A stretch of DNA of 64,000 nt. Source: Stegostoma tigrinum (lineage: Eukaryota). The stretch spans positions 2,108,001-2,172,000 of the forward strand of contig NC_081358.1 of NCBI RefSeq assembly GCF_030684315.1, read 5' to 3'. Each line of letters starts with the position of its first letter. Positions within the stretch are counted from its first letter, which is position 1. The notes beneath the pieces are model-generated. The model had not been told where the DNA came from, made no database searches, and saw nothing but the letters and a program-made list of their open reading frames with translations. Below are positions 1 through 64,000 of this stretch, piece after piece. The translations under genes and the position numbers were made by a program.

Positions 1-119
1 AAGACGCATTTAGACAGACACATGAACAGGCAGAGAATACGGCAATCAGACCACGTGCAGGCAGATGCGATTTGTTTAGAATGGCATCATGTTTCTGTGC
101 TGTACTCTTCTATGTTCTA
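1..119 (+). mobile_element. CR1 LINE 3' end fragment
   Basis: Ends in CTGTGCTGTACTCTTCTATGTTCTA, the CR1/HER1-type tail also seen at 49610-49638. Confidence 0.65.
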
Positions 120-976
120 AGTGGCCAAGTGGGAATGTAGTGCTTGAATTACTATCAATAGAGCGAAGGATATTTAAATGTTAGTTCATTCAGCAGGAAA
201 TGTGCATTTAATTTCCTCACAAGACAGAATTTCTCCAAATAACTCCCTGATAACAACATTTTATCCTAAGTCAATCCCTATGATTGAAGTTCAAATAGCT
301 CTCCCCATCCCTTATTATCAGCTTGTTTCTTATCCTCACCTCTTCTCCTCTACCTCCCTCCATCACAGAAGTTTGAACTCTGAACTGTGGGAGGAATGGA
401 TAACTCACTATTCCTTCCTGAATGACCCTTTGCACTTTAGTCCTGCACCACACTTATCCCACTCCTCTCCCATCTCACCTCTTACTTCTCTTCTTTAATT
501 CTGTTCAGATCCTCTCTTTACCATCATCTCTTCTTTCCTCTTCATTGCCCAATTCCTCTCTTTCTCTCTTCACTGTGTCTTCCTCTCCTTCCCTCCTCTT
601 CTCATCCTCCACTTCCCACCTTTAAATTGTCCCCACCTCCTGATATTGTCCTGCCTGGATTCAATCATTCTTCTGTAATATTTACACTTGTTTTCAGTCT
701 CCAAATGTGGGGACATTAAGCTGTACAGAGACTCTGAGGGAATGCCTCACTATGCACCATGGCTCTCAGCCCATTTGTTATTTCAGCAATCTTGCTGCGC
801 CTTGAGCTGGTTTGTTTAAAAGTCAGAAACTGTCATGATATCATCATGAAAGCTGTAATTTCTTAATCCAAATCAAACAAATGAGATCATTCCCAGTTCT
901 CCCATTCTTCAGATCCTACTGGCACCATCTGTGTAAGATGCTAGTGCCTGGATACGAAAAAAAAACTCCCAAGTTC

Positions 977-1171
977 AGGATAATAAAGTGTGGAGCTGGA
1001 TGAACACAGCAGGCCAAACAGCATCTCAGGAGCACAAAAGCTGACGTTTCGGGCCTAGACCCTTCATCAGAGAGGGGATGGGGTGAGGGTTCTGGAATAA
1101 ATAGGGAGAGAGGGGGAGGCGGACCGAAGATGGAGAGAAAAGAAGATAGGCCTGCAGTTCCCATTATCTCT
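977..1171 (-). mobile_element. Short Penelope-like element (family A pseudo-LTR plus inverted tail) with hammerhead motif
   Basis: Nearly identical to 12104-12272; flanked by direct repeat TCCCAAGTTC at 967-976 and 1172-1181. Confidence 0.85.
1039..1074 (-). ncRNA. Minimal type I hammerhead ribozyme motif (PLE-type)
   Basis: Minus strand reads ct-CTGATGA-a-GGGTCTAGGCCC-GAAAC-GTC-ag: conserved core, helix II hairpin and GUC triplet; helix I is very short. Confidence 0.7.
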
Positions 1172-2323
1172 TCCCAAGTTCGGTGCCAGCTTCCAGCAGT
1201 AACTGGCTTTTTGCTGCTGCTGTTCTGCTGATTGAAGACAGAATGCTGTGCCCTGGGGAATTGTGGATGAGTGAAGACTGGAAGAAGCTAGATGTTACCC
1301 ATTTAGAGGGTGCTGTGCCCCAGAGAAGCCAGTCAGACCCCTTAATTATCTTGCCTTGTTTTTCTTTTAAACACTAAAGTGAAGACATGAATCTAGATGT
1401 TCAATTGCAAAGTAACTTCACTTTACCTTGTTCTACGTGTGACCATGGTGTTACTATGTCACAGTGGCAACATCTTGCTCAATGATCAAAACATCAACCA
1501 ATAAACTGAAAGCAAAATAAGGTAATGAAATGTTTCCAGTACTGATATGGTCTCATTAACTAAATCTACACAGCTGCATGTTGTCTTGACAAAGTAAAAT
1601 GCAAAGCAATGAAAAATACTATGCAGGCAAGGAAAGAAAATGATTATTTAAAGCTTTCGGAAGATACTTGTAAAGATGATTGGAAACAGAAAATAATAAT
1701 TTTACCTTGTCTACTGTGCCACCTAGTGACAATATATTGCAACTGAGGACAACTGAGCAGGAGAGAAAGGCAGGGTTTGTCAAAAAACTATAAGACATAA
1801 GAGTAGATGTACGCCATTCAGCACATTGAGACTGCTCTGTCATTTAATGAGATCATGGCTGCTGATAATCCTCAACTCCACTTGCCTGTCTTTTCCCCCT
1901 AACCCTAGTTTCCCTTACTGATTTGTGGATGGTGATTCCTGATTCCCTTTGTTCTGTAGCTTTCTACAGACTTTTTCTATTTAAATAATTTCCAGCTCCC
2001 CAATTCTTCCTGCCAAAATGCACACCCTCACAATTCCCCAATTGTATTCCATCTGCCCACTCACTTAACCTTGCAACTGATTGGAAAATACTTTCAAAGA
2101 ACGCACGCATATTGGACCAAATAGCTTCCTTCTGTTTCATAAAATTCTATGTTTCTGTTGGTTAATGGTCCAATGGGAAATACAGGTCATTTTGATCTTC
2201 AAACGAAGGTTAAAATGGTAGATGATAAAATCAGGATTAATTGTTTAACTTGTTAACCAATGAGCTGAGTAAACCTTCCTTTCCATAAGAAATAGGATAC
2301 ATATTAGAAAGATTTCTGATATC

Positions 2324-2606
2324 TGGTGGCTCAGTGGTTAGCACTACTGCCTCACAGTACCAGGGACCTGGGTTTGATTCCAGCATCAGGCTACTGTCTG
2401 TGTGGAGTTTGCACATCCTCCCCGTGTCTGCGTGAGTTTCCTGCCACAGTCCAAAGATATGCAGGCCAGTTGGATTGGCCATGCTAAATTGCCCATAGTG
2501 TTCAGGGATGTGTAGATTAGGGAATGGGTCTGGGTGGGTTGCTCTGAGGTTCAGTGTGGACTTGTTGGGCTGAAGGGCCTGTTTCCACACTGTAGGGATT
2601 CTATGA
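2324..2606 (+). mobile_element. tRNA-derived V-SINE (HE1-like)
   Basis: A box TGGCTCAGTGG, B-box-like GGTTTGATTCC, V-domain GTGTGGAGTTTGCACAT, tail GAAGGGCCTGTTTCCACACTGTAGGGATTCTATG. Confidence 0.9.
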
Positions 2607-3304
2607 TTTGTTATATAGGTTCACATTTCCAGTGGCTTCCCATCTATTGCTTAATAATGTAGAAGTAGCAAAACTTAGTATTTTTAAAACATCTCACAAG
2701 CTTTAAACTTATGAAACGGTTGATGTATTGAACATTTTCACTTGCATGTGAGTTTAAAATCAGAGGCAATAATAATGGGGTTTCAGGGGAAACTCCTTTA
2801 CCCAGAGAATAATGACAATTTGGAACTTATTACCAATATTCATTCAAAGCTGTATAGTCTGCACAAGCTGTCCCCTTTAAGTTACTGTAAATGCATAACT
2901 GAGCAAAAAACTTTAAAACTGCCATTCCAAAGGATCAGCGCTGCCGGACTGCCGCACTGACAGAGGGTCAGGATTGAGGGAGTTCTGCGCTGTTAAATCT
3001 TCAGTATTGAATATATCACATCCTCTAGTGGTGGAGTACCCCACCCCTCCCGAAACAAAGGTGCATAACACTAAAATTAAAGCCCAAACACTCTGGGAAT
3101 GACATGAGAAAGTGCTTCATCACATAAACGTTAGTAGAAATCTGAAGCTCTCTCCCCAGTTGAGACTGGAGGTTGATTGAAAATTTTAAAGTAGAAATTG
3201 AAAAGTTTTTGATGGGTAAGGGGATTAAAGTTATGGAACTAAGGTGGGCTAATTTGAATTTGATCATGGATCAGGGATCATTTAATTAAATGAGGGTAGA
3301 ATTT

Positions 3305-3670
3305 GGCTTATGGTAGTGTCACTGCGCTAAGTAGCTCTGAAGCCCAGCCTAATGCTCACAGGAAATGGGTTCAAACCCCACCATAGAAACTGGAGGAATC
3401 TCGATTTCAATCATTAATGTGGAATATAATACTAGTCTCAATAATGGTTACCATTCCAACAATTGTTGTAAAATCTCATCCAATGACCTGTATGGAAAGA
3501 AATCTGCAACCTTACCTGGTCTACACATGATTTCAGGCACAGTTATATGCTTAACTCTTAACTGATCTCTGCAGAGACCTAGGATCTCATTCAGTTCAAA
3601 GGCAATCGGTGATAATCAACAAATGCTGGTCCTGTCAGCGACACCCATATCCCATGAAAGAATGAGGAAA
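3305..3670 (+). mobile_element. tRNA-derived SINE with a 3' tail shared with the CR1/L2-type LINE family
   Basis: B box GGTTCAAACCC; tail AAATGCTGG...ACACCCATATCCCATGAAAGAATG matches LINE ends at 15650, 25030 and 34335; related to 37585-37927. Confidence 0.65.
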
Positions 3671-3937
3671 ACAATAGTCTTGAACGGTCTCCTGTTCCCA
3701 GGTTTTTATGCTTGGTGTATAATCAAGGCACAAAGCTTGACCTGTGCATTAAGCATGAATGAAGTAGACTTATGCCCTCAGCCGTCACACTGTTTGCAGG
3801 GCATCCCGAAATCAGAGGCATCCAAGGAAGCTGTGTTTAAACTGGGCATTCTATCAGGAAAGACAGTGTGAAGCTGAAATGAAATTCTGGAAGGGAAAAA
3901 AATACTGGTTGCTGAGGAAGGGAGGAGGTTTTGGAGA

Positions 3938-4113
3938 CTGGTTGCTAGGGTCTGCTGGTTGCTAGGTGGATGGCAGTTGTTAAATGGAGATTGGTTGCTA
4001 GGGGCAGCTGGTTGCTAAGGGGAGAACAGTTGTTAGGAGGAGGTTGGTTGCTAGGAGGCGCTTGGTTACTACGAAGGAGGGTAGTTGTTAGGAGGACGCT
4101 GGTTGCTAGGAGG
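3938..4113 (+). repeat. Degenerate ~18-bp tandem array of GTTGCTAGG-like motifs (RFX X-box half-site-like)
   Basis: Cores at 3941, 3958, 3976, 3994, 4011, 4029, 4047, 4065, 4084 and 4102 (spacing 17-19 bp). Confidence 0.75.
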
Positions 4114-4229
4114 AGAGTGGGTGGGGTGGGAAGCGTGCGGAGCCTGGGAGGTCTGGATGACTAGTTCTCTCAGAGCTCGGAGTCTCTTGGCTGGCTTGTG
4201 ATTTCCTTGTCATTGATGATGTTGCTGTG

Positions 4230-4630
4230 GTGACGGTGGCCGTTCTCCTCGGCCCCGAGAGCGCGAAGCCCCGGCCCCAGCCGCTACCGAGAGCCGGAGG
4301 CTCAGGCTGGGCCTCGGCCCGGCAACAGCAGGAGTCGGACCGACGGTGTGAGGGCTGGCCGGACCGATATGGCAGTGAAGACCCGAAGCTGGAGCCGGGG
4401 CCGGGCCTTGGCCGAGGATACGGAGCGCAGCCCTGCCTCCGGGAACAGGCCCACGACCAAAGCCGCCAGCCCGCGGCGGGAGCGCCGAAAGGAGTGTGCG
4501 GTCCCCAAGAATAAACCCTCCGCCGTGGGACACTCCGGCAAATGGGTAACCGGCATCCGAGGGCCGCTAGGACTCACCGACTCGGCGCTCAGCAGCTTGG
4601 GGACTACCATCGTCCTGGGTGAGGGGCGGG
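4230..4630. promoter_or_regulatory. CpG island over the 5' UTR and exon 1 of the DPY19L1-like gene
   Basis: Abrupt GC- and CpG-rich stretch in an otherwise AT-rich, CpG-depleted window, overlapping the start codon. Confidence 0.8.
4369..4618 (+). CDS. dpy19l1l: DPY19L1-like coding exon 1 (MAVKTRSW...SLGTTIVL, ends phase 1)
   Basis: ATG in context GATATGG inside the CpG island; basic N-terminus leading into the first TM segment; donor CTGG|GTGAGG; phase matches exon 2. Confidence 0.85.
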
Positions 4631-4644
4631 AGAGGGGTGGGGGG

Positions 4645-6490
4645 GGAGTGCAGACTGGAATATGGGGGATGGTGGGGGGGAGTGCAGACTGGAATATGGG
4701 GGGTGGGGGGGGGGAGTGCAGACTGGAATATGGGGGGTGGTGGGGGGGGGAGTGCAGACTGGAATATGGGGGGTGGTGGGGGGGAGTGCAGACTGGAATA
4801 TGGGGGGTGGTGGGGGGGGGGAGAGTGCAGACTGGAATATGGGGGGTGGTGGGGGGGAGTGCAGACTGGAATATGGGGGGTGGTGGGGGGGAGTGCAGAC
4901 TGGAATATGGGGGGTGGGGGGGGGAGTGCAGACTGGAATATGGGGGGTGGGGGGGGGGAGTGCAGACTGGAATATGGGGGGTGGAGTGCAGACTGGAATA
5001 TGGGGGGTGGGGGGGGGGAGTGCAGACTGGAATATGGGGGGTGGTGGGGGGGGGAGTGCAGACTGGAATATGGGGGGTGGTGGGGGGGAGTGCAGACTGG
5101 AATATGGGGGGTGGTGGGGGGGGGGAGAGTGCAGACTGGAATATGGGGGGTGGTGGGGGGGAGTGCAGACTGGAATATGGGGGGTGGTGGGGGGGAGTGC
5201 AGACTGGAATATGGGGGGTGGGGGGGGGAGTGCAGACTGGAATATGGGGGGTGGGGGGGGGGAGTGCAGACTGGAATATGGGGGGTGGAGTGCAGACTGG
5301 AATATGGGGGGTGGGGGGGGGGAGTGCAGACTGGAATATGGGGGGTGGGGGGGGGGAGTGCAGACTGGAATATGGGGGGTGGGGGGGGGAGTGCAGACTG
5401 GAATATGGGGGGTGGGTGGGGGGGGGGGGAGTGCAGACTGGAATATGGGGGGTGGGTGGGGGGGGGGGAGTGCAGACTGGAATATGGGGGGTGGGTGGGG
5501 GGGGGGGAGTGCAGACTGGAATATGGGGGGTGGGTGGGGGGGGGGGAGTGCAGACTGGAATATGGGGGGTGGGTGGGGGGGGGGGAGTGCAGACTGGAAT
5601 ATGGGGGGTGGGGGGGGGGAGTGCAGACTGGAATATGGGGGGTGGGGGGGGGGGAGTGTAGACTGGAATATGGGGGGTGGGGGGGGGAGTGTAGACTGGA
5701 ATATGGGGATCGGGGGGGGGAGTGAAGACTGGAATATGGGGATCGGGGGGGGGGAGTGTAGACTGGAATATGGGGATCGGGGGGGAGTGTAGTCTGGAAT
5801 ATGGGGGGTGGGGGGGGAGTGCAGACTGGAATATGGGGGGTGGGGGGGGGGAGTGCAGACTGGAATATGGGGGGTGGGGGGGGGAGTGCAGACTGGAATA
5901 TGGGGGGTGGGGGGGGGAGTGTAGACTGGAATATGGGGGGTGGGGGGGGGGGAGTGTAGACTGGAATATGGGGGGTGGGGGGGGAGTGTAGACTGGAATA
6001 TGGGGGGTGGGGGGGGGAGTGTAGACTGGAATATGGGGATCGGGGGGGGGAGTGTAGACTGGAATATGGGGATCGGGGGGGGGAGTGTAGACTGGAATAT
6101 GGGGATCGGGGGGGGGGAGTGTAGACTGGAATATGGGGATCGGGGGGGGGAGTGTAGACTGGAATATGGGGATCGGGGGGGAGTGTAGTCTGGAATATGG
6201 GGGGTGGGGGGGGGAGTGCAGACTGGAATATGGGGATCGGGGGGGGAGTGTAGACTGGAATATGGGGTGTGGGGGGGGGGGAGTGTAGACTGGAATATGG
6301 GGACCTGGGGGGTGGTGGGGGGGCAGTGCAGACTGGATATAGGGATTTGGGGGAGTGTAGTGTAGACTGGATTACGGGGAGCTGGGAGGGTGAGGTGTAG
6401 TGTAGCCTGGATTACGGGGATGTGGGGTGGGATTGTAGACTGGAATATGGGGACCTGGGGAGGGGTGGGGTAGTGTCGACTGGAATAAGG
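4645..6490 (+). repeat. G-rich minisatellite, ~30-36 bp unit (GAGTG[C/T]AGACTGGAATATGGGGGGTGGGGGGG), about 50 copies, start of intron 1
   Basis: Directly visible repeat with a constant AGACTGGAATAT core and variable G-tracts; degenerates towards 6490. Confidence 0.97.
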
Positions 6491-6759
6491 GGAGCAGAGG
6501 GCAGGGAGGGGGTTTGGACTTGGTGATTGGGTTGACGGGGCGATGGGTATCGGGAAAGAGGGGTGGTGGGCCAGATTTTACACTGTGCCATATGTCAATT
6601 CTTTTATTGTACAAAGTAGGAGCTGATGGTGTAAGGGAAATCGACAGCACAAGTTGAAGTTTAACCGTCTGGCCGAAAGGCGAGTTTGTGAAAATGGTTC
6701 TTTTTTACTCTGTTGGCTGAATGGCCTGCAAGGGACGGTGCTGGAGTCTTGATTTTTGA

Positions 6760-8810
6760 AAATTCATATCAATCACTTAGACGAGGGGAGTGTTGGCATG
6801 GCAGCTAGATTTGAAGATGATTCCGGGACAAGTGGGAAAGCGTGTTGCAAACAGCACATACAAAGATTGTGTGTTGATTATTGGTTAGTTGTGTGAGTTG
6901 GCAGAAATTTGGCAGATCTAGTATAATGTGGGGAAAGTATGAAGTTGTTCTTGTTGCCCTTCCTGCTGAAATGAACAGTGTTACATGCAGATAATGGTTG
7001 CAGAATTCCAAGGTGAAGAAGGACCTTGTTGTTTTAAGACCTAAGTCACAAAAAATTTAGTATGCAGGTTCAAAAAGTAATTAAGAATTATAATTGGATG
7101 CTGTCCTTTTTTCAAATGAGGAATTGAACAAGTAAAATGAGGATGTTATGCTTAAGTTATACACTTCTTTGTAAGACTATATCTCGAAAGTGTGCAAGTT
7201 TTGTCTCCTGCTTTAAAAAAGCTGTTGACAAGAAGTTTGCTAGATTGATAACATAGAAACTACGAGCAGGGGTAAGCTGTTGGTTCTTCGAGCCTGCTCT
7301 GCCATTCAGTCAGATCATGCCTGATCTCTTTCTCAGTGCCATTTTCTTACATTTCTCTATGCCCCTTGATGCTTTTGAAATCTGAAAACAATATCTCTCG
7401 TGTATATATTCAGTAACTTGGCCTTCGCAACCTTTTCTGGTGGGAATTCCACAGGTTCACTACCTTAGAGCATTCTCACGTTCTCTCTGTTTCTAGACTG
7501 TCCAACCCTGTTGGAATTTTATACGTTTTAATCAGATTTCCCTCATTCTCCTAAATCCCAGAGAATATAGGTTCAGTTGAACTACTCTCTCCACATAGGA
7601 CAAATCTGCAGTTTTGCGTCATGAACCTCTGCTGCACTCTGTATGGCAAATATATCCTTTTCTTAGATAGGGCATGCAAACCACATATAGTACTCAACAT
7701 GTGTTCTCAAGAAGAACCTGTACAACTGCAGTAAGGCATCCCTACTTCTGAACTCAAATGCTCTTGCAATGTCGGCCAATACACTATTTACTTTCCAAAC
7801 TGCTTAGCACTCTGGCCTACCTGTCACTGCCCGGCATTTTATGGCAGTGACCTTATCGTTTCTGTTAGTGCTTGCCAAATTTCCTGGTATTACATTTTTA
7901 TAGTGGACTCAATCACTTTTTGCACTACTAATGTTAGGTTAACACACAAAAAGTCCTCACTGCAAAGCTGGGCAGAAACCATAGTGTTCCATTGTTACAG
8001 TGGCAGGTTTCTGGATTGATATGGATGGCGCTTTCTAAGGTGGCATGGTGGCTCAGTGGTTATCACTGCTACCTCTCAGCGCCAGGAACCCAGGTTTGAA
8101 AACACCGTCAGGTGACTGTCCGTGTGGAGTTTGCACATTCTCCATGTGTCTGCGTGGGTTCCCTCTGGGTGCTTCGGTTTCCTCCCACAGTCCAAAGATG
8201 TGCAGGCGAGATGGATCGGCCATGCTGAATTACCCGTAGTGTTCAGGGATGTTTGGGTTAGCTGGGTTAATTGGGGGGATGGGTCGGTGTGGGCTTGTTG
8301 GGCTGAAGAACTTGTTTCCACACTGTAGGGATTCTATTGGAATAATCTGTAGTTCTCTGTATTTTCTCTCTCTCTCTCTTCTCTCTCTCTCCCCCCGCCC
8401 CCCCTTTAAATGGGAGTTTACATTTGTTTTGTTCAAAATCTGAAGGAACTGCTACCGATAACTGGAATAAGTGAGTTATCTTGGATTGGATAGAATTGCC
8501 ACACTTGGTTTGTTTCCCATGGAATTTTGAAGAGTGAGGGTTAATTTGATTGAAATGTGTAAGATCCTGAATATGTAAAAGACGTTTCCTCCTGTGGCTG
8601 AGTCCAAAACTTGGAGCACTATTTTACATTCAGGGATTGCCCTTTTATGGCAGAGGTGAGGAATATTTTTGAAGAATTGTGAAGTTTTGGAACTCGGTGC
8701 CTCAAAAGGAAGTAGAGGTGTAAGAATTTGATATTTTTAAGGCAGAGATTGATTTACCTAACAAGAATCTATCTATGGTTATTAGGGTGGTTGAGAAAGT
8801 AGAATTTGAA
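6760..8810. mobile_element. Old nested CR1 fragments (plus 6760-7250 and 8445-8810; minus 7251-7810) interrupted by a SINE
   Basis: Degenerate CR1 ORF2 C-terminal motifs on both strands; many stops. Confidence 0.55.
8039..8337 (+). mobile_element. V-SINE (HE1-like)
   Basis: GGTGGCATGGTGGCTCAGTGG head, V-domain GGTTTCCTCCCACAGTCCAAAGATGTGCAGG, same tail as 2324-2606; followed by (CT)n at ~8364-8391. Confidence 0.9.
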
Positions 8811-9591
8811 ACAATGGGAGGGGAGCAGGATTGAATATGAAGTTGATGGGGAAATAGCTGGAGGATGTTAATTGAGAGGAGTGAGACAGGCAAAGGGGCA
8901 AGGAATGGATTGGGGAAAACTCTTGGGGGCCATGATCTTGTTAGTAGTAAGGAAGGGAGGTGGAGCTTTGAGTGTGGAGGTGAAAATACGTGGGATGAAT
9001 TAGGAGCCAACAAATGATGGAGAAAAATTTAGAGTCCACCACACAACTGGGAGAGGCGAGAAGAGAAGTGACTAGATGATGGAGGAACTCCTGAGACCTA
9101 AGTATGGCAGTAACTTCAAGCGCTAGTAACTAATGTGTTTGCATGCCAATCAGCGTGCATTGCAGGGAACATCAAGTCTTGCTCCTCTTAATTAGTTGGC
9201 ACAGTAGTCAATAATCAGGCCTAGATTTAAAAGTTATTGGTGAAATGTCTGCGGGAATGTGATTTATTTTCACCCATCAGGTAGTGGGAATCTGGAACTC
9301 GCTGTTTTAAAAGTTGGTGACACGTAAACCAGTATCACAATTAAGAAGTGACTTGGATCTACACATATATTGGTTGGAAGATGGATCAGATTGTGTAGTA
9401 TTGTTAGTTGACATAGTGGATTGGTTGACTTCATTCTGAGCCCTAAATTTCCATGTTTCTAACTGCAATCCACACAACTTTTAAATATTATATCATGTGT
9501 TTGAGAAGACAGGTATTTTAAATTGTTAGGAATAGTTTAAGTCCCTTCATTTATAACTTGCTTCTGGTCTTTTCTGTTCCTCCTTTTACAG

Positions 9592-9616
9592 CTATCATTG
9601 CAGGAATTTTACATTG
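9592..9616 (+). CDS. dpy19l1l: DPY19L1-like exon 2, 25-nt microexon (AIIAGILHW)
   Basis: Polypyrimidine tract plus TTTTACAG acceptor and TG|GTAAGT donor; matches the conserved A..A..LHW segment. Confidence 0.88.
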
Positions 9617-12103
9617 GTAAGTGTTATTGATTACTTTGCAGATGTCTACTTTGGATTTTTAGGAAGTCTAACGTGTAGAAAAGTTGCTGCTGTCTTGCAT
9701 TGAATGAGTTTTGGTTTCTTGAATCAATTGACTTGCTCTTTGAATAATTTTAATGTGACAAAGCAATTTATATTTGCACTTGTGCATAAAAGTTATGTTA
9801 GTTAAGGTAAGAAATAAGATCAGATGGAGACTAATTTCCTTAGTATTATTCAAGTATTGACATCTGTAAACTTAGCAAATTTCAAAAATAGCACAAACTA
9901 TTTAAAAATTAGGTAGTTTATGTTTTTTACATAGATAAAGACAGCATTTGTGAAATTATTGGCATGTGGCTAAAGTTTTGTTTAGCAGTCGTCATAAGAA
10001 TTCAGAATACCGAAAAGGAATTGCTTTATTACTGGTTTATCAGAACTGGCAGTACCAGCAGATAGTGTAAACTGCAGTGATTGAGTGCCAGTTTAACAAT
10101 TCATTTACTTTTCCAGGAGATTCGGTGAAGCAGGATTGGGATATGTAAAGTTGTTCTAAGGAGATGATATTTTCCCACAGCAATTATTAGTTTAATTTGT
10201 TTTAACATGTAGTTAAACATAATAGTGCTGATATTTGCTCTGTTTCTCAATAAGTAGTTGTGTAACATTTTATTAGGCAATGTCCGTTTGAACAAACATC
10301 TTTTTGAATTTTAGTGTGATGTTGTCAAATTAATCACTGGTTAAATTTTATCCCATTAAGAAGTTGAAATGAAGTTTGGGGATTTTTTTGAACAAAGTCT
10401 CATTGGGAAAGCGAGAAGACTAAGACCATTGGGAGAAATTTATACTACCACAGTACAAAAGGAGATTGGTGCACCAAGAGAGAACTGGAAAGGAGGCAAA
10501 ATACCAGAACATTCTTCTGATATTGCAACAAAAGAGGGATAGTCAGGGAGTAAGTCTAAATTCTCAGGAACCGAAGTGCATGATGTGCAGCGCAGAGGAG
10601 ATAATTAATGTGCTAAAACATCTGTACTGGGAATTTTATCAAAGGTAAAAAGCAATGTGGTTTTATTCCACTTCAGACACTTGTCCTCTGTGATCTGAGA
10701 GTTTTGTGTGAAACATTGTTACTGGTTGGGTGATGGGGATGAAATCTAATTCATTCCTCAACGGAGCTTGAATGCACCTAGAAACGATGGAAGTGAGATT
10801 TGGTAGTTCTTGAGAGAGTGCCATTAGCCAGTGGAGATTTTTCAAAGTGTACTTCTTTGTTTAACATAAACTAGATGACCAGTGATTTATTAGTCTGATA
10901 TGACTTATGGCCAGATTCTTAAATCTTAATTCATGTTAAAATTAGAAAGTGTCCACGTAGGCATGAGTTAATCAAGGAGGATCACTGCTAATTTGTTCAA
11001 GGCATGTCATGCTTGACAAATGTGAAACAAAAATAGATATACATTTCTATAGCCTCTTTTGTGATGTCAAGCTGACCAAGCGAGTTCTGGAAGTGCAGTC
11101 ACTTTTGTAATGTAGGATACACAATAATAAGGCTGTGGGCAGCCAGCACCTGCAGTGAGAGAAACAGATAATCTGTTCTCATGGTAACCTTCAAGATCTT
11201 GGCTAGATTGGAGAACAAAAGTAAAGTACACAGAATGTGAGAAACAAATTTAGGGCCCAGTTAAGAGTTTCTATTCATACTGCTGATCAACAGGTTGCCA
11301 GGTCTGGTAACTCCATGACTGGCAGATGACTAGTTGTTGTCCGGAAGTAGCTGCCTGTGTCCTTCAAAAGTATGAGATCAGGTGGCTTAAGGGTATTTTC
11401 CATCTAATTTTCTTAAATTAATAGACCATAGTTTTCAGCAATACAACAAACAAAACAAGTTCTTCCACCTCATATACACAACAAGCCTGGGGAAATATCA
11501 GATTAATGTGTCACTGCTAATAATTTGCTTGCTTTCAGTTATCATATAGTTAGTTACTTTTCTTCTGTTCTCTGTAGTTATCTTCAAGCATATGAGATTG
11601 GAGACTTTAATATATTGTTTGAAAACCGTTTACCAGTTAAGTTTAAATTTTTTAGATGGCTTGACACTGAAAAGCTGTTTCCCCTTGGCTGGAGAGTCTA
11701 ATGATTAGAGTCATAAACTCAAAACAGACACTATTTAAAACGCGGACTAGGAAAAATTTCTTAACTGAGTATTATGAATCTTCAGAATTGTCTATCCCAT
11801 GTGCTGTGAGTGCTTAGTCATTGAATACATTCTGCTCTGAGATCAAATCGATTATAATAATCTCAGGGAATCAAAATATATCAGGACAGCCCGGAAAGTG
11901 GTAAGAAGGTAGAAGTTTCAAAGGTGATATTATTGAATGGCAGTTCATGCTGGTGGGTATGTATGATCTCTACCTGCTCATTTTAAGGTTGTTAGCTACA
12001 GCATGTGTGATAGAATTAACTTGTCTGTTAAATCAACAGCAGCTTTCCTGAACATTTTTTAAACATTGCTTCCAGAGTTCAGAACAAACTAATTTTGCTC
12101 TAA

Positions 12104-14043
12104 GATAAAATGTGAAGCTGGATGAACACAGCAGGCCAAGCAGCATCTCAGGAGCACAAAAGCTGACGTTTCGGGCCTAGACCCCTCATCAGAGAGGGGA
12201 ATGGGGAGAGGGTTCTGGAATAAATAGGGAGAGAGGGGGAGGCAGACCGAAGATGGAGAGAAAAGAAGATAGGTGGAGAGGAGAGTATAGGTGGGGAGGT
12301 AGGGAGGGGATAGGTCAGTCCAGGGAAGACGGACAGGTCAAGCAGGTGGGATGAGGTTAGTAGGTAGGAGATGGAGGTGCGGCTTGAGGTGGGAGGAAGG
12401 GATGGGTGAGAGGAAGAACAGGTTAGGGAGGCAGAGACAGGTTGGGCTGGTTTTGGGATGCAGTGGGGGGAGGGGAAGAGCTGGGCTGGTTTTGGGATGC
12501 AGTGGGGGGAGGGGATGAACTAGGCTGGTTGTGGGATGCGGTGGGGGAAGGGGAGATTTTGAAGCCGATGAAGTCCACATTGATACCATTGGGCTGCAGG
12601 ATTCCCAAGCGGAATATGAATTGCTGTTCTTGCAACCTGCGGGTGGCATCCTTGTGGCACTGCAGGAGGCCCATGATGGACATGTCATCTGAAGAATGGG
12701 AGGGGGAGTTAAAATGGTTCGTGACTGGGAGATGCAGTTGTTTATTGCGAACCAAGCGGAGGTGTTCTGCAAAGGGGTCCCCAAGCCTCCGCTTAGTTTC
12801 CCCAATGTAGAGAAAGCCCAACCGGGTACAATGGATACAGTGTACCACATTGGCGGATGTGCAGGTGAACCTCTGCTTAATATGGAAAGTCATCTTGGGG
12901 CCTGGGATGGCGGTGAGGGAGGAGTTGTGGGGGCAAGTGTAGCACTTCCTGCGGTTGCAGGGGAAGGTGCCAGGTGTGGTGGGGTTAGAGGGCAGTGTGG
13001 AGCGAACAAGGGAGTCACGGAGAGAGTGGTCTCTCCGGAAGGCAGACAAGGGTGGAGATGGAAAAATGTCTTGGGTGGTGGGGTCGGATTGTAGATGGCG
13101 CATGTGTCGGAGTATGATGCATTGTATCTGGAGGTTGGTGGGGTGATGTGTGAGAACGAGGGGGATCCTCTTTGGGCGGTTGTGGCGGGGGCGGGGTGTG
13201 AGGGATGTGTTGCGGGAAATGCGGGAGACGCGGTCAACGACGTTCTCGACCACTGTGGGGGTAAAGTTGCGGTCCTTGAAGAACGTGGACATCTGGGATG
13301 TGCGGGAGTGGAATGCCTCATCCTGGGAGCAGATGCGGCGGAGGAATTGGGAATAGGGTTGGAATTTTTGCAGGAGGGTGGGTGGGAGGAGGTGTATTCT
13401 AGGTAGCTGTGGGAGTCAGTGGGCTTGAAATGGACATCAGTAACTAGCTGGTTGCCTGAGATGGAGACTGAGAGGTCCAGGAAGGTGAGGGATGTGTTGG
13501 AGATGTCCCAGGTGAACTTGAGGTTGGGGTGGTAGGTGTTGGTGAAGTGGATGAACTGTTCGAGCTCCTCTGGGGAGCAAGAGGCGGCGCCGATACAAGC
13601 ATCAATGTAACGGAGGAAGAGGTGGGGTTTGGGGCCTGTGTAGGTGTGGAAGAGGGACTCTTCCACGTAACCTACAAAGAGGCAGGCAGGGGCCCAAGCG
13701 GGTGCCCATGGCCACCCCCTTTGTCTGTAGGAAGTGGGAGGAATCGAAAGAGAAGTTGTTGAGGGTGAGGACGAGTTCCGTCTCCCCTGGACTGACCTAT
13801 CCCCTCCCTACCTCCCCACCTATACTCTCCTCTCCACCTATCTTCTTTTCTCTCCGTCTTCGGTCCGCCTTCCTCTCTCTCCCTATTTATTCCAGAACCC
13901 TCTCCCCATCCCCCTCTCTGGTGAAAGGTCTAGGCCCGAAATGTCAGCTTTTGTGCTCCTGAGATGCTGCTTGGCCTGCTGTGTTCATCCAGCTCCACAC
14001 TTTGTTATCTTGGATTCTCCAGCATCTGCAGTTCCCATTATCT
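12104..14043 (-). mobile_element. Penelope-like retroelement, family A, 5'-truncated, RT C-terminus plus GIY-YIG endonuclease, inverted pseudo-LTRs
   Basis: Minus ORFs 12890..13666 (FLRYIDACIG, LTFLDLSV, KPTDSHSYL) and 12423..13292 (CNRRKCYTC, NVVHCIHC...YIGETKRRL), frameshifted. Inverted ~230 bp repeats at 12104-12333 and 13777-14009. TSD CTAATTTTGCTCTAA at 12089-12103 and 14044-14058. Confidence 0.93.
12161..12196 (-). ncRNA. Minimal hammerhead ribozyme motif in the 3' pseudo-LTR of the Penelope element
   Basis: Minus strand reads ct-CTGATGA-gGGGTCTAGGCCC-GAAAC-GTC-ag, with an intact core. Confidence 0.7.
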
Positions 14044-14068
14044 CTAATTTTGCTCTAATTTACCTTAG

Positions 14069-14156
14069 GTACCATATATCTAGTCTTTTTGAAAATAATC
14101 GACATTTCTCTCACCTTTCAACGCTAGAAAGGGAAATGGCTTTTCGCACAGAGATG
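14069..14156 (+). CDS. dpy19l1l: DPY19L1-like exon 3 ([29 protein letters not shown])
   Basis: CCTTAG acceptor, ATG|GTAAGC donor; near-invariant DPY19 motif. Confidence 0.96.
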
Positions 14157-14209
14157 GTAAGCATTTGAGCTATATTATTGATGAAACCCAGGGCCTGCAG
14201 TATAACTAG

Positions 14210-14349
14210 GATAATAAAGTGTGAAGCTGGATGAACACAGCAGGCCACGCAGCATCTCAGGAGCACAGGATGCTGCTTGGCCTGCTGTGTTCATCCAGCT
14301 TCACACTTTATCATCTTGGATTCTCCAGCATCTGCAGTTCCCATTATCC
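14210..14349. mobile_element. Fold-back mini Penelope insertion (family A pseudo-LTR ends in inverted orientation plus tail)
   Basis: 14210-14255 is the reverse complement of ~14269-14316; tail TGGATTCTCCAGCATCTGCAGTTCCCATTATC; TSD CTGCAGTATAACTAG / CTGCTGTATAACTAG at 14195-14209 and 14350-14364. Confidence 0.85.
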
Positions 14350-15358
14350 CTGCTGTATAACTAGCCTACCTAACATCAACTAGCCAGATGAGTCTGCTAA
14401 ATGGCAGTCAAGGTATTAGGTAACGAATGTGGTGTTCTGAATTTGAAATTGCCATTGACTGACCTCATTTCTAGCCCTATTAGTCTCCGCCATTCTGCTA
14501 AATTATATTCGGTTTCTGTAAAGGAGGCCACTTTGTCACGTTCAAGACCCCTGCATTTTGCTCCTACTGCAGGAAAATTGTGCTTGTGAAATATGGAAAG
14601 TTGTAAAAAACAATTTTGCATCCTTAAAGTTGCATTTGGAGATTGATGTGACAACATGATTTTTTATAATTAAAATAGAGAAACTGATTATTGGTGACTC
14701 CCCCTTGTGGTTTGATCTTCTGCTTGAATTGAGTGTTGTGTGTACAGATCCTTTTGCTTTCGGTGTACTGCTATTTGTTGCTGCTATTTATGCTAACACT
14801 TGCTGTGTTCTTCACTATTCATATATTTGTAATCCTTGAAAATGGAAGCAGTTTACTTCATTATTCACTCAGTTGAAGTATGGTACTGTGGCAAAGACCC
14901 ATTAATGGAACTGAGTAAATGGGAGCTTGCTGTTGGCAGTTCTAATCATCAGCTAATTCTAATGGTGTTGAAATTGGCTTTTCTTCTCATCAGGTGCCAG
15001 GGAAGAATATGTCCAAGAACATTAACTGGGGAAGATTAACATATAGAAGCCTGATTGAGTCTGAAAATGTTTAGGGGCATTCAGCTTTTATTGATCTCTA
15101 TGGGCAAAGGCAGAAGAGCCAAGAACAGTAAAGTCCACTGTGGGTGCTGTGATGTACAGCTGTCCCAGATTGTCATGTGCAAACCTCTGCTACAGTTGGA
15201 CAGAAAGTGATAGCACAGCTGTGATGGCAGTTTGTAAGGATGTATGCAATGTATGTCTATCCAACCTTCTTGAACAGAGGCTGTCCATCGTCTGTTGATT
15301 TAATAATGAAATCTGTTTATGTTGGGGAAAAAAAACCATATGAAATTCAGCAATGCTG

Positions 15359-15650
15359 TTAGACAGCACCTTCCAAAATCATGACCGTTATTATCTGGAA
15401 GGACAAAGGCAGCAGAAACATGATAATGCCACCACCTGCAAGTTCCCTCCAAGTCAATCATCATTCCTTCAGGCCCTTCATCTGTGTCAAAGTCTTGGAA
15501 TTCCCATCTTAATGCCTTTATGGGTCTACCTACAGCACGTGACTGCAGTGGTTCAAGAAGGCAGCTCACCAAAACCTTTTCAGAGGTAACTAGAGATGGG
15601 CAGTAAAGGCTGACTAAACCGGCAATGCCTACATCACATGAATGAATTTT
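15359..15650 (+). mobile_element. 3' end of the CR1/L2-type LINE family
   Basis: Collinear with 24760-25035 and 34025-34340 (CACCACCTGCAAGTTCCCTCCAAG...GACTGCAGTGGTTCAAGAAGG). Confidence 0.7.
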
Positions 15651-15934
15651 TAATAAGCTGTGGTTTTAAAAAATAAGGAGAGATTTACAGTTTTTCAGTC
15701 CTTCTAAAACAGTGAAAATGTTAAAAGCTATAGTTCTGGAAGGAGGGGCGATTAAATGGAATAGTCAGGAAATTATTACCGAATTGAAAATTTGTAGCTT
15801 TGTAGGAAGTACTCTATCCATAGTATCCTGATGGATCCTTTTGGAAAGGAGTATGATCTTTTGGCACTTTGTTTGTTTAGGGAACAATCTACCTCTATAA
15901 TGTAATGCTTTGTAAAATTGTTGTCTTGTTCTAG

Positions 15935-16072
15935 GGCTTGTATTATTCTTTCTTTAAGACCATCATTGAAGCACCTTCATATTGTGAAGGTTTAAGTAAC
16001 ATCATGAATGATCGGTTGACTGAATATCCTTTGGTTATCAACACCTTGAAGCGATTCAACCTTTATCCAGAG
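15935..16072 (+). CDS. dpy19l1l: DPY19L1-like exon 4 ([15 protein letters not shown]...[10 protein letters not shown])
   Basis: TTCTAG acceptor, GAG|GTAGGT donor; 46 codons; overlaps ORF 15938..16180. Confidence 0.96.
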
Positions 16073-16486
16073 GTAGGTTATCTGCTGACACCTGATTTCA
16101 ATCCAGAGCCAATATTACATCAATCAATTCAGCAGGACAAACATGTAAATAGGCAAAGTGACAATGGTGAGAAAATTTAGATGTTCTTTTATTGCCTCCC
16201 TGCGCTGTATTCTCTCTGCGGTCTCCTCAGCCTCACCAATTCCACAAACTAACTGATTCAGAACTCTTCTGAGAATCACCTTTTGTGCTAGATCTTGTGA
16301 AACCTTCACGCTTGTCATCTTATCTCCAAAAACTGCAGTAACAAGCTAGTTTCTGTGCTTACATCTTATTGATGCATACCCACAATGTTCTGACTGTTAG
16401 TTTCATTGTGATTGGGCAAAACAGTATTGCAGAGATGTTGTTGCAGATGAAATTGACAAATTTGGGAGATTTCAGGTGCACAGGTA

Positions 16487-18111
16487 ATAAAGAAACAAAG
16501 AAACCTACAGCACAGGAACAGGCCCTTCGGCCCTCCAAGCCTTCGGCGATCAAGATCCTCTGTCTAACCTGTCATCTATTTTCTAACGGTCTGTGTCCAT
16601 TTGCTCCCTGTCCAAATATACCTTAAAAGACGCTAACCTGTCTGCGTCTACCACCTCTGCTGACAACGCGTTCCAGGCGCCCACCACCCTCTGTGTAAGG
16701 AACTTTCCATGCATACCTCCCTTTAAACTTTCCTCCTCTCACTTTGAACTCATGACCCCTAGTAATTGAGTCCCCCACTCTGGGGAAAAAGCTTTTTTGC
16801 TATCCACCCTATCTATACCCCTCATGATTTTGTAGACCTCAATCTCCGTCTTTCTAATGAAAATAATCCTAATCTATTCAACCTTTCTTCACAGCTAGCA
16901 CCCACCATACCAGGCAACATCCTAGTGAACCTCCTCTGCACCCTCTCCAAAGCATCCACATCCTTTTGGTAATGTGGCAACCAGAACTGTACACAGTACT
17001 CCAAATGTGGCCGAACCAAAGTCCTATACAACTGCAGCATGACCTGCCAACTCTTGTACTCAATACCCCGCCCAATGAAGGAAAGCATGCCATATGCCTT
17101 TTTGACCACCCTATTGACCTACGTTGTCACCTTCAGGGAACAGTGGACCTGAACACCCAGATCTCTCTGTTCATCAATTTTCCTTAGGACTTTTCCATTT
17201 ACTGTATAGTTCGCCCTTGAATTTGATCGTCCAAATTGCATCACCTCGCATTTGCCTGGATTGAACTCCATCTGCCATTTATCTGCCCAACTCTCCAGTC
17301 TATCTATATTCTGCTGTAATTTCCGACAGTCCCCTTCACTATCAGCTACTCCACCAATCTTAGTGTCATCAGCAAACTTGCTGATCAGACCACCTACACC
17401 TTCCTCCAGATCATTTACATATATCACAAACAACAGTGGTCCCAGCACAGATCCCAGTGGAACACCACTAGTTACAGATCTCCAATTTGAGAAACCCCCT
17501 TCTACTACGACCCTCTGTCTCCTGTTGCCCAGCCAGTTTTTTATCCATCTAGCTAGCACACCCTGGACCCCACATGACTTCACTTTCTCCATCAGCCTGC
17601 CATGGGGAACCTTATCAAACACCTTACTGAAGTCCATGTATATGACATCTACAGCCTTTCCCTCATCAATCAACTTTGTCACGTCCTCAAAGAATTCTAT
17701 TAAGTGGGTAAGACATGGCCTTCCCTATACAAAACCATGTTGCCTATCACTGATAAGCCCATTTTCTTCCAAATGGGAATAGATCCTATCCCTCAGTATC
17801 TTCTCCAGTAGCTTCCCTACCACTGACGTCCAGCTCATCGGTCGATAATTACCTGGATTATCCTTGCTGCCCTTCTTAAACAAGGGGACAACATTAGCAA
17901 GTCTCCAGTCCTCCGGGACCTCACCCGTGTCTAAGGACGCTGCAAAGATATCTGTTAGAGCCCCGGCTATTTCCTCTCTCGCTTCCCTCAGTAACCTGGG
18001 ATAGATCCCATCCGGACCTGGGGACTTGTCCACCTTAATGCCTTTTAGGATACCTAACACTTCCTCCTTCCTTATGTCAACTTGACCTAGACTAAGCAAA
18101 CATCTATCCCT
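16487..18111 (-). mobile_element. CR1 (HER1-like) LINE, 5'-truncated, RT domain and 3' end
   Basis: Minus ORFs with KSPGPDGIYP, NYRP, DFSKVFDKVPH, P.GSVLGP, KFADDTK, LYRTLVRPHLEYC; few stops; short repeat tail at 16487-16505. Confidence 0.95.
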
Positions 18112-18712
18112 AATGATCGTTTATTTCATTTGCATATATATGTTGAAGGTCAATCTTATCACTAAGAAGTGTAAAGTTCACTCTGGTGGGTTATAGAACA
18201 CCTTCAAGTATTATATAGATTACAGTGTACATATTAACAATTCCCACACTTCAATATCCATGTGTCTCGCATTATCTTTCTTTCCCACAGCCTTTCATGA
18301 CACTTTCTATTTTACTCAGAGAAAGCTTTCAGATGGTGTGACTTCAATGCAACTAGTGTTGACAATCTAAATGTCTCATTTGTGATTCATTTCTCTGTAC
18401 ATCAGTGGTTTCCACATGCTTTGATAGCATTTTTTTATTACTGATTACATGGTCAATGCTTAAACCTTTAATTAAAGTAACTTCCAACTTTGACTAAAAT
18501 AATACTTATTGCCTCGTTAACAAATGATAATTATGTGTCTCCATCAAATGTCAATTCTCTTTCATGCTTGCATAATAGCTTTATAATAAGTGCTTTATTA
18601 GTTTAAAAACTAGTGTCTTCAGTGCTATTGCTATTGGCAACAATGAGCTGTGACAATTACTTTAAAATTGACACTTGTATGGTGGGGAAACCCTGACTAC
18701 TTCTCTGTATAG

Positions 18713-18833
18713 GTAGTGCTTGGCAGCTGGTATCGTATTTATATTGCTGTGGCAGACTTCCTTGGCATTTCAACAAAAATGTGTTGGCGTGTGGACCGAG
18801 GTAAGGGCTTCAGCCCTGTGGAGAGTTGTGAAG
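18713..18833 (+). CDS. dpy19l1l: DPY19L1-like exon 5 (VVLGSWYRIY...CWRVDRGKGFSPVESCEG)
   Basis: GTATAG acceptor, AAG|GTAAGT donor; conserved CW..RG.G.SP.ESCEG. Confidence 0.95.
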
Positions 18834-18925
18834 GTAAGTTCTGAATGTTCAGATACAGCCTTTATGCACTGTTTTTCAATGTTTGTGTAGGTGGTGATCT
18901 AAAATGTATTTTTTTTATTTGATAG

Positions 18926-19019
18926 GAATGGGAGACCCTGCCTACTTTTATGTAACATTTGTTTTTATTTTAAATGGGCTCATGATGTCGCTATTTTTCC
19001 TCTACGGAACTTACTTGAG
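18926..19019 (+). CDS. dpy19l1l: DPY19L1-like exon 6 (MGDPAYFYVTFVFILNGLMMSLFFLYGTYLS)
   Basis: TGATAG acceptor after a 92-nt intron; AG|GTAAGA donor. Confidence 0.95.
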
Positions 19020-21409
19020 GTAAGAAGATACTGCAGTACAGTTTAAAAAGTGACCATACTGCAAGATGGTTTGCAAGTGGGATTTACATGTTTTTATTTG
19101 CACTGCAAGGCTGGAGTGACACAAGTCATCTAAAAATAAACCAATATCTAGGGACCTTTTGGGCCCAGGCTTTCAAATGGCCATACGAGCCTATGAAAGC
19201 TTCCTAAAAATTCCTGTTAATAAATATCTACAGGCATTAAATGTACAGAAAATGTATCATTACCTTTTGTAAATTGTATTCTGGACATTGCGCGAGTTTG
19301 AATATTGTAAAATTGCATATCTCCTTGCAGCATACGTTACTACAGTGAGTTCTGAATTTGATCATTGCAGATTTTTGAGGCACTTGGAGCATAACTAGCT
19401 TTGTTACTAACTGAAATTTGTTATTCCTGACCTTCTCTTCTTGGTTAAATTCTGCTGTTGATCCAAGATTATTCCTAGCTTAAAACAGCCCATGACTCTC
19501 ACTTGTTTTTCCTTCAACTGTACTCTCTTCTGCCTACCAAGCCTGCCTCTACACCAGACTTTATGGACCTCTTCCTCAAAGACTTCATCTCCCTCACATT
19601 TTCCTTACCACTTTCCCAATCTCCTGATGGTGACCACATCCTCACCACAACTATTCTCTTATCGTGCATCTTCCTTTCACTGTCTATTGTGAAAGAAAAC
19701 CAAACAAATTTTGTGTAGATTTATAATGCAACTAACCTGGCAGGTGCATTTTGCTCTTTTAACATGTTGAATAAGAAAACATTTTTAATGATGTAGAATT
19801 TAAAACTTTGAAAAGTCCAAAAAGCTGAAGGAATCAATTAAGCTGTTTCATTTTTGAAAAACTTTTATTCTTGTTTAATACACTGATTTCAGAAGTAAAT
19901 TTAGGGGATTTTAGTCAGAGGACTTGAAAGGAGGCCATTCAGCCCATCATGCCCGTGCCAGTTCTTTGAAAGAACTATCCAATTCCACTCACGCTGGCCC
20001 CCCTTGCCTCCCTAAAATCATCCTTCAAGATTCTCCTTTTCAAACATGCAATTTCCTTGTAATTGATATTATTGACTTTGCTTTCACCACCCTTTTAGGC
20101 AGCATTTTCCAGATCATCATAACTTTTTAAATCATACTTTTATTTTTATCACATAATGTAGTTCAAGGATTGGAGAAGAAAGTTTCTTTTCTCAGGTCGG
20201 TTAATTTTAACTTTTGAAAGAGTTTAGTCTATGAACTGTTAAGTAATTTGCAAAATGAGAGGAAACCCCAGCATGATTTTGATTACCTGGTGAAAGTTAA
20301 TTCCTTTTCAATGACTCTGGACCCGGAACTCACCCTGTTACTTCCTGTACTGCTAATCTGCTTCTCAGAATGAATTCACTGACCCTGATACATTAGCTTA
20401 TTTATTTAAAATCTCCATTGTATTTAAAAAGAAGCTCCAGAAAGATTAGGGGAGGCAACACTCTTGGATTTCCCTTTGATCAGGTGCATCTGGTATAATA
20501 ACAATTGACAAAGGTAATATGGAAAATTAACCACGTTGTAAACAAATTAACACAAATTAATCCCCTCACCTTCTGCTTAAAACAAGCGATTCCAGACTGT
20601 AATCTGCTTTTTTAACTTTGAAATGATTGCAACAGAATGTACAGATTTAACTTTATGTATAGAATCATCTTTTGTGATCTGATATTGGTGAAATACACTT
20701 TGTACAGCATAAAATGTGAATACATCAAATAATTAAGGTTCACATTATGACTTAAGTAGTACTTGGATCGCAAAGTGTATCTCTCTGGAAATATTTTTTC
20801 TTTTAAGTGTAAAAGTTTAGTCTCTATTATTCTGTGGAAAATGCAGTAGCCAGTTTGCACTCTGTGACCTCTGCAGGAAATCAATCTGTGTATAAAATGT
20901 AAACATTTCCTTGCTGCAAGGTGAATGAAAGGAAGATTATATGAAAATAGGTCATTTTTTTTTCTGCATGGGATCAATGCCTCAGCTGTGGTATGCCTGA
21001 TGATGAGTATTCCTTGACATTGATGCTGAAGTTAACCTAGCTCATGGTTTAAATTGTATGCAGTGATTTCTATATGGAATGAATTGAATCTGTTTTTGAG
21101 TTAGCTAGGGCTGATATTTTTAGCTCCACCAGGGGGTGCTCCTCCTGTTTTATCAATCCAGGATCGTAACATCACTGAGAAATATAGCTCTTTTTATCCT
21201 TTTTTAGTGACTTGAAAGTAGTTTTTTTTAAACTTTAAGCTGAATGTTATGATTTGTGCACTCCATTCAGCTCCCTCTGTGAGCATTAATCTTCTCTAGC
21301 TTGATAATGTTTATTGCACCCTCAACTTGTTCATGTGTGGTTAGATTTATAAGTACACATCAATATGATATCAGATTACGAGGACTGACAGCAGAAACAT
21401 GCATTGCAC

Positions 21410-22037
21410 AGATAAGACCATAAGACATAGGAGTGGAAATAAGGCCATTCGGCCTATCAAGCCCACTCCGCCATTTAAATCATGACTGATGGGCATTTCA
21501 ACACCACTTCCCTGCACTCTCCCTGTAGCCCTTGATTCCTTTTGAGATCAAGAATTTGTCGATCTCTGCCTTGAAGGCATCCAACGTCCCGGCCTCCACT
21601 GCACTCTGCGGCAATGAATTCCACAAGCCCACCACTCTCTGGCTGAAGAAATGTCGTTTCATTTCAGTTTTAAATTTACCGCCTCTAATTTTAAGGCTTT
21701 GCCCACGGGTCCTAGTCTCCCCACCAAACGGAAACAACTTCCTAGCGTCCACCCCTTCTAAACCATACACTATCTTGTAAGTTTCTATTAGATCTCCCCT
21801 CGACCTTCTAAACTCTAATGAGTACAATCCCAGGATCCTTAGCCGTTCATCATACGTTAAACCTACCATTCCAGGGATCATCCGTGTGAATCTCTGCTGG
21901 ACACGCTCCAGGGCTAGTATGTCCTTCCTGAGGTGTGGGGCCCAAAATTGGACACAGTATTCTAAATGGGGCCTAACTAGAGCCTTATAAAGCCTCAAAA
22001 GCACATTGCTGCTTTTATATTCCAACCCTCTTGAGAT
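21410..22037 (-). mobile_element. CR1 LINE 3' portion, young copy
   Basis: ORF 21498..22106 (LYKALVRPHLEYCVQFWAP...FFSQRVVGLWNSLP) open over the ORF2 C-terminus; tail CTATGTCTTATGGTCTTATC on the minus strand; older CR1 fragment adjacent at ~22100-22385. Confidence 0.93.
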
Positions 22038-23096
22038 GCTTGAGGAGTCTGCAGAGCTGGTTGTATAGTGAGTCATTGAAGCAAAGACTTTTTTTAAAAA
22101 ATGCATACATCATCAATACCCTGAAGCACAACCTCCTACTTTTATATTCAGTTTCCCTCGCAATAAATTGTAATATTCAACAGTATTAGCTTTCCTAATT
22201 ACTTGCTGTATCTACATGTTTAACTTCTTGTGAGTCCTACACTAGAATACCCAGAACCCTCTGCACCTTTCAAGGCCTGCAATTTCTCACCATTTGGATA
22301 GTATAGCTTTTTATTCTTCATACCAAAATTGACAATTTCACATTTTCCCATATTATATTCCATTTTACAGATCTTTGTCCACTTATTTAAACATGAGCAA
22401 GGAAACTTCCTGCTGATTACCATTTTCCCTCAACTGATGAATCAGTATTCCTGTGTTGAGCAACATTTAGATGAAGCACTGACGATGACAAAAACTCAAA
22501 ATATACTCTGGGTGGGGGATTTCAATGTCTACTACCAAGAGTGGTCCGGCAGCAGTATTACTGATCGAGCTGGTCAAGTCCTACGGGACATAGCTGCTAG
22601 ACTGGGTATGCGGCAGGTGGTGAGGGAACCAACAAGAGGGGAAAAACATACTTGACTTCATCCTTGCTAACCTGCCATCTGCAGATTCACCTGTCCATGA
22701 CAGTTTCGGTAAGAGTGACCACTGCACAGCCCTTGTGGAGATGAAGTCCCACCTTCACGTTGAGAATAACCTCCATTGTGTTGTGTGGCACTATCACTGC
22801 GTTAAATGGGAAAGACTTCAAACAGATGTAGCAACTCAGGACTGGGCAGGGCACCCATGAGGTGCCATCAACAGCAGCAGAATTATGCTCCAACACAATC
22901 TGTAACCTCATGGCCCAGCATATCCCCCACTCAACCATTACCATCAGTCCTGGTTCAATAGAGAGTGCAGGAGGGTATACCTGAAGATGAGGTGTCAACT
23001 TGGTGAAATGATTAAACAGGTCTACTTGCATGCCAAACAGTGAAAGCAGCAAGTGATAGAGCTAAGGGATTCCACAACCAACAGATCTGATCTAAG

Positions 23097-23346
23097 GAAC
23101 AAAAACAAAGTTGCTCGAAAAGCTCAACAGGTCTGGCAGCATCTGTGAAGGAGAAAAAAGTTAATGTTTCGGGTCAGTAACCCTTCCTCCGACCCTCAGT
23201 TCTGAGGAAAGGTCACTGGACCCGAAACGTTAACTCTTTTTTTCTTTTCTCCTCCACAGATGCTGCCAGATCTGCTGAGCTTTTCCAGCAACTTTGTTTT
23301 TATTCCTGATTTACAGCAGCCGCTGTTCTTCTTTTGGTTCTTTTCT
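23097..23346. mobile_element. Fold-back mini Penelope insertion, family B, with hammerhead motif
   Basis: 23097-23188 is the reverse complement of ~23204-23305; extra tail to 23346; TSD AGATCTGATCTAAG / AGATCAGATCTAAG at 23083-23096 and 23347-23360. Confidence 0.85.
23197..23235 (+). ncRNA. Minimal hammerhead ribozyme motif (family B), sense to the host pre-mRNA
   Basis: agtt-CTGAGGA-aaGGTCactgGACCc-GAAAC-GTT-aact; helix I is agtt/aact. Confidence 0.65.
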
Positions 23347-26300
23347 AGATCAGATCTAAGCTCAGCAGTCCTATCACATCCAGTTGTGAATGGTGGTGGG
23401 CAATTAAACAGCTCACTGGAAGAGGAAGCTCCTCAAATATCCCCATTCTCAATGGTTGAAGAGACCAGCACATCAGTGCATAAGATAAGGCGGAAGTATT
23501 CTCTGCAATCTTCAGCCAGAAGTGCCAAGTGGATTACCCATTTTGGTCTCCACCAGTCCCCAGGTTTACAGATACCAGTCTTCAACCAATTCGATTCACT
23601 CTGTGATATCAAGAAATGGTAGGAGACACTGGATACTGCAAAGGCTTCAGGCCTTGACAACATTGCAGCAATAGTACTGAAGGCTTGTGCTCCAGAACAT
23701 GCTGTTCCCCCAGCCAAGCTGTTCCAGTATAGCTACAACACTGGTATCTGCTCGACAATTTGGAAAATTGTCCAAGTATATCCTGTACGTAAAAAGCAGG
23801 ACAAATCCGACAAATCCAACACCGCCCCATCAATTTACTCTCGATCGTCAGTAAAGTGATGGAAGGTTTCATCAACGGTGCTATCAAGCAGCATTGGCTC
23901 AGCGATGACTTGTTCAGTGACGCCCAGTTTGGATTCTGCCAGGGCCACTCAGCTTCTGACCACATTACACCCTTAGTTCAAACATGGACAAAAGAGCTGA
24001 ATTCCAGAACTGGGTGATAGACCCTGACATCAAGGCTGCATTTGACAGAGTGTGGCATCAGGTAATCTGAGCAAAACTGGAATCGTTGGGTATCAGGGGG
24101 CAAACTGTCCGATGGTTGGAGTCATACCTGATACATAGGAAGATGGTCGAGTTGTTAGATGTCAATCATTTCATCTCCGGGGCATCTCTGTGGGCGTTCC
24201 TCAGGGTAGTGTCCCAGGTCCACCATCTTCAGCAATGACCTTCTCTCCATCATAAGGTCAGAATGGGGATGTTGGCAATAACTGCACAATGTTCAGCACC
24301 GTTCATAGCTCCTCAGATACTGAAGCAGTCCATATTCACATGCAACAAGATCTGGACAATATCCAGGCTTGAGCTGACAAGTGGCAAGTAAAATTCATGC
24401 CACACAAATGCCAGGCTATGACCATCTCCATTAAGAGACAATCTAACCACTCTTCCTTGGCATTCAATGGTATTACCATCATTGAACCCCCACTATCAAT
24501 ATCCTGCGGGTTATCATTGACCAGGAACTCACCACATAAACACAGTGGCTACAAGAGCAGGTCAGAGGCTAGGAATACTGTGGTGAGTAACTCACCTCCT
24601 GACTCCTCAAAGCCTGTCCACCATCTGTAAGGCACAAGTCAGCAGTGTGATGGAATACTCCCCACTTGCCTGGATGAGTGCAGCCCCAACAACACTCAAG
24701 AAGCTTGATACCACCGACACTCAGTGTGTACTATCTACAAGATGCACTGCAGAAATTCGCCCAAGATCCTCAGGCCATTAAAACTTCCAACTCGAAGAAC
24801 GATGGCAGCAGGTATATGGGAACACCACCCACCTTCATGTTCCCTTCCAAGCCACTCACCAGCCTGACTGGAAAAAAAATCACCATTCCTCATTGTCACT
24901 GGGTCAAAGTCCTGGTATTCCCTTCCTAATGGCATTGTGGATCAACTTACAGCAGGTAGACTGCAGCACCTGCCTCAAGGACTACCAGGGACAGGCAATA
25001 AATGCTGGTACGCCAACAATGCCCACTCCCACAATATAATATTTTTTAAAAATCTTAAGTTGTCTAGATAAACGTTTGTAACTCCTTATGCTCTCTAGAC
25101 TGATTACTTTCCCACATAAATTTGTTGATGACACAAAGATATCAACCGTACCTTTGGTCTCTTAATCCAAGTAATTTATGTAGCTGTGAAAGGCTACATC
25201 TTGCCAACCAGAAAATTACTCAGAATTACTCTCGTATTTGAAAGGTGGCTGAAAGAACAACTATGGGAATACAATGTGAACCCAAGATTAGGATTTTGTG
25301 TTTGTGTTTGGAGGACAAACATCAGCATGGATTGACTGGGTCAAATGCCCTGCCTCTCAGTTGTTAATTTCTGACAATTACTTAACGGCCAGTTACAGTG
25401 TTGGAAATAAACCCTATGTGTTGATACATTTCTGTGCAGTACTGGCTGAGAGCCCTGAGCAGGAAGAATATATTAAGTTGAAAGCTTGCAGTTTTGTTGA
25501 GTTAGTTTAACCAGTTAATACAAAGAAGAAGCGAGCCCTATGTTTATATGAAGCAATTATGTCTCCAAGATGCCCCAAAGAATTTTGTGAATGGTGAATC
25601 ATAATATAGCCACTACAAGAAAACATAACAGCCATTATGTATTCTACCATGTCTCCCAAATAGCAAACGAATTAATGACCAGTTACTTTGATGCTGACAG
25701 TGTGTAAATCCTGTCTGCTTCTCAAGGTGGATATAAAGGACAAAAGTTTTCCCGAGTGTCGTGAGCGATAAATATTGCTCAATCAGCACGAACGCAGAGA
25801 GTGTTTCTTCTTGTGAGGGAGCTGTAGATCATCATTGAGGTTGGCACCAAGAAACCTAATAGGGAATTTGGAACAAATTTCTTGACTCAAAGAATGATGA
25901 GAATGTAGAAGTTGATCCGCAGGTGTAATTGAAGCAAATCAGTGCATTTAAGAGCAAACTAAGCAAGTAAGCTAGAGAGAGGAATAATACCATAAAAACA
26001 GTGTGCTGGAAAAACCCAGTGAGTCTGACAGTACTTGAGAAGAGAGAAACAGAGTTAACCTTTTGAGCCAAATATGACACTTCTTTGGAACTGATGGTAG
26101 ATTTAAATAGACCAAGATGGGAAGAGGCTCAGGAGGTAGTAAAATGCTGGCACAAACTAGTCAGAATATTGGCCTTTTTTTTTAATCATTAGTATTGTAT
26201 CCTGTGTGAAACAAACATTACCAATATAGGAAAGCATGGTCATTATTTTCATTTGTTTTTGTAACCATTCTGTCCACAAATTGACTGTTGTGATTGCTGC

Positions 26301-26500
26301 TAAGTGCAAGAGAAGGTTTGAGCAAAGGTGCAACAAAAGACCAAGGCTGAGAAGCATCTTTTCAATGCACTTTTTGTTTGCATCTTATTGAATAAGGATT
26401 CATTGATGGTTATAAATAATGAAATTTTGATAAATGAATATTTATTGTTGAGACTGGAGGTATGAAGTTGTAACTGATATATAATTGTCCTATTTTGCAG

Positions 26501-26558
26501 TGGGAGCAGGTTTGGTGGAGTGATCACTGTAGTTTGCTTTTTTTTTAACCATGGTGAG
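26501..26558 (+). CDS. dpy19l1l: DPY19L1-like exon 7 (GSRFGGVITVVCFFFNHGE)
   Basis: TTTTGCAG acceptor, GAG|GTAAGC donor. Confidence 0.95.
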
Positions 26559-28927
26559 GTAAGCATAACAGATTTTAAAATTCTACTTTTATTTCAGTCT
26601 TATTTTGCGGTCACCTGTGTTTGATTTTTCATTGTTGTAAAGATATTGTTTAGCCCTTGCATTATTAAGCTGCTTCTTTGTTGAATTCGGTGTCTCAAGC
26701 CTAAAGCTGGCACCATTGGTGGGCAGATTCGCTCCTGACAATTCTGATAGTTGAAACTTCAGTTCATCCAAAATTCCTGTTGCTGGTGTCCTTAGTCCTA
26801 CACTGCTGCATTCCCTGACCCTTTGACCTTCCATATCTACTTCGAGTATGATTGGCAATTCATGTCCTAGTGTGTGAAAGTGAAACTTCATGTCCAGTTT
26901 TCAAATCAAGGCGTTGCTAAATACTGTTGAAGCTCTTTGTATGCATGACTAGTGAATTATTTGTGTTAAGCATTGGTGCAACAAAAGCATTTTAAACAAA
27001 ACTTCCGAATCACTGTGCCAAGACACAGAAAATTCAGAAAAGTTAATAAGATTTTCAATATGTCTTTGTTTAGGCTCTAATGTTCCTCATTGGTTCTTAA
27101 AAGGTGCAAGCTTTACTGACAAATTAGTAATTTAAAATAATATTACTGTATCTGCTGAACATATATTAATGGATAAACTGATATTTAAATAGCAAACTAG
27201 TTGAAAACGTTTTGTATTCACATTAACATTGGAATTGAAATCTTAATTTTAGATCAGATGTTGAAGCAATGCTTTAACTTTTGAGAGAAATATGCAGTTG
27301 CTAAATGAACTTAATGTTTCTTCTCTGCCTGCTCTGATCTTATTTTAACAACTATTTAATTTTAATGACACTTTTAATGCAGGAGCACTCAACCCATTCA
27401 TCATGTTAAAATGTTAATATGTCTCCTTACTGAGTGTGGATCAGCTTTCTAAAATATGATGACTTGTTTTATTAGCCATACTAAACTTGTTGTTAATTGT
27501 AATTTTCTAATTCCCTTATACTTCCCAGCATACTGTTTTCTTAAATGGACGACAGGATATTCCAGCCCAATGGCACTTTGATCAATCTTCTAAGGACCAC
27601 ACTTAAAAGCCGAAATTTCATCTATTTTCCTGTGCCCTTGACCCCAAACAGTTCATCAACCTCCTACTCCACCAATCCAGATGGTGCTTGCTGGGGAATG
27701 GTTTCAGAGAAAGCCATTGCCTTCTGGTACCATCTGCAAGAAGCCTTTGTTTATGTGTGAGTTTCAACAATAAACAGCAGGCTATTTGACCGTTTGGTTG
27801 AACCATGCAAGCCTGTTTCTGTCCATGACTGACCTTGTGTCACAAAGACTTGAGGAAACCTGGAACCCCATTGAATTTGGCTATTTTCTAATTTGGTGCC
27901 TTCTAACATATTGATTTACTTGATTGAGCATATTATGAAATAACTAAATACAAAGTGACTTAGCAATAGTAGAAAATTGAAAGGAAAGCAGAAAATGCCG
28001 GATTACTGAATAAGTTTGGTAGAATCAGTGAAGAGAAAGAGTTAACTGTGCTGAATTTTGATGACAGATTATCATTGTAAAATATTAATTATGTTTTCTC
28101 AGATGCTAGCTCACCTGAATAATTCTAATGTTTCTGTTTTTATTTTAACGTGCAGTAATTTGCTTTTATCTGAAAATATTAATCTTGTTTTAAATTAATG
28201 ATGCGCCAGGATCTGGAGCAGTAACCAGTATCTGCGTGCGAGCAGACACAGCATTGTTGTGTTTGTGCACTTTAACCAAAAAATCTAGAAGCCTGGCGAA
28301 ACATTTGTATAGCAACTTGAGAGTATGGAATCTTACGAAGCTTCATGATTTGCAGGTTGTTGAGAGCAATGCAATAGTTGGGCCAAGTCCAGTTTCTAAT
28401 TGAGAAACTGTGGTTAGCTGCACTTATTTAGTACAGTGTAATGGCTGATGCAAGATTGTTCATTGGGGTAATCACAGGTAGCTGTGAGTGGTTCGTGACT
28501 TGGCACAGTTCCGGCATTTAAATGAAGGAACAGAGCAGGGATAGGCCACTTGACCACTCTAGTCTGCTGTCCCATTTATCAAGATTGTCACTAATCTGAT
28601 GGTAGCCTCAATTCCTCAATCTAATTTACCCTAACCTTAATTTGGGTCCTTTTTAGGATTCTTATATTTTTTCTATTATCTTGCCATGGTATTTTGCTGT
28701 CTGAATAATTGAATATTTTCCTAATTCCTTTTCATTGATCAAGGTATTACTGTTACCTTAGTGAATGTTCCATTTGTTATTTGTGGGAATACATTGAGGT
28801 TGTTATTCCTGTCCATGTGGAATGTAGGTAGTAGGGTTTTTTTGGTTGAAAGGGAAATACTTGAGTAAGCTGTTGGATTTTAATTTACTGAGGAACTCTA
28901 TGCTGAGCAGCTGTTCTTTCGTTTTAG

Positions 28928-29019
28928 TGTACAAGAGTCATGTGGACCCCTCCTCTCCGTGAGAGCTTCTCCTATCCATTTTTAATTTTGCAGATGCTGC
29001 TTTTAACCCGCATACTAAG
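28928..29019 (+). CDS. dpy19l1l: DPY19L1-like exon 8 ([31 protein letters not shown])
   Basis: TTTTAG acceptor, AG|GTACTA donor; invariant PPLRESF motif. Confidence 0.96.
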
Positions 29020-29128
29020 GTACTAACCTTCATCTTCCTGTTTGAAAATTCCTTGTTATGTTGAGTGCACGTGCAGTCACAATTAATGTCTGCGTTAAAA
29101 TGTTTTATATGCATTTTCCTTTCAACAG

Positions 29129-29228
29129 AAGAGTCTGTGTGGAAAAGAGGACCTTTGTTTCATTTTGTATTGCAACTATTCTGTTCCTGCTTCCATGGCA
29201 GTTTGCACAATTTGTGCTCCTTACACAG
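29129..29228 (+). CDS. dpy19l1l: DPY19L1-like exon 9 (RVCVEKRTF...LPWQFAQFVLLTQ)
   Basis: TTCAACAG acceptor, CAG|GTGAGG donor; lies within ORF 29058..29261. Confidence 0.94.
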
Positions 29229-30948
29229 GTGAGGAACATTGACACAAATGGTAAAAGTTGAGATTTCCTTTCTAGACTTAAAAGAAACTAACTAAACAGA
29301 CAAGCACACACGTTTCTGCTACACAATGTCTTTGTCTTTGTCTCTCGGACAAAAACACTAATGGGAAATATTAATGATAATCGTGTCTAGCTTTTACACT
29401 AATATTTGACATTTGAATGATAAGATTTTGATGTTTCTGACTACAAAAAAATCCTATATTAAAAACTTCAGGTTATTTTGAGAGTAGTTTGTGTCTTTTT
29501 ACAGCTCCATGTTTTAGGCCAAATGACCACAATCTTAGTGCATTGCAAACTTGTTTCTGCTTTAATAACATGTCATCCTGCAGACCAAATATTTTGCTTA
29601 CTGGCAGATAATTTTTAATGCCCCAATTCTTTTGTTATTATAGACAAATAGGCAGAGGATCCCATCTGTCATTTGTAGAACTACAATTTATATAATTAAC
29701 ATATGCCTACTTGACCTGGAAACTGAGATTTATGATGCACGCTGTCTTTTTTGCACAATGTTGTATTTAATAATTAATTCAAATTGATGAGCCGTGCTGA
29801 GAGGTTAGAGTACATAAGTGTCTTTCGTGTTCTGTCTGGTAAAACTATAACAACCCAGATGTCTCCCAGGGTGCTGTTCCTGAATAGTTAATGGCTCAGA
29901 GCACTGTTTCTCATATATTACTTCAACTAATGTAATGTCACCACTTTATTTCTTGTCGCAGTCTGGTTCATCAGTCAGGCAGGCACAAGGTTAAGGAATG
30001 GGGATGGTGGGGCGATCTGTTGCTACGTGATGAACCTGTCAAAAATTGGCAATGGAGGATTGCATTGAGGTTTGGTGTCTTTGGGAAGAAGCGCTCTATC
30101 GTAACTCCTGTATCTATCATTCCCTATAATCCAGGGAGATGTTAAATTATCGAAGAGCAGTTTACTTTTTGTTTATGTTTTTGTGTCATTTTGGTATTGC
30201 TTTGACAATGTGTATCTTAATTCTCACTTGTCTATTATCTTGTTTGTTAGTCTTGCCCCCCACATTCACTCGTAATCAATTTGTTGTTTTTCACTCATTA
30301 GTCTCACAGTCATTTCTCATGTCAATACTTGTCACTCATATTTTAATCATTTCTATTGACATTTTGTTTCTGAAGTACTCAGCTTTATTCTGTTTGGCTG
30401 GGGAGAGAACAGTGAATTTTGGCCTCCTGTTTTCAGATGATTATTTTCAAAAAAAGACACCAAGAATGTTTTGGCAGGGTGCAAATATCTGTGTATGCTT
30501 TTAATTTTCTGGACATCAACTCATTTGTATTGTGTGCTGCCTACTTGTGGGTCGGTTGGATAAGAGAATTAACAGTTGGTGATTCACAGCCCCCTGATGG
30601 CAGCAGATTCCATGTATTTGTCAGTTTTTAATGAGGTCAGTTCTGCCATGATGTCCCAATGGAATTTGTTTTAACATCAAACAAATTGGCATTTTTCTTG
30701 TGAATATGTAATTGCTACGAAATTGTATTTCAGTTCACTAAACTAGTTGGTGCGTCTTTTAGTACAATGCAATTGTTTGAACCTTTGAGCAAATAATGTA
30801 TTTCAATAAATATTATGTGATCCTACTTTTGCCAATTTGTGAATTATGTCTGTGTGAGATATATTGGGATTTGTTAGTAATCCTGTTTTATTCTGATTCA
30901 GAGTTGCTTCCTTTTTGTTTAGTCATTGTACTCTCCTTATTCTTTTAG

Positions 30949-31026
30949 GTTGCATCGCTCTTTGTGACATATATTTTGGGGTATATTGATGCCTGCAAGC
31001 TGCTAAACATCCTTTATGCTCATATG
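30949..31026 (+). CDS. dpy19l1l: DPY19L1-like exon 10 (VASLFVTYILGYIDACKLLNILYAHM)
   Basis: TCTTTTAG acceptor, ATG|GTAAAA donor. Confidence 0.93.
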
Positions 31027-31529
31027 GTAAAATATTCTGTGTTCTTTGTATTTAGTGTTGAAAAAGTGGATGTACAATATGTGAAAACAAATATTATCTG
31101 AGGATTTTTTTTGCAATAGGCACACCTACAGTGTGAATATTGATAATTTAACTGAGCGGAAATTTGAAATTATTGAAATAGTCTTTCCTCTTCATCCTTT
31201 CTTAAACCTTAACTTAATTTGCTAAAATCTTTACTTCCTTGGGCTTCTCTGGTCTGACTGAATTAGTTTTAGTATTTCAAGTTCCTGGTTTTAATTTTTG
31301 TTCCTTAGTGCTGGCAATTCATATGGATCACCAGTATCCATTTAAGTCCTGGAATTTCGGTAGTATGACATTCAGTGGTTTGTTTTGCTACTAGAAAAGA
31401 AAATATCTGGTTTTTAATTTTGCACTGGACTACAAAGGTGAAGGAAATATTTGAGTGGAAACAGGTTTAATCAGCAAACTTAAGGATTTTTTTAAAAAGG
31501 GTCATTTTAATGTTGCATAAGTAATAGTA

Positions 31530-32420
31530 AGCCTGAGGACTGGGAGTTTTAGAACCAGCATGCCATGATCAAACAGTTCATTTTACAAGATTAAAGATAG
31601 AACATGATATTAAATTAGCCAGGAATATAAAAGCAGATTATTAGATTATCTGAAAAGAAGAGTAGCTAAAGTAAACATCGGTCCCTTAGAAGCAAAGACA
31701 GGAGAAAATGTCATGGAAAATGTGAAAATAGTCTTGTTAGTGATCTGTTTGTTATTGCACCAAACAATAGAAGTTAATTTGAAACAGTATTTAATTGCTC
31801 TTAGGATAAAATCCCAGAGTGTGAATGTGGCTGTGGAGATGATAGTTTTTTTGATAATATTGTGACTGCTGTAGTAAGTGGGGTTGCATTATGAGAATAA
31901 GTCTTGTTCTCATTATATAGGGCTGTTGTGAAACTACACCAGGACTACTGTAGTTTTTGCCTCTGCATCTATTGAAGAATTTACTTGGACTGGAAGCAGT
32001 AAAAGAAGTTTTACTAGATTTGTTTTTGGCATGTGAGGGTTGCTCAGTGATGAGAGGCTGTCTAAGTTGGGTCTAAACACTCGAGTTCAGAAAGATGAGG
32101 GGTGATATTAGGGAAACATACAGGATTCTAAAGGGTCTTGACAGGGTAGAAGGATACATTGTTACCTCTGGTTGTTCAATCTAGAACACATTAGTGATTG
32201 GGAATCAATCATGTAAGTAGAGTTTAGAGCAAATTTCTTCATCTTTTGAGAATTCTGTAGCCCAGACGTTATGGATGCTACGTTGGTGTTACCTATTTAA
32301 GACTGAGACAATTTTTTGGTTTAAGGAAATTAGGAGAGTCAGCAGAAAAGTGGAGATCTGTTGGAAGGTCAGTCATGATCATATTGGATGGTGGCAGAGG
32401 TTTGAAGAAGGTATGCTTCT
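31530..32420 (+). mobile_element. Old CR1 remnant whose RT domain is deleted and replaced by a 125-bp local duplication
   Basis: 31530-31730 resembles pre-RT ORF2 (KLARNIK, RVAKVNIGPLE); 31860-32420 resembles the ORF2 C-terminus and 3' end. Confidence 0.6.
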
Positions 32421-33074
32421 AATATTGGTTTCAGTTTATGAAGATCTGTAGAATCACACAGGTAATATGTGACGAAAGTAACCTGCTTCAAATTATATTC
32501 AGAATGTTAACAGAATAGACTGCTGGCTGAAAAGAAAGTTCATTTGTATTTTTTCTGACAATAAGAGCATTAAATTAAAAATATTTATGATATTTTTAGT
32601 TGAACTATTAGCTTGTATTTGACTGAGGAAATAGTTTAGTGTGCTTCTGGCTTCAGACAAGAAACAAAGGTAAGAAAGATTAGAGTGATTAGGCTCCAGA
32701 GCTATAAACAAAAACTCCTTGCATAATTTCTCAGTATGCTGATTTTAAATCATCAGGAACAGTCTTCTTTCTGCATTTGTATTCAAGCACCATCATAAAA
32801 TTGTATAAAACAAAATACTGAAGATGTTGGAAATCTAAAGTAGAGAAAGAATAGTGGGACTATCCAGTAGATCAAGCAGCAATCTGTGGAAAGACAAACG
32901 AAGTTATCATTTCCACTCAATGACTTTTCATCAGAAAATTCAATAGTCTGTCTTGTTAGTGATCTGTTTGTTATTGCACCAAACAATAGAAGTTAATTTG
33001 AAACAGTATTTAATTGCTTTTAAGATAAAATCCCAGAGTGTGAATGTGGCTGTGGAGATTATGGTTTCTTTGAT
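31731..33074 (+). repeat. Direct duplication of ~125 bp (31731-31855 and 32950-33074)
   Basis: GTCTTGTTAGTGATCTGTTTGTTATTGCACCAAACAATAGAAG...GTGGCTGTGGAGAT occurs twice, 1219 bp apart, with few mismatches. Confidence 0.95.
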
Positions 33075-33287
33075 ATAATTAGTGGTAAGATTTGGAACTG
33101 AATTCAGTGCTTTGGAGAAGCAGGTCCTATTCCAGTTCTTTGTGAAGTCAGGAGGGTAGCATCTTTGGGGCTTACACAGCACTATCAGTGTGTGAATATC
33201 GATTGGTCTTCGAGTGTTTTAACCACAGTTGTGTGCCCACATTTTTATTCTTTGCTCTTCCTTTCTTCACTGTACATACAAAGTCTC

Positions 33288-34340
33288 TGGTGGCTAAAGT
33301 CATACCTGACACACAGATCATGGCCGTTGCAGGTCAGTCATCTCAGCTCCAGGACATCTCTGCAGGAGTTCCTCAGGGGTAGTGTCCTTGGTCCAAATAT
33401 CTTCAGCTGCTTCATCATTGACCTTCCCTCCATCATAGGGTCAGAAGGGAGGATGCTTGCCAATTATTGCACAACATTCAGCCCCATTCATGAATCCTCA
33501 GATACAGACCAGGTTCACATTCAACAAGATCTGGATAATATCCAGGCTTGGGCTGACAAGTGACAAGTAACATTTGTGCCACGCAAATGTCAGGCTGTCA
33601 CCATCACCAATAAGAGACAGTCTAATCATTTTGCCTTGATATTCAATTGTGTTACCGTTACTGAACCCCCCACTGTCAACACCCTTGGGGTTATCTTTGA
33701 CCAGATACTCAACCGGCCTCACCACGTAAACAGAGTGGCTGCAAGAGCAGTTCAGAAGCTGGGAATACTGCAGGAGTAACTCACCACCTGACTCCTCAAA
33801 GCCTGTCCACTATCTATAAGGCACAAATCAGGAGAGTGGTGGAACACTCCCCGCTTGCCTGGATGAGTGCCGCCCCAACAACACTCAAGCTTGACACTAT
33901 CCAGGAAAAAGCAACCCACTTGATTGGCACCACATCCACAAGCATCCATTCCGTCCACTATTGACACTCAGTATACACTGCTGCTACTATTTACAAGATA
34001 CACGGCAGAAGTTCACCAAAGATCCTCAGCCTACACCTTCCAAACCCATGTCCACTTCAATCTAGAAGGACCAGGGCATCCGACGTATGGGAATCCCACC
34101 ACTTTCAAGTTTCCCTCCAACCGACTCACTATCGTGACTTGGAAATATATTGCTATTCCTTCACTGTCGCTGGGTCAAAATCCTGGAATTCCCTCCCTAA
34201 TAGCATTGTGGGTCAACCCACTGCAGGTGGACTGCAGTGGTTCAAGAAGGTAGCCTGCTGCAATGTTCTCAAGGGCCACTAGTGATGGGCTATAAATGCT
34301 GGCCAGTCAGCAACGCCCACATCCTACAAATGAATAAAGA
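33288..34340 (+). mobile_element. CR1/L2-clade LINE, 5'-truncated (same family as 22394-25040)
   Basis: SAGVPQG.SVLGP, QQDLDNIQAWADK, IYKAQIR; matching 3' tail. Confidence 0.88.
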
Positions 34341-34506
34341 AAAGAAAATAGATTCTCCTCTCTGGCTTTCTTTGGAGTCTACTATGAAATAACTGATTTG
34401 ATGTTTTTGGATTAAAGATAGCCTTCAGAGGTATCTGGAGGAGTTGGTGAGAGGTTACACAGATTTCAAGCATTTTATCTTTACCTTTTACTGCTTCCCT
34501 CCACAG

Positions 34507-34593
34507 ATATCCCTGCTTATTTGTTTTGTGTTAATGTTTGGAAATGCCATGCTGTTATGCTCCTATTACGCTTCATCTCTGGCAGTCATTTGG
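34507..34593 (+). CDS. dpy19l1l: DPY19L1-like exon 11 (ISLLICFVLMFGNAMLLCSYYASSLAVIW)
   Basis: CCACAG acceptor, TGG|GTAAGT donor; conserved LMFGN.MLL.S.YASSL. Confidence 0.95.
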
Positions 34594-34754
34594 GTAAGTA
34601 CGTTCTATCAAGCACATCTATAACATTTAGCCAGAACATTCAAGCTCTTTCTTTCTATTTTTATATTCTTATCCTAGTCCTTCTCCCTACATTTTCTCAA
34701 ATTATTTTGCTTTCTGTCTCCTGTTCTGGCTCTCTATCTCACTTGCTGCAAACA

Positions 34755-36571
34755 ACCACCCCACCCACCCACATAGGTCCATGATTCATCTGATGCCTTA
34801 CGCCGGTTTCAAAGCTTCCAATTTACTGGCTCTAGCCACCTCTTCTTTACCGTGGACGTGCAATCCCTTTACACATCCATTCCCCACCAGGAGGTTCTTA
34901 GGGCTGTCTGCTTCCTCCTGGAGCAAAGACCTGAACCATCCCCCCACTCCCCCCATCACCGCCCTTCTCCACTTGGCCGAGCTTGTTCTCACCCTCAACA
35001 ACTTCTCTTTCAACTCCTCTCATTTTCTTCAGGTAAGAGGGGTTGCCATGGGTACCCGCATGGGCCCAAGTTATGCCTGTCTCTTCATGGGGTATGTGGA
35101 GCATTCCTTGTTCCAGTCCTATTCCGGCCCCTACCCACAACTCTTTCTCTGATACATTGATGTCATCAGTGCTGCTTCGCTGTCTCATCAAGAATTGGAA
35201 AACTTCATCAATTTCACCTCCAATTTCCACCCTGCCCTCACTTTCACCTGATCTATCTCTGGCTCTTCCCTTCCTTTCATCGACATTTCTGTTTCCATTT
35301 CAGGGCATAGACTGGCCACTAATATCCATTACAAACCCACCAACTCCCACAGCTACTTAGACTATACATCCTCACACTCCACTTTCTGCAAAGACTCCAT
35401 CCCATTTTCTCAGTTCCTCCGTCTCCGTTGCAAATGTTCAGATGAGGCCAACTTCGACAAGGGAGCCTCCGAATGTCAACATTCTTTCTCAACTGAGGAT
35501 TCCCCAGCTCCGTTGTTGACAGGGCCCTCAATTGGGTCCGACCCATCTCTCTCACTTCTGCCCTCACCCCTTCTCTTTGCTCCCACAACAGTGATAGGGT
35601 CCCCCTTATCCCCACCTGCCATCCCACCAGCATCCACATCCAGAAGATCGTCAGACGCCATTTCTGCCACCTCCAGCAAGATGCCACCACCAGACACATA
35701 TTGTCCTCCCCGCCCTTGTCCACCTTCTGCAGGGACCGTTCCCTCCGGAACACCCTGGTCCACACTTCCTTCACCCCCAACACCTCCCCACAGCCCTACG
35801 GCACCTTCCCTGAAACCTACGAAGGTGCAACACCTGCCCATTCACCTCGCTCCCCAGAATCCAAGGGCCCAAACATACCTTCCAGGTGAAGCAACACTTC
35901 ACCTGCACTTCCAAGAATCTAGTCTACTGCATTTGCTGCTCACAATGTGGTCCCCTCTACATTGGGGAAACGAAGCGTCGACTTGATGGTTGGTTCGCAG
36001 AACGTCTACGTTCTACTCGCAAGAAAGACCCTGAACTACCTGTTGCCTGCCACTTCAATGTACCTCCTTGTTCCCTGGCCAATATCTCGGTCACCGGCTT
36101 GCTACAGTGTTCCAGTGAAGCCCAGCACTAGCTGGAGGAACAACACCTCATTCTCCGCTTGGGGACCCTACAGCCCTCCGGACTCAATATTGATTTCAAT
36201 AATTTTAGGACCTAAACTCCCCCATATCCCAGCCCCCCCACCCCACACACCAGGCCTTGTTACCACACAGCCTACCACTACACACCCCCTCTTGTTCGTC
36301 ACTAACAGTCCCCATTAACAACTACTCACCCTCCCAGCCTGACCGTCAGCAACTCCTTTGTCTGTCCAACTGTCTTTCTCTCTCTTTGGGCTCTATCCTA
36401 TTGTTTACTTCCAACCCCACCCACCTCCCTGTTTTCTGCATATAAACTGATGTTTTCCCAGCCGCCATCAGTTCTGAGGAAGGGTCACCAGACCCGAAAC
36501 GTTAACTCTGTTTTCTCCTCCACAGATGCTGCCAGACCTGCTGAGTTTTTCTAGCAATTTTGTTTTTGTTC
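34755..36571 (+). mobile_element. Penelope-like retroelement, family B, 5'-truncated (RT plus GIY-YIG, 3' pseudo-LTR)
   Basis: [70 protein letters not shown]; several stops and frameshifts; candidate TSD CTGCAAACA at 34746-34754 and 36572-36580. Confidence 0.92.
36469..36507 (+). ncRNA. Minimal hammerhead ribozyme motif in the family B pseudo-LTR, sense to the host pre-mRNA
   Basis: agtt-CTGAGGA-a-GGGTC acca GACCC-GAAAC-GTT-aact; perfect helix II and 4-bp helix I. Confidence 0.72.
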
Positions 36572-37584
36572 CTGCAAACAGAACTTGATGAATAGTTGCA
36601 GTAGCATAAAAACATTGCTCTGATTTTCTGTATTGGCTGGAAAATTACGTGGTGACTGGCTCAGGGTGTATAATGCAGTCGTTTGCAGAGCAAACATCAA
36701 TGTACTTGTGTGATGTGGTACTCGGCAGCCAACTGTCTTGAGACAGTGGACTATAGCTGTGGCATTTGTCACTTCTGGATTATGGGGTATTACCGAATTT
36801 TCATACTCTGTTTAGTATACCCAATGCTGAAGATATATCAAGCAACCAGGATTTGCTGCATTAACAGGAAATGATTGATTTATTCAGCAAGCCAAGCAGT
36901 ACGTATGGCAGAAGAAGTAGAATTAACATCTCTGGTAATAACGCTTTGTCGAAACTCATTTTAGATTGTTCACTTGGCTGAATGTCCAAATTCAAACCTC
37001 CAGTCAAGTTCAGGAAGTAGACTGGTAACGGTGACCTTACCATCACAGTGTGTAGGTATTTGTAGGCCATGCTTCACCTAGCACAATTCAAAAGTAAAAA
37101 CAATTTGACTCTAACTTAAGCTTTGGTCACTCTCTCATCACTCTTGTTTCATATGCACATTATTTTAAATCTGTGCCCCTTTTTTTGTTGTAAACGTTCT
37201 GCCCAATCTAGCCCTCATAAATTTGAAAACCTCTGTCAAATGTCACCCAGCCTCCCTTTGAAGGAGAACAATCTCAATTTTTCAATCTGTACTCCTAATT
37301 GAAGTGTCTCATTACTGGAACCATTCTTGTAAATTGCTTCTGTACTCTCTCCAGCACATGCACATTTTTTCTATGCTGTGGCACCCAGTACACAGCAGTC
37401 CAGCTGAGGTCTGACATGTGCCTTGTTCAAGTTCAACAGTACTTCTTTGCTCTTGTACTCTATGCCCTTATTAATAAAAGAGAACACTATGCTTTACTGT
37501 CTGGTTTATCTGCCTATCCTGCTCCCTTCAATGATAATACACAAATATTTATCCTGCATGATTTCATTACTGTTGCATTTTTTA

Positions 37585-37927
37585 AAAATTCATTCATGGG
37601 ATGAGGACGTTGCAGCATATATTGCCCATCCCTAATTGCCGGGAGGGCAGTTTAGAGTCAACCACATTGCTGTGGGTCTAGAGTCACATGTAGGCCAGAC
37701 CGGGTAGGATGGCAGTTTCTTCCCTAAACATCATTAGTGAACCAGATGGGTTTTCCTGACAGTCGACAATGGGTTTATGATCGTCATTAAATTCTTAATT
37801 CCAGATCTTTTTGTTGAATTCAAATTCCACCATCTGCCATGGCAGGATTTGAACCTGGGTCTCCAGAACGTAATCTGGGTCTCTAGATTAACAGTCCAGC
37901 AACAATACCACTAGGCCATTGCCTCCC
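37585..37927 (-). mobile_element. tRNA-derived SINE with CR1/L2-type tail
   Basis: Minus strand head GGAGGCAATGGCCTAGTGG (A box), GGTTCAAATCC (B box); tail GGGCAATATATGCTGC...ATCCCATGAATGAA. Confidence 0.8.
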
Positions 37928-38252
37928 TTACTACTGGCAGCAGGTTGCAAATAATGTTTGGAAAAGGGAATCCACATCGGAGCAGCCTTGGTCTTTAGGA
38001 ATAACTTCTTTCATGTTCCATGATGAGTGTGACCATTTTGCCATTGACTGTGAAGTCTGGGCCATAACGAGTCTTGACTGTTTTGAGGTGTCAGAAAGAA
38101 TCAGTTAAGGGTGGGAAATGGCAAAGTGCAAACATGTTAGATATAACATTGTTTTACAATGCTGCCCTCCTGGAAATAAAATTCTGTTAGATTTTCTGTT
38201 ATGGTTAGCCTGTGATAATCATCACTAACAATTATTTTTTCCTACCCCTCAG

Positions 38253-38315
38253 GGATTGGTTGCTTTTAGATCACGTCTTTGTACATATTGGCCACATTCT
38301 ATTGCATATTCATGG
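38253..38315 (+). CDS. dpy19l1l: DPY19L1-like exon 12 (GLVAFRSRLCTYWPHSIAYSW)
   Basis: CTAAC branch-like motif, CCCTCAG acceptor, TGG|GTAAGT donor; size and phase fit the variable loop ending in W. Confidence 0.85.
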
Positions 38316-40519
38316 GTAAGTTGCATTTTCTACAGCACACATGATATAATCTTTTTAAATGAATTAATCTCTAGTAGCATAATGTGCAGCTCCCCAGATT
38401 CTGACTTCAGAATGTAAAAATATAGGCTTGTATATTTTAATCCCCATTTTCCTGGAATTTAGAAGCAACACCACTCCTGAGATTGGCATCAGCTTATTTC
38501 AAATATACTAGTGGTGATGTGAGCTTGATTGTTTAAAATAGCCCAGTGATGGTCACAGTGACAACATTTCATCTTGTGGTGCAAACGATCAATATCACTG
38601 AAACAAATTACATAAATCCTGTATAAAAGGGCATATATCAAAATCACTTACTGATGGGTTCAAAATAATTTGCAAGGTAACATTTTTTACAAGTAGTATT
38701 TTCAATCCATTAACTATCAAATTATGATTTGTATAGACTTCAATGTGCTGAGCCTGTTTACAACTGTGCTTTTGGATGAGGGATCAGTTTTGTGTGACTA
38801 TTTCATGTTGCAACTCTTTTTCATGTCTATTTAGCTTTTTGAGAAATGATGGTAGAAGTTAGTTACCCGTTCATGTTCCAGCTTTAGGCAGTGTAACTGA
38901 GCTAACAGTGGGCACTTAAAAGGTGTATACGTGGGCATGCAAGATGCATTTTCATGCATGATTCTTATGAAGGAATGCATGGATGTAATAAAGGGATTCT
39001 TCCAGGTGCAGGGAACCATGCAATTTCAGGCATACATGATAATCTATTTAAGCTACCTAATAGTGTCAAGGACAACACTCTGTAACAATTAAATACATAT
39101 ACAGTGCTTTATTGGAAAAGGTGGATATCTTGGTTAATCTATTACAATGAGTAAATTAATTCTCTCTCTTGGACTTCCTGAGTTTGGAGTAATGGAGTTG
39201 ATACACGTGCCCTGATTACCATTTGTCATTATCTCCCTTGGTGCTGCAGTCTGCGCTGTACAGTGCCAGAATATATTGCTTCCCCAGGCATGCTATCTGA
39301 ACAATAGAGAATCTAGTGTGCTCTGTCTCACTATGACCCTTTGAGTCATTCTTGAATTGGTTACATAGAATTGACAATGGTGTTTTATGTCCCTTTTAAG
39401 CTTGCAACAAATCTTTGAATCCTATTTCATGTTCCCAAATGGCCAAGCTCTGAACAAGAAGCATTTCTAAAGCAGGATTACAGCCAAACTACTGAATAAT
39501 GCTGCCTTTATAAATTACAACAGTACTGATTGTTATAAAAGCGGGCAGGCATAAATGGCAGTCTGCCACACTTCATTCAAACTTCCACCCAGTGGGAAAT
39601 CCAAGCTGCAAAGTGTAGGGCAGTCGTTTGTACTGTTGACTGGACTGTCGTGCATATATTTATTTGCAGTATTTTTATTCCTTAGTTCTATGCTCTCTGG
39701 GAAAAATAAATCAAATCAATCATCAGATGAACGCAATCTTGAATCAATTTTAAAATTGCACATTTTCCAATGTTCCTGTGGAAAAGAAACAACACTGATA
39801 CACAGCTTCTCACCTCCATTGAAGGAAGTAAATGAGCAGGACAAGATGTTTGAGGCGTACAATGTTAATGACCTTATCAAAAGAGTAAACTGTAATGCTG
39901 AGTTTCCAAAAATCAAGCCAAAGCTTTCTGAGGATAGACATCAAAAGTTTTCAAAAGTACAGTGGTACATCACTATGGGAAACATTTTACAGGGGTACCT
40001 AATGGGGCAACACATTTTGGTCAGAAAAATTTCATTGGTGGACTAATGAAGGACTATAACGTGCTAGTCTCAATAAATTTATTTTCAAAGAAAGACTCTT
40101 TGCCTTTTTGATAAAGGGACCACTGATGGAAGCAGAATTACGAATTGTTTAAATCTCATTTTTGTTTTAGTTTAATTTTGCATCTTGAGAACTTGTGATA
40201 CTGTTATACTTTTGAAAAACTTTGTTATAATTTATGAAAAAATAGCTAGTTTGTTTCCATTAGTTCTTTGATCTTTCATTCTGTGATTACGCCTGTCTAT
40301 AATAGAATGAAACAGGAACTTAAGATCCAACTGAGGCTTTCACTTGTTTGTTTATTCTATAAAACACAACGCTGTTCTACAAAGATAAGTTGGTACATAA
40401 AGAATAAAAAGGCAGCCAACTGACAGCTGGTACCATTTAGGAACTAGGAAGATAGACTCTTACGTCAGGGCACCAGTTCAAAATTTACAAATGATGAAAA
40501 GGTTGCAGGTGTTGTGGTC

Positions 40520-41330
40520 ATGAAGTTGATGGTACTAAAAGTCAAAAGGATGTAGACTTGTAAGTGTGAGAAGGTAAATGGCAGATGAAATTTAATGCAG
40601 TGTAATGTGAAATGTTTCATTTTGGTGGAAATAATACAGAAAGGCTATATATTTAGTATGAGGGGTGCATACAGGAGTGGGGGCCCCAGGGTGTATTGTG
40701 CACAAATCATTGAAGATGGCTGAACAGGTTACAAGATTGAGTAATGAAGCTTACAGCATCCTCAGCTTTATTAGTAAGGGCATTGAGTACAATAGCAAGT
40801 TATGTTAAAATATTTATTTGGTCTCAGTCAGGGAATTGCTTACAGTTTTGGGTACCACATTTTAACAGTGATTTGAAAGTCTTGCAGAGGATGAAAAAAA
40901 ATTAATGAGAATGATTTGAGGGATGAAGAACTACAATTATGCAGAAAGGTGGAGAAGTTGGGCATTATTTTCTTTGTGGGGGGGGATGATTATAGGAGAT
41001 TTGATAAAATTATTGGACAGTAGGTAGGGAGAAACTGTTCCTGCTTGTGGGAAGATATTGAAGCAGAACACTTATGTATAAGGTAATTTGAACCAGAAAC
41101 AATGGCAGAATAAGGGCACGTTTCACACAGCAAGTAGTTAGGGTCTGGAATGCACAGTTAGCATCTGTGATGAAGGCAATTTCAAGTAATCATTCAAGAT
41201 GGAAATGAAAAGGGAAGACTGTGCTGGACTGCAAGCAGTAGGTGACACAGTGACAACAGGTGAATTGTTCCTTCACAGCCAGTACAGATGATAGGCTTAA
41301 AGGCTTTCTGTGCTGGAACCATTCTGTGAT
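40520..41330 (+). mobile_element. Old CR1 ORF2 C-terminal and 3' fragment
   Basis: WQMKFNA..CE-like, VHKSLKMA, ISKGIEY and RVWNA motifs, heavily decayed. Confidence 0.65.
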
Positions 41331-41371
41331 TGTGTAAACAGTAAACTCTCAATATTTGTATAATTTTGCAG

Positions 41372-41452
41372 GTGGCTAAAGGAGCTGTCTGGCTTCTTGG
41401 AACTGTAGCGCTCAAATTCGTTGCTTCTAAGTTATTAGGAGTTGCAGATGAT
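41372..41452 (+). CDS. dpy19l1l: DPY19L1-like exon 13 (VAKGAVWLLGTVALKFVASKLLGVADD)
   Basis: TTTTGCAG acceptor, GAT|GTAAGT donor. Confidence 0.94.
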
Positions 41453-42175
41453 GTAAGTATCTATCTATTTTAGGAAAGATATGTAAGAGCTACTACCTTG
41501 CAATCATGTGTTAGGAGATGTAGGTAGATTCTTGGCTAGCAGAGGTAAGTGCTCTAGAAGCGATTAAGTTTTGGTAGATTTTCTGTCAGTCGTTCATCCT
41601 GTCATTCCAAATGAATAACCCTTTGTCCAAGTGCAGAAAAAAAATATACAATGTGCTATTGCCTGTTGAAATGATTTAGCAAAATGGAGAACAACAATGG
41701 TCTTGTAAACTTCCCAAATATCTACAGCTAGCAGTGTCCATTCTGGGAATTTTGATGGGTTATTTCACTGATTTTCCAAGGGTGTAAAGGGTGAGTTGGG
41801 AGTGAAAATTGATGAATATACCCAGATCTCCTGTTAGTTGTCTTTGTCATCAATTATGCCTAGATCATGACTGGCCACATGTTCATAACCTTTCGTCACA
41901 TTTTTCAGGCAGTTTTCTTCTTGTTTGTAAGTTAGTTTGGATTTACTTAAGAGAAGTCACCTTGTGGCAAAGGTGAACTTGCAGTCATTAATAATGGTTT
42001 TCAAACTTGAAGTACACTTTCTTTCAGGTCACTTGATATGTGTATTGTTTTTCTGTTTGTTTCCCACATCAGTTTGTTCCAAGTTTTAATCTATGTTGTG
42101 ATCAATTTTAAGACTAATGTATTGTCGCCTTGTGCTCATTAATTTCTCTAGCCATATGTTTCCTTTTATTTCCAG

Positions 42176-42277
42176 GCGCACATAAGTAATCTACTAAAAT
42201 CTAAGTTCACCAGTTACAAGGATTTTGACACGTTGATGTACACGTGTGCTGTGGAGTTTGATTTCATGGAAATTGAG
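42176..42277 (+). CDS. dpy19l1l: DPY19L1-like exon 14 ([34 protein letters not shown])
   Basis: TTTCCAG acceptor, GAG|GTACTT donor; strongly conserved motif. Confidence 0.96.
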
Positions 42278-45200
42278 GTACTTTTTTAAGTATGTAAAAT
42301 AGATTGATGTGAACATTGAGATGTCAGTCAACAGTGAATAGGGTGGAAACTATGGATCACATCCATATTAACCCTGTAGGCTAGTCAGACACTTGTGTAA
42401 GTGTGGAAATATCAACTGAAAGAGTGAGGACAAGGGATACTGGCTTGTTTAGCAAAGCATCCCAAGAAGCGGGTGAAATGATGACTTTTAAGGAGGCCCT
42501 GTGAGTGGCCTCTTGTAACCATGCTGTCAGCTGTAGTGCTAGCAGCCATATGTATCCATTCTCTGTATCGTAACTGTCTAAGTTAGTATGCTGCACATCA
42601 ACCCTGCTATTCCTGCACCTGTCACAAAAACTAAAGATTTTTAACGGTACGCAAAGATTCCTGACTTATCTGATTTTTAAGGCCCAAGTTGACATGTTTC
42701 TGACCTAACAAGAATTATGATTTATTACACTTAGTTACTCTGGTTATTAACCATCAGCAATAACTCCACTAATTAAAAGTCTAATCCCTAACGCATGCAC
42801 ACCTACACAAATATAGGTAGTGTGTTACGGATGAAAAGAAAACAGAGACAGCAGTGTAGATTTTGTTGCTCACAGAATTTGTTGAGATGGATCAAGTGCT
42901 GATCAGAATACCGCTTTTTAGTCTTGCTTTTTCTAGTTCACAAATTACTGGTATAAAAGGTGACTTATCAACTAAAAGTTGCAATGCAAAGCAGCTGCTG
43001 AAGGAAACAGGATTTCATCAGACTTAACGTGCCTTTTACTACAGAGAACAGAGATAGCACCTAAGCTGGTGGTGGTTGATGCTTCTTCCTGTATTATCTT
43101 CACAGCTGTAAGCTGCTCAGCTTTCTGAGACCCATTCATATAAATATTGGGAGGCAGGAGACCTTTTGTATTGGTTTGTGGACTGGTGACCAGTTACCAA
43201 TCTGCTACTTATGGCCAACCAAAGCTCCACTTTTGTACATCGTCTGTCAGCTCCAGTTTGTCTGGAGCCAATAGTGGCCCACAGCTATACAAACAGTGTT
43301 CACAATGAGTATTGAGCTACATGCTTTCAAACCTTGCAGCAAGCCTTCCTGGTTTTAAAGACGTGATTTTTACTTTAGCAGAGGGTCGGTCAGTCTAAGA
43401 GCCCTGTGTATCAACTGTCCATAGTAGTGATGTCAGGCTAAGAGGCAAGGAATCCAGTACACATTGCTGTGTACACATTTTCACTTTGCTGTCAGGTTAG
43501 GAGGGCCATACACCCACTTTATGGAGCAATGTCATCAGGTGAAGCAGGTTGATCTTTGGAATAATTTATCAGTCTGAAGAAAAATACCGTAAAGTTTATT
43601 TAACAAGTTTTAATCTCTGCAGATATTTGGCCAATGTCATTCTGGAAACTGCTTTTCTTTAAAAAAAAGGTGTTTTTGTGAAATGCTCAATGCATTGGTT
43701 TGGATTCCATTATCTACAGGGGATTAGCCTATTGAATTTACAGGGAGGGTGGTTTCACTCTATTGTGTATACTCACTTTTCAGTTATTTTATTGATGCAA
43801 AGGGCCATCACTGAAGTCCACATGTAATTTATATATCCACTCTGTCAATGAATATGTTCAAGACTGAGTTTGATATACGTACGGCTACTAACGTAATCGA
43901 GAGATATGAGTCTCCATAATCCTATTAAATGCCAGAGGAGGTTCAAGGAGCTGCGTAGCCAATTCCTGCTCAATTGCATGTTGTTTCATTAGGTTAACAA
44001 GGCAGCTGAGTGAGAGAAAACGTTGTGCTTCCCTTTCATTTTCTTTGGCACTTACAGTCTGTCTATTAGTAAACAAAGGAATCTAAACACTTGCCATGTA
44101 CTAATAGACTTGCGGGTGAAGAGGAATAAGTAAGTGATAGAAAGCCTGGTGTTCTTCCTTGATGCGTGGGCCCAAGTTGAACAGATCATCTGGAAAGGGT
44201 TTTTTACTGGATAGTTTCTCTCTGAACAAATTGGAAAATATTCTTTGGAGTTCAGGAAAATGAAAGGTGATTTTCAGTTTTATTTAATGGTTCTGAATGA
44301 GCTTAACAAATTAGATATTGAAATATTGTTTACTGCTGGCTTAGAATCTAGAACATGTAGGCACAATCTCTGAATAATGACCTTTTAAGATTGAGATGAG
44401 AAATTTCTTTGCTCAGATTTGGTGAACCTTTTGGGATTCTTTATTCTAGAGGCTGATGGATACTCTATCATTGAATATATTCAAGACAGAAGGCTTTTTT
44501 TGTCTTAGGAAAGGATAAGGGAAATGGGCAAGAAAGTGGAGTTCAGGCAGAAAATCTGCCATGATCTGTATTTGGCAAAGTGGGCTCAAGGGAAAGGATG
44601 GTGTACTAATTTTCTTCACCTTCATCTTATCTGCCTATCTTCCTGTAAATTCTACAGAGTGTAGCCAATGATTCTCTTGTCTGCACTTCCTTGCCTCAGG
44701 GGTTTCTTGGAGATCCTGAGAACATTGCCCATTATGACTTCATAATCCTCAAAGCTGACAAAGTTGACACTATTGATGTCTTTCAAAATGCCCCTCAACT
44801 TGCCCGGATGAAGTTCATTGACCCCAGAGGGAACAATTAGGACAGCAAGAAGTAACACCAGATGAAGAAAGTGTCTCTGAGAGAAAACCAAATGAGTTAA
44901 GGAAATGAAAGATTCACATGCATTTCTTGGATTCCGATAGTTCTTTGGGTAAAAGGTACATTTATTGTATGATGGAATATCAATCATTTTAGAACCATAG
45001 CTTAGATGTCAGAAGTTTGCACCCCATAGGCAATATAGAAAACCCAACAATGAACAGCTGTTTAAGCATATGGAGTGGGTATATTCTCATACCAGCAATT
45101 TGGTTATACAGTGGTGCCTGGAAATTGAGTAATAATACCATGTTGAAACTCAGGCTCCTATTGCACTTATTTGGTTGTGATTTGGAATGTTTGGATATTG

Positions 45201-45741
45201 CTATTTCAGTTTGGCTGGATTGTTTCTCCTTTTTGCGATGATGGCTTCTCTGCCTGTTCTGAAAATTGGTTGTTGTGCAACATGAGATTTGAGTTGGTCA
45301 TGTGATACTCTCAAAGTTAAGAAGACTTTAAGGGGTTCCTGTGCCTCCCAGCTTGAGTGATGGGCCTAAACTAATGTGTATGATTGATCCTCCTGAAACT
45401 GTGATCTAGCTCTACTCAGTAAGCCCACCCAGGCTTTCTGAGTAATTGAATGACCTAATATTTTCAGGTTGTTAATTTATATTCTGACCATGATACCTGA
45501 AATAGTCTCAAATGTAATTGGGTTTAAAAGTCCATTTGCAATATTTGCCCTGGTTTTTAATCTTTCTTTGTGAGAGTTGAGAAGGGCTTGTGATGTAAAA
45601 GCCTCAGGTTAATTCTGTAAGTCTGACTTGCGTCTGCAGCTCCGGCTCCTGAACTTATCCTAGCTTTTCATAACTGGTTTCAGGTAATTTAGCAGAAAGT
45701 AGTAGTTGTTATTAATCTGTCTTTTTATTTCTTGCTTTTAG

Positions 45742-45813
45742 ACTCCTCTGAGGTACACTAAAACCTTATTACTTCCAGTGACTGCCTGCATTTTTTCTGT
45801 TATAGCTTCAAGG
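45742..45813 (+). CDS. dpy19l1l: DPY19L1-like exon 15 (TPLRYTKTLLLPVTACIFSVIASR)
   Basis: CTTTTAG acceptor, AGG|GTAAGT donor; conserved TPLRY.KTLLLP. Confidence 0.95.
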
Positions 45814-46674
45814 GTAAGTTCTATAATTTTTTTTATATTTTGGTTGATTTGAGAATTACATTTATATAACTAAAATGATTCCTGATCTTGCTTTTTTTCT
45901 AATCTTTAACAATTATTTGTCTAACCCAATTTAAATATTACGGGCAACACAGTCAAGGACATGACATCAGGTAACTCATTACTCCTCCCCATTGCCTGGT
46001 TGGAACTGGAGCATCAGTGAGCAGCCTACTATCCCAGGATATTAACAGACCCAGTACAGTTTATTGAAGGCTGTCAATAACTGATTAATGTTGAGCTGCA
46101 GAAATCATTTTCACATGATGGTCAATGTCAAACTGAGGACAAAGGTTCGCTGTTTCAACAAATGTCTTTTTTTTAATGCAGTTACACACAAATTTTCAAA
46201 AATTGCAATATCACTTGCTAAATCTCATGCACAGTAATTTGTGTTAGCTGCAGCACAAAAGCAGAATGGGTTGGGGCCATTGTGATGTTTTTATTTGAAT
46301 CATCCATCAGCCTTCATTCTGAACTGTACCTTCAACCTTGTTCTCCGATCAACAGTTTTTGTTACACTTTTTTGTACTTGAAGGAGAAATTCTTTTTCAT
46401 CATTGATCAGCTTTGTTTCCCTTTTCTGAGACTAGCAAACATTCCTATCCCGACGGATGTACCCTCACAGCACTGGAACTGCTGTAACAAGTGACGGTTT
46501 GCATAATGAATTGAACTTCATCTCTTTTTGTTTCCTTCTCTGTTCATAAAAAAGTAATGTTGACCACAGTCCCCTGCAGCACTGACAAACTTTCCTTCAT
46601 TAGACCGAATAGATTGTGTGTTCCCATGAGAAGTTTTTACCTAATCAAAAAGAGCCAACATGAATTTTTAGAGG

Positions 46675-46818
46675 AAAAAAAAACAAAAGAACTGCAGATG
46701 CTGTAAATCAAGAAGAAAAACAAAGTTGCTGGAAAAACTCACTAGGTCTGGCAGCATCTGTAAAGGAGAAAACAGAGTTAACGTTTCCTCGAACTGAGGA
46801 AGGGTCACCGGACCCGAA
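46675..46818. mobile_element. Mini Penelope insertion, family B (inverted tail-bearing pseudo-LTR end plus truncated hammerhead core)
   Basis: Reverse complement of the family B end and tail, then CTGAGGAAGGGTCACCGGACCCGAAA; TSD ATGAATTTTTAGAGG / ATGAACTTTTAGAGG at 46660-46674 and 46819-46833. Confidence 0.8.
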
Positions 46819-47429
46819 ATGAACTTTTAGAGGGTAGCTTATGCTTAACCAATCTTATGGAAGTTTTGAAGAAGTGAGTAATTGACAGAAAGATGCCTAT
46901 GGAAACTATTTATACAGACTTTAAGAAATTACTTCATATGGTCTCCTGTAAGAGACTGCTAGCTAAGGGTGAAGTTCATATAATTAAAGATCTACTTGGG
47001 AATTTGGCTGCGTACGAAGTAGTTGAATAAGTGTAACGGTAATGAGCTACTTAATTTAACAGTACATGACTCGTGATGTCATACATTCATCTGTATTTGA
47101 ATCCGAAGTGATTTGTTATTAGTTTAAATTATTGGGTATATCCAAGACTCTTGGTAGTTTAGAACTTGAGTATTGCCGAAAGAAAGAGATGTGCTGTTGA
47201 AGCCTTTCATCTTGCAGTCTTTAGGGCAGGACTGCAAAAGTACCAAATCACAAAGGGAAGAACCATTTGTACTGGATAAGAAGAGGGTGCTGATTTGTTG
47301 ACAGGTAAACTCTGGTAGAGGTACTGCAGTGGAGAATGCACCAGGGAGCAGACAACTGCTTTGAAAACTTGGCAGTTAACTATATAAGGATGTGTGTAAT
47401 GATCTCAAATTGAAAGAAAAACTGTACAA

Positions 47430-50230
47430 ATTTACAAAGATTAGTGGTAAATTAAGAGATTGGCAAAGAATGACTAAAATGATAAAGAGGCAGGCAGCAG
47501 ATTATGAAAGAAAGCTAGTAATATAAAAACAGATGGTAAGAATATCTAAAAGTACTTGAACAGAATGCTGGTGTTGGCCCTCTGGAAAGAGAGCATGAGA
47601 AGTTAGATAATGGAAGAAGGAAATGACAGAGGCTTATTTGTCTGCCTTCATGGTAGAAGGATTCAGGAAATCAAATTCAAGAGGTGATGGGGAGGAATGA
47701 AGTAAAACTATACCAACACCAGAAAAAACACGCTAGTGAAACAATTGAGCCTGAAGGTTGATTAGTTCCCAAGATAGCCTGCAATGAAGAGTCATAAAAT
47801 AAGTCGAGTACATTCAGGCCTGGTAAATGGATAGAAAAAACCTTTGGAAGGATATGGGCCAATTATAGATAAATGAGTTGAGTTCAGTTTAGAAACCAGG
47901 TCTGTTGAAACCAGGTCTGTTTCCATGCTGTCTGACTCTTAAGTGGCAGTACAGATAGTAGATGCATCTTCTACAGTTCTTTCAGATTATGGAAGGGTCC
48001 TGGCAGATTGGAAAATAATAAACGATCAAGCAGAGTCAACATGGTTTTGTAAAAAACATTGTCTTCTAACTAATCAATTGAGATTTTTGGTGAAGTAACA
48101 TCCTCGCTGGATAGGGGGGCTTTAGTAGAAGTGGCCTACTTTGGTTTTTGCAAAAAGCATTTGGTACGGTTGCTGCCCAAGATACAGACATGTGATTTAG
48201 GTGTAACAGATTTACATGGCAAAATAATTGGTTGCCTGACAGAAAGTAGACAGTAGGAACAAATCAGTCTCTTTCAAGTTGGTAAGCTGTAGCTGGTGGA
48301 AAACCGCAGGGATCAGTGCTGGATCCTCAGCCATTTCCAATCTACATAAGTGTTTTGAATGAAAGGATCAAATATATGGTCGCTAAATTTGGCAATGACA
48401 GCAAGTTGGATATAATAGTAAGTTATCTCGCTTCCACATGTGAACCACCCTCTGTGTTTTTTAAAAAATCTGCCCCTTGTGTTGTTTTTTTACATCTATC
48501 TCCTCTGATCTTAAAAATATGCCCTCTGATTTGAAATCCCCAATTCAATTATATCTATAGCCACAATGAACCCTATCTATGCCCCTCATGGTTTTATAAA
48601 CTTTTATATAAGGTCACTTCACAACCTTCTATGCTCCAGTGAAATAAGTCCCAGCCTTTCTTTATAACTAGACTTTCCATATCCGCAACTTCCTGGTAAA
48701 TCTCTTCTGCACCCTCTCCAGTTTAATAATATCCTTCCTATAAGCTCACATTGAAACACATGTTCTTTAGCCAAAAATGTATGTTTACCCAATCGAGCTT
48801 GGCCAACATTCACCTTCCCATGCCATGCTCATTCAAGTTCTTCGATATGCCTCCATTGCCCCACTCCCCCGCTGCAAACTTCTTGGTGCCCTTCATGTTT
48901 TGAAGCTCCATGTACCTTCATTTTGCTTTGCTTTGTTCATCTTGGCAGTGTGGAGGAACAGAGGGATCTTGGTGTGCAGATACATAGATCCCTTAAAATG
49001 GCCACCCAAGTGGACAGGGTTGTTGAGAAAGCATATGGTGTTTTGGCTTTCATTAACAGGGGGATTGGGTTTAAGAGTCGTGAGATCTTGTTGCTGCTCT
49101 ATAAAACTTTGGTTAGACCGCACTTGGAATACTGCGTCCAGTTCTGGTCGACCTATTAGAGGAAAGATGTGGATGCTTTGGAGAGGGTTCAGAAGAGGTT
49201 TACCAGGATGCTGCCTGGACTGGAGGACTTATCTTATGAAGAGAGGTTGACTGAGCTCGGTCTCTTTTCATTGGAGAAAAGGAGGAGGAGAGGGGACCTA
49301 ATTGAGGTATACAAGATAATGAGAGGCATAGATAGAGTTGATAGCCAGAGACTATTTCCCAGGGCAGAAATGGTTAGCACGAGGGGTCATAGTTTTAAGC
49401 TGGTTGGAGGAAAGTATAGAGGGGATGTCAGAGGCGGGTTCTTTACACAGAGAGTTGTGAGAGCATGAAATGCGTTGCCAGCAGCAGTTGTGGAAGCAAG
49501 GTCATTGGGGACATTTAAGAGACTGCTGGACATGCATATGGTCACAGATATTTGAGGGTGCATACATGAGGATCAATGGTCGGCACAACATTGTGGGCTG
49601 AAGGGCCTGTTCTGTGCTGTACTGTTCTATGTTCTATGAATATAGACAGATAAATGATTGCCAAAAATTGGCAGATCGAGTACAATGGGATAAAAGTGAA
49701 CATACTAGTTAAATAGAGAGAGTATACAGGATTCTGTGGGATCTAAGGGCCCTAGTCACTGTTTTCTCTAAGCTGTGTGGTCTGCTGCCACTAAGCACAT
49801 GCCTTGGACAATGGGCTGAACTTATGAAAAAAGGATGAGTGGATTTAGCTCATATCTGTTGGGGTTTAGAAATGAGATGCAATGTTATTGAAGCATATAA
49901 AATCTTGAGGTATGTAGGATGGAACCAGACAATTTTTCCTTGTGGGAGAGATTAAAACAGGTGGACAATTTAAGAATAATAGTCCCTTTTTAATACAGAG
50001 ATGAGAATTATTTTCTCATAAAGCATTGTAAAAGTGTGAATATATCTTCCTCAGACGGCATGGAAGCTGGGCCTTTCAATTTATTCATGGCTGAGCTAGA
50101 TTTTTGGTGGACAAGTGTGTCAGTTGTGATGGAATACAGACAGGAAATTGTAGCTGAGACCACAGCAAGAATGGATTTTATTAAATGATGGAGCAGGTTT
50201 GAAAGGACAAATGGCCTGTTCCTGTTCCTG
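47430..50230 (+). mobile_element. Old CR1 ORF2 remnant interrupted at 48425-49640 by younger CR1 insertions
   Basis: PQGSVL and AKFGNDSKL (degenerate FADD) up to ~48424, resuming at ~49640 with IDR...WQIEYN-like sequence. Confidence 0.6.
48945..49638 (+). mobile_element. CR1 (HER1-like) LINE 3' portion
   Basis: ORFs 48923..49159 and 49169..49468 (QRDLGVQIHRSLK, LYKTLVRPHLEYCVQFW, ALERVQKRFTRMLPG); tail TGTTCTATGTTCTATG. Confidence 0.93.
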
Positions 50231-50244
50231 CTTTTAAATTCAAC

Positions 50245-51370
50245 CCACACAAGTGGACTTTGATTGGCCAAGGCATTGCCATAGGTCATGCACCAAGGAA
50301 TAAATGTGTCTCTCTCTCTTTTTGGTTGAAATATCCGCAATGTATGGACATGACCTTTCTATTTACAAAGGACAGGACCTTGCACATGAAAATACATAAC
50401 TTTTGGCACAGTAAGTTCACCACATTGGAGACACATTTGATTATCTTAAATTGGTTGTTGTCTAATTCAAGATTATTTAGTAAATGTTGTGTAATCGTAG
50501 AATCACATTTTAATGTTGAGTGCTGTTTTCTGTGTGTGGCAAGTGTTAACTGCACAGGTATGGTTAGTACGCTGCCTATTATTGCTGTTTAATAAAATCA
50601 GCCAATCTTTGGTATATATGGCCTACGTATTTGGCATCACACCAGTATAGAAATTCATATACCACCTGCTGATTGTTAAACAGATGTTCTTTTTGACTTG
50701 ATGACAGAATCTTGTTAATCAGAGAATACATGTTTCTGTTGCAGTCTGAAACTTCTGTGGTTGCTTTGCTAATGCTATCAAGCTGCTACTATGCAGCAAC
50801 AACATATGGTATTTTCCACTAATAGGATGCTGCTATCAAGCTTAAAATGTTCCCTGCCTATTATGCTGAATAGTAATATGTTCCAAGAATTTTGGGACCA
50901 ATTCAGTACCAAGTATGTACACAAAACTGCCAGATTATATTATGTAGCACACCCTTTCACAACAGGTACTGTACTGACTATACCCAACTAGCCCAAGCTT
51001 AATCATCTCCATACTGCTTGATCTTAGATTTGATTCTGAGATTGGACAGCAGTTACTTAACAATTTTTTGTGTTAGAGATACACCAGGAATCAATTTCAG
51101 ATTATCAGTATGACTCAATTGTATTAAAAACTCTGTACATTCATATGTGGGGCCCTGTCTTTTGCAAACAATGCATGTCCATGCATTGCATCCTTTTCGG
51201 CCTTGGGAACACCATTCCCTGGTACGTTCCTCATGGCAATGACGAATCAGAGTCAAATTTCCTTGTTTGAATTTAAACAAAACTACAAGTAGTTTTACAG
51301 TTTACTATTCCCTGATGCATCCTCCGTGGCATTGCATCTACCAATCAGTACCACCTTCTGTTGCAGTATA
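50245..51370. mobile_element. Decayed Penelope-like endonuclease C-terminal fragments in opposite orientations (minus ~50245-50640, plus ~51020-51370)
   Basis: Minus ORF 50286..50555 (CDSTITQHLLNN...NQFKII); the plus strand has DSEIGQQLLNN...NQFQII and GPVFCKQ. Confidence 0.5.
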
Positions 51371-51798
51371 AGTTGTTGTTATCTTTGAGATTTTGTATTA
51401 TTGTGATTCTGCTGTGATTGGCAAAACAATAAAATTCAACAGATTGGCTATTGCTGGGAGAAAAAGACAATCTGTTAATGGCACAAAGATTGGCAATATT
51501 GTAAGCAGAGGAGATAGAACCATAAAATTATAAAAAGATATCACAGCTTAAGTGAATAAGCCAAGTTACCTAATGGATTTTAAAGTTGGCAATTCTAGAA
51601 ATATAGGTAAAGCATGTCTTTAATGATATCATAAATCATTTAAAAATAATAGGAAAAATAGTCTGATGTATGGAAGTACTTTATGATAAGGAAGTGTCTC
51701 CTTATGTAGGAATAGGAGCTAGCTAGTCAGCCCCTCAAACCTGCTCTCCTACTCATTGAGATCATGGCTGATCTGTGACGTAATGTCATTAACCCAGC

Positions 51799-51927
51799 GA
51801 TAGTAGGAACTGTTGATGCTGGAGTCTGAGATAACAAGGTTATGAAGCTGGAGGAACACAGCAGGCCAGGCAGCATCAGAGGAGCAGGAAATCTGACGAT
51901 TTGGGTCTGGACCCTTCTTCAGAAAAT
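51799..51927 (-). mobile_element. Diverged family A Penelope pseudo-LTR end with tail
   Basis: GATAGTAGGAACTG...GATAACAAGG...GAACACAGCAGGCCAGGCAGCATC; candidate TSD TCATTAACCCA / TCATTAGCCCA at 51786-51796 and 51928-51938. Confidence 0.7.
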
Positions 51928-53242
51928 TCATTAGCCCATCTTGTCCCATATCTCCTGATGCCTTTGGATAATAAAAATTATCTCTGCTATAAACTTTAAA
52001 ATTTGCAGGTGACCTAGCATTAATTGCCACTTTGAATCTACAAAGAATAAATCCAAAAATCGAAAAAGTGAATAGCCAGAAACAATTGGTTGGTCTTTAT
52101 GCGTATATCACTAAAATGTCTCTCATACAGAAAATCATCAGAACACCTTCTGAAATGTTGGTCTTTGCATTTTAGTCTTGAAGATACAAGGGGATAAAAG
52201 TTGTTTCACAGCAATACAAAACCCTGGTTAGAATCTGGAATACTGAGATAATTTCTGAGCACCATAACTTAGAAAGGTTATATTGGCCTTGGAAGAGAAT
52301 ACCATGTAGAGTTACCCGAATGATCTTCTGGAATGCAAGTGTTAAATTAAAGAAAATTTCATAAATGCAAGTTGCATTCCAGGAGTTTAGACAGTTAAGG
52401 GGATGATTTAGATGAAATTTTCAGGTCACTATGGGAATAGATAGGAATAAATAGAAACTCTGCTGATTGGGAAGCCTAGGACACCCAATTCTCTCAGGTA
52501 AAATTAGGAAACTGTCCTATATGTGAATAGTAGGTTTGCAACTCTCTTCGAATGGCAAGATCGGAAATTGAAGCTAAAGTAGGCTATTCGGTCCCTCAGG
52601 CCTGCTTTACCATTTAACTAGATTGTGGCTAATGATCTGCTTAACACCATTTTCTTGAACTATCCCCATATTCCTGGGTATCTTTAATATCTAACATATT
52701 GATCAATTGCTTGACTCTATTCAAGGGCTGAACCTCCACAAACCTGAGGGGGGTGCATAATTCCAAAGATTCGTTGCCTTCAGTTAAAAAAGAAAATTCC
52801 TCATTTCATTCCTAAATGCCCTGCCTTTTGTTCTAAGATGGTGATCCCTAATTCTAGACACCCCAGCCAGGGAAAACTATCTTTCCTGCATCTACACTAC
52901 CAATTCCTGTAGGAATTTTGTGTGCTTCACTGGTAGATATATTAATTTTCAAGCTGAAAGTGATTAGATCTTTTGCATATAATGAATTGGATAATGGAAG
53001 AAAGGTAGCTATATAGAATTAAGTTATAGATCAGTCATGATCGTACTCAAATAGTGGAGCAAGTTTGAGGCATCTAATGGTCTTCTCCTATCCGGAGACA
53101 CTTTGATTTAATTACTTAGATATTCAAGAGTATTCCTTTTATGTAATTTTTACATGATCTTCGATATAGTTAAATACATTTATTTGCCAAGTTATTCTAT
53201 ATTTATTTTGTGACTCTCAAAATTTTATCTTGATTCCCAGTG

Positions 53243-53606
53243 CAGTGAGCCTTTTATTAACCGGCACCTCTGGGACTAAGAGTGTACTGCTTGATCAAAT
53301 ATTTCAGATAATCAAGAGGTCCATGTAATCAATGTAAAAACATACACTAAGTAATAGAAAGATAATGCAGGGTGTATACACATCACTGCTACTTTATTTA
53401 CAGCACAGATTATTTAAATAATAATGTACCTTTGCCTTAAATAAAACTTGCCACCAGAGAGCCTTCTCACTTGTACCTTAAACTGACTACTTGGACATCG
53501 CAGAGATTACAATAATACACTAAATATCCGGTATTTCAGGCATATACTTATGCCGGTTTATCGAGAGTGCTGGTTCATAAGGTGCTCGTTAAAACAAAGA
53601 TTGCTG
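53243..53606. mobile_element. Probable old Tigger/pogo-like MITE
   Basis: Degenerate terminal inverted repeats CAGTGAGCCTTTTATTAACCGGCAC and GTGCTCGTTAAAACAAAGATTGCTG; the right end is followed by TA. Confidence 0.45.
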
Positions 53607-56600
53607 TAATATAAATTTGAAGTGAAACATAAATGCTAGTTTCTGATTATTTGTATTGTAAAACATGTGGCAATCAAGCTCATTTGGTAGTTGGTACACT
53701 ATTTTTTAATACTCACTTGAGGGATTGTGGGCTTCATTGGCTGAGCCAGGATTGGTTGCTCATCCTTAGTTGGCCTGAGATTTGGTAATTGAATAAATCC
53801 CATCGTAGCTTTTACATCCTTAATATCTTTAAATTTGTTCAGAATTTATTTATATACCCTATAGCGTCAACAATATCAGTATTTAACTGTCATCCTCTGA
53901 AGAAGTAACAATTCATATACAGTTCAAAGAATGCCACAAACTTGTCTGTGCCATGTCAAGTAGACATTCTGCATATATACTTGCAGAAAACAGTTAATAT
54001 TCTATTCCAGTTCAGCACTGGAGCTGAACTGAAACCTTATCCCAATCAGTGACCTGATACACATACCCAGTAAGAATAGGAACTCGAATTTTCTTTTACT
54101 TTTGTCTGGGCTCTTAGGGTCAGTGCTGGCCTAGCTGTTATCAGGTAAAGTAATAAAGATTGTTCTTATTTTCTGTGGCTTTGCAATCATGCAAATAATT
54201 TACACTGATGTACTAAGTGCTAAAGTTTTCCATATCAGTTATTTCTAATGATTACACCTTATTTCAAAATAGGTTAATCTTTTGATCTGTATTTCTTCTT
54301 TTGGTGGTGCTAGTTATAAATGCATGTTGCTCAAAAAAAAGAAAACTCTGTCCACAAAAGACAGAAAAAGGCTAAATGAAATTTCCTGTTTCATTAAACT
54401 GATCTATTATCAACACAATATTCAGGATATGCATGGATTGCAGAAAACTAGAATGCTGGTACAGCAGGTAATAAGAAAGGCAAATAGAATTTTGACATTT
54501 ATTTCTAAAGGAATAAAGTGCAAAAGTAGGGAGAAGTTGATGCAACAGTACAAGGCATTAGTGAGGTTGCACCTGGAGTATTAAGTATAATATTTGGCCC
54601 CCTTCCTGGAAAGGAATGTAGTTGCATTGGAGACAGTTCAAAAGAGGTTCACTAGATTGAACCTTGTACAATGGAACTGGGATACACTCTCCATCTCTAT
54701 GAATGGATAACTCAACCCTTCTCCAGCAAGATAGTTTGCCTAGCCACTGTACCCCTGAGAATTGTTATGAGCTTGGACCCTTGCTTTGAAGAAAAAGGGG
54801 TTATCTACCCTTTCAATAAAAACCCTTTACATACAGATGAGAAATGTACTACTTCCACGCTCTCAACAGTGTCCACTTTCTCAGTTGTAGTTAAAGCTAC
54901 AACCTGATATGTGACCTTTTCCTTCTGAGTTTCCTTTTCAGACTCCTTGCAAACTCCAATATGCCCTAAAGATTTCCCTTTCAATTTCTAGCATTGTGAA
55001 CAAACGAACATCTTGGCTTCTGATTTTCCCCTGGTCTCTTAGCACTTGCTTTCTGATCTGAGGAGACCTTGAGGCATTACCAGCTATCCAAATTGTCCAT
55101 TCCTTATGTTGGCTACTTTCAGACTTCTACTTCTGTCCTTTTCAAACTTATGAGAATGATAGAAAAATGTTTCATTTTAATGGTTTAACTCATCATCAGT
55201 TATTATTGCCACCAGTAACAGTAGTGGCAACGTTTTGGTCCTTATTATGAAAGGTAGAGAGTTCTTAAATTTCTTTAAGAGCTTCATATGATCTTATCCA
55301 CCTGTGACTTTGCTAACTCTATTGAATTCAAAATAAATGCTTCAGGAAAAGTTTTTTTTTCTTGTTTAAGCTGATTATTTTTACTGCAGAGAACAGATAT
55401 CTTCTGCTTGAAAGAACTACTACAGACTGTGTCTGCTTCTCTCTGTGTCTCTCCAGCCCCCTCTATCTCTTTCATCCTCGCATGAGTACCGCCCCCCCCT
55501 CGCCTGCCCAGCCCCCCAACTTACCTACAATTCCAATCCTCATTTACTGCAAACCAATCATCTTCTGAGTTGTTTACGTAACTCCTGAGTGCAAAAATAA
55601 AGAACTTTTTATAGATTCAAAAATAGAAAGGCACAGTCTTTACAATTTGCTGTTTGCTAACTTAATTCATGCCGCTGTTACTTCATTTACTATGAGCTCT
55701 AATTTTGCATGGTAAACTTTTGATTTGGCACGTTATTAAATGGTTTTGAAAATTTAAGACTACAGGTTCCCTTTTATCAACCTTGCTTGTTATTCCTCGA
55801 TGAATGTTGTTAAATTAATTAAACACAATTCCTTTCATTAAACCATGTTGACTCTGCCTGATTTCATTATAGTTTTCTAAATATCCTGTTTTCATTTTCT
55901 CCTCTTTCTTGAATAAAGATATTACACTTATAGTATCTAAGGCACTTTGGAAGATTCTAAGCAGTGTTTAGCTATTGCTGCAGTTACTTCTTTATAAGAC
56001 CCTTTGACAGCAGTCTAAGACCCAAGGAGACAGTATCATTTAGTTTATTCAAAGCTGAAGTAGATAGATTTCAACAGAGAAGGGAGTCAAGGTTTATGGA
56101 GGGCAGATTAAAAAAGGGGGATTTGAGACCACAACGTGATCAGCCGTGATGATAAATCTAAAGTAGTGTGGATACTGGAAATCTAAATCAAAAACAAAGT
56201 GCTGGTGAAACACATCATGTTTGGCAGCATCTGTAGAGAGAAACGTTGACTTTGTTTTCTCTCTGCAGTTGCCTCCAGACCTCCTGTTTCTCCACACTCT
56301 TTTTGAGATCAGCTATGACATTATTGAATGATGCTGCAGGTTTCAATGCCCTATTTCCACTCTTAAATCCTAGATTTTAATTACACAGTGACAGCAAAAT
56401 ATGCTAATCGACAATGCATTGAAACCAATGAGTCAGCAATGTATCAATTCGCCTGAATGGCATGATTTTCAAGCTCTACCAAATAAGTGGTTGATGAAGA
56501 CAATATAGCAATAAACCCAAAGTATTTCAGTAACAAGTCTCACTTGATCAGTCAAAGAGGGTTCGCTCTCTTGCAAAATGAATATAGGTCATCTTGAATG

Positions 56601-59600
56601 TGTAAGGAGCTCTTCCCTTTGCTCAGTTCTGTCACCTGATGTGACTTGGAGTTTATTATTAGAGGCAAGCTGTAACAAGTCAGCAAAGAATGTGTATTTT
56701 TAAAAGAATTAGGGGAGAGATGAAACATTTATAAGATTTATAAAGCGACCTGTCGTGATCTGGATCTCGGCCTGAAAATGCGGTGGAAGCATATTCAATG
56801 GGATTTGAAAGGAAATATTTGGAGGGTGAGTTGGAGAGTGGGGTTAATTGCATAACTTTTTGAAGATTAAACATAACTCATTTTATACTGTTCTAATTCC
56901 ATGGTAAGCCAAATGGCATAGCCTAAGAGAAATACTTATTATTGGAAGAGGGAGTGACGTGGCTGCTACAACACAATCAAATTATCATGAAGGAATTACG
57001 TTGTGTTTCTCTCTGCTTGCCATTTTGGACCACTTTGTAGTATACTTAATTTGCAGAATGAGGAATATGTTGCAAGACAGGCAACACTTTCTAGACATCT
57101 AGTTTTAAGTTTTGAAGTTAAGTTGAATTATTAGTGCATTCAGTTCACAATACATTTGACCTCAAAGTAGTTATATCTACATAAGGGATGTACATATTGT
57201 CTTTTAGGTGGATAGGATGGGAGCTCAATACTCACCCTCCACCGTACAAGACGTTTATTGTACTCACAGCCTAAGATTGCCTGATCGATTCTTCAAAACC
57301 CGAATAGAGGTACACTGACCAGGTTCTATTTCTGTGATAGTTGGGTTGAGACAAGGGCATCATTACCTGATATAAAGAGGGGTAAGAACATTTAATTTTG
57401 TGGAATTATTTATTGGGTTTTCTATAGATTAATAGATAGAATAATGATCCATAGTTTAGTTATTAATAGCTTACTAGATAGTTTACTATTTTCTGATGTA
57501 GCCAGTGTAGTTTGTTTAGGAAGAGTTAAAATTGCATTTCACTGCTTATGCATTTTATGATTCCAGTCATTTGATCCACAGGGATTCACCGATATGTACT
57601 TTAAATAAGTAGAGATTTAACTGAATTCCTGTCAGAGAATGTATCAAAAAGTCATGCTGAATTATGGTCCACCTTTCAAAAGGAGTGAATATAAAGGTGC
57701 ACACAATTTCCTAAGAAAGGAATAGGCCATTCAGCCCCTTTAAACTTGTCCTAATGTTTACATAGATCATAAGCAAAATACTGCAGATACTAGAAATTTG
57801 AAGTAAAAATAAAATGCCAGAAATACTTAGCAGGTCAGACCATTCTCTCTCAAGGTCTGGCTGACTGCTGAGAATCTGCAACATTTCTGTAAATTTCATT
57901 TCATTTCATTTAGGCCATGCCTGATATGTTGTTAACTGAGATCTAGTCAAGTGATTAATTGAATAGATATATGGAATGCTCAGCATTTTAAAATGCAGCA
58001 CATGACAGTGAGAAATACAATGGGAAAGAACTTTAAATGAATGATTTCAATACAGGTGCACAAGGAATCGTATTGGAATTTGCTAATGGCATTGTCTTAA
58101 GCCAATGTTTAATTGAATGAAGCGTGCTGTAAATTGTAAAGATGAGTCTAGTTCAGCAGAATTAGCAGTTCCAGAGAATTCAAAAATAGGAAATGATGTG
58201 CACTCTAAATGTTTAAGGTGTAAAAAGAAGTGCAGAAATAATGAAAAGTTGGGTTAGGAGAATAGGTTTCAGGAAAGTAACTACAAGAATGCATGGTTTT
58301 ATGCATCATATCAATTCTTCATGATAGTGAATTTGTACATGACTTCAGTGATACAATGGTTGGAATATGATGTGGAATCAACATGTAGGCAGGTTATTAG
58401 AATCTCATAACAATTCATTAGTACTGAAGCAGGAAATAGATGGCATGAATAAAGATGTAAAAGAAAATTGGATTATCTCTTGTTAGAACAGAAACGGTTA
58501 AAGATAGTCTTAAATATTAAAATTTTGAGCAAACAGTGAATTGTTGAGTCCATAGGTTATGTCACCTACAACACTGTCTGAGGGCTATCACTGGGGGAAT
58601 GAAAGAGAGAATTGGAATAATTCTTTGGTGCACTGACAACTTAGAAGATATTTCTGCAGTATTTTTCGCCACCTCAATGTATATCGGACTTCTGATTTGC
58701 TGTTCCCTTTGTACATATCACCTGACCAGTGCATCACTCCATCAGTTGTGACCCACAATTGTACAACGCCTCCCCGGGACATGTTTCACTGCCCTTTCAG
58801 TATTTACTTGCAAAGTATCAACCTTTAATATGTGCTCCAATTTCTGGAGTGGGAGCTAAACTTCTGACAGCCTGGATTAGAAGCGATGCTGCCTTTTTGA
58901 GAGTGGAATATTTTCTGGGAATACCTATAGAGGCAGAGACTACCATGTCACTTAAAATGATTTATAATTGTGCTTGAAGCTATATAAAGTATACAGGAAG
59001 GTGGAAGTGGAGGCAGCTCCACTTAAGTCTCTACCACCAGTGGTTAGGACTGAGATATGATGAGTAAAGTTTTCTGTCATGACTAATTGTAGGTTTTCTC
59101 AGTACTGAATTTCAAACAAAAGGAGCCATCATCCAGGTTTATTATAGAACAAGGTTTCTTCTTCAAAGATGCAGAATTGGTTAACATTCTTTTGATCCCA
59201 GCTGATAATTCTACTGGACAAGTCAGATCCCAGAATGAACTCTGTCCTGATGAATTTTGTGTAAATTTTATTTAATTTTGTGGTCACTCAGTGAAATATA
59301 GTCTCACAAATTTGCAGAATTTCTTTTGCAATAGAATAGACATTTATTACACAAAAGATGAAAACACCGGGCTATCTAAATGTAGAACACGTTATAAAAC
59401 AGACAGTAAATCAAAGTTTTCAACCTGCTTTTCAATACCATAATTCTACCAAAATTCAGATCCAGAGAAATGAACCCTCTGTATCTATTCTTTAAGTTTT
59501 AGTACCTGATTCACCTGCTTTTGACTCTAGTCAGAGCAACTTTGAACTAACCTAAAATCTTTCAATCTCTAGGTTTTCTAAACCAAAATAAATCTCTGAC

Positions 59601-59988
59601 TATTCTAAAAGTGACTATAAACCAGCAAAATACACACTATTTTCCATTAACATTCCAAGGGTTTGTAAGTCGTCTACTCTCTGAAACATACTGAATCAAG
59701 TCTCACTGTTCTGGAAGAAATGTCTGACCTGTTTTTGTTACAATTCCTTCCTAAGGTAACCATCACCCATATACCATTATTTTCAAATACAAGCACAAAA
59801 TTAATTTATATATTTCTAAATCCTGTCGTTCAACACAGTGCAGCTTCTAACAGGAAAGTGTAAATATTACACTTCTAATTAACCACAAATGAACGCCTAT
59901 TCATGTCCAGATAAAAGAGAAAGAAACAAAGGGTAAGGTTTGGAATATTTTTATCCATTTGTTATTCTGACATTCATAAGTGGGTAAT

Positions 59989-60810
59989 ATAGAACATTAG
60001 AACATAGAACATTACAGCACAGTACAGGCCCTTCGGCCCTCGATGTTGTGCCGACCTGTCATACCAATCTCAAGCCCATCTCACCTACACTATTCCCTGT
60101 ATGTCCATATGCTTGTCCAATGACGACTTAAATGTACCTAAAGTTGGCAAATCTACTACCATTGCAGGCAAAGCGTTCCATTCCCTTACTACTCCGAGTA
60201 AAGAAACTACCTCTGACATTTGTCCTATATCTTTCACCCCTCAATTTAAAGCTATGCCCCCTCATGCTCGCTGTCACCATCCTAGGAAAAAGGCTCTCCC
60301 TATCCACCCTATCTAACCCTCTGATTATTTTATATGTTTCAATTAAGTCACCTCTCAACCTTCTTCTCTCTAGTGAAAACAGCCTCAAGTCCCTCAGCCT
60401 TTCCCCGTAAGACCTTCCCTCCATACCAGGCAACATCCTAGTAAATCTCCTCTGCACCCTTTCCAAAGCTTCCACATCCTTCTTATAATGCGGTGACCAG
60501 AACTGTACGCAATACTCCAAGTGCGGCCGCACCAGAGTTTTGTACAGCTTCACCATAACCTCTTGGTTCCGGAACTCGATCCCTCTATTAATAAAAGCTA
60601 AAACACTGTATGCCTTCTTAACAGCCCTGTCAACCTGGGTGGCAACTTTCAAGGATCTGTGTACATGGACACCGAGATCTCTCTGCTCATCTGCACTGCT
60701 AAGAATCTTACCATTAGCCCAGTACTTTGCCTTCTGGTTACTCCTGCCAAAGTGCATCACCTCACACTTGTCTGCATTAAACTCCATTTGCCACCTCTCA
60801 GCCCAGTTCA
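59989..60810 (-). mobile_element. CR1 (HER1-like) LINE 3' portion, young copy
   Basis: ORF 60128..60811 (WAERWQMEFNADKCEVMHFG...LYKTLVRPHLEYC); (TTCTATGT)-type tail at 59989-60012. Confidence 0.94.
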
Positions 60811-61499
60811 TCTATCCCAGACACTGGGATTTTTGAAAAATTAGCTTGCTGAGGAAATAGTGAGGATTCTTCCAGATGCTCTTTGTGCGGAGAGTTCTAG
60901 TTTCGTAACAAGCAGCAGAGCTAAACTGGGCATTTTTTTCCCCCCCTTGCTTCACCAAGCTATTGTTCAACTACAGGTCTAAAACTATCTGCAAACCTGT
61001 GAAACAATAGCCACAAAACCCTGTCATAAAAACAGTCAGGTGTTTTCCCTCAACTAAGTTCAGGTAACTAAGTCCAGCCATTTTCTGGAACTGTGTCATT
61101 TCCAAGAAATGCCTTTGCTAAATACAAGTTCCAGGATCTTTTCATTAACTTAAAAAAAACACAATGCATATATTCATAATCCTTCTTTATTCAAGTCCAC
61201 ACAAATTATGAAATATGAAGTCATCATGTTTGCCACCTTTGAAATAATAAAACACCATTTCCAAATGTGTTTCATTGCACAGTATAAATAAGAACTAAAT
61301 ACAAATAAATTATACACCCACTTGTTCTTTTTCTTGTAACCGATACAGTTATGTCCGACACTTTCTGTATTTGAATAATTCCAACAATTGCATTTTTAAC
61401 AAGGCATCAACAATTACATTGTTTACAATGCTGGTAAAAATAGTCTCTAACCGATAAGTTAGTAGCACTACGTTCCACCAAAAATGTCTGTCATTTTTG

Positions 61500-61873
61500 G
61501 ATTAGATTACATTCCCTACAGTGTGGAAACCAAACCACTAGAACATAGAACATTACAGCACAGTACAGGCCCTTCGGCCCTCATTGTGCCGACCTGTCAT
61601 ACCGATCTCAAGCCCATCTAACCTACACTATTCCATGTACGTCCTTTGGCCCAACAAGCCCACACCGCCGCTTGCAGCATCTCACCCAGGCCCATCCCCC
61701 TATAACCCACACACCCCTGAACAGTACAGGAATTTAACATGGCCAATCCACCTAGCCTGCACATCTTTGGACTGTGGGAGGAAATCGAAGAAACCCCCGC
61801 AGTCACCCGAGGCTGAAATCAAACCTGGGTCCCTGGTGCTGTGAGGCTGCAATGCTAACCACTGAGTCACCAT
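61500..61873 (-). mobile_element. V-SINE (HE1-like) with a CR1 3'-end fragment inserted at ~61540-61642
   Basis: Minus head ATGGTGACTCAGTGGTTAGC, V-domain, SINE tail; the insert matches 59999-60103. Confidence 0.85.
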
Positions 61874-62710
61874 GTGGTTAAGGGATTTTATTAAATATAA
61901 ATCTGTATCCTTGTAATCATGAGGTATAAATGTGTCAAATGTTAAAGATCCAGTAGAAATCCCAAGACTTCCTTTTTCAATGTAGAGTATCACTTTTTGT
62001 GTTGATTTAGTTTGTAACACCAGTGCAATTAGTGTTAGGATATCATCTGACGTCATTACTAGTCAAGTTGCATCCCAGATTGAAATCTGACATGATTCTC
62101 CTATTTAACAAAGTGATCTTTCACTTAAAACCAAATTTGCAGTATTGTGTGCTTGTGTTTAACAATGAAACAAGTTTTATTATGTAAAAACAAAGGCGAT
62201 AAAATAAACTAAACTGTTATTTCCATATAACACAATTTGAAAGATTTAGATACACAGTAAAAATATAATTCCATCTATTCCAACACACTTTTACAGTACT
62301 CATACCAGTTCTCTATCACATCTCCAGGTTTAACTTTACTGTTACTTTCAGTTCATGGTCTTGAGAGTTTGACAGGCTTTCACTTGATAGCCACAACTGA
62401 GCTTAGACTTTTTCAGCTTTGCGTAACTTCTTCAAGATTCTTACCAAACACTTCTGGTGTAAAACGTCCAATCTAAAATCAATACACTGACTTAAGTTAT
62501 TTCCTATCAGTTCTAAGGTATCTCATTTCTTCAGGAGAATCTGTTTCACAGATCCAATTTCCACCAGAACCTCTGCATACTGGAAAAAAAAATCTAAGCT
62601 ACTGGTTTCTGAAGCAAAGAATAAAGATTCCTGATCCTTCTAACTGACAACAAGCTAATGCACTTCAGTGTTTATTCTATCCATTTGTAAAACCTGTCAA
62701 TCGAAACATA

Positions 62711-63010
62711 GGGCAGCAGAGTAGCATAGTGGTTGACACTGCTGCCACACTGTGCCAGGGATCTGGGTTCAATTCCAGCCTTGGGTGACTGTCTATGTAA
62801 AGTTTTCATGTTTGCCCTACATCTTTCATTTCCAGCAAGCGCTTCGGTTTCCTCCCACAGTCCACAGATGTGCAAGATAGGTGAATTAGCCATGGTAAAT
62901 GTGGGGATATGATGATAGGGTGGGGGAGTGGATCTGGGTAGAATTATCTTTGGGGGATCAGTGCAGACTTGATGGGCCTCTATCTGCACTGTAAGGATTT
63001 TGTAATTCTA
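62711..63010 (+). mobile_element. V-SINE (HE1-like), diverged
   Basis: GTAGCATAGTGG A box, GGTTCAATTCC B box, GGTTTCCTCCCACAGTCC V-domain. Confidence 0.85.
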
Positions 63011-63337
63011 AAATTCCCCCTTCCCACCCAAGGGACTCTCTCATTCTGGTTGTAAAAAAAAATCATGGCTCAACAAAAAGTGAAAAGTTAATCGTTAAAA
63101 GCCTCATAAACACAAACCAAAACTCTCTGGTTCCAACTCCAAAACCTGTAATAAATTACATCAAAGTATATGTTAATCTCACATCTTACAAGACTTTTAC
63201 CACGAAGTCACTAGCATCGATCATTTCCTTAAAGGATTTAAAGAAATTAGTAGCAGCCATTGCCCATTCACTGATCAAGCTAGCTTTCAGTTTCTCAAAT
63301 GTTGCCTCAAACTCCCAGCCTTCCCTTTAGAATGAAC

Positions 63338-63780
63338 AAGACCATAAGACGTAGGAGGAAAATTAGTCCATTTCGCCCAGCAAGTCTGTTTCACCTTTCA
63401 GTGAGATCATAGCTGATCTGTTAATCTTCAATTTCACTTTCCACCTTTTACGCCATAACCTTTGATTCCCTTACTGATTTAAAAAATCTGTATCAACTTT
63501 GAATGTGCTTCATGACTGAGCGTCAACAGCCCTCTGCAGTAGAGAATTCTATGGATTCACTACCATCTGAGGTTATACCCTCTGGAGTTGGACTCTCCCA
63601 CAAGGCAAAAAAATCTTTCTGTATCTATCCAATCTAGCTGCCTAAGAATCCTATATGCCTCTTGTTCTTCTTTATTCCAATAAATATAAGTCAAATCTGC
63701 TCAACCTGTCCTTATGAAATAATCCTCCTGTACCTGTATCAACCTAGTGAACATTCTCTGGATCATTTCCAATACCAGTA
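63338..63780 (-). mobile_element. Old CR1 3' fragment
   Basis: AAGACCATAAGACGTAGGAG tail as at 21414; degenerate ORF2 C-terminus on the minus strand. Confidence 0.65.
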
Positions 63781-64000
63781 TATCTCCACAAGGAGAACCA
63801 CCATTTCGACTGGGACAAGCTAGGCAGAGACAGGCATGAGAATTTCTAGAAGCCAGGCACTCCACAAAGCATGCCTTTAATGAACACTTAAAACTCGATC
63901 CATATATATTCTACCACGAAGGAAATCTGGAAGTGAGGTAATCCAGCTCAACAGACCCCAGAGTTTAAAAACCAGGCGGGAAAACACACCGATGCTTCAT
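63781..64000 (+). mobile_element. Penelope-like element endonuclease C-terminus and 3' region (a further lineage), runs off the window
   Basis: ENHHFDWD...EFLEA.HSTKHAFNEHLKLDP resembles the C-terminal GIY-YIG region of Poseidon/Penelope-type PLEs. Confidence 0.55.

Follow-up and report, generated by a model that had tools for sequence, protein, structure and literature searches.

In the window, the whole stretch of 64,000 nucleotides of Stegostoma tigrinum DNA that was analysed, exon 3 of a DPY19L1 gene lies between two insertions of one family of Penelope-like elements (Table 1). The gene was identified by C-mannosyltransferase orthology, the best matches of exon 4 carrying the name dpy-19-like 1, and by the catalytic Glu encoded in exon 3, which corresponds to residue 71 of C. 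elegans DPY-19 in an alignment with structure 7ZLG (PMC10154233). A first-pass annotation of the same DNA had numbered the exons correctly, exons 1, 2 and 4 having been located around exon 3; its claim that exon 3 encodes RTEMGLY holds for RTEM, including the Glu, whereas GLY belongs to exon 4. It was also right that the 88-nt exon is frame-shifting, since loss of exon 3 alone brings a stop codon 58 nt into exon 4. Among the 22 DPY19L1 exons located, this is the only one boxed by elements within 100 nt, and a single case was found among 35 Dpy19 Pfam segments.

Table 1. Features around DPY19L1 exon 3 (positions in the window; TSD copies are listed with the insertion to which they belong).
Feature	Position	Strand	Remarks
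DPY19L1 exon 1	end at 4618		
DPY19L1 exon 2	9592..9616	+	25 nt
Large element, upstream TSD copy	12089..12103	+	One CTAAT; without pyrimidine tract or well-spaced AG downstream
Large element, left pseudo-LTR arm	12104..12333	-	Partner of 13777-14009
Minimal hammerhead motif	12165..12192	-	Core intact, antisense to DPY19L1; motif scan
Large element, ORF remnant	12579..13781	-	5'-truncated, frameshifted; reverse transcriptase end and GIY-YIG endonuclease
Large element, right inverted pseudo-LTR arm	13777..14009	+	
Hammerhead motif	13918..13945	+	Pre-mRNA sense; both core segments changed
Large element, one-sided tail	14010..14043	+	34 nt; cryptic AG dinucleotides ending at 14022 and 14031
Native acceptor region	14044..14068	+	Downstream TSD copy 14044-14058, pyrimidine tract, AG 14067-14068
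DPY19L1 exon 3	14069..14156	+	88 nt; RTEM at its end
Stub, upstream TSD copy	14194..14209	+	16 nt
Fold-back stub, same family as large element	14210..14348	.	139 nt; arm 14210-14267, inverted arm 14269-14315, tail to 14348
Stub, downstream TSD copy	14349..14364	+	1 mismatch
DPY19L1 exon 4	15935..16072	+	138 nt; GLYY at start

Two fold-back Penelope-like insertions

The large element occupies 12104-14043 (1.9 kb), and exon 3 begins, at 14069, 25 nt beyond its end. These boundaries agree with those given previously, as does the 15-nt TSD, whose copies at 12089-12103 and 14044-14058 are identical. By tblastn, the ORF remnant (12579-13781) matches the relatives P0002, P0004, P0005 and P0009 with 41-73% identity in the main pieces, and these relatives bear PF00078, PF01541 or PF26215; two ORFs of the window, compared directly with Pfam, matched no family. 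The Penelope-like identity assigned by the first-pass annotation is borne out by the features of EN+ elements found here: a reverse transcriptase followed by a C-terminal GIY-YIG endonuclease, pseudo-LTRs with an inverted 5'-truncated copy, one-sided tails in the 30-40 nt range (14010-14043 and, in the stub, 14316-14348) and, by motif scan, a minimal hammerhead in the pseudo-LTR. From its Cys-rich linker, the large element may belong to the Neptune rather than the Penelope/Poseidon clade. The EN+ insertions of the literature (PMC8557442, PMC4209133, PMC11167929) have in common with those at this locus the remnant of both enzymes, the inverted pseudo-LTR arms, the one-sided tail (33-34 nt here), described for this class in PMC8557442, and the minimal pseudo-LTR hammerhead described in PMC4209133; no structural difference was seen, and what sets the present copies apart is only how near they lie to a catalytic exon (25 and 53 nt). 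The right end of the large element differs from the family majority at none of 80 positions; the element may be young, and the conservation of exon 3 may mostly be older than the insertion.

The second mini-PLE annotated 54 nt downstream of the exon corresponds to the 139-nt stub, which starts at +54 after the end of exon 3 at 14156 (53 nt between) and is framed by a 16-nt TSD with one mismatch. Its Rfam matches to microRNA families, which lie below the gathering score and reflect a plain hairpin, were discarded. Of the two arms of the large element, the left has an intact hammerhead motif and the right a changed one, and the stub has none; judging from its altered core, the sense copy (13918-13945) is likely inactive. 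An Rfam search gave no hammerhead match.

Splice signals, relatives and abundance of the family

The branch A of exon 3, placed by consensus, is likely 14047 (-22). The 15-nt duplication left branch point and acceptor intact, and the donor is intact too; the same 25 nt (14044-14068) are found in organisms B and C. It had been proposed that the CTAAT motifs within the TSD form the branch point: the first of them is wholly duplicated, but the second reads CTAAG in the upstream copy. A working duplicate acceptor at the upstream TSD was rejected, as its first AG lies 12 nt from the branch A and later AGs are purine-rich. The native acceptor has a pyrimidine fraction of 0.78, the highest of four AGs (0.61-0.72 in the rest). 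If used, the cryptic AGs at 14022 or 14031 would lengthen exon 3 by 46 or 37 nt, and a potential cryptic exon of 91 or 82 nt would run from those at 14328 or 14337 to a donor-like site at 14420. In mammals, insertions so near acceptors are depleted and often harmful (PMC3088655).

The empty-site comparison that the first-pass annotation had sought is provided by the related organism B, which lacks the stub and has an empty stub site; the large copy is apparently missing from it as well. Across the 156 nt of acceptor, exon and donor, organism B shows 2 differences from the window, compared with 76 in 1433 nt from six pieces that are mostly intronic; apparent insertion joints that stem from other family copies were excluded. 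Run X1 (organism A), without coverage of exon 3, and run X20, without coverage of exons 3 and 4, were left out as evidence; X1 may come from the source sample, so that its contig spanning the right junction of the stub does not count as independent support. Two independent insertions would have taken place after the split from organism B.

The family is very abundant: the 14-mer of its tail has 136,058 exact copies and that of its head 219,655, giving at least 136,000 tail copies, and 63 elements were found in 394 kb of sequence, 28 of these being outward inverted pairs. Special clustering of the two elements was rejected, since 178 tail-to-head pairs lie 150-180 nt apart where chance would give 145. 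On the assumption of 200,000 internal exons (our own figure) and no selection, 0.7-9 exons boxed in like manner are expected per genome; as sequence, the repeats are far above shuffle-type chance, and their arrangement is near the family-density prediction. From 124 tails examined, 32 TSDs were recovered, 30 of them of 13-17 nt. A strict target-site motif was discarded, taking into account that TSD starts vary and that CTRA lies within the first 6 nt in 5 of the 32, a tendency to microhomology at most.

Inverted arms and predicted RNA folding

Three inverted pairs had been described, and all were recovered: the two internal fold-backs, 12107-12333/13777-14003 (227 nt, 95%) and 14210-14256/14269-14315 (47 nt, 96%), and the pair across exon 3, 13952-14009/14210-14267 (58 nt, 95%). 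A fourth, 12104-12147/14269-14312 (44 nt, 98%), was absent from the first-pass annotation. The cross-exon match is automatic, because both insertions are self-inverted, which is the usual state in this class.

When 12080-14360 was folded, the self-stems had 221.6 and 44.7 expected pairs, with a cross-exon pair probability of at most 0.0009; on a shortened construct, the probability of the cross-exon helix was between 4e-6 and 0.012 in all eight settings (four parameter sets at two temperatures). The summed duplex energies are near equal (-187.9 kcal/mol for self-pairing against -191.2 for the swapped state), so the verdict for self-pairing depends on loop terms. A nested swapped state, with 56 cross-exon and 43 outer pairs, lies 15.4 kcal/mol above the self-paired one in constrained MFE. 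The cross-exon helix previously proposed could form, and wins outright (55.9 pairs) when the upstream arm is omitted, but is not favoured with all four arms present. When transcription is halted at 14268, about 14 cross-exon pairs are predicted. The distance from stem end to splice signal is 38 nt for the branch A and 53 nt for the donor. With the insertions, fractions of 0.23, 0.10 and 0.27 of branch point, acceptor and donor, respectively, are predicted to be unpaired, as against 0.47, 0.29 and 0.42 without them, a weak comparison that comes from a long-range model.

Explanations for the boxed exon

Two fold-back Penelope-like copies flank exon 3 with its splice signals unbroken, and each is predicted to pair with itself; taken together, these data make it probable that the exon is kept and that the arrangement is a tolerated accident. 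The 15-nt duplication would have copied the branch-point motif and so left exon 3 with a copy of its own. During transcription, the large element could complete its 227-bp stem some 200 nt ahead of the synthesis of the stub, which would then shut its own 47-bp hairpin; it has been argued that helices formed first are favoured (PMC10901737), and competition of within-intron with across-intron pairing is reported (PMC6283421). Both self-stems would probably be ADAR-edited, leaving exon 3 unaffected. The proposed check for A-to-G editing would not tell the models apart, since ADAR is predicted to act on the self-paired stems as well.

The splicing switch suggested by the first-pass annotation is disfavoured by the predominance of self-pairing in the predicted fold, by a duplicated branch point without a usable acceptor, and by the three annotated isoforms matching window exons 2-4 at 100%, all of which include exon 3 (these are protein models, blind to skip products degraded by NMD). 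As for its back-splicing variant, exon 3 with 88 nt is shorter than the 200-300 nt that PMC5814467 gives for an exon to circularise efficiently, a figure that there concerns circularisation inside the lariat. Across-exon complementarity set against within-intron pairs is common to this locus and to inverted-repeat back-splicing (PMC6283421, PMC5814467), which differs in that the within-intron pairs are here predicted to win. At TBXT, an AluY/AluSx1 pair loops out exon 6 (PMC10901737, PMC13019027), and there too complementary transposon segments flank one exon after a lineage-specific insertion. However, each DPY19L1 element has its own inverted partner, which exceeds the 58-bp match across the exon in length (227 bp) or in nearness (12-nt loop), and a cross-exon duplex is not the favoured predicted fold. 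Skipping is in frame in TBXT and out of frame here.

It is rather unlikely, though worth weighing, that the insertions make splicing leaky, exon 3 being skipped, or cryptic tail acceptors used, at a level of a few percent through a transient cross-exon helix or crowding at the branch point, the out-of-frame products being removed by NMD and having no role. The transient 14-bp helix, the almost equal duplex energies, the short distances from the stems to branch A and donor, and the cryptic sites at hand would allow it, and skippable exons have an excess of inverted Alu pairs around them (PMC13019027); nevertheless, the matching proteins have no such isoform, the native acceptor is the richest in pyrimidines, and two other genera (P0104, P0115) have annotated isoforms without exons 3 and 4, so that some skipping may be a background unrelated to these insertions. 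Far less probable is a regulated switch in which the four arms swap partners and loop out exon 3 in some tissues, lowering active DPY19L1, tuned by ADAR editing or polymerase speed. The existence of the nested swapped state, the small ensemble gap in some parameter sets, an exon both catalytic and frameshifting, and the TBXT precedent speak for it; against it, the swapped state is costly and rare in 8 of 8 ensembles, the arrangement is expected by chance, and the cross-exon match showed no sign of selection, the arms being 95% alike as in other family copies. A bolder version, to which we give very little credence, makes the four arms an RNA junction with the catalytic exon open when self-paired and looped out when swapped, a transposon-made off switch that is gated by editing, turns down C-mannosylation and has counterparts at other exons of this genome; that its balance is tipped by ADAR editing of the self-stems or by polymerase pausing in the stub seems just as doubtful. 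Hardly credible is that the sense hammerhead, 125-150 nt upstream of exon 3, was formerly able to cleave the pre-mRNA and lost this activity through selection: both core segments are altered in this copy and intact in the antisense one, and the CUGAUGA segment is changed in only 4 of 36 copies scanned, but some core change occurs in 15 of the 36, minimal hammerheads gave no cleavage as monomers (PMC4209133), and a single sense-oriented copy is present at this locus.

A literature search, with most subscription papers outside its reach, returned no study in which exon skipping is caused by Penelope-like elements. As it stands, the DPY19L1 locus has little wider import beyond being an example of large insertions tolerated very near a catalytic exon; if it proved genuine and regulated, partner swapping would represent a new way for an editing-sensitive splicing switch to arise outside mammals. 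Fold-back Penelope copies may shield their own inverted arms, and such self-shielding could explain how more than 100,000 intronic copies in two orientations coexist without loop-out skipping of the Alu-pair type.

Anatomy of the insertions around exon 3

The host gene was identified as DPY19L1, whose exons 1-4, spliced together, give 167 codons with no stop, and whose third exon lies between two Penelope-like insertions, a large element on its 5' side and a short fold-back copy, the stub, on its 3' side. Re-examination of the sequence bore out the positions that the first-pass annotation had assigned to both insertions and to the target-site duplication (TSD) of the large one. On its minus strand, the large element carries the remnant of a reverse transcriptase and a GIY-YIG endonuclease, 5'-truncated and frameshifted; a direct Pfam scan of two window ORFs returned no families. 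Its inverted arms, 34-nt tail on one side and minimal hammerhead motif are like those described, in the accessible text of PMC8557442, PMC11167929 and PMC4209133, for endonuclease-bearing Penelope-like insertions, and the stub is a shorter-cut version of the same design. The sense-strand hammerhead is changed in both core segments and its antisense twin is intact; the core is intact in 21 of the 36 hammerhead copies scanned.

Four inverted pairs link the two insertions: 227 nt within the large element, 47 nt within the stub, 58 nt across exon 3, as had been claimed earlier, and 44 nt joining the outermost arms. Every copy bears its end sequence in both orientations, which makes any two neighbouring family copies complementary to one another; no particular explanation is required for the match across exon 3.

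Features of the DPY19L1 region (window positions)
Feature	Position	Remark
DPY19L1 exon 1	ends at 4618
DPY19L1 exon 2	9592-9616
DPY19L1 exon 3	14069-14156
DPY19L1 exon 4	15935-16072
Large element	12104-14043	1940 nt
Its TSD copies	12089-12103, 14044-14058	15 nt, exact
Stub	14210-14348	139 nt
Its TSD copies	14194-14209, 14349-14364	16 nt, one mismatch
Sense-strand hammerhead	13918-13945
Cryptic AGs from tails	14022, 14031, 14328, 14337	predicted
Donor-like site	14420	predicted
Putative cryptic exon	14329-14419	91 or 82 nt
Additional Penelope-like copies	976-1150, 34979-35985, 46689-46759, 51799-51923	one young, three more diverged
G-rich long tandem repeat	4600-6400	directly 3' of exon 1
In-frame alternative exon	57208-57309	102 nt, 34 aa

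Splice signals and predicted folding

Of the 124 tails inspected, 88 are preceded by a head in inverted orientation, and a TSD of at least 10 nt could be recovered for 32; 30 of these 32 measure 13-17 nt, so the TSD of the large element follows the family norm. Five of the 32 TSDs have the branch-point-like word CTRA among their first 6 nt, and such targets may be slightly favoured through microhomology to the end of the element. The proposed duplication of the branch point holds in that the TSD contains the likely branch point, now doubled; the upstream copy, judged from its sequence, is likely inert, because the next AG is just 12 nt past the A and purine-rich sequence follows. Exon 3 still has a likely branch A of its own at 14047 (-22), along with its pyrimidine tract and AG. 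All products listed from the predicted cryptic sites would be out of frame. The stub tail AGs and the donor-like site outline a putative cryptic exon, and in this orientation the tail of every copy looks like an acceptor, which might make such tails a source of exonisation in general.

It had also been suggested that the cross-exon stem would compete with the internal fold-backs. Such a helix is possible, and it is predicted to win if the upstream arm (12104-12333) is left out, but with all arms present self-pairing is predicted to dominate. As isolated duplexes, the self-paired (-104.5 and -83.4 kcal/mol) and swapped (-109.0 and -82.2 kcal/mol) states nearly tie, and the forced swapped state lies 15.4 kcal/mol above the minimum-energy fold, in models that carry errors of several kcal/mol. 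That fold contains 222 and 45 self-pairs and 0 cross pairs; the cross-exon pair probability is at most 0.0009 in the ensemble, and 4e-6 to 0.012 when four parameter sets were run at both 27 and 37 C on a construct without the inner 1.4 kb. Synthesis order would also favour self-pairing, by the same argument as in the accessible part of PMC10901737. A weak result is that predicted splice-signal accessibility is somewhat lower with the insertions than without them.

Empty sites, age and annotated isoforms

In a DNA contig of comparison organism B, 14044-14199 is directly joined to 14355-14665, the 155 absent nt being the stub and one TSD. The match begins exactly at 14044, preceded by 831 unmatched letters, so this contig apparently lacks the large copy too. 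Across acceptor, exon 3 and donor, 2 of 156 nt are different in organism B; in six mostly intronic pieces the figure is 76 of 1433, a further piece consisting largely of exon 4 having been set aside. A contig of organism C, from what is guessed to be an RNA run, shows exon 3 spliced to exon 4; its match also begins at 14044, after 78 unmatched letters. This contig (window 14044-14155, depth 3.3) retains 103 nt or more ahead of exon 3 despite the splice, which suggests later removal of intron 2 or an alternative start.

Compared with the family majority, the ends of the large element deviate at 0/80 and 2/41 positions and those of the stub at 3/80 and 3/47, the median over 91 end matches being 6.4%. 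Both insertions thus seem fairly young, and conservation of the exon therefore counts for less as proof that it stayed functional after them.

If exon 3 alone is skipped, the reading frame ends at a stop 58 nt inside exon 4, in agreement with the frameshift noted earlier, and such a transcript is an expected NMD target. Annotated isoform models such as the following rest on RNA data and would miss degraded products. In the nearest orthologue's cluster (15 members, 12 aligned), three proteins labelled Stegostoma tigrinum have a 100% match to exons 2-4 of the window; each of them contains exon 3, bounded by the splice sites given here. In P0104 and P0115, isoforms from two other genera, exon 1 is read in a different frame and exon 2 is joined directly to exon 5, so that exons 3 and 4 are left out; skipping is thus annotated where the insertions are not known to occur, and is not annotated where they are known to. 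Such a product would lack the catalytic Glu. In these two isoforms the frame is restored via a second ATG in another exon 1 frame, and the ATG and open frame are kept in the window (4542-4618, 9592-9616, 18713 onward). The 34-aa alternative exon occurs in long, not short, isoforms of four genera.

Chance expectation and alternative readings

In the genome where copies were counted, the 36-nt family end has 44,818 exact occurrences, the tail 14-mer 136,058 and the head 14-mer 219,655. In the 394 kb around DPY19L1 and its two paralogues, 91 matches to the family ends fall into about 63 elements, of which 28 form outward inverted pairs. Assuming 200,000 internal exons and no selection, an estimated 0.7-9 exons per genome would be enclosed by copies at distances within 30 and 60 nt; locally, exon 3 is the only one (1/22 located DPY19L1 exons, 1/35 Dpy19 Pfam segments).

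Overall, the probable explanation is that the arrangement arose by chance and is tolerated, its arms being self-shielded. Leaky, unproductive mis-splicing caused by the insertions is unlikely: about 14 cross pairs are predicted in a transcript ending at 14268, and cryptic AGs and a donor-like site are present, but the three matching isoforms retain exon 3. That retention, the self-paired predicted fold and a spacing near chance (178 tail-to-head pairs at 150-180 nt, 145 expected under independence) argue against the regulated splicing switch of the first-pass annotation, which is very improbable. A ribozyme effect of the hammerhead motif deserves even less credence. The mildly unusual part of the chance arrangement is the survival of the large element, since insertions this near acceptors are, in the accessible text of PMC3088655, depleted in mammals and over-represented among harmful ones.

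No report of Penelope-driven exon skipping was found in the literature searched. The layout resembles TBXT-type loop-out skipping, as far as the available portions of PMC10901737 and PMC13019027 describe it; unlike there, the cross-exon duplex is not favoured in predicted folds, and competition from within-intron pairing is a principle described in the part of PMC6283421 available.
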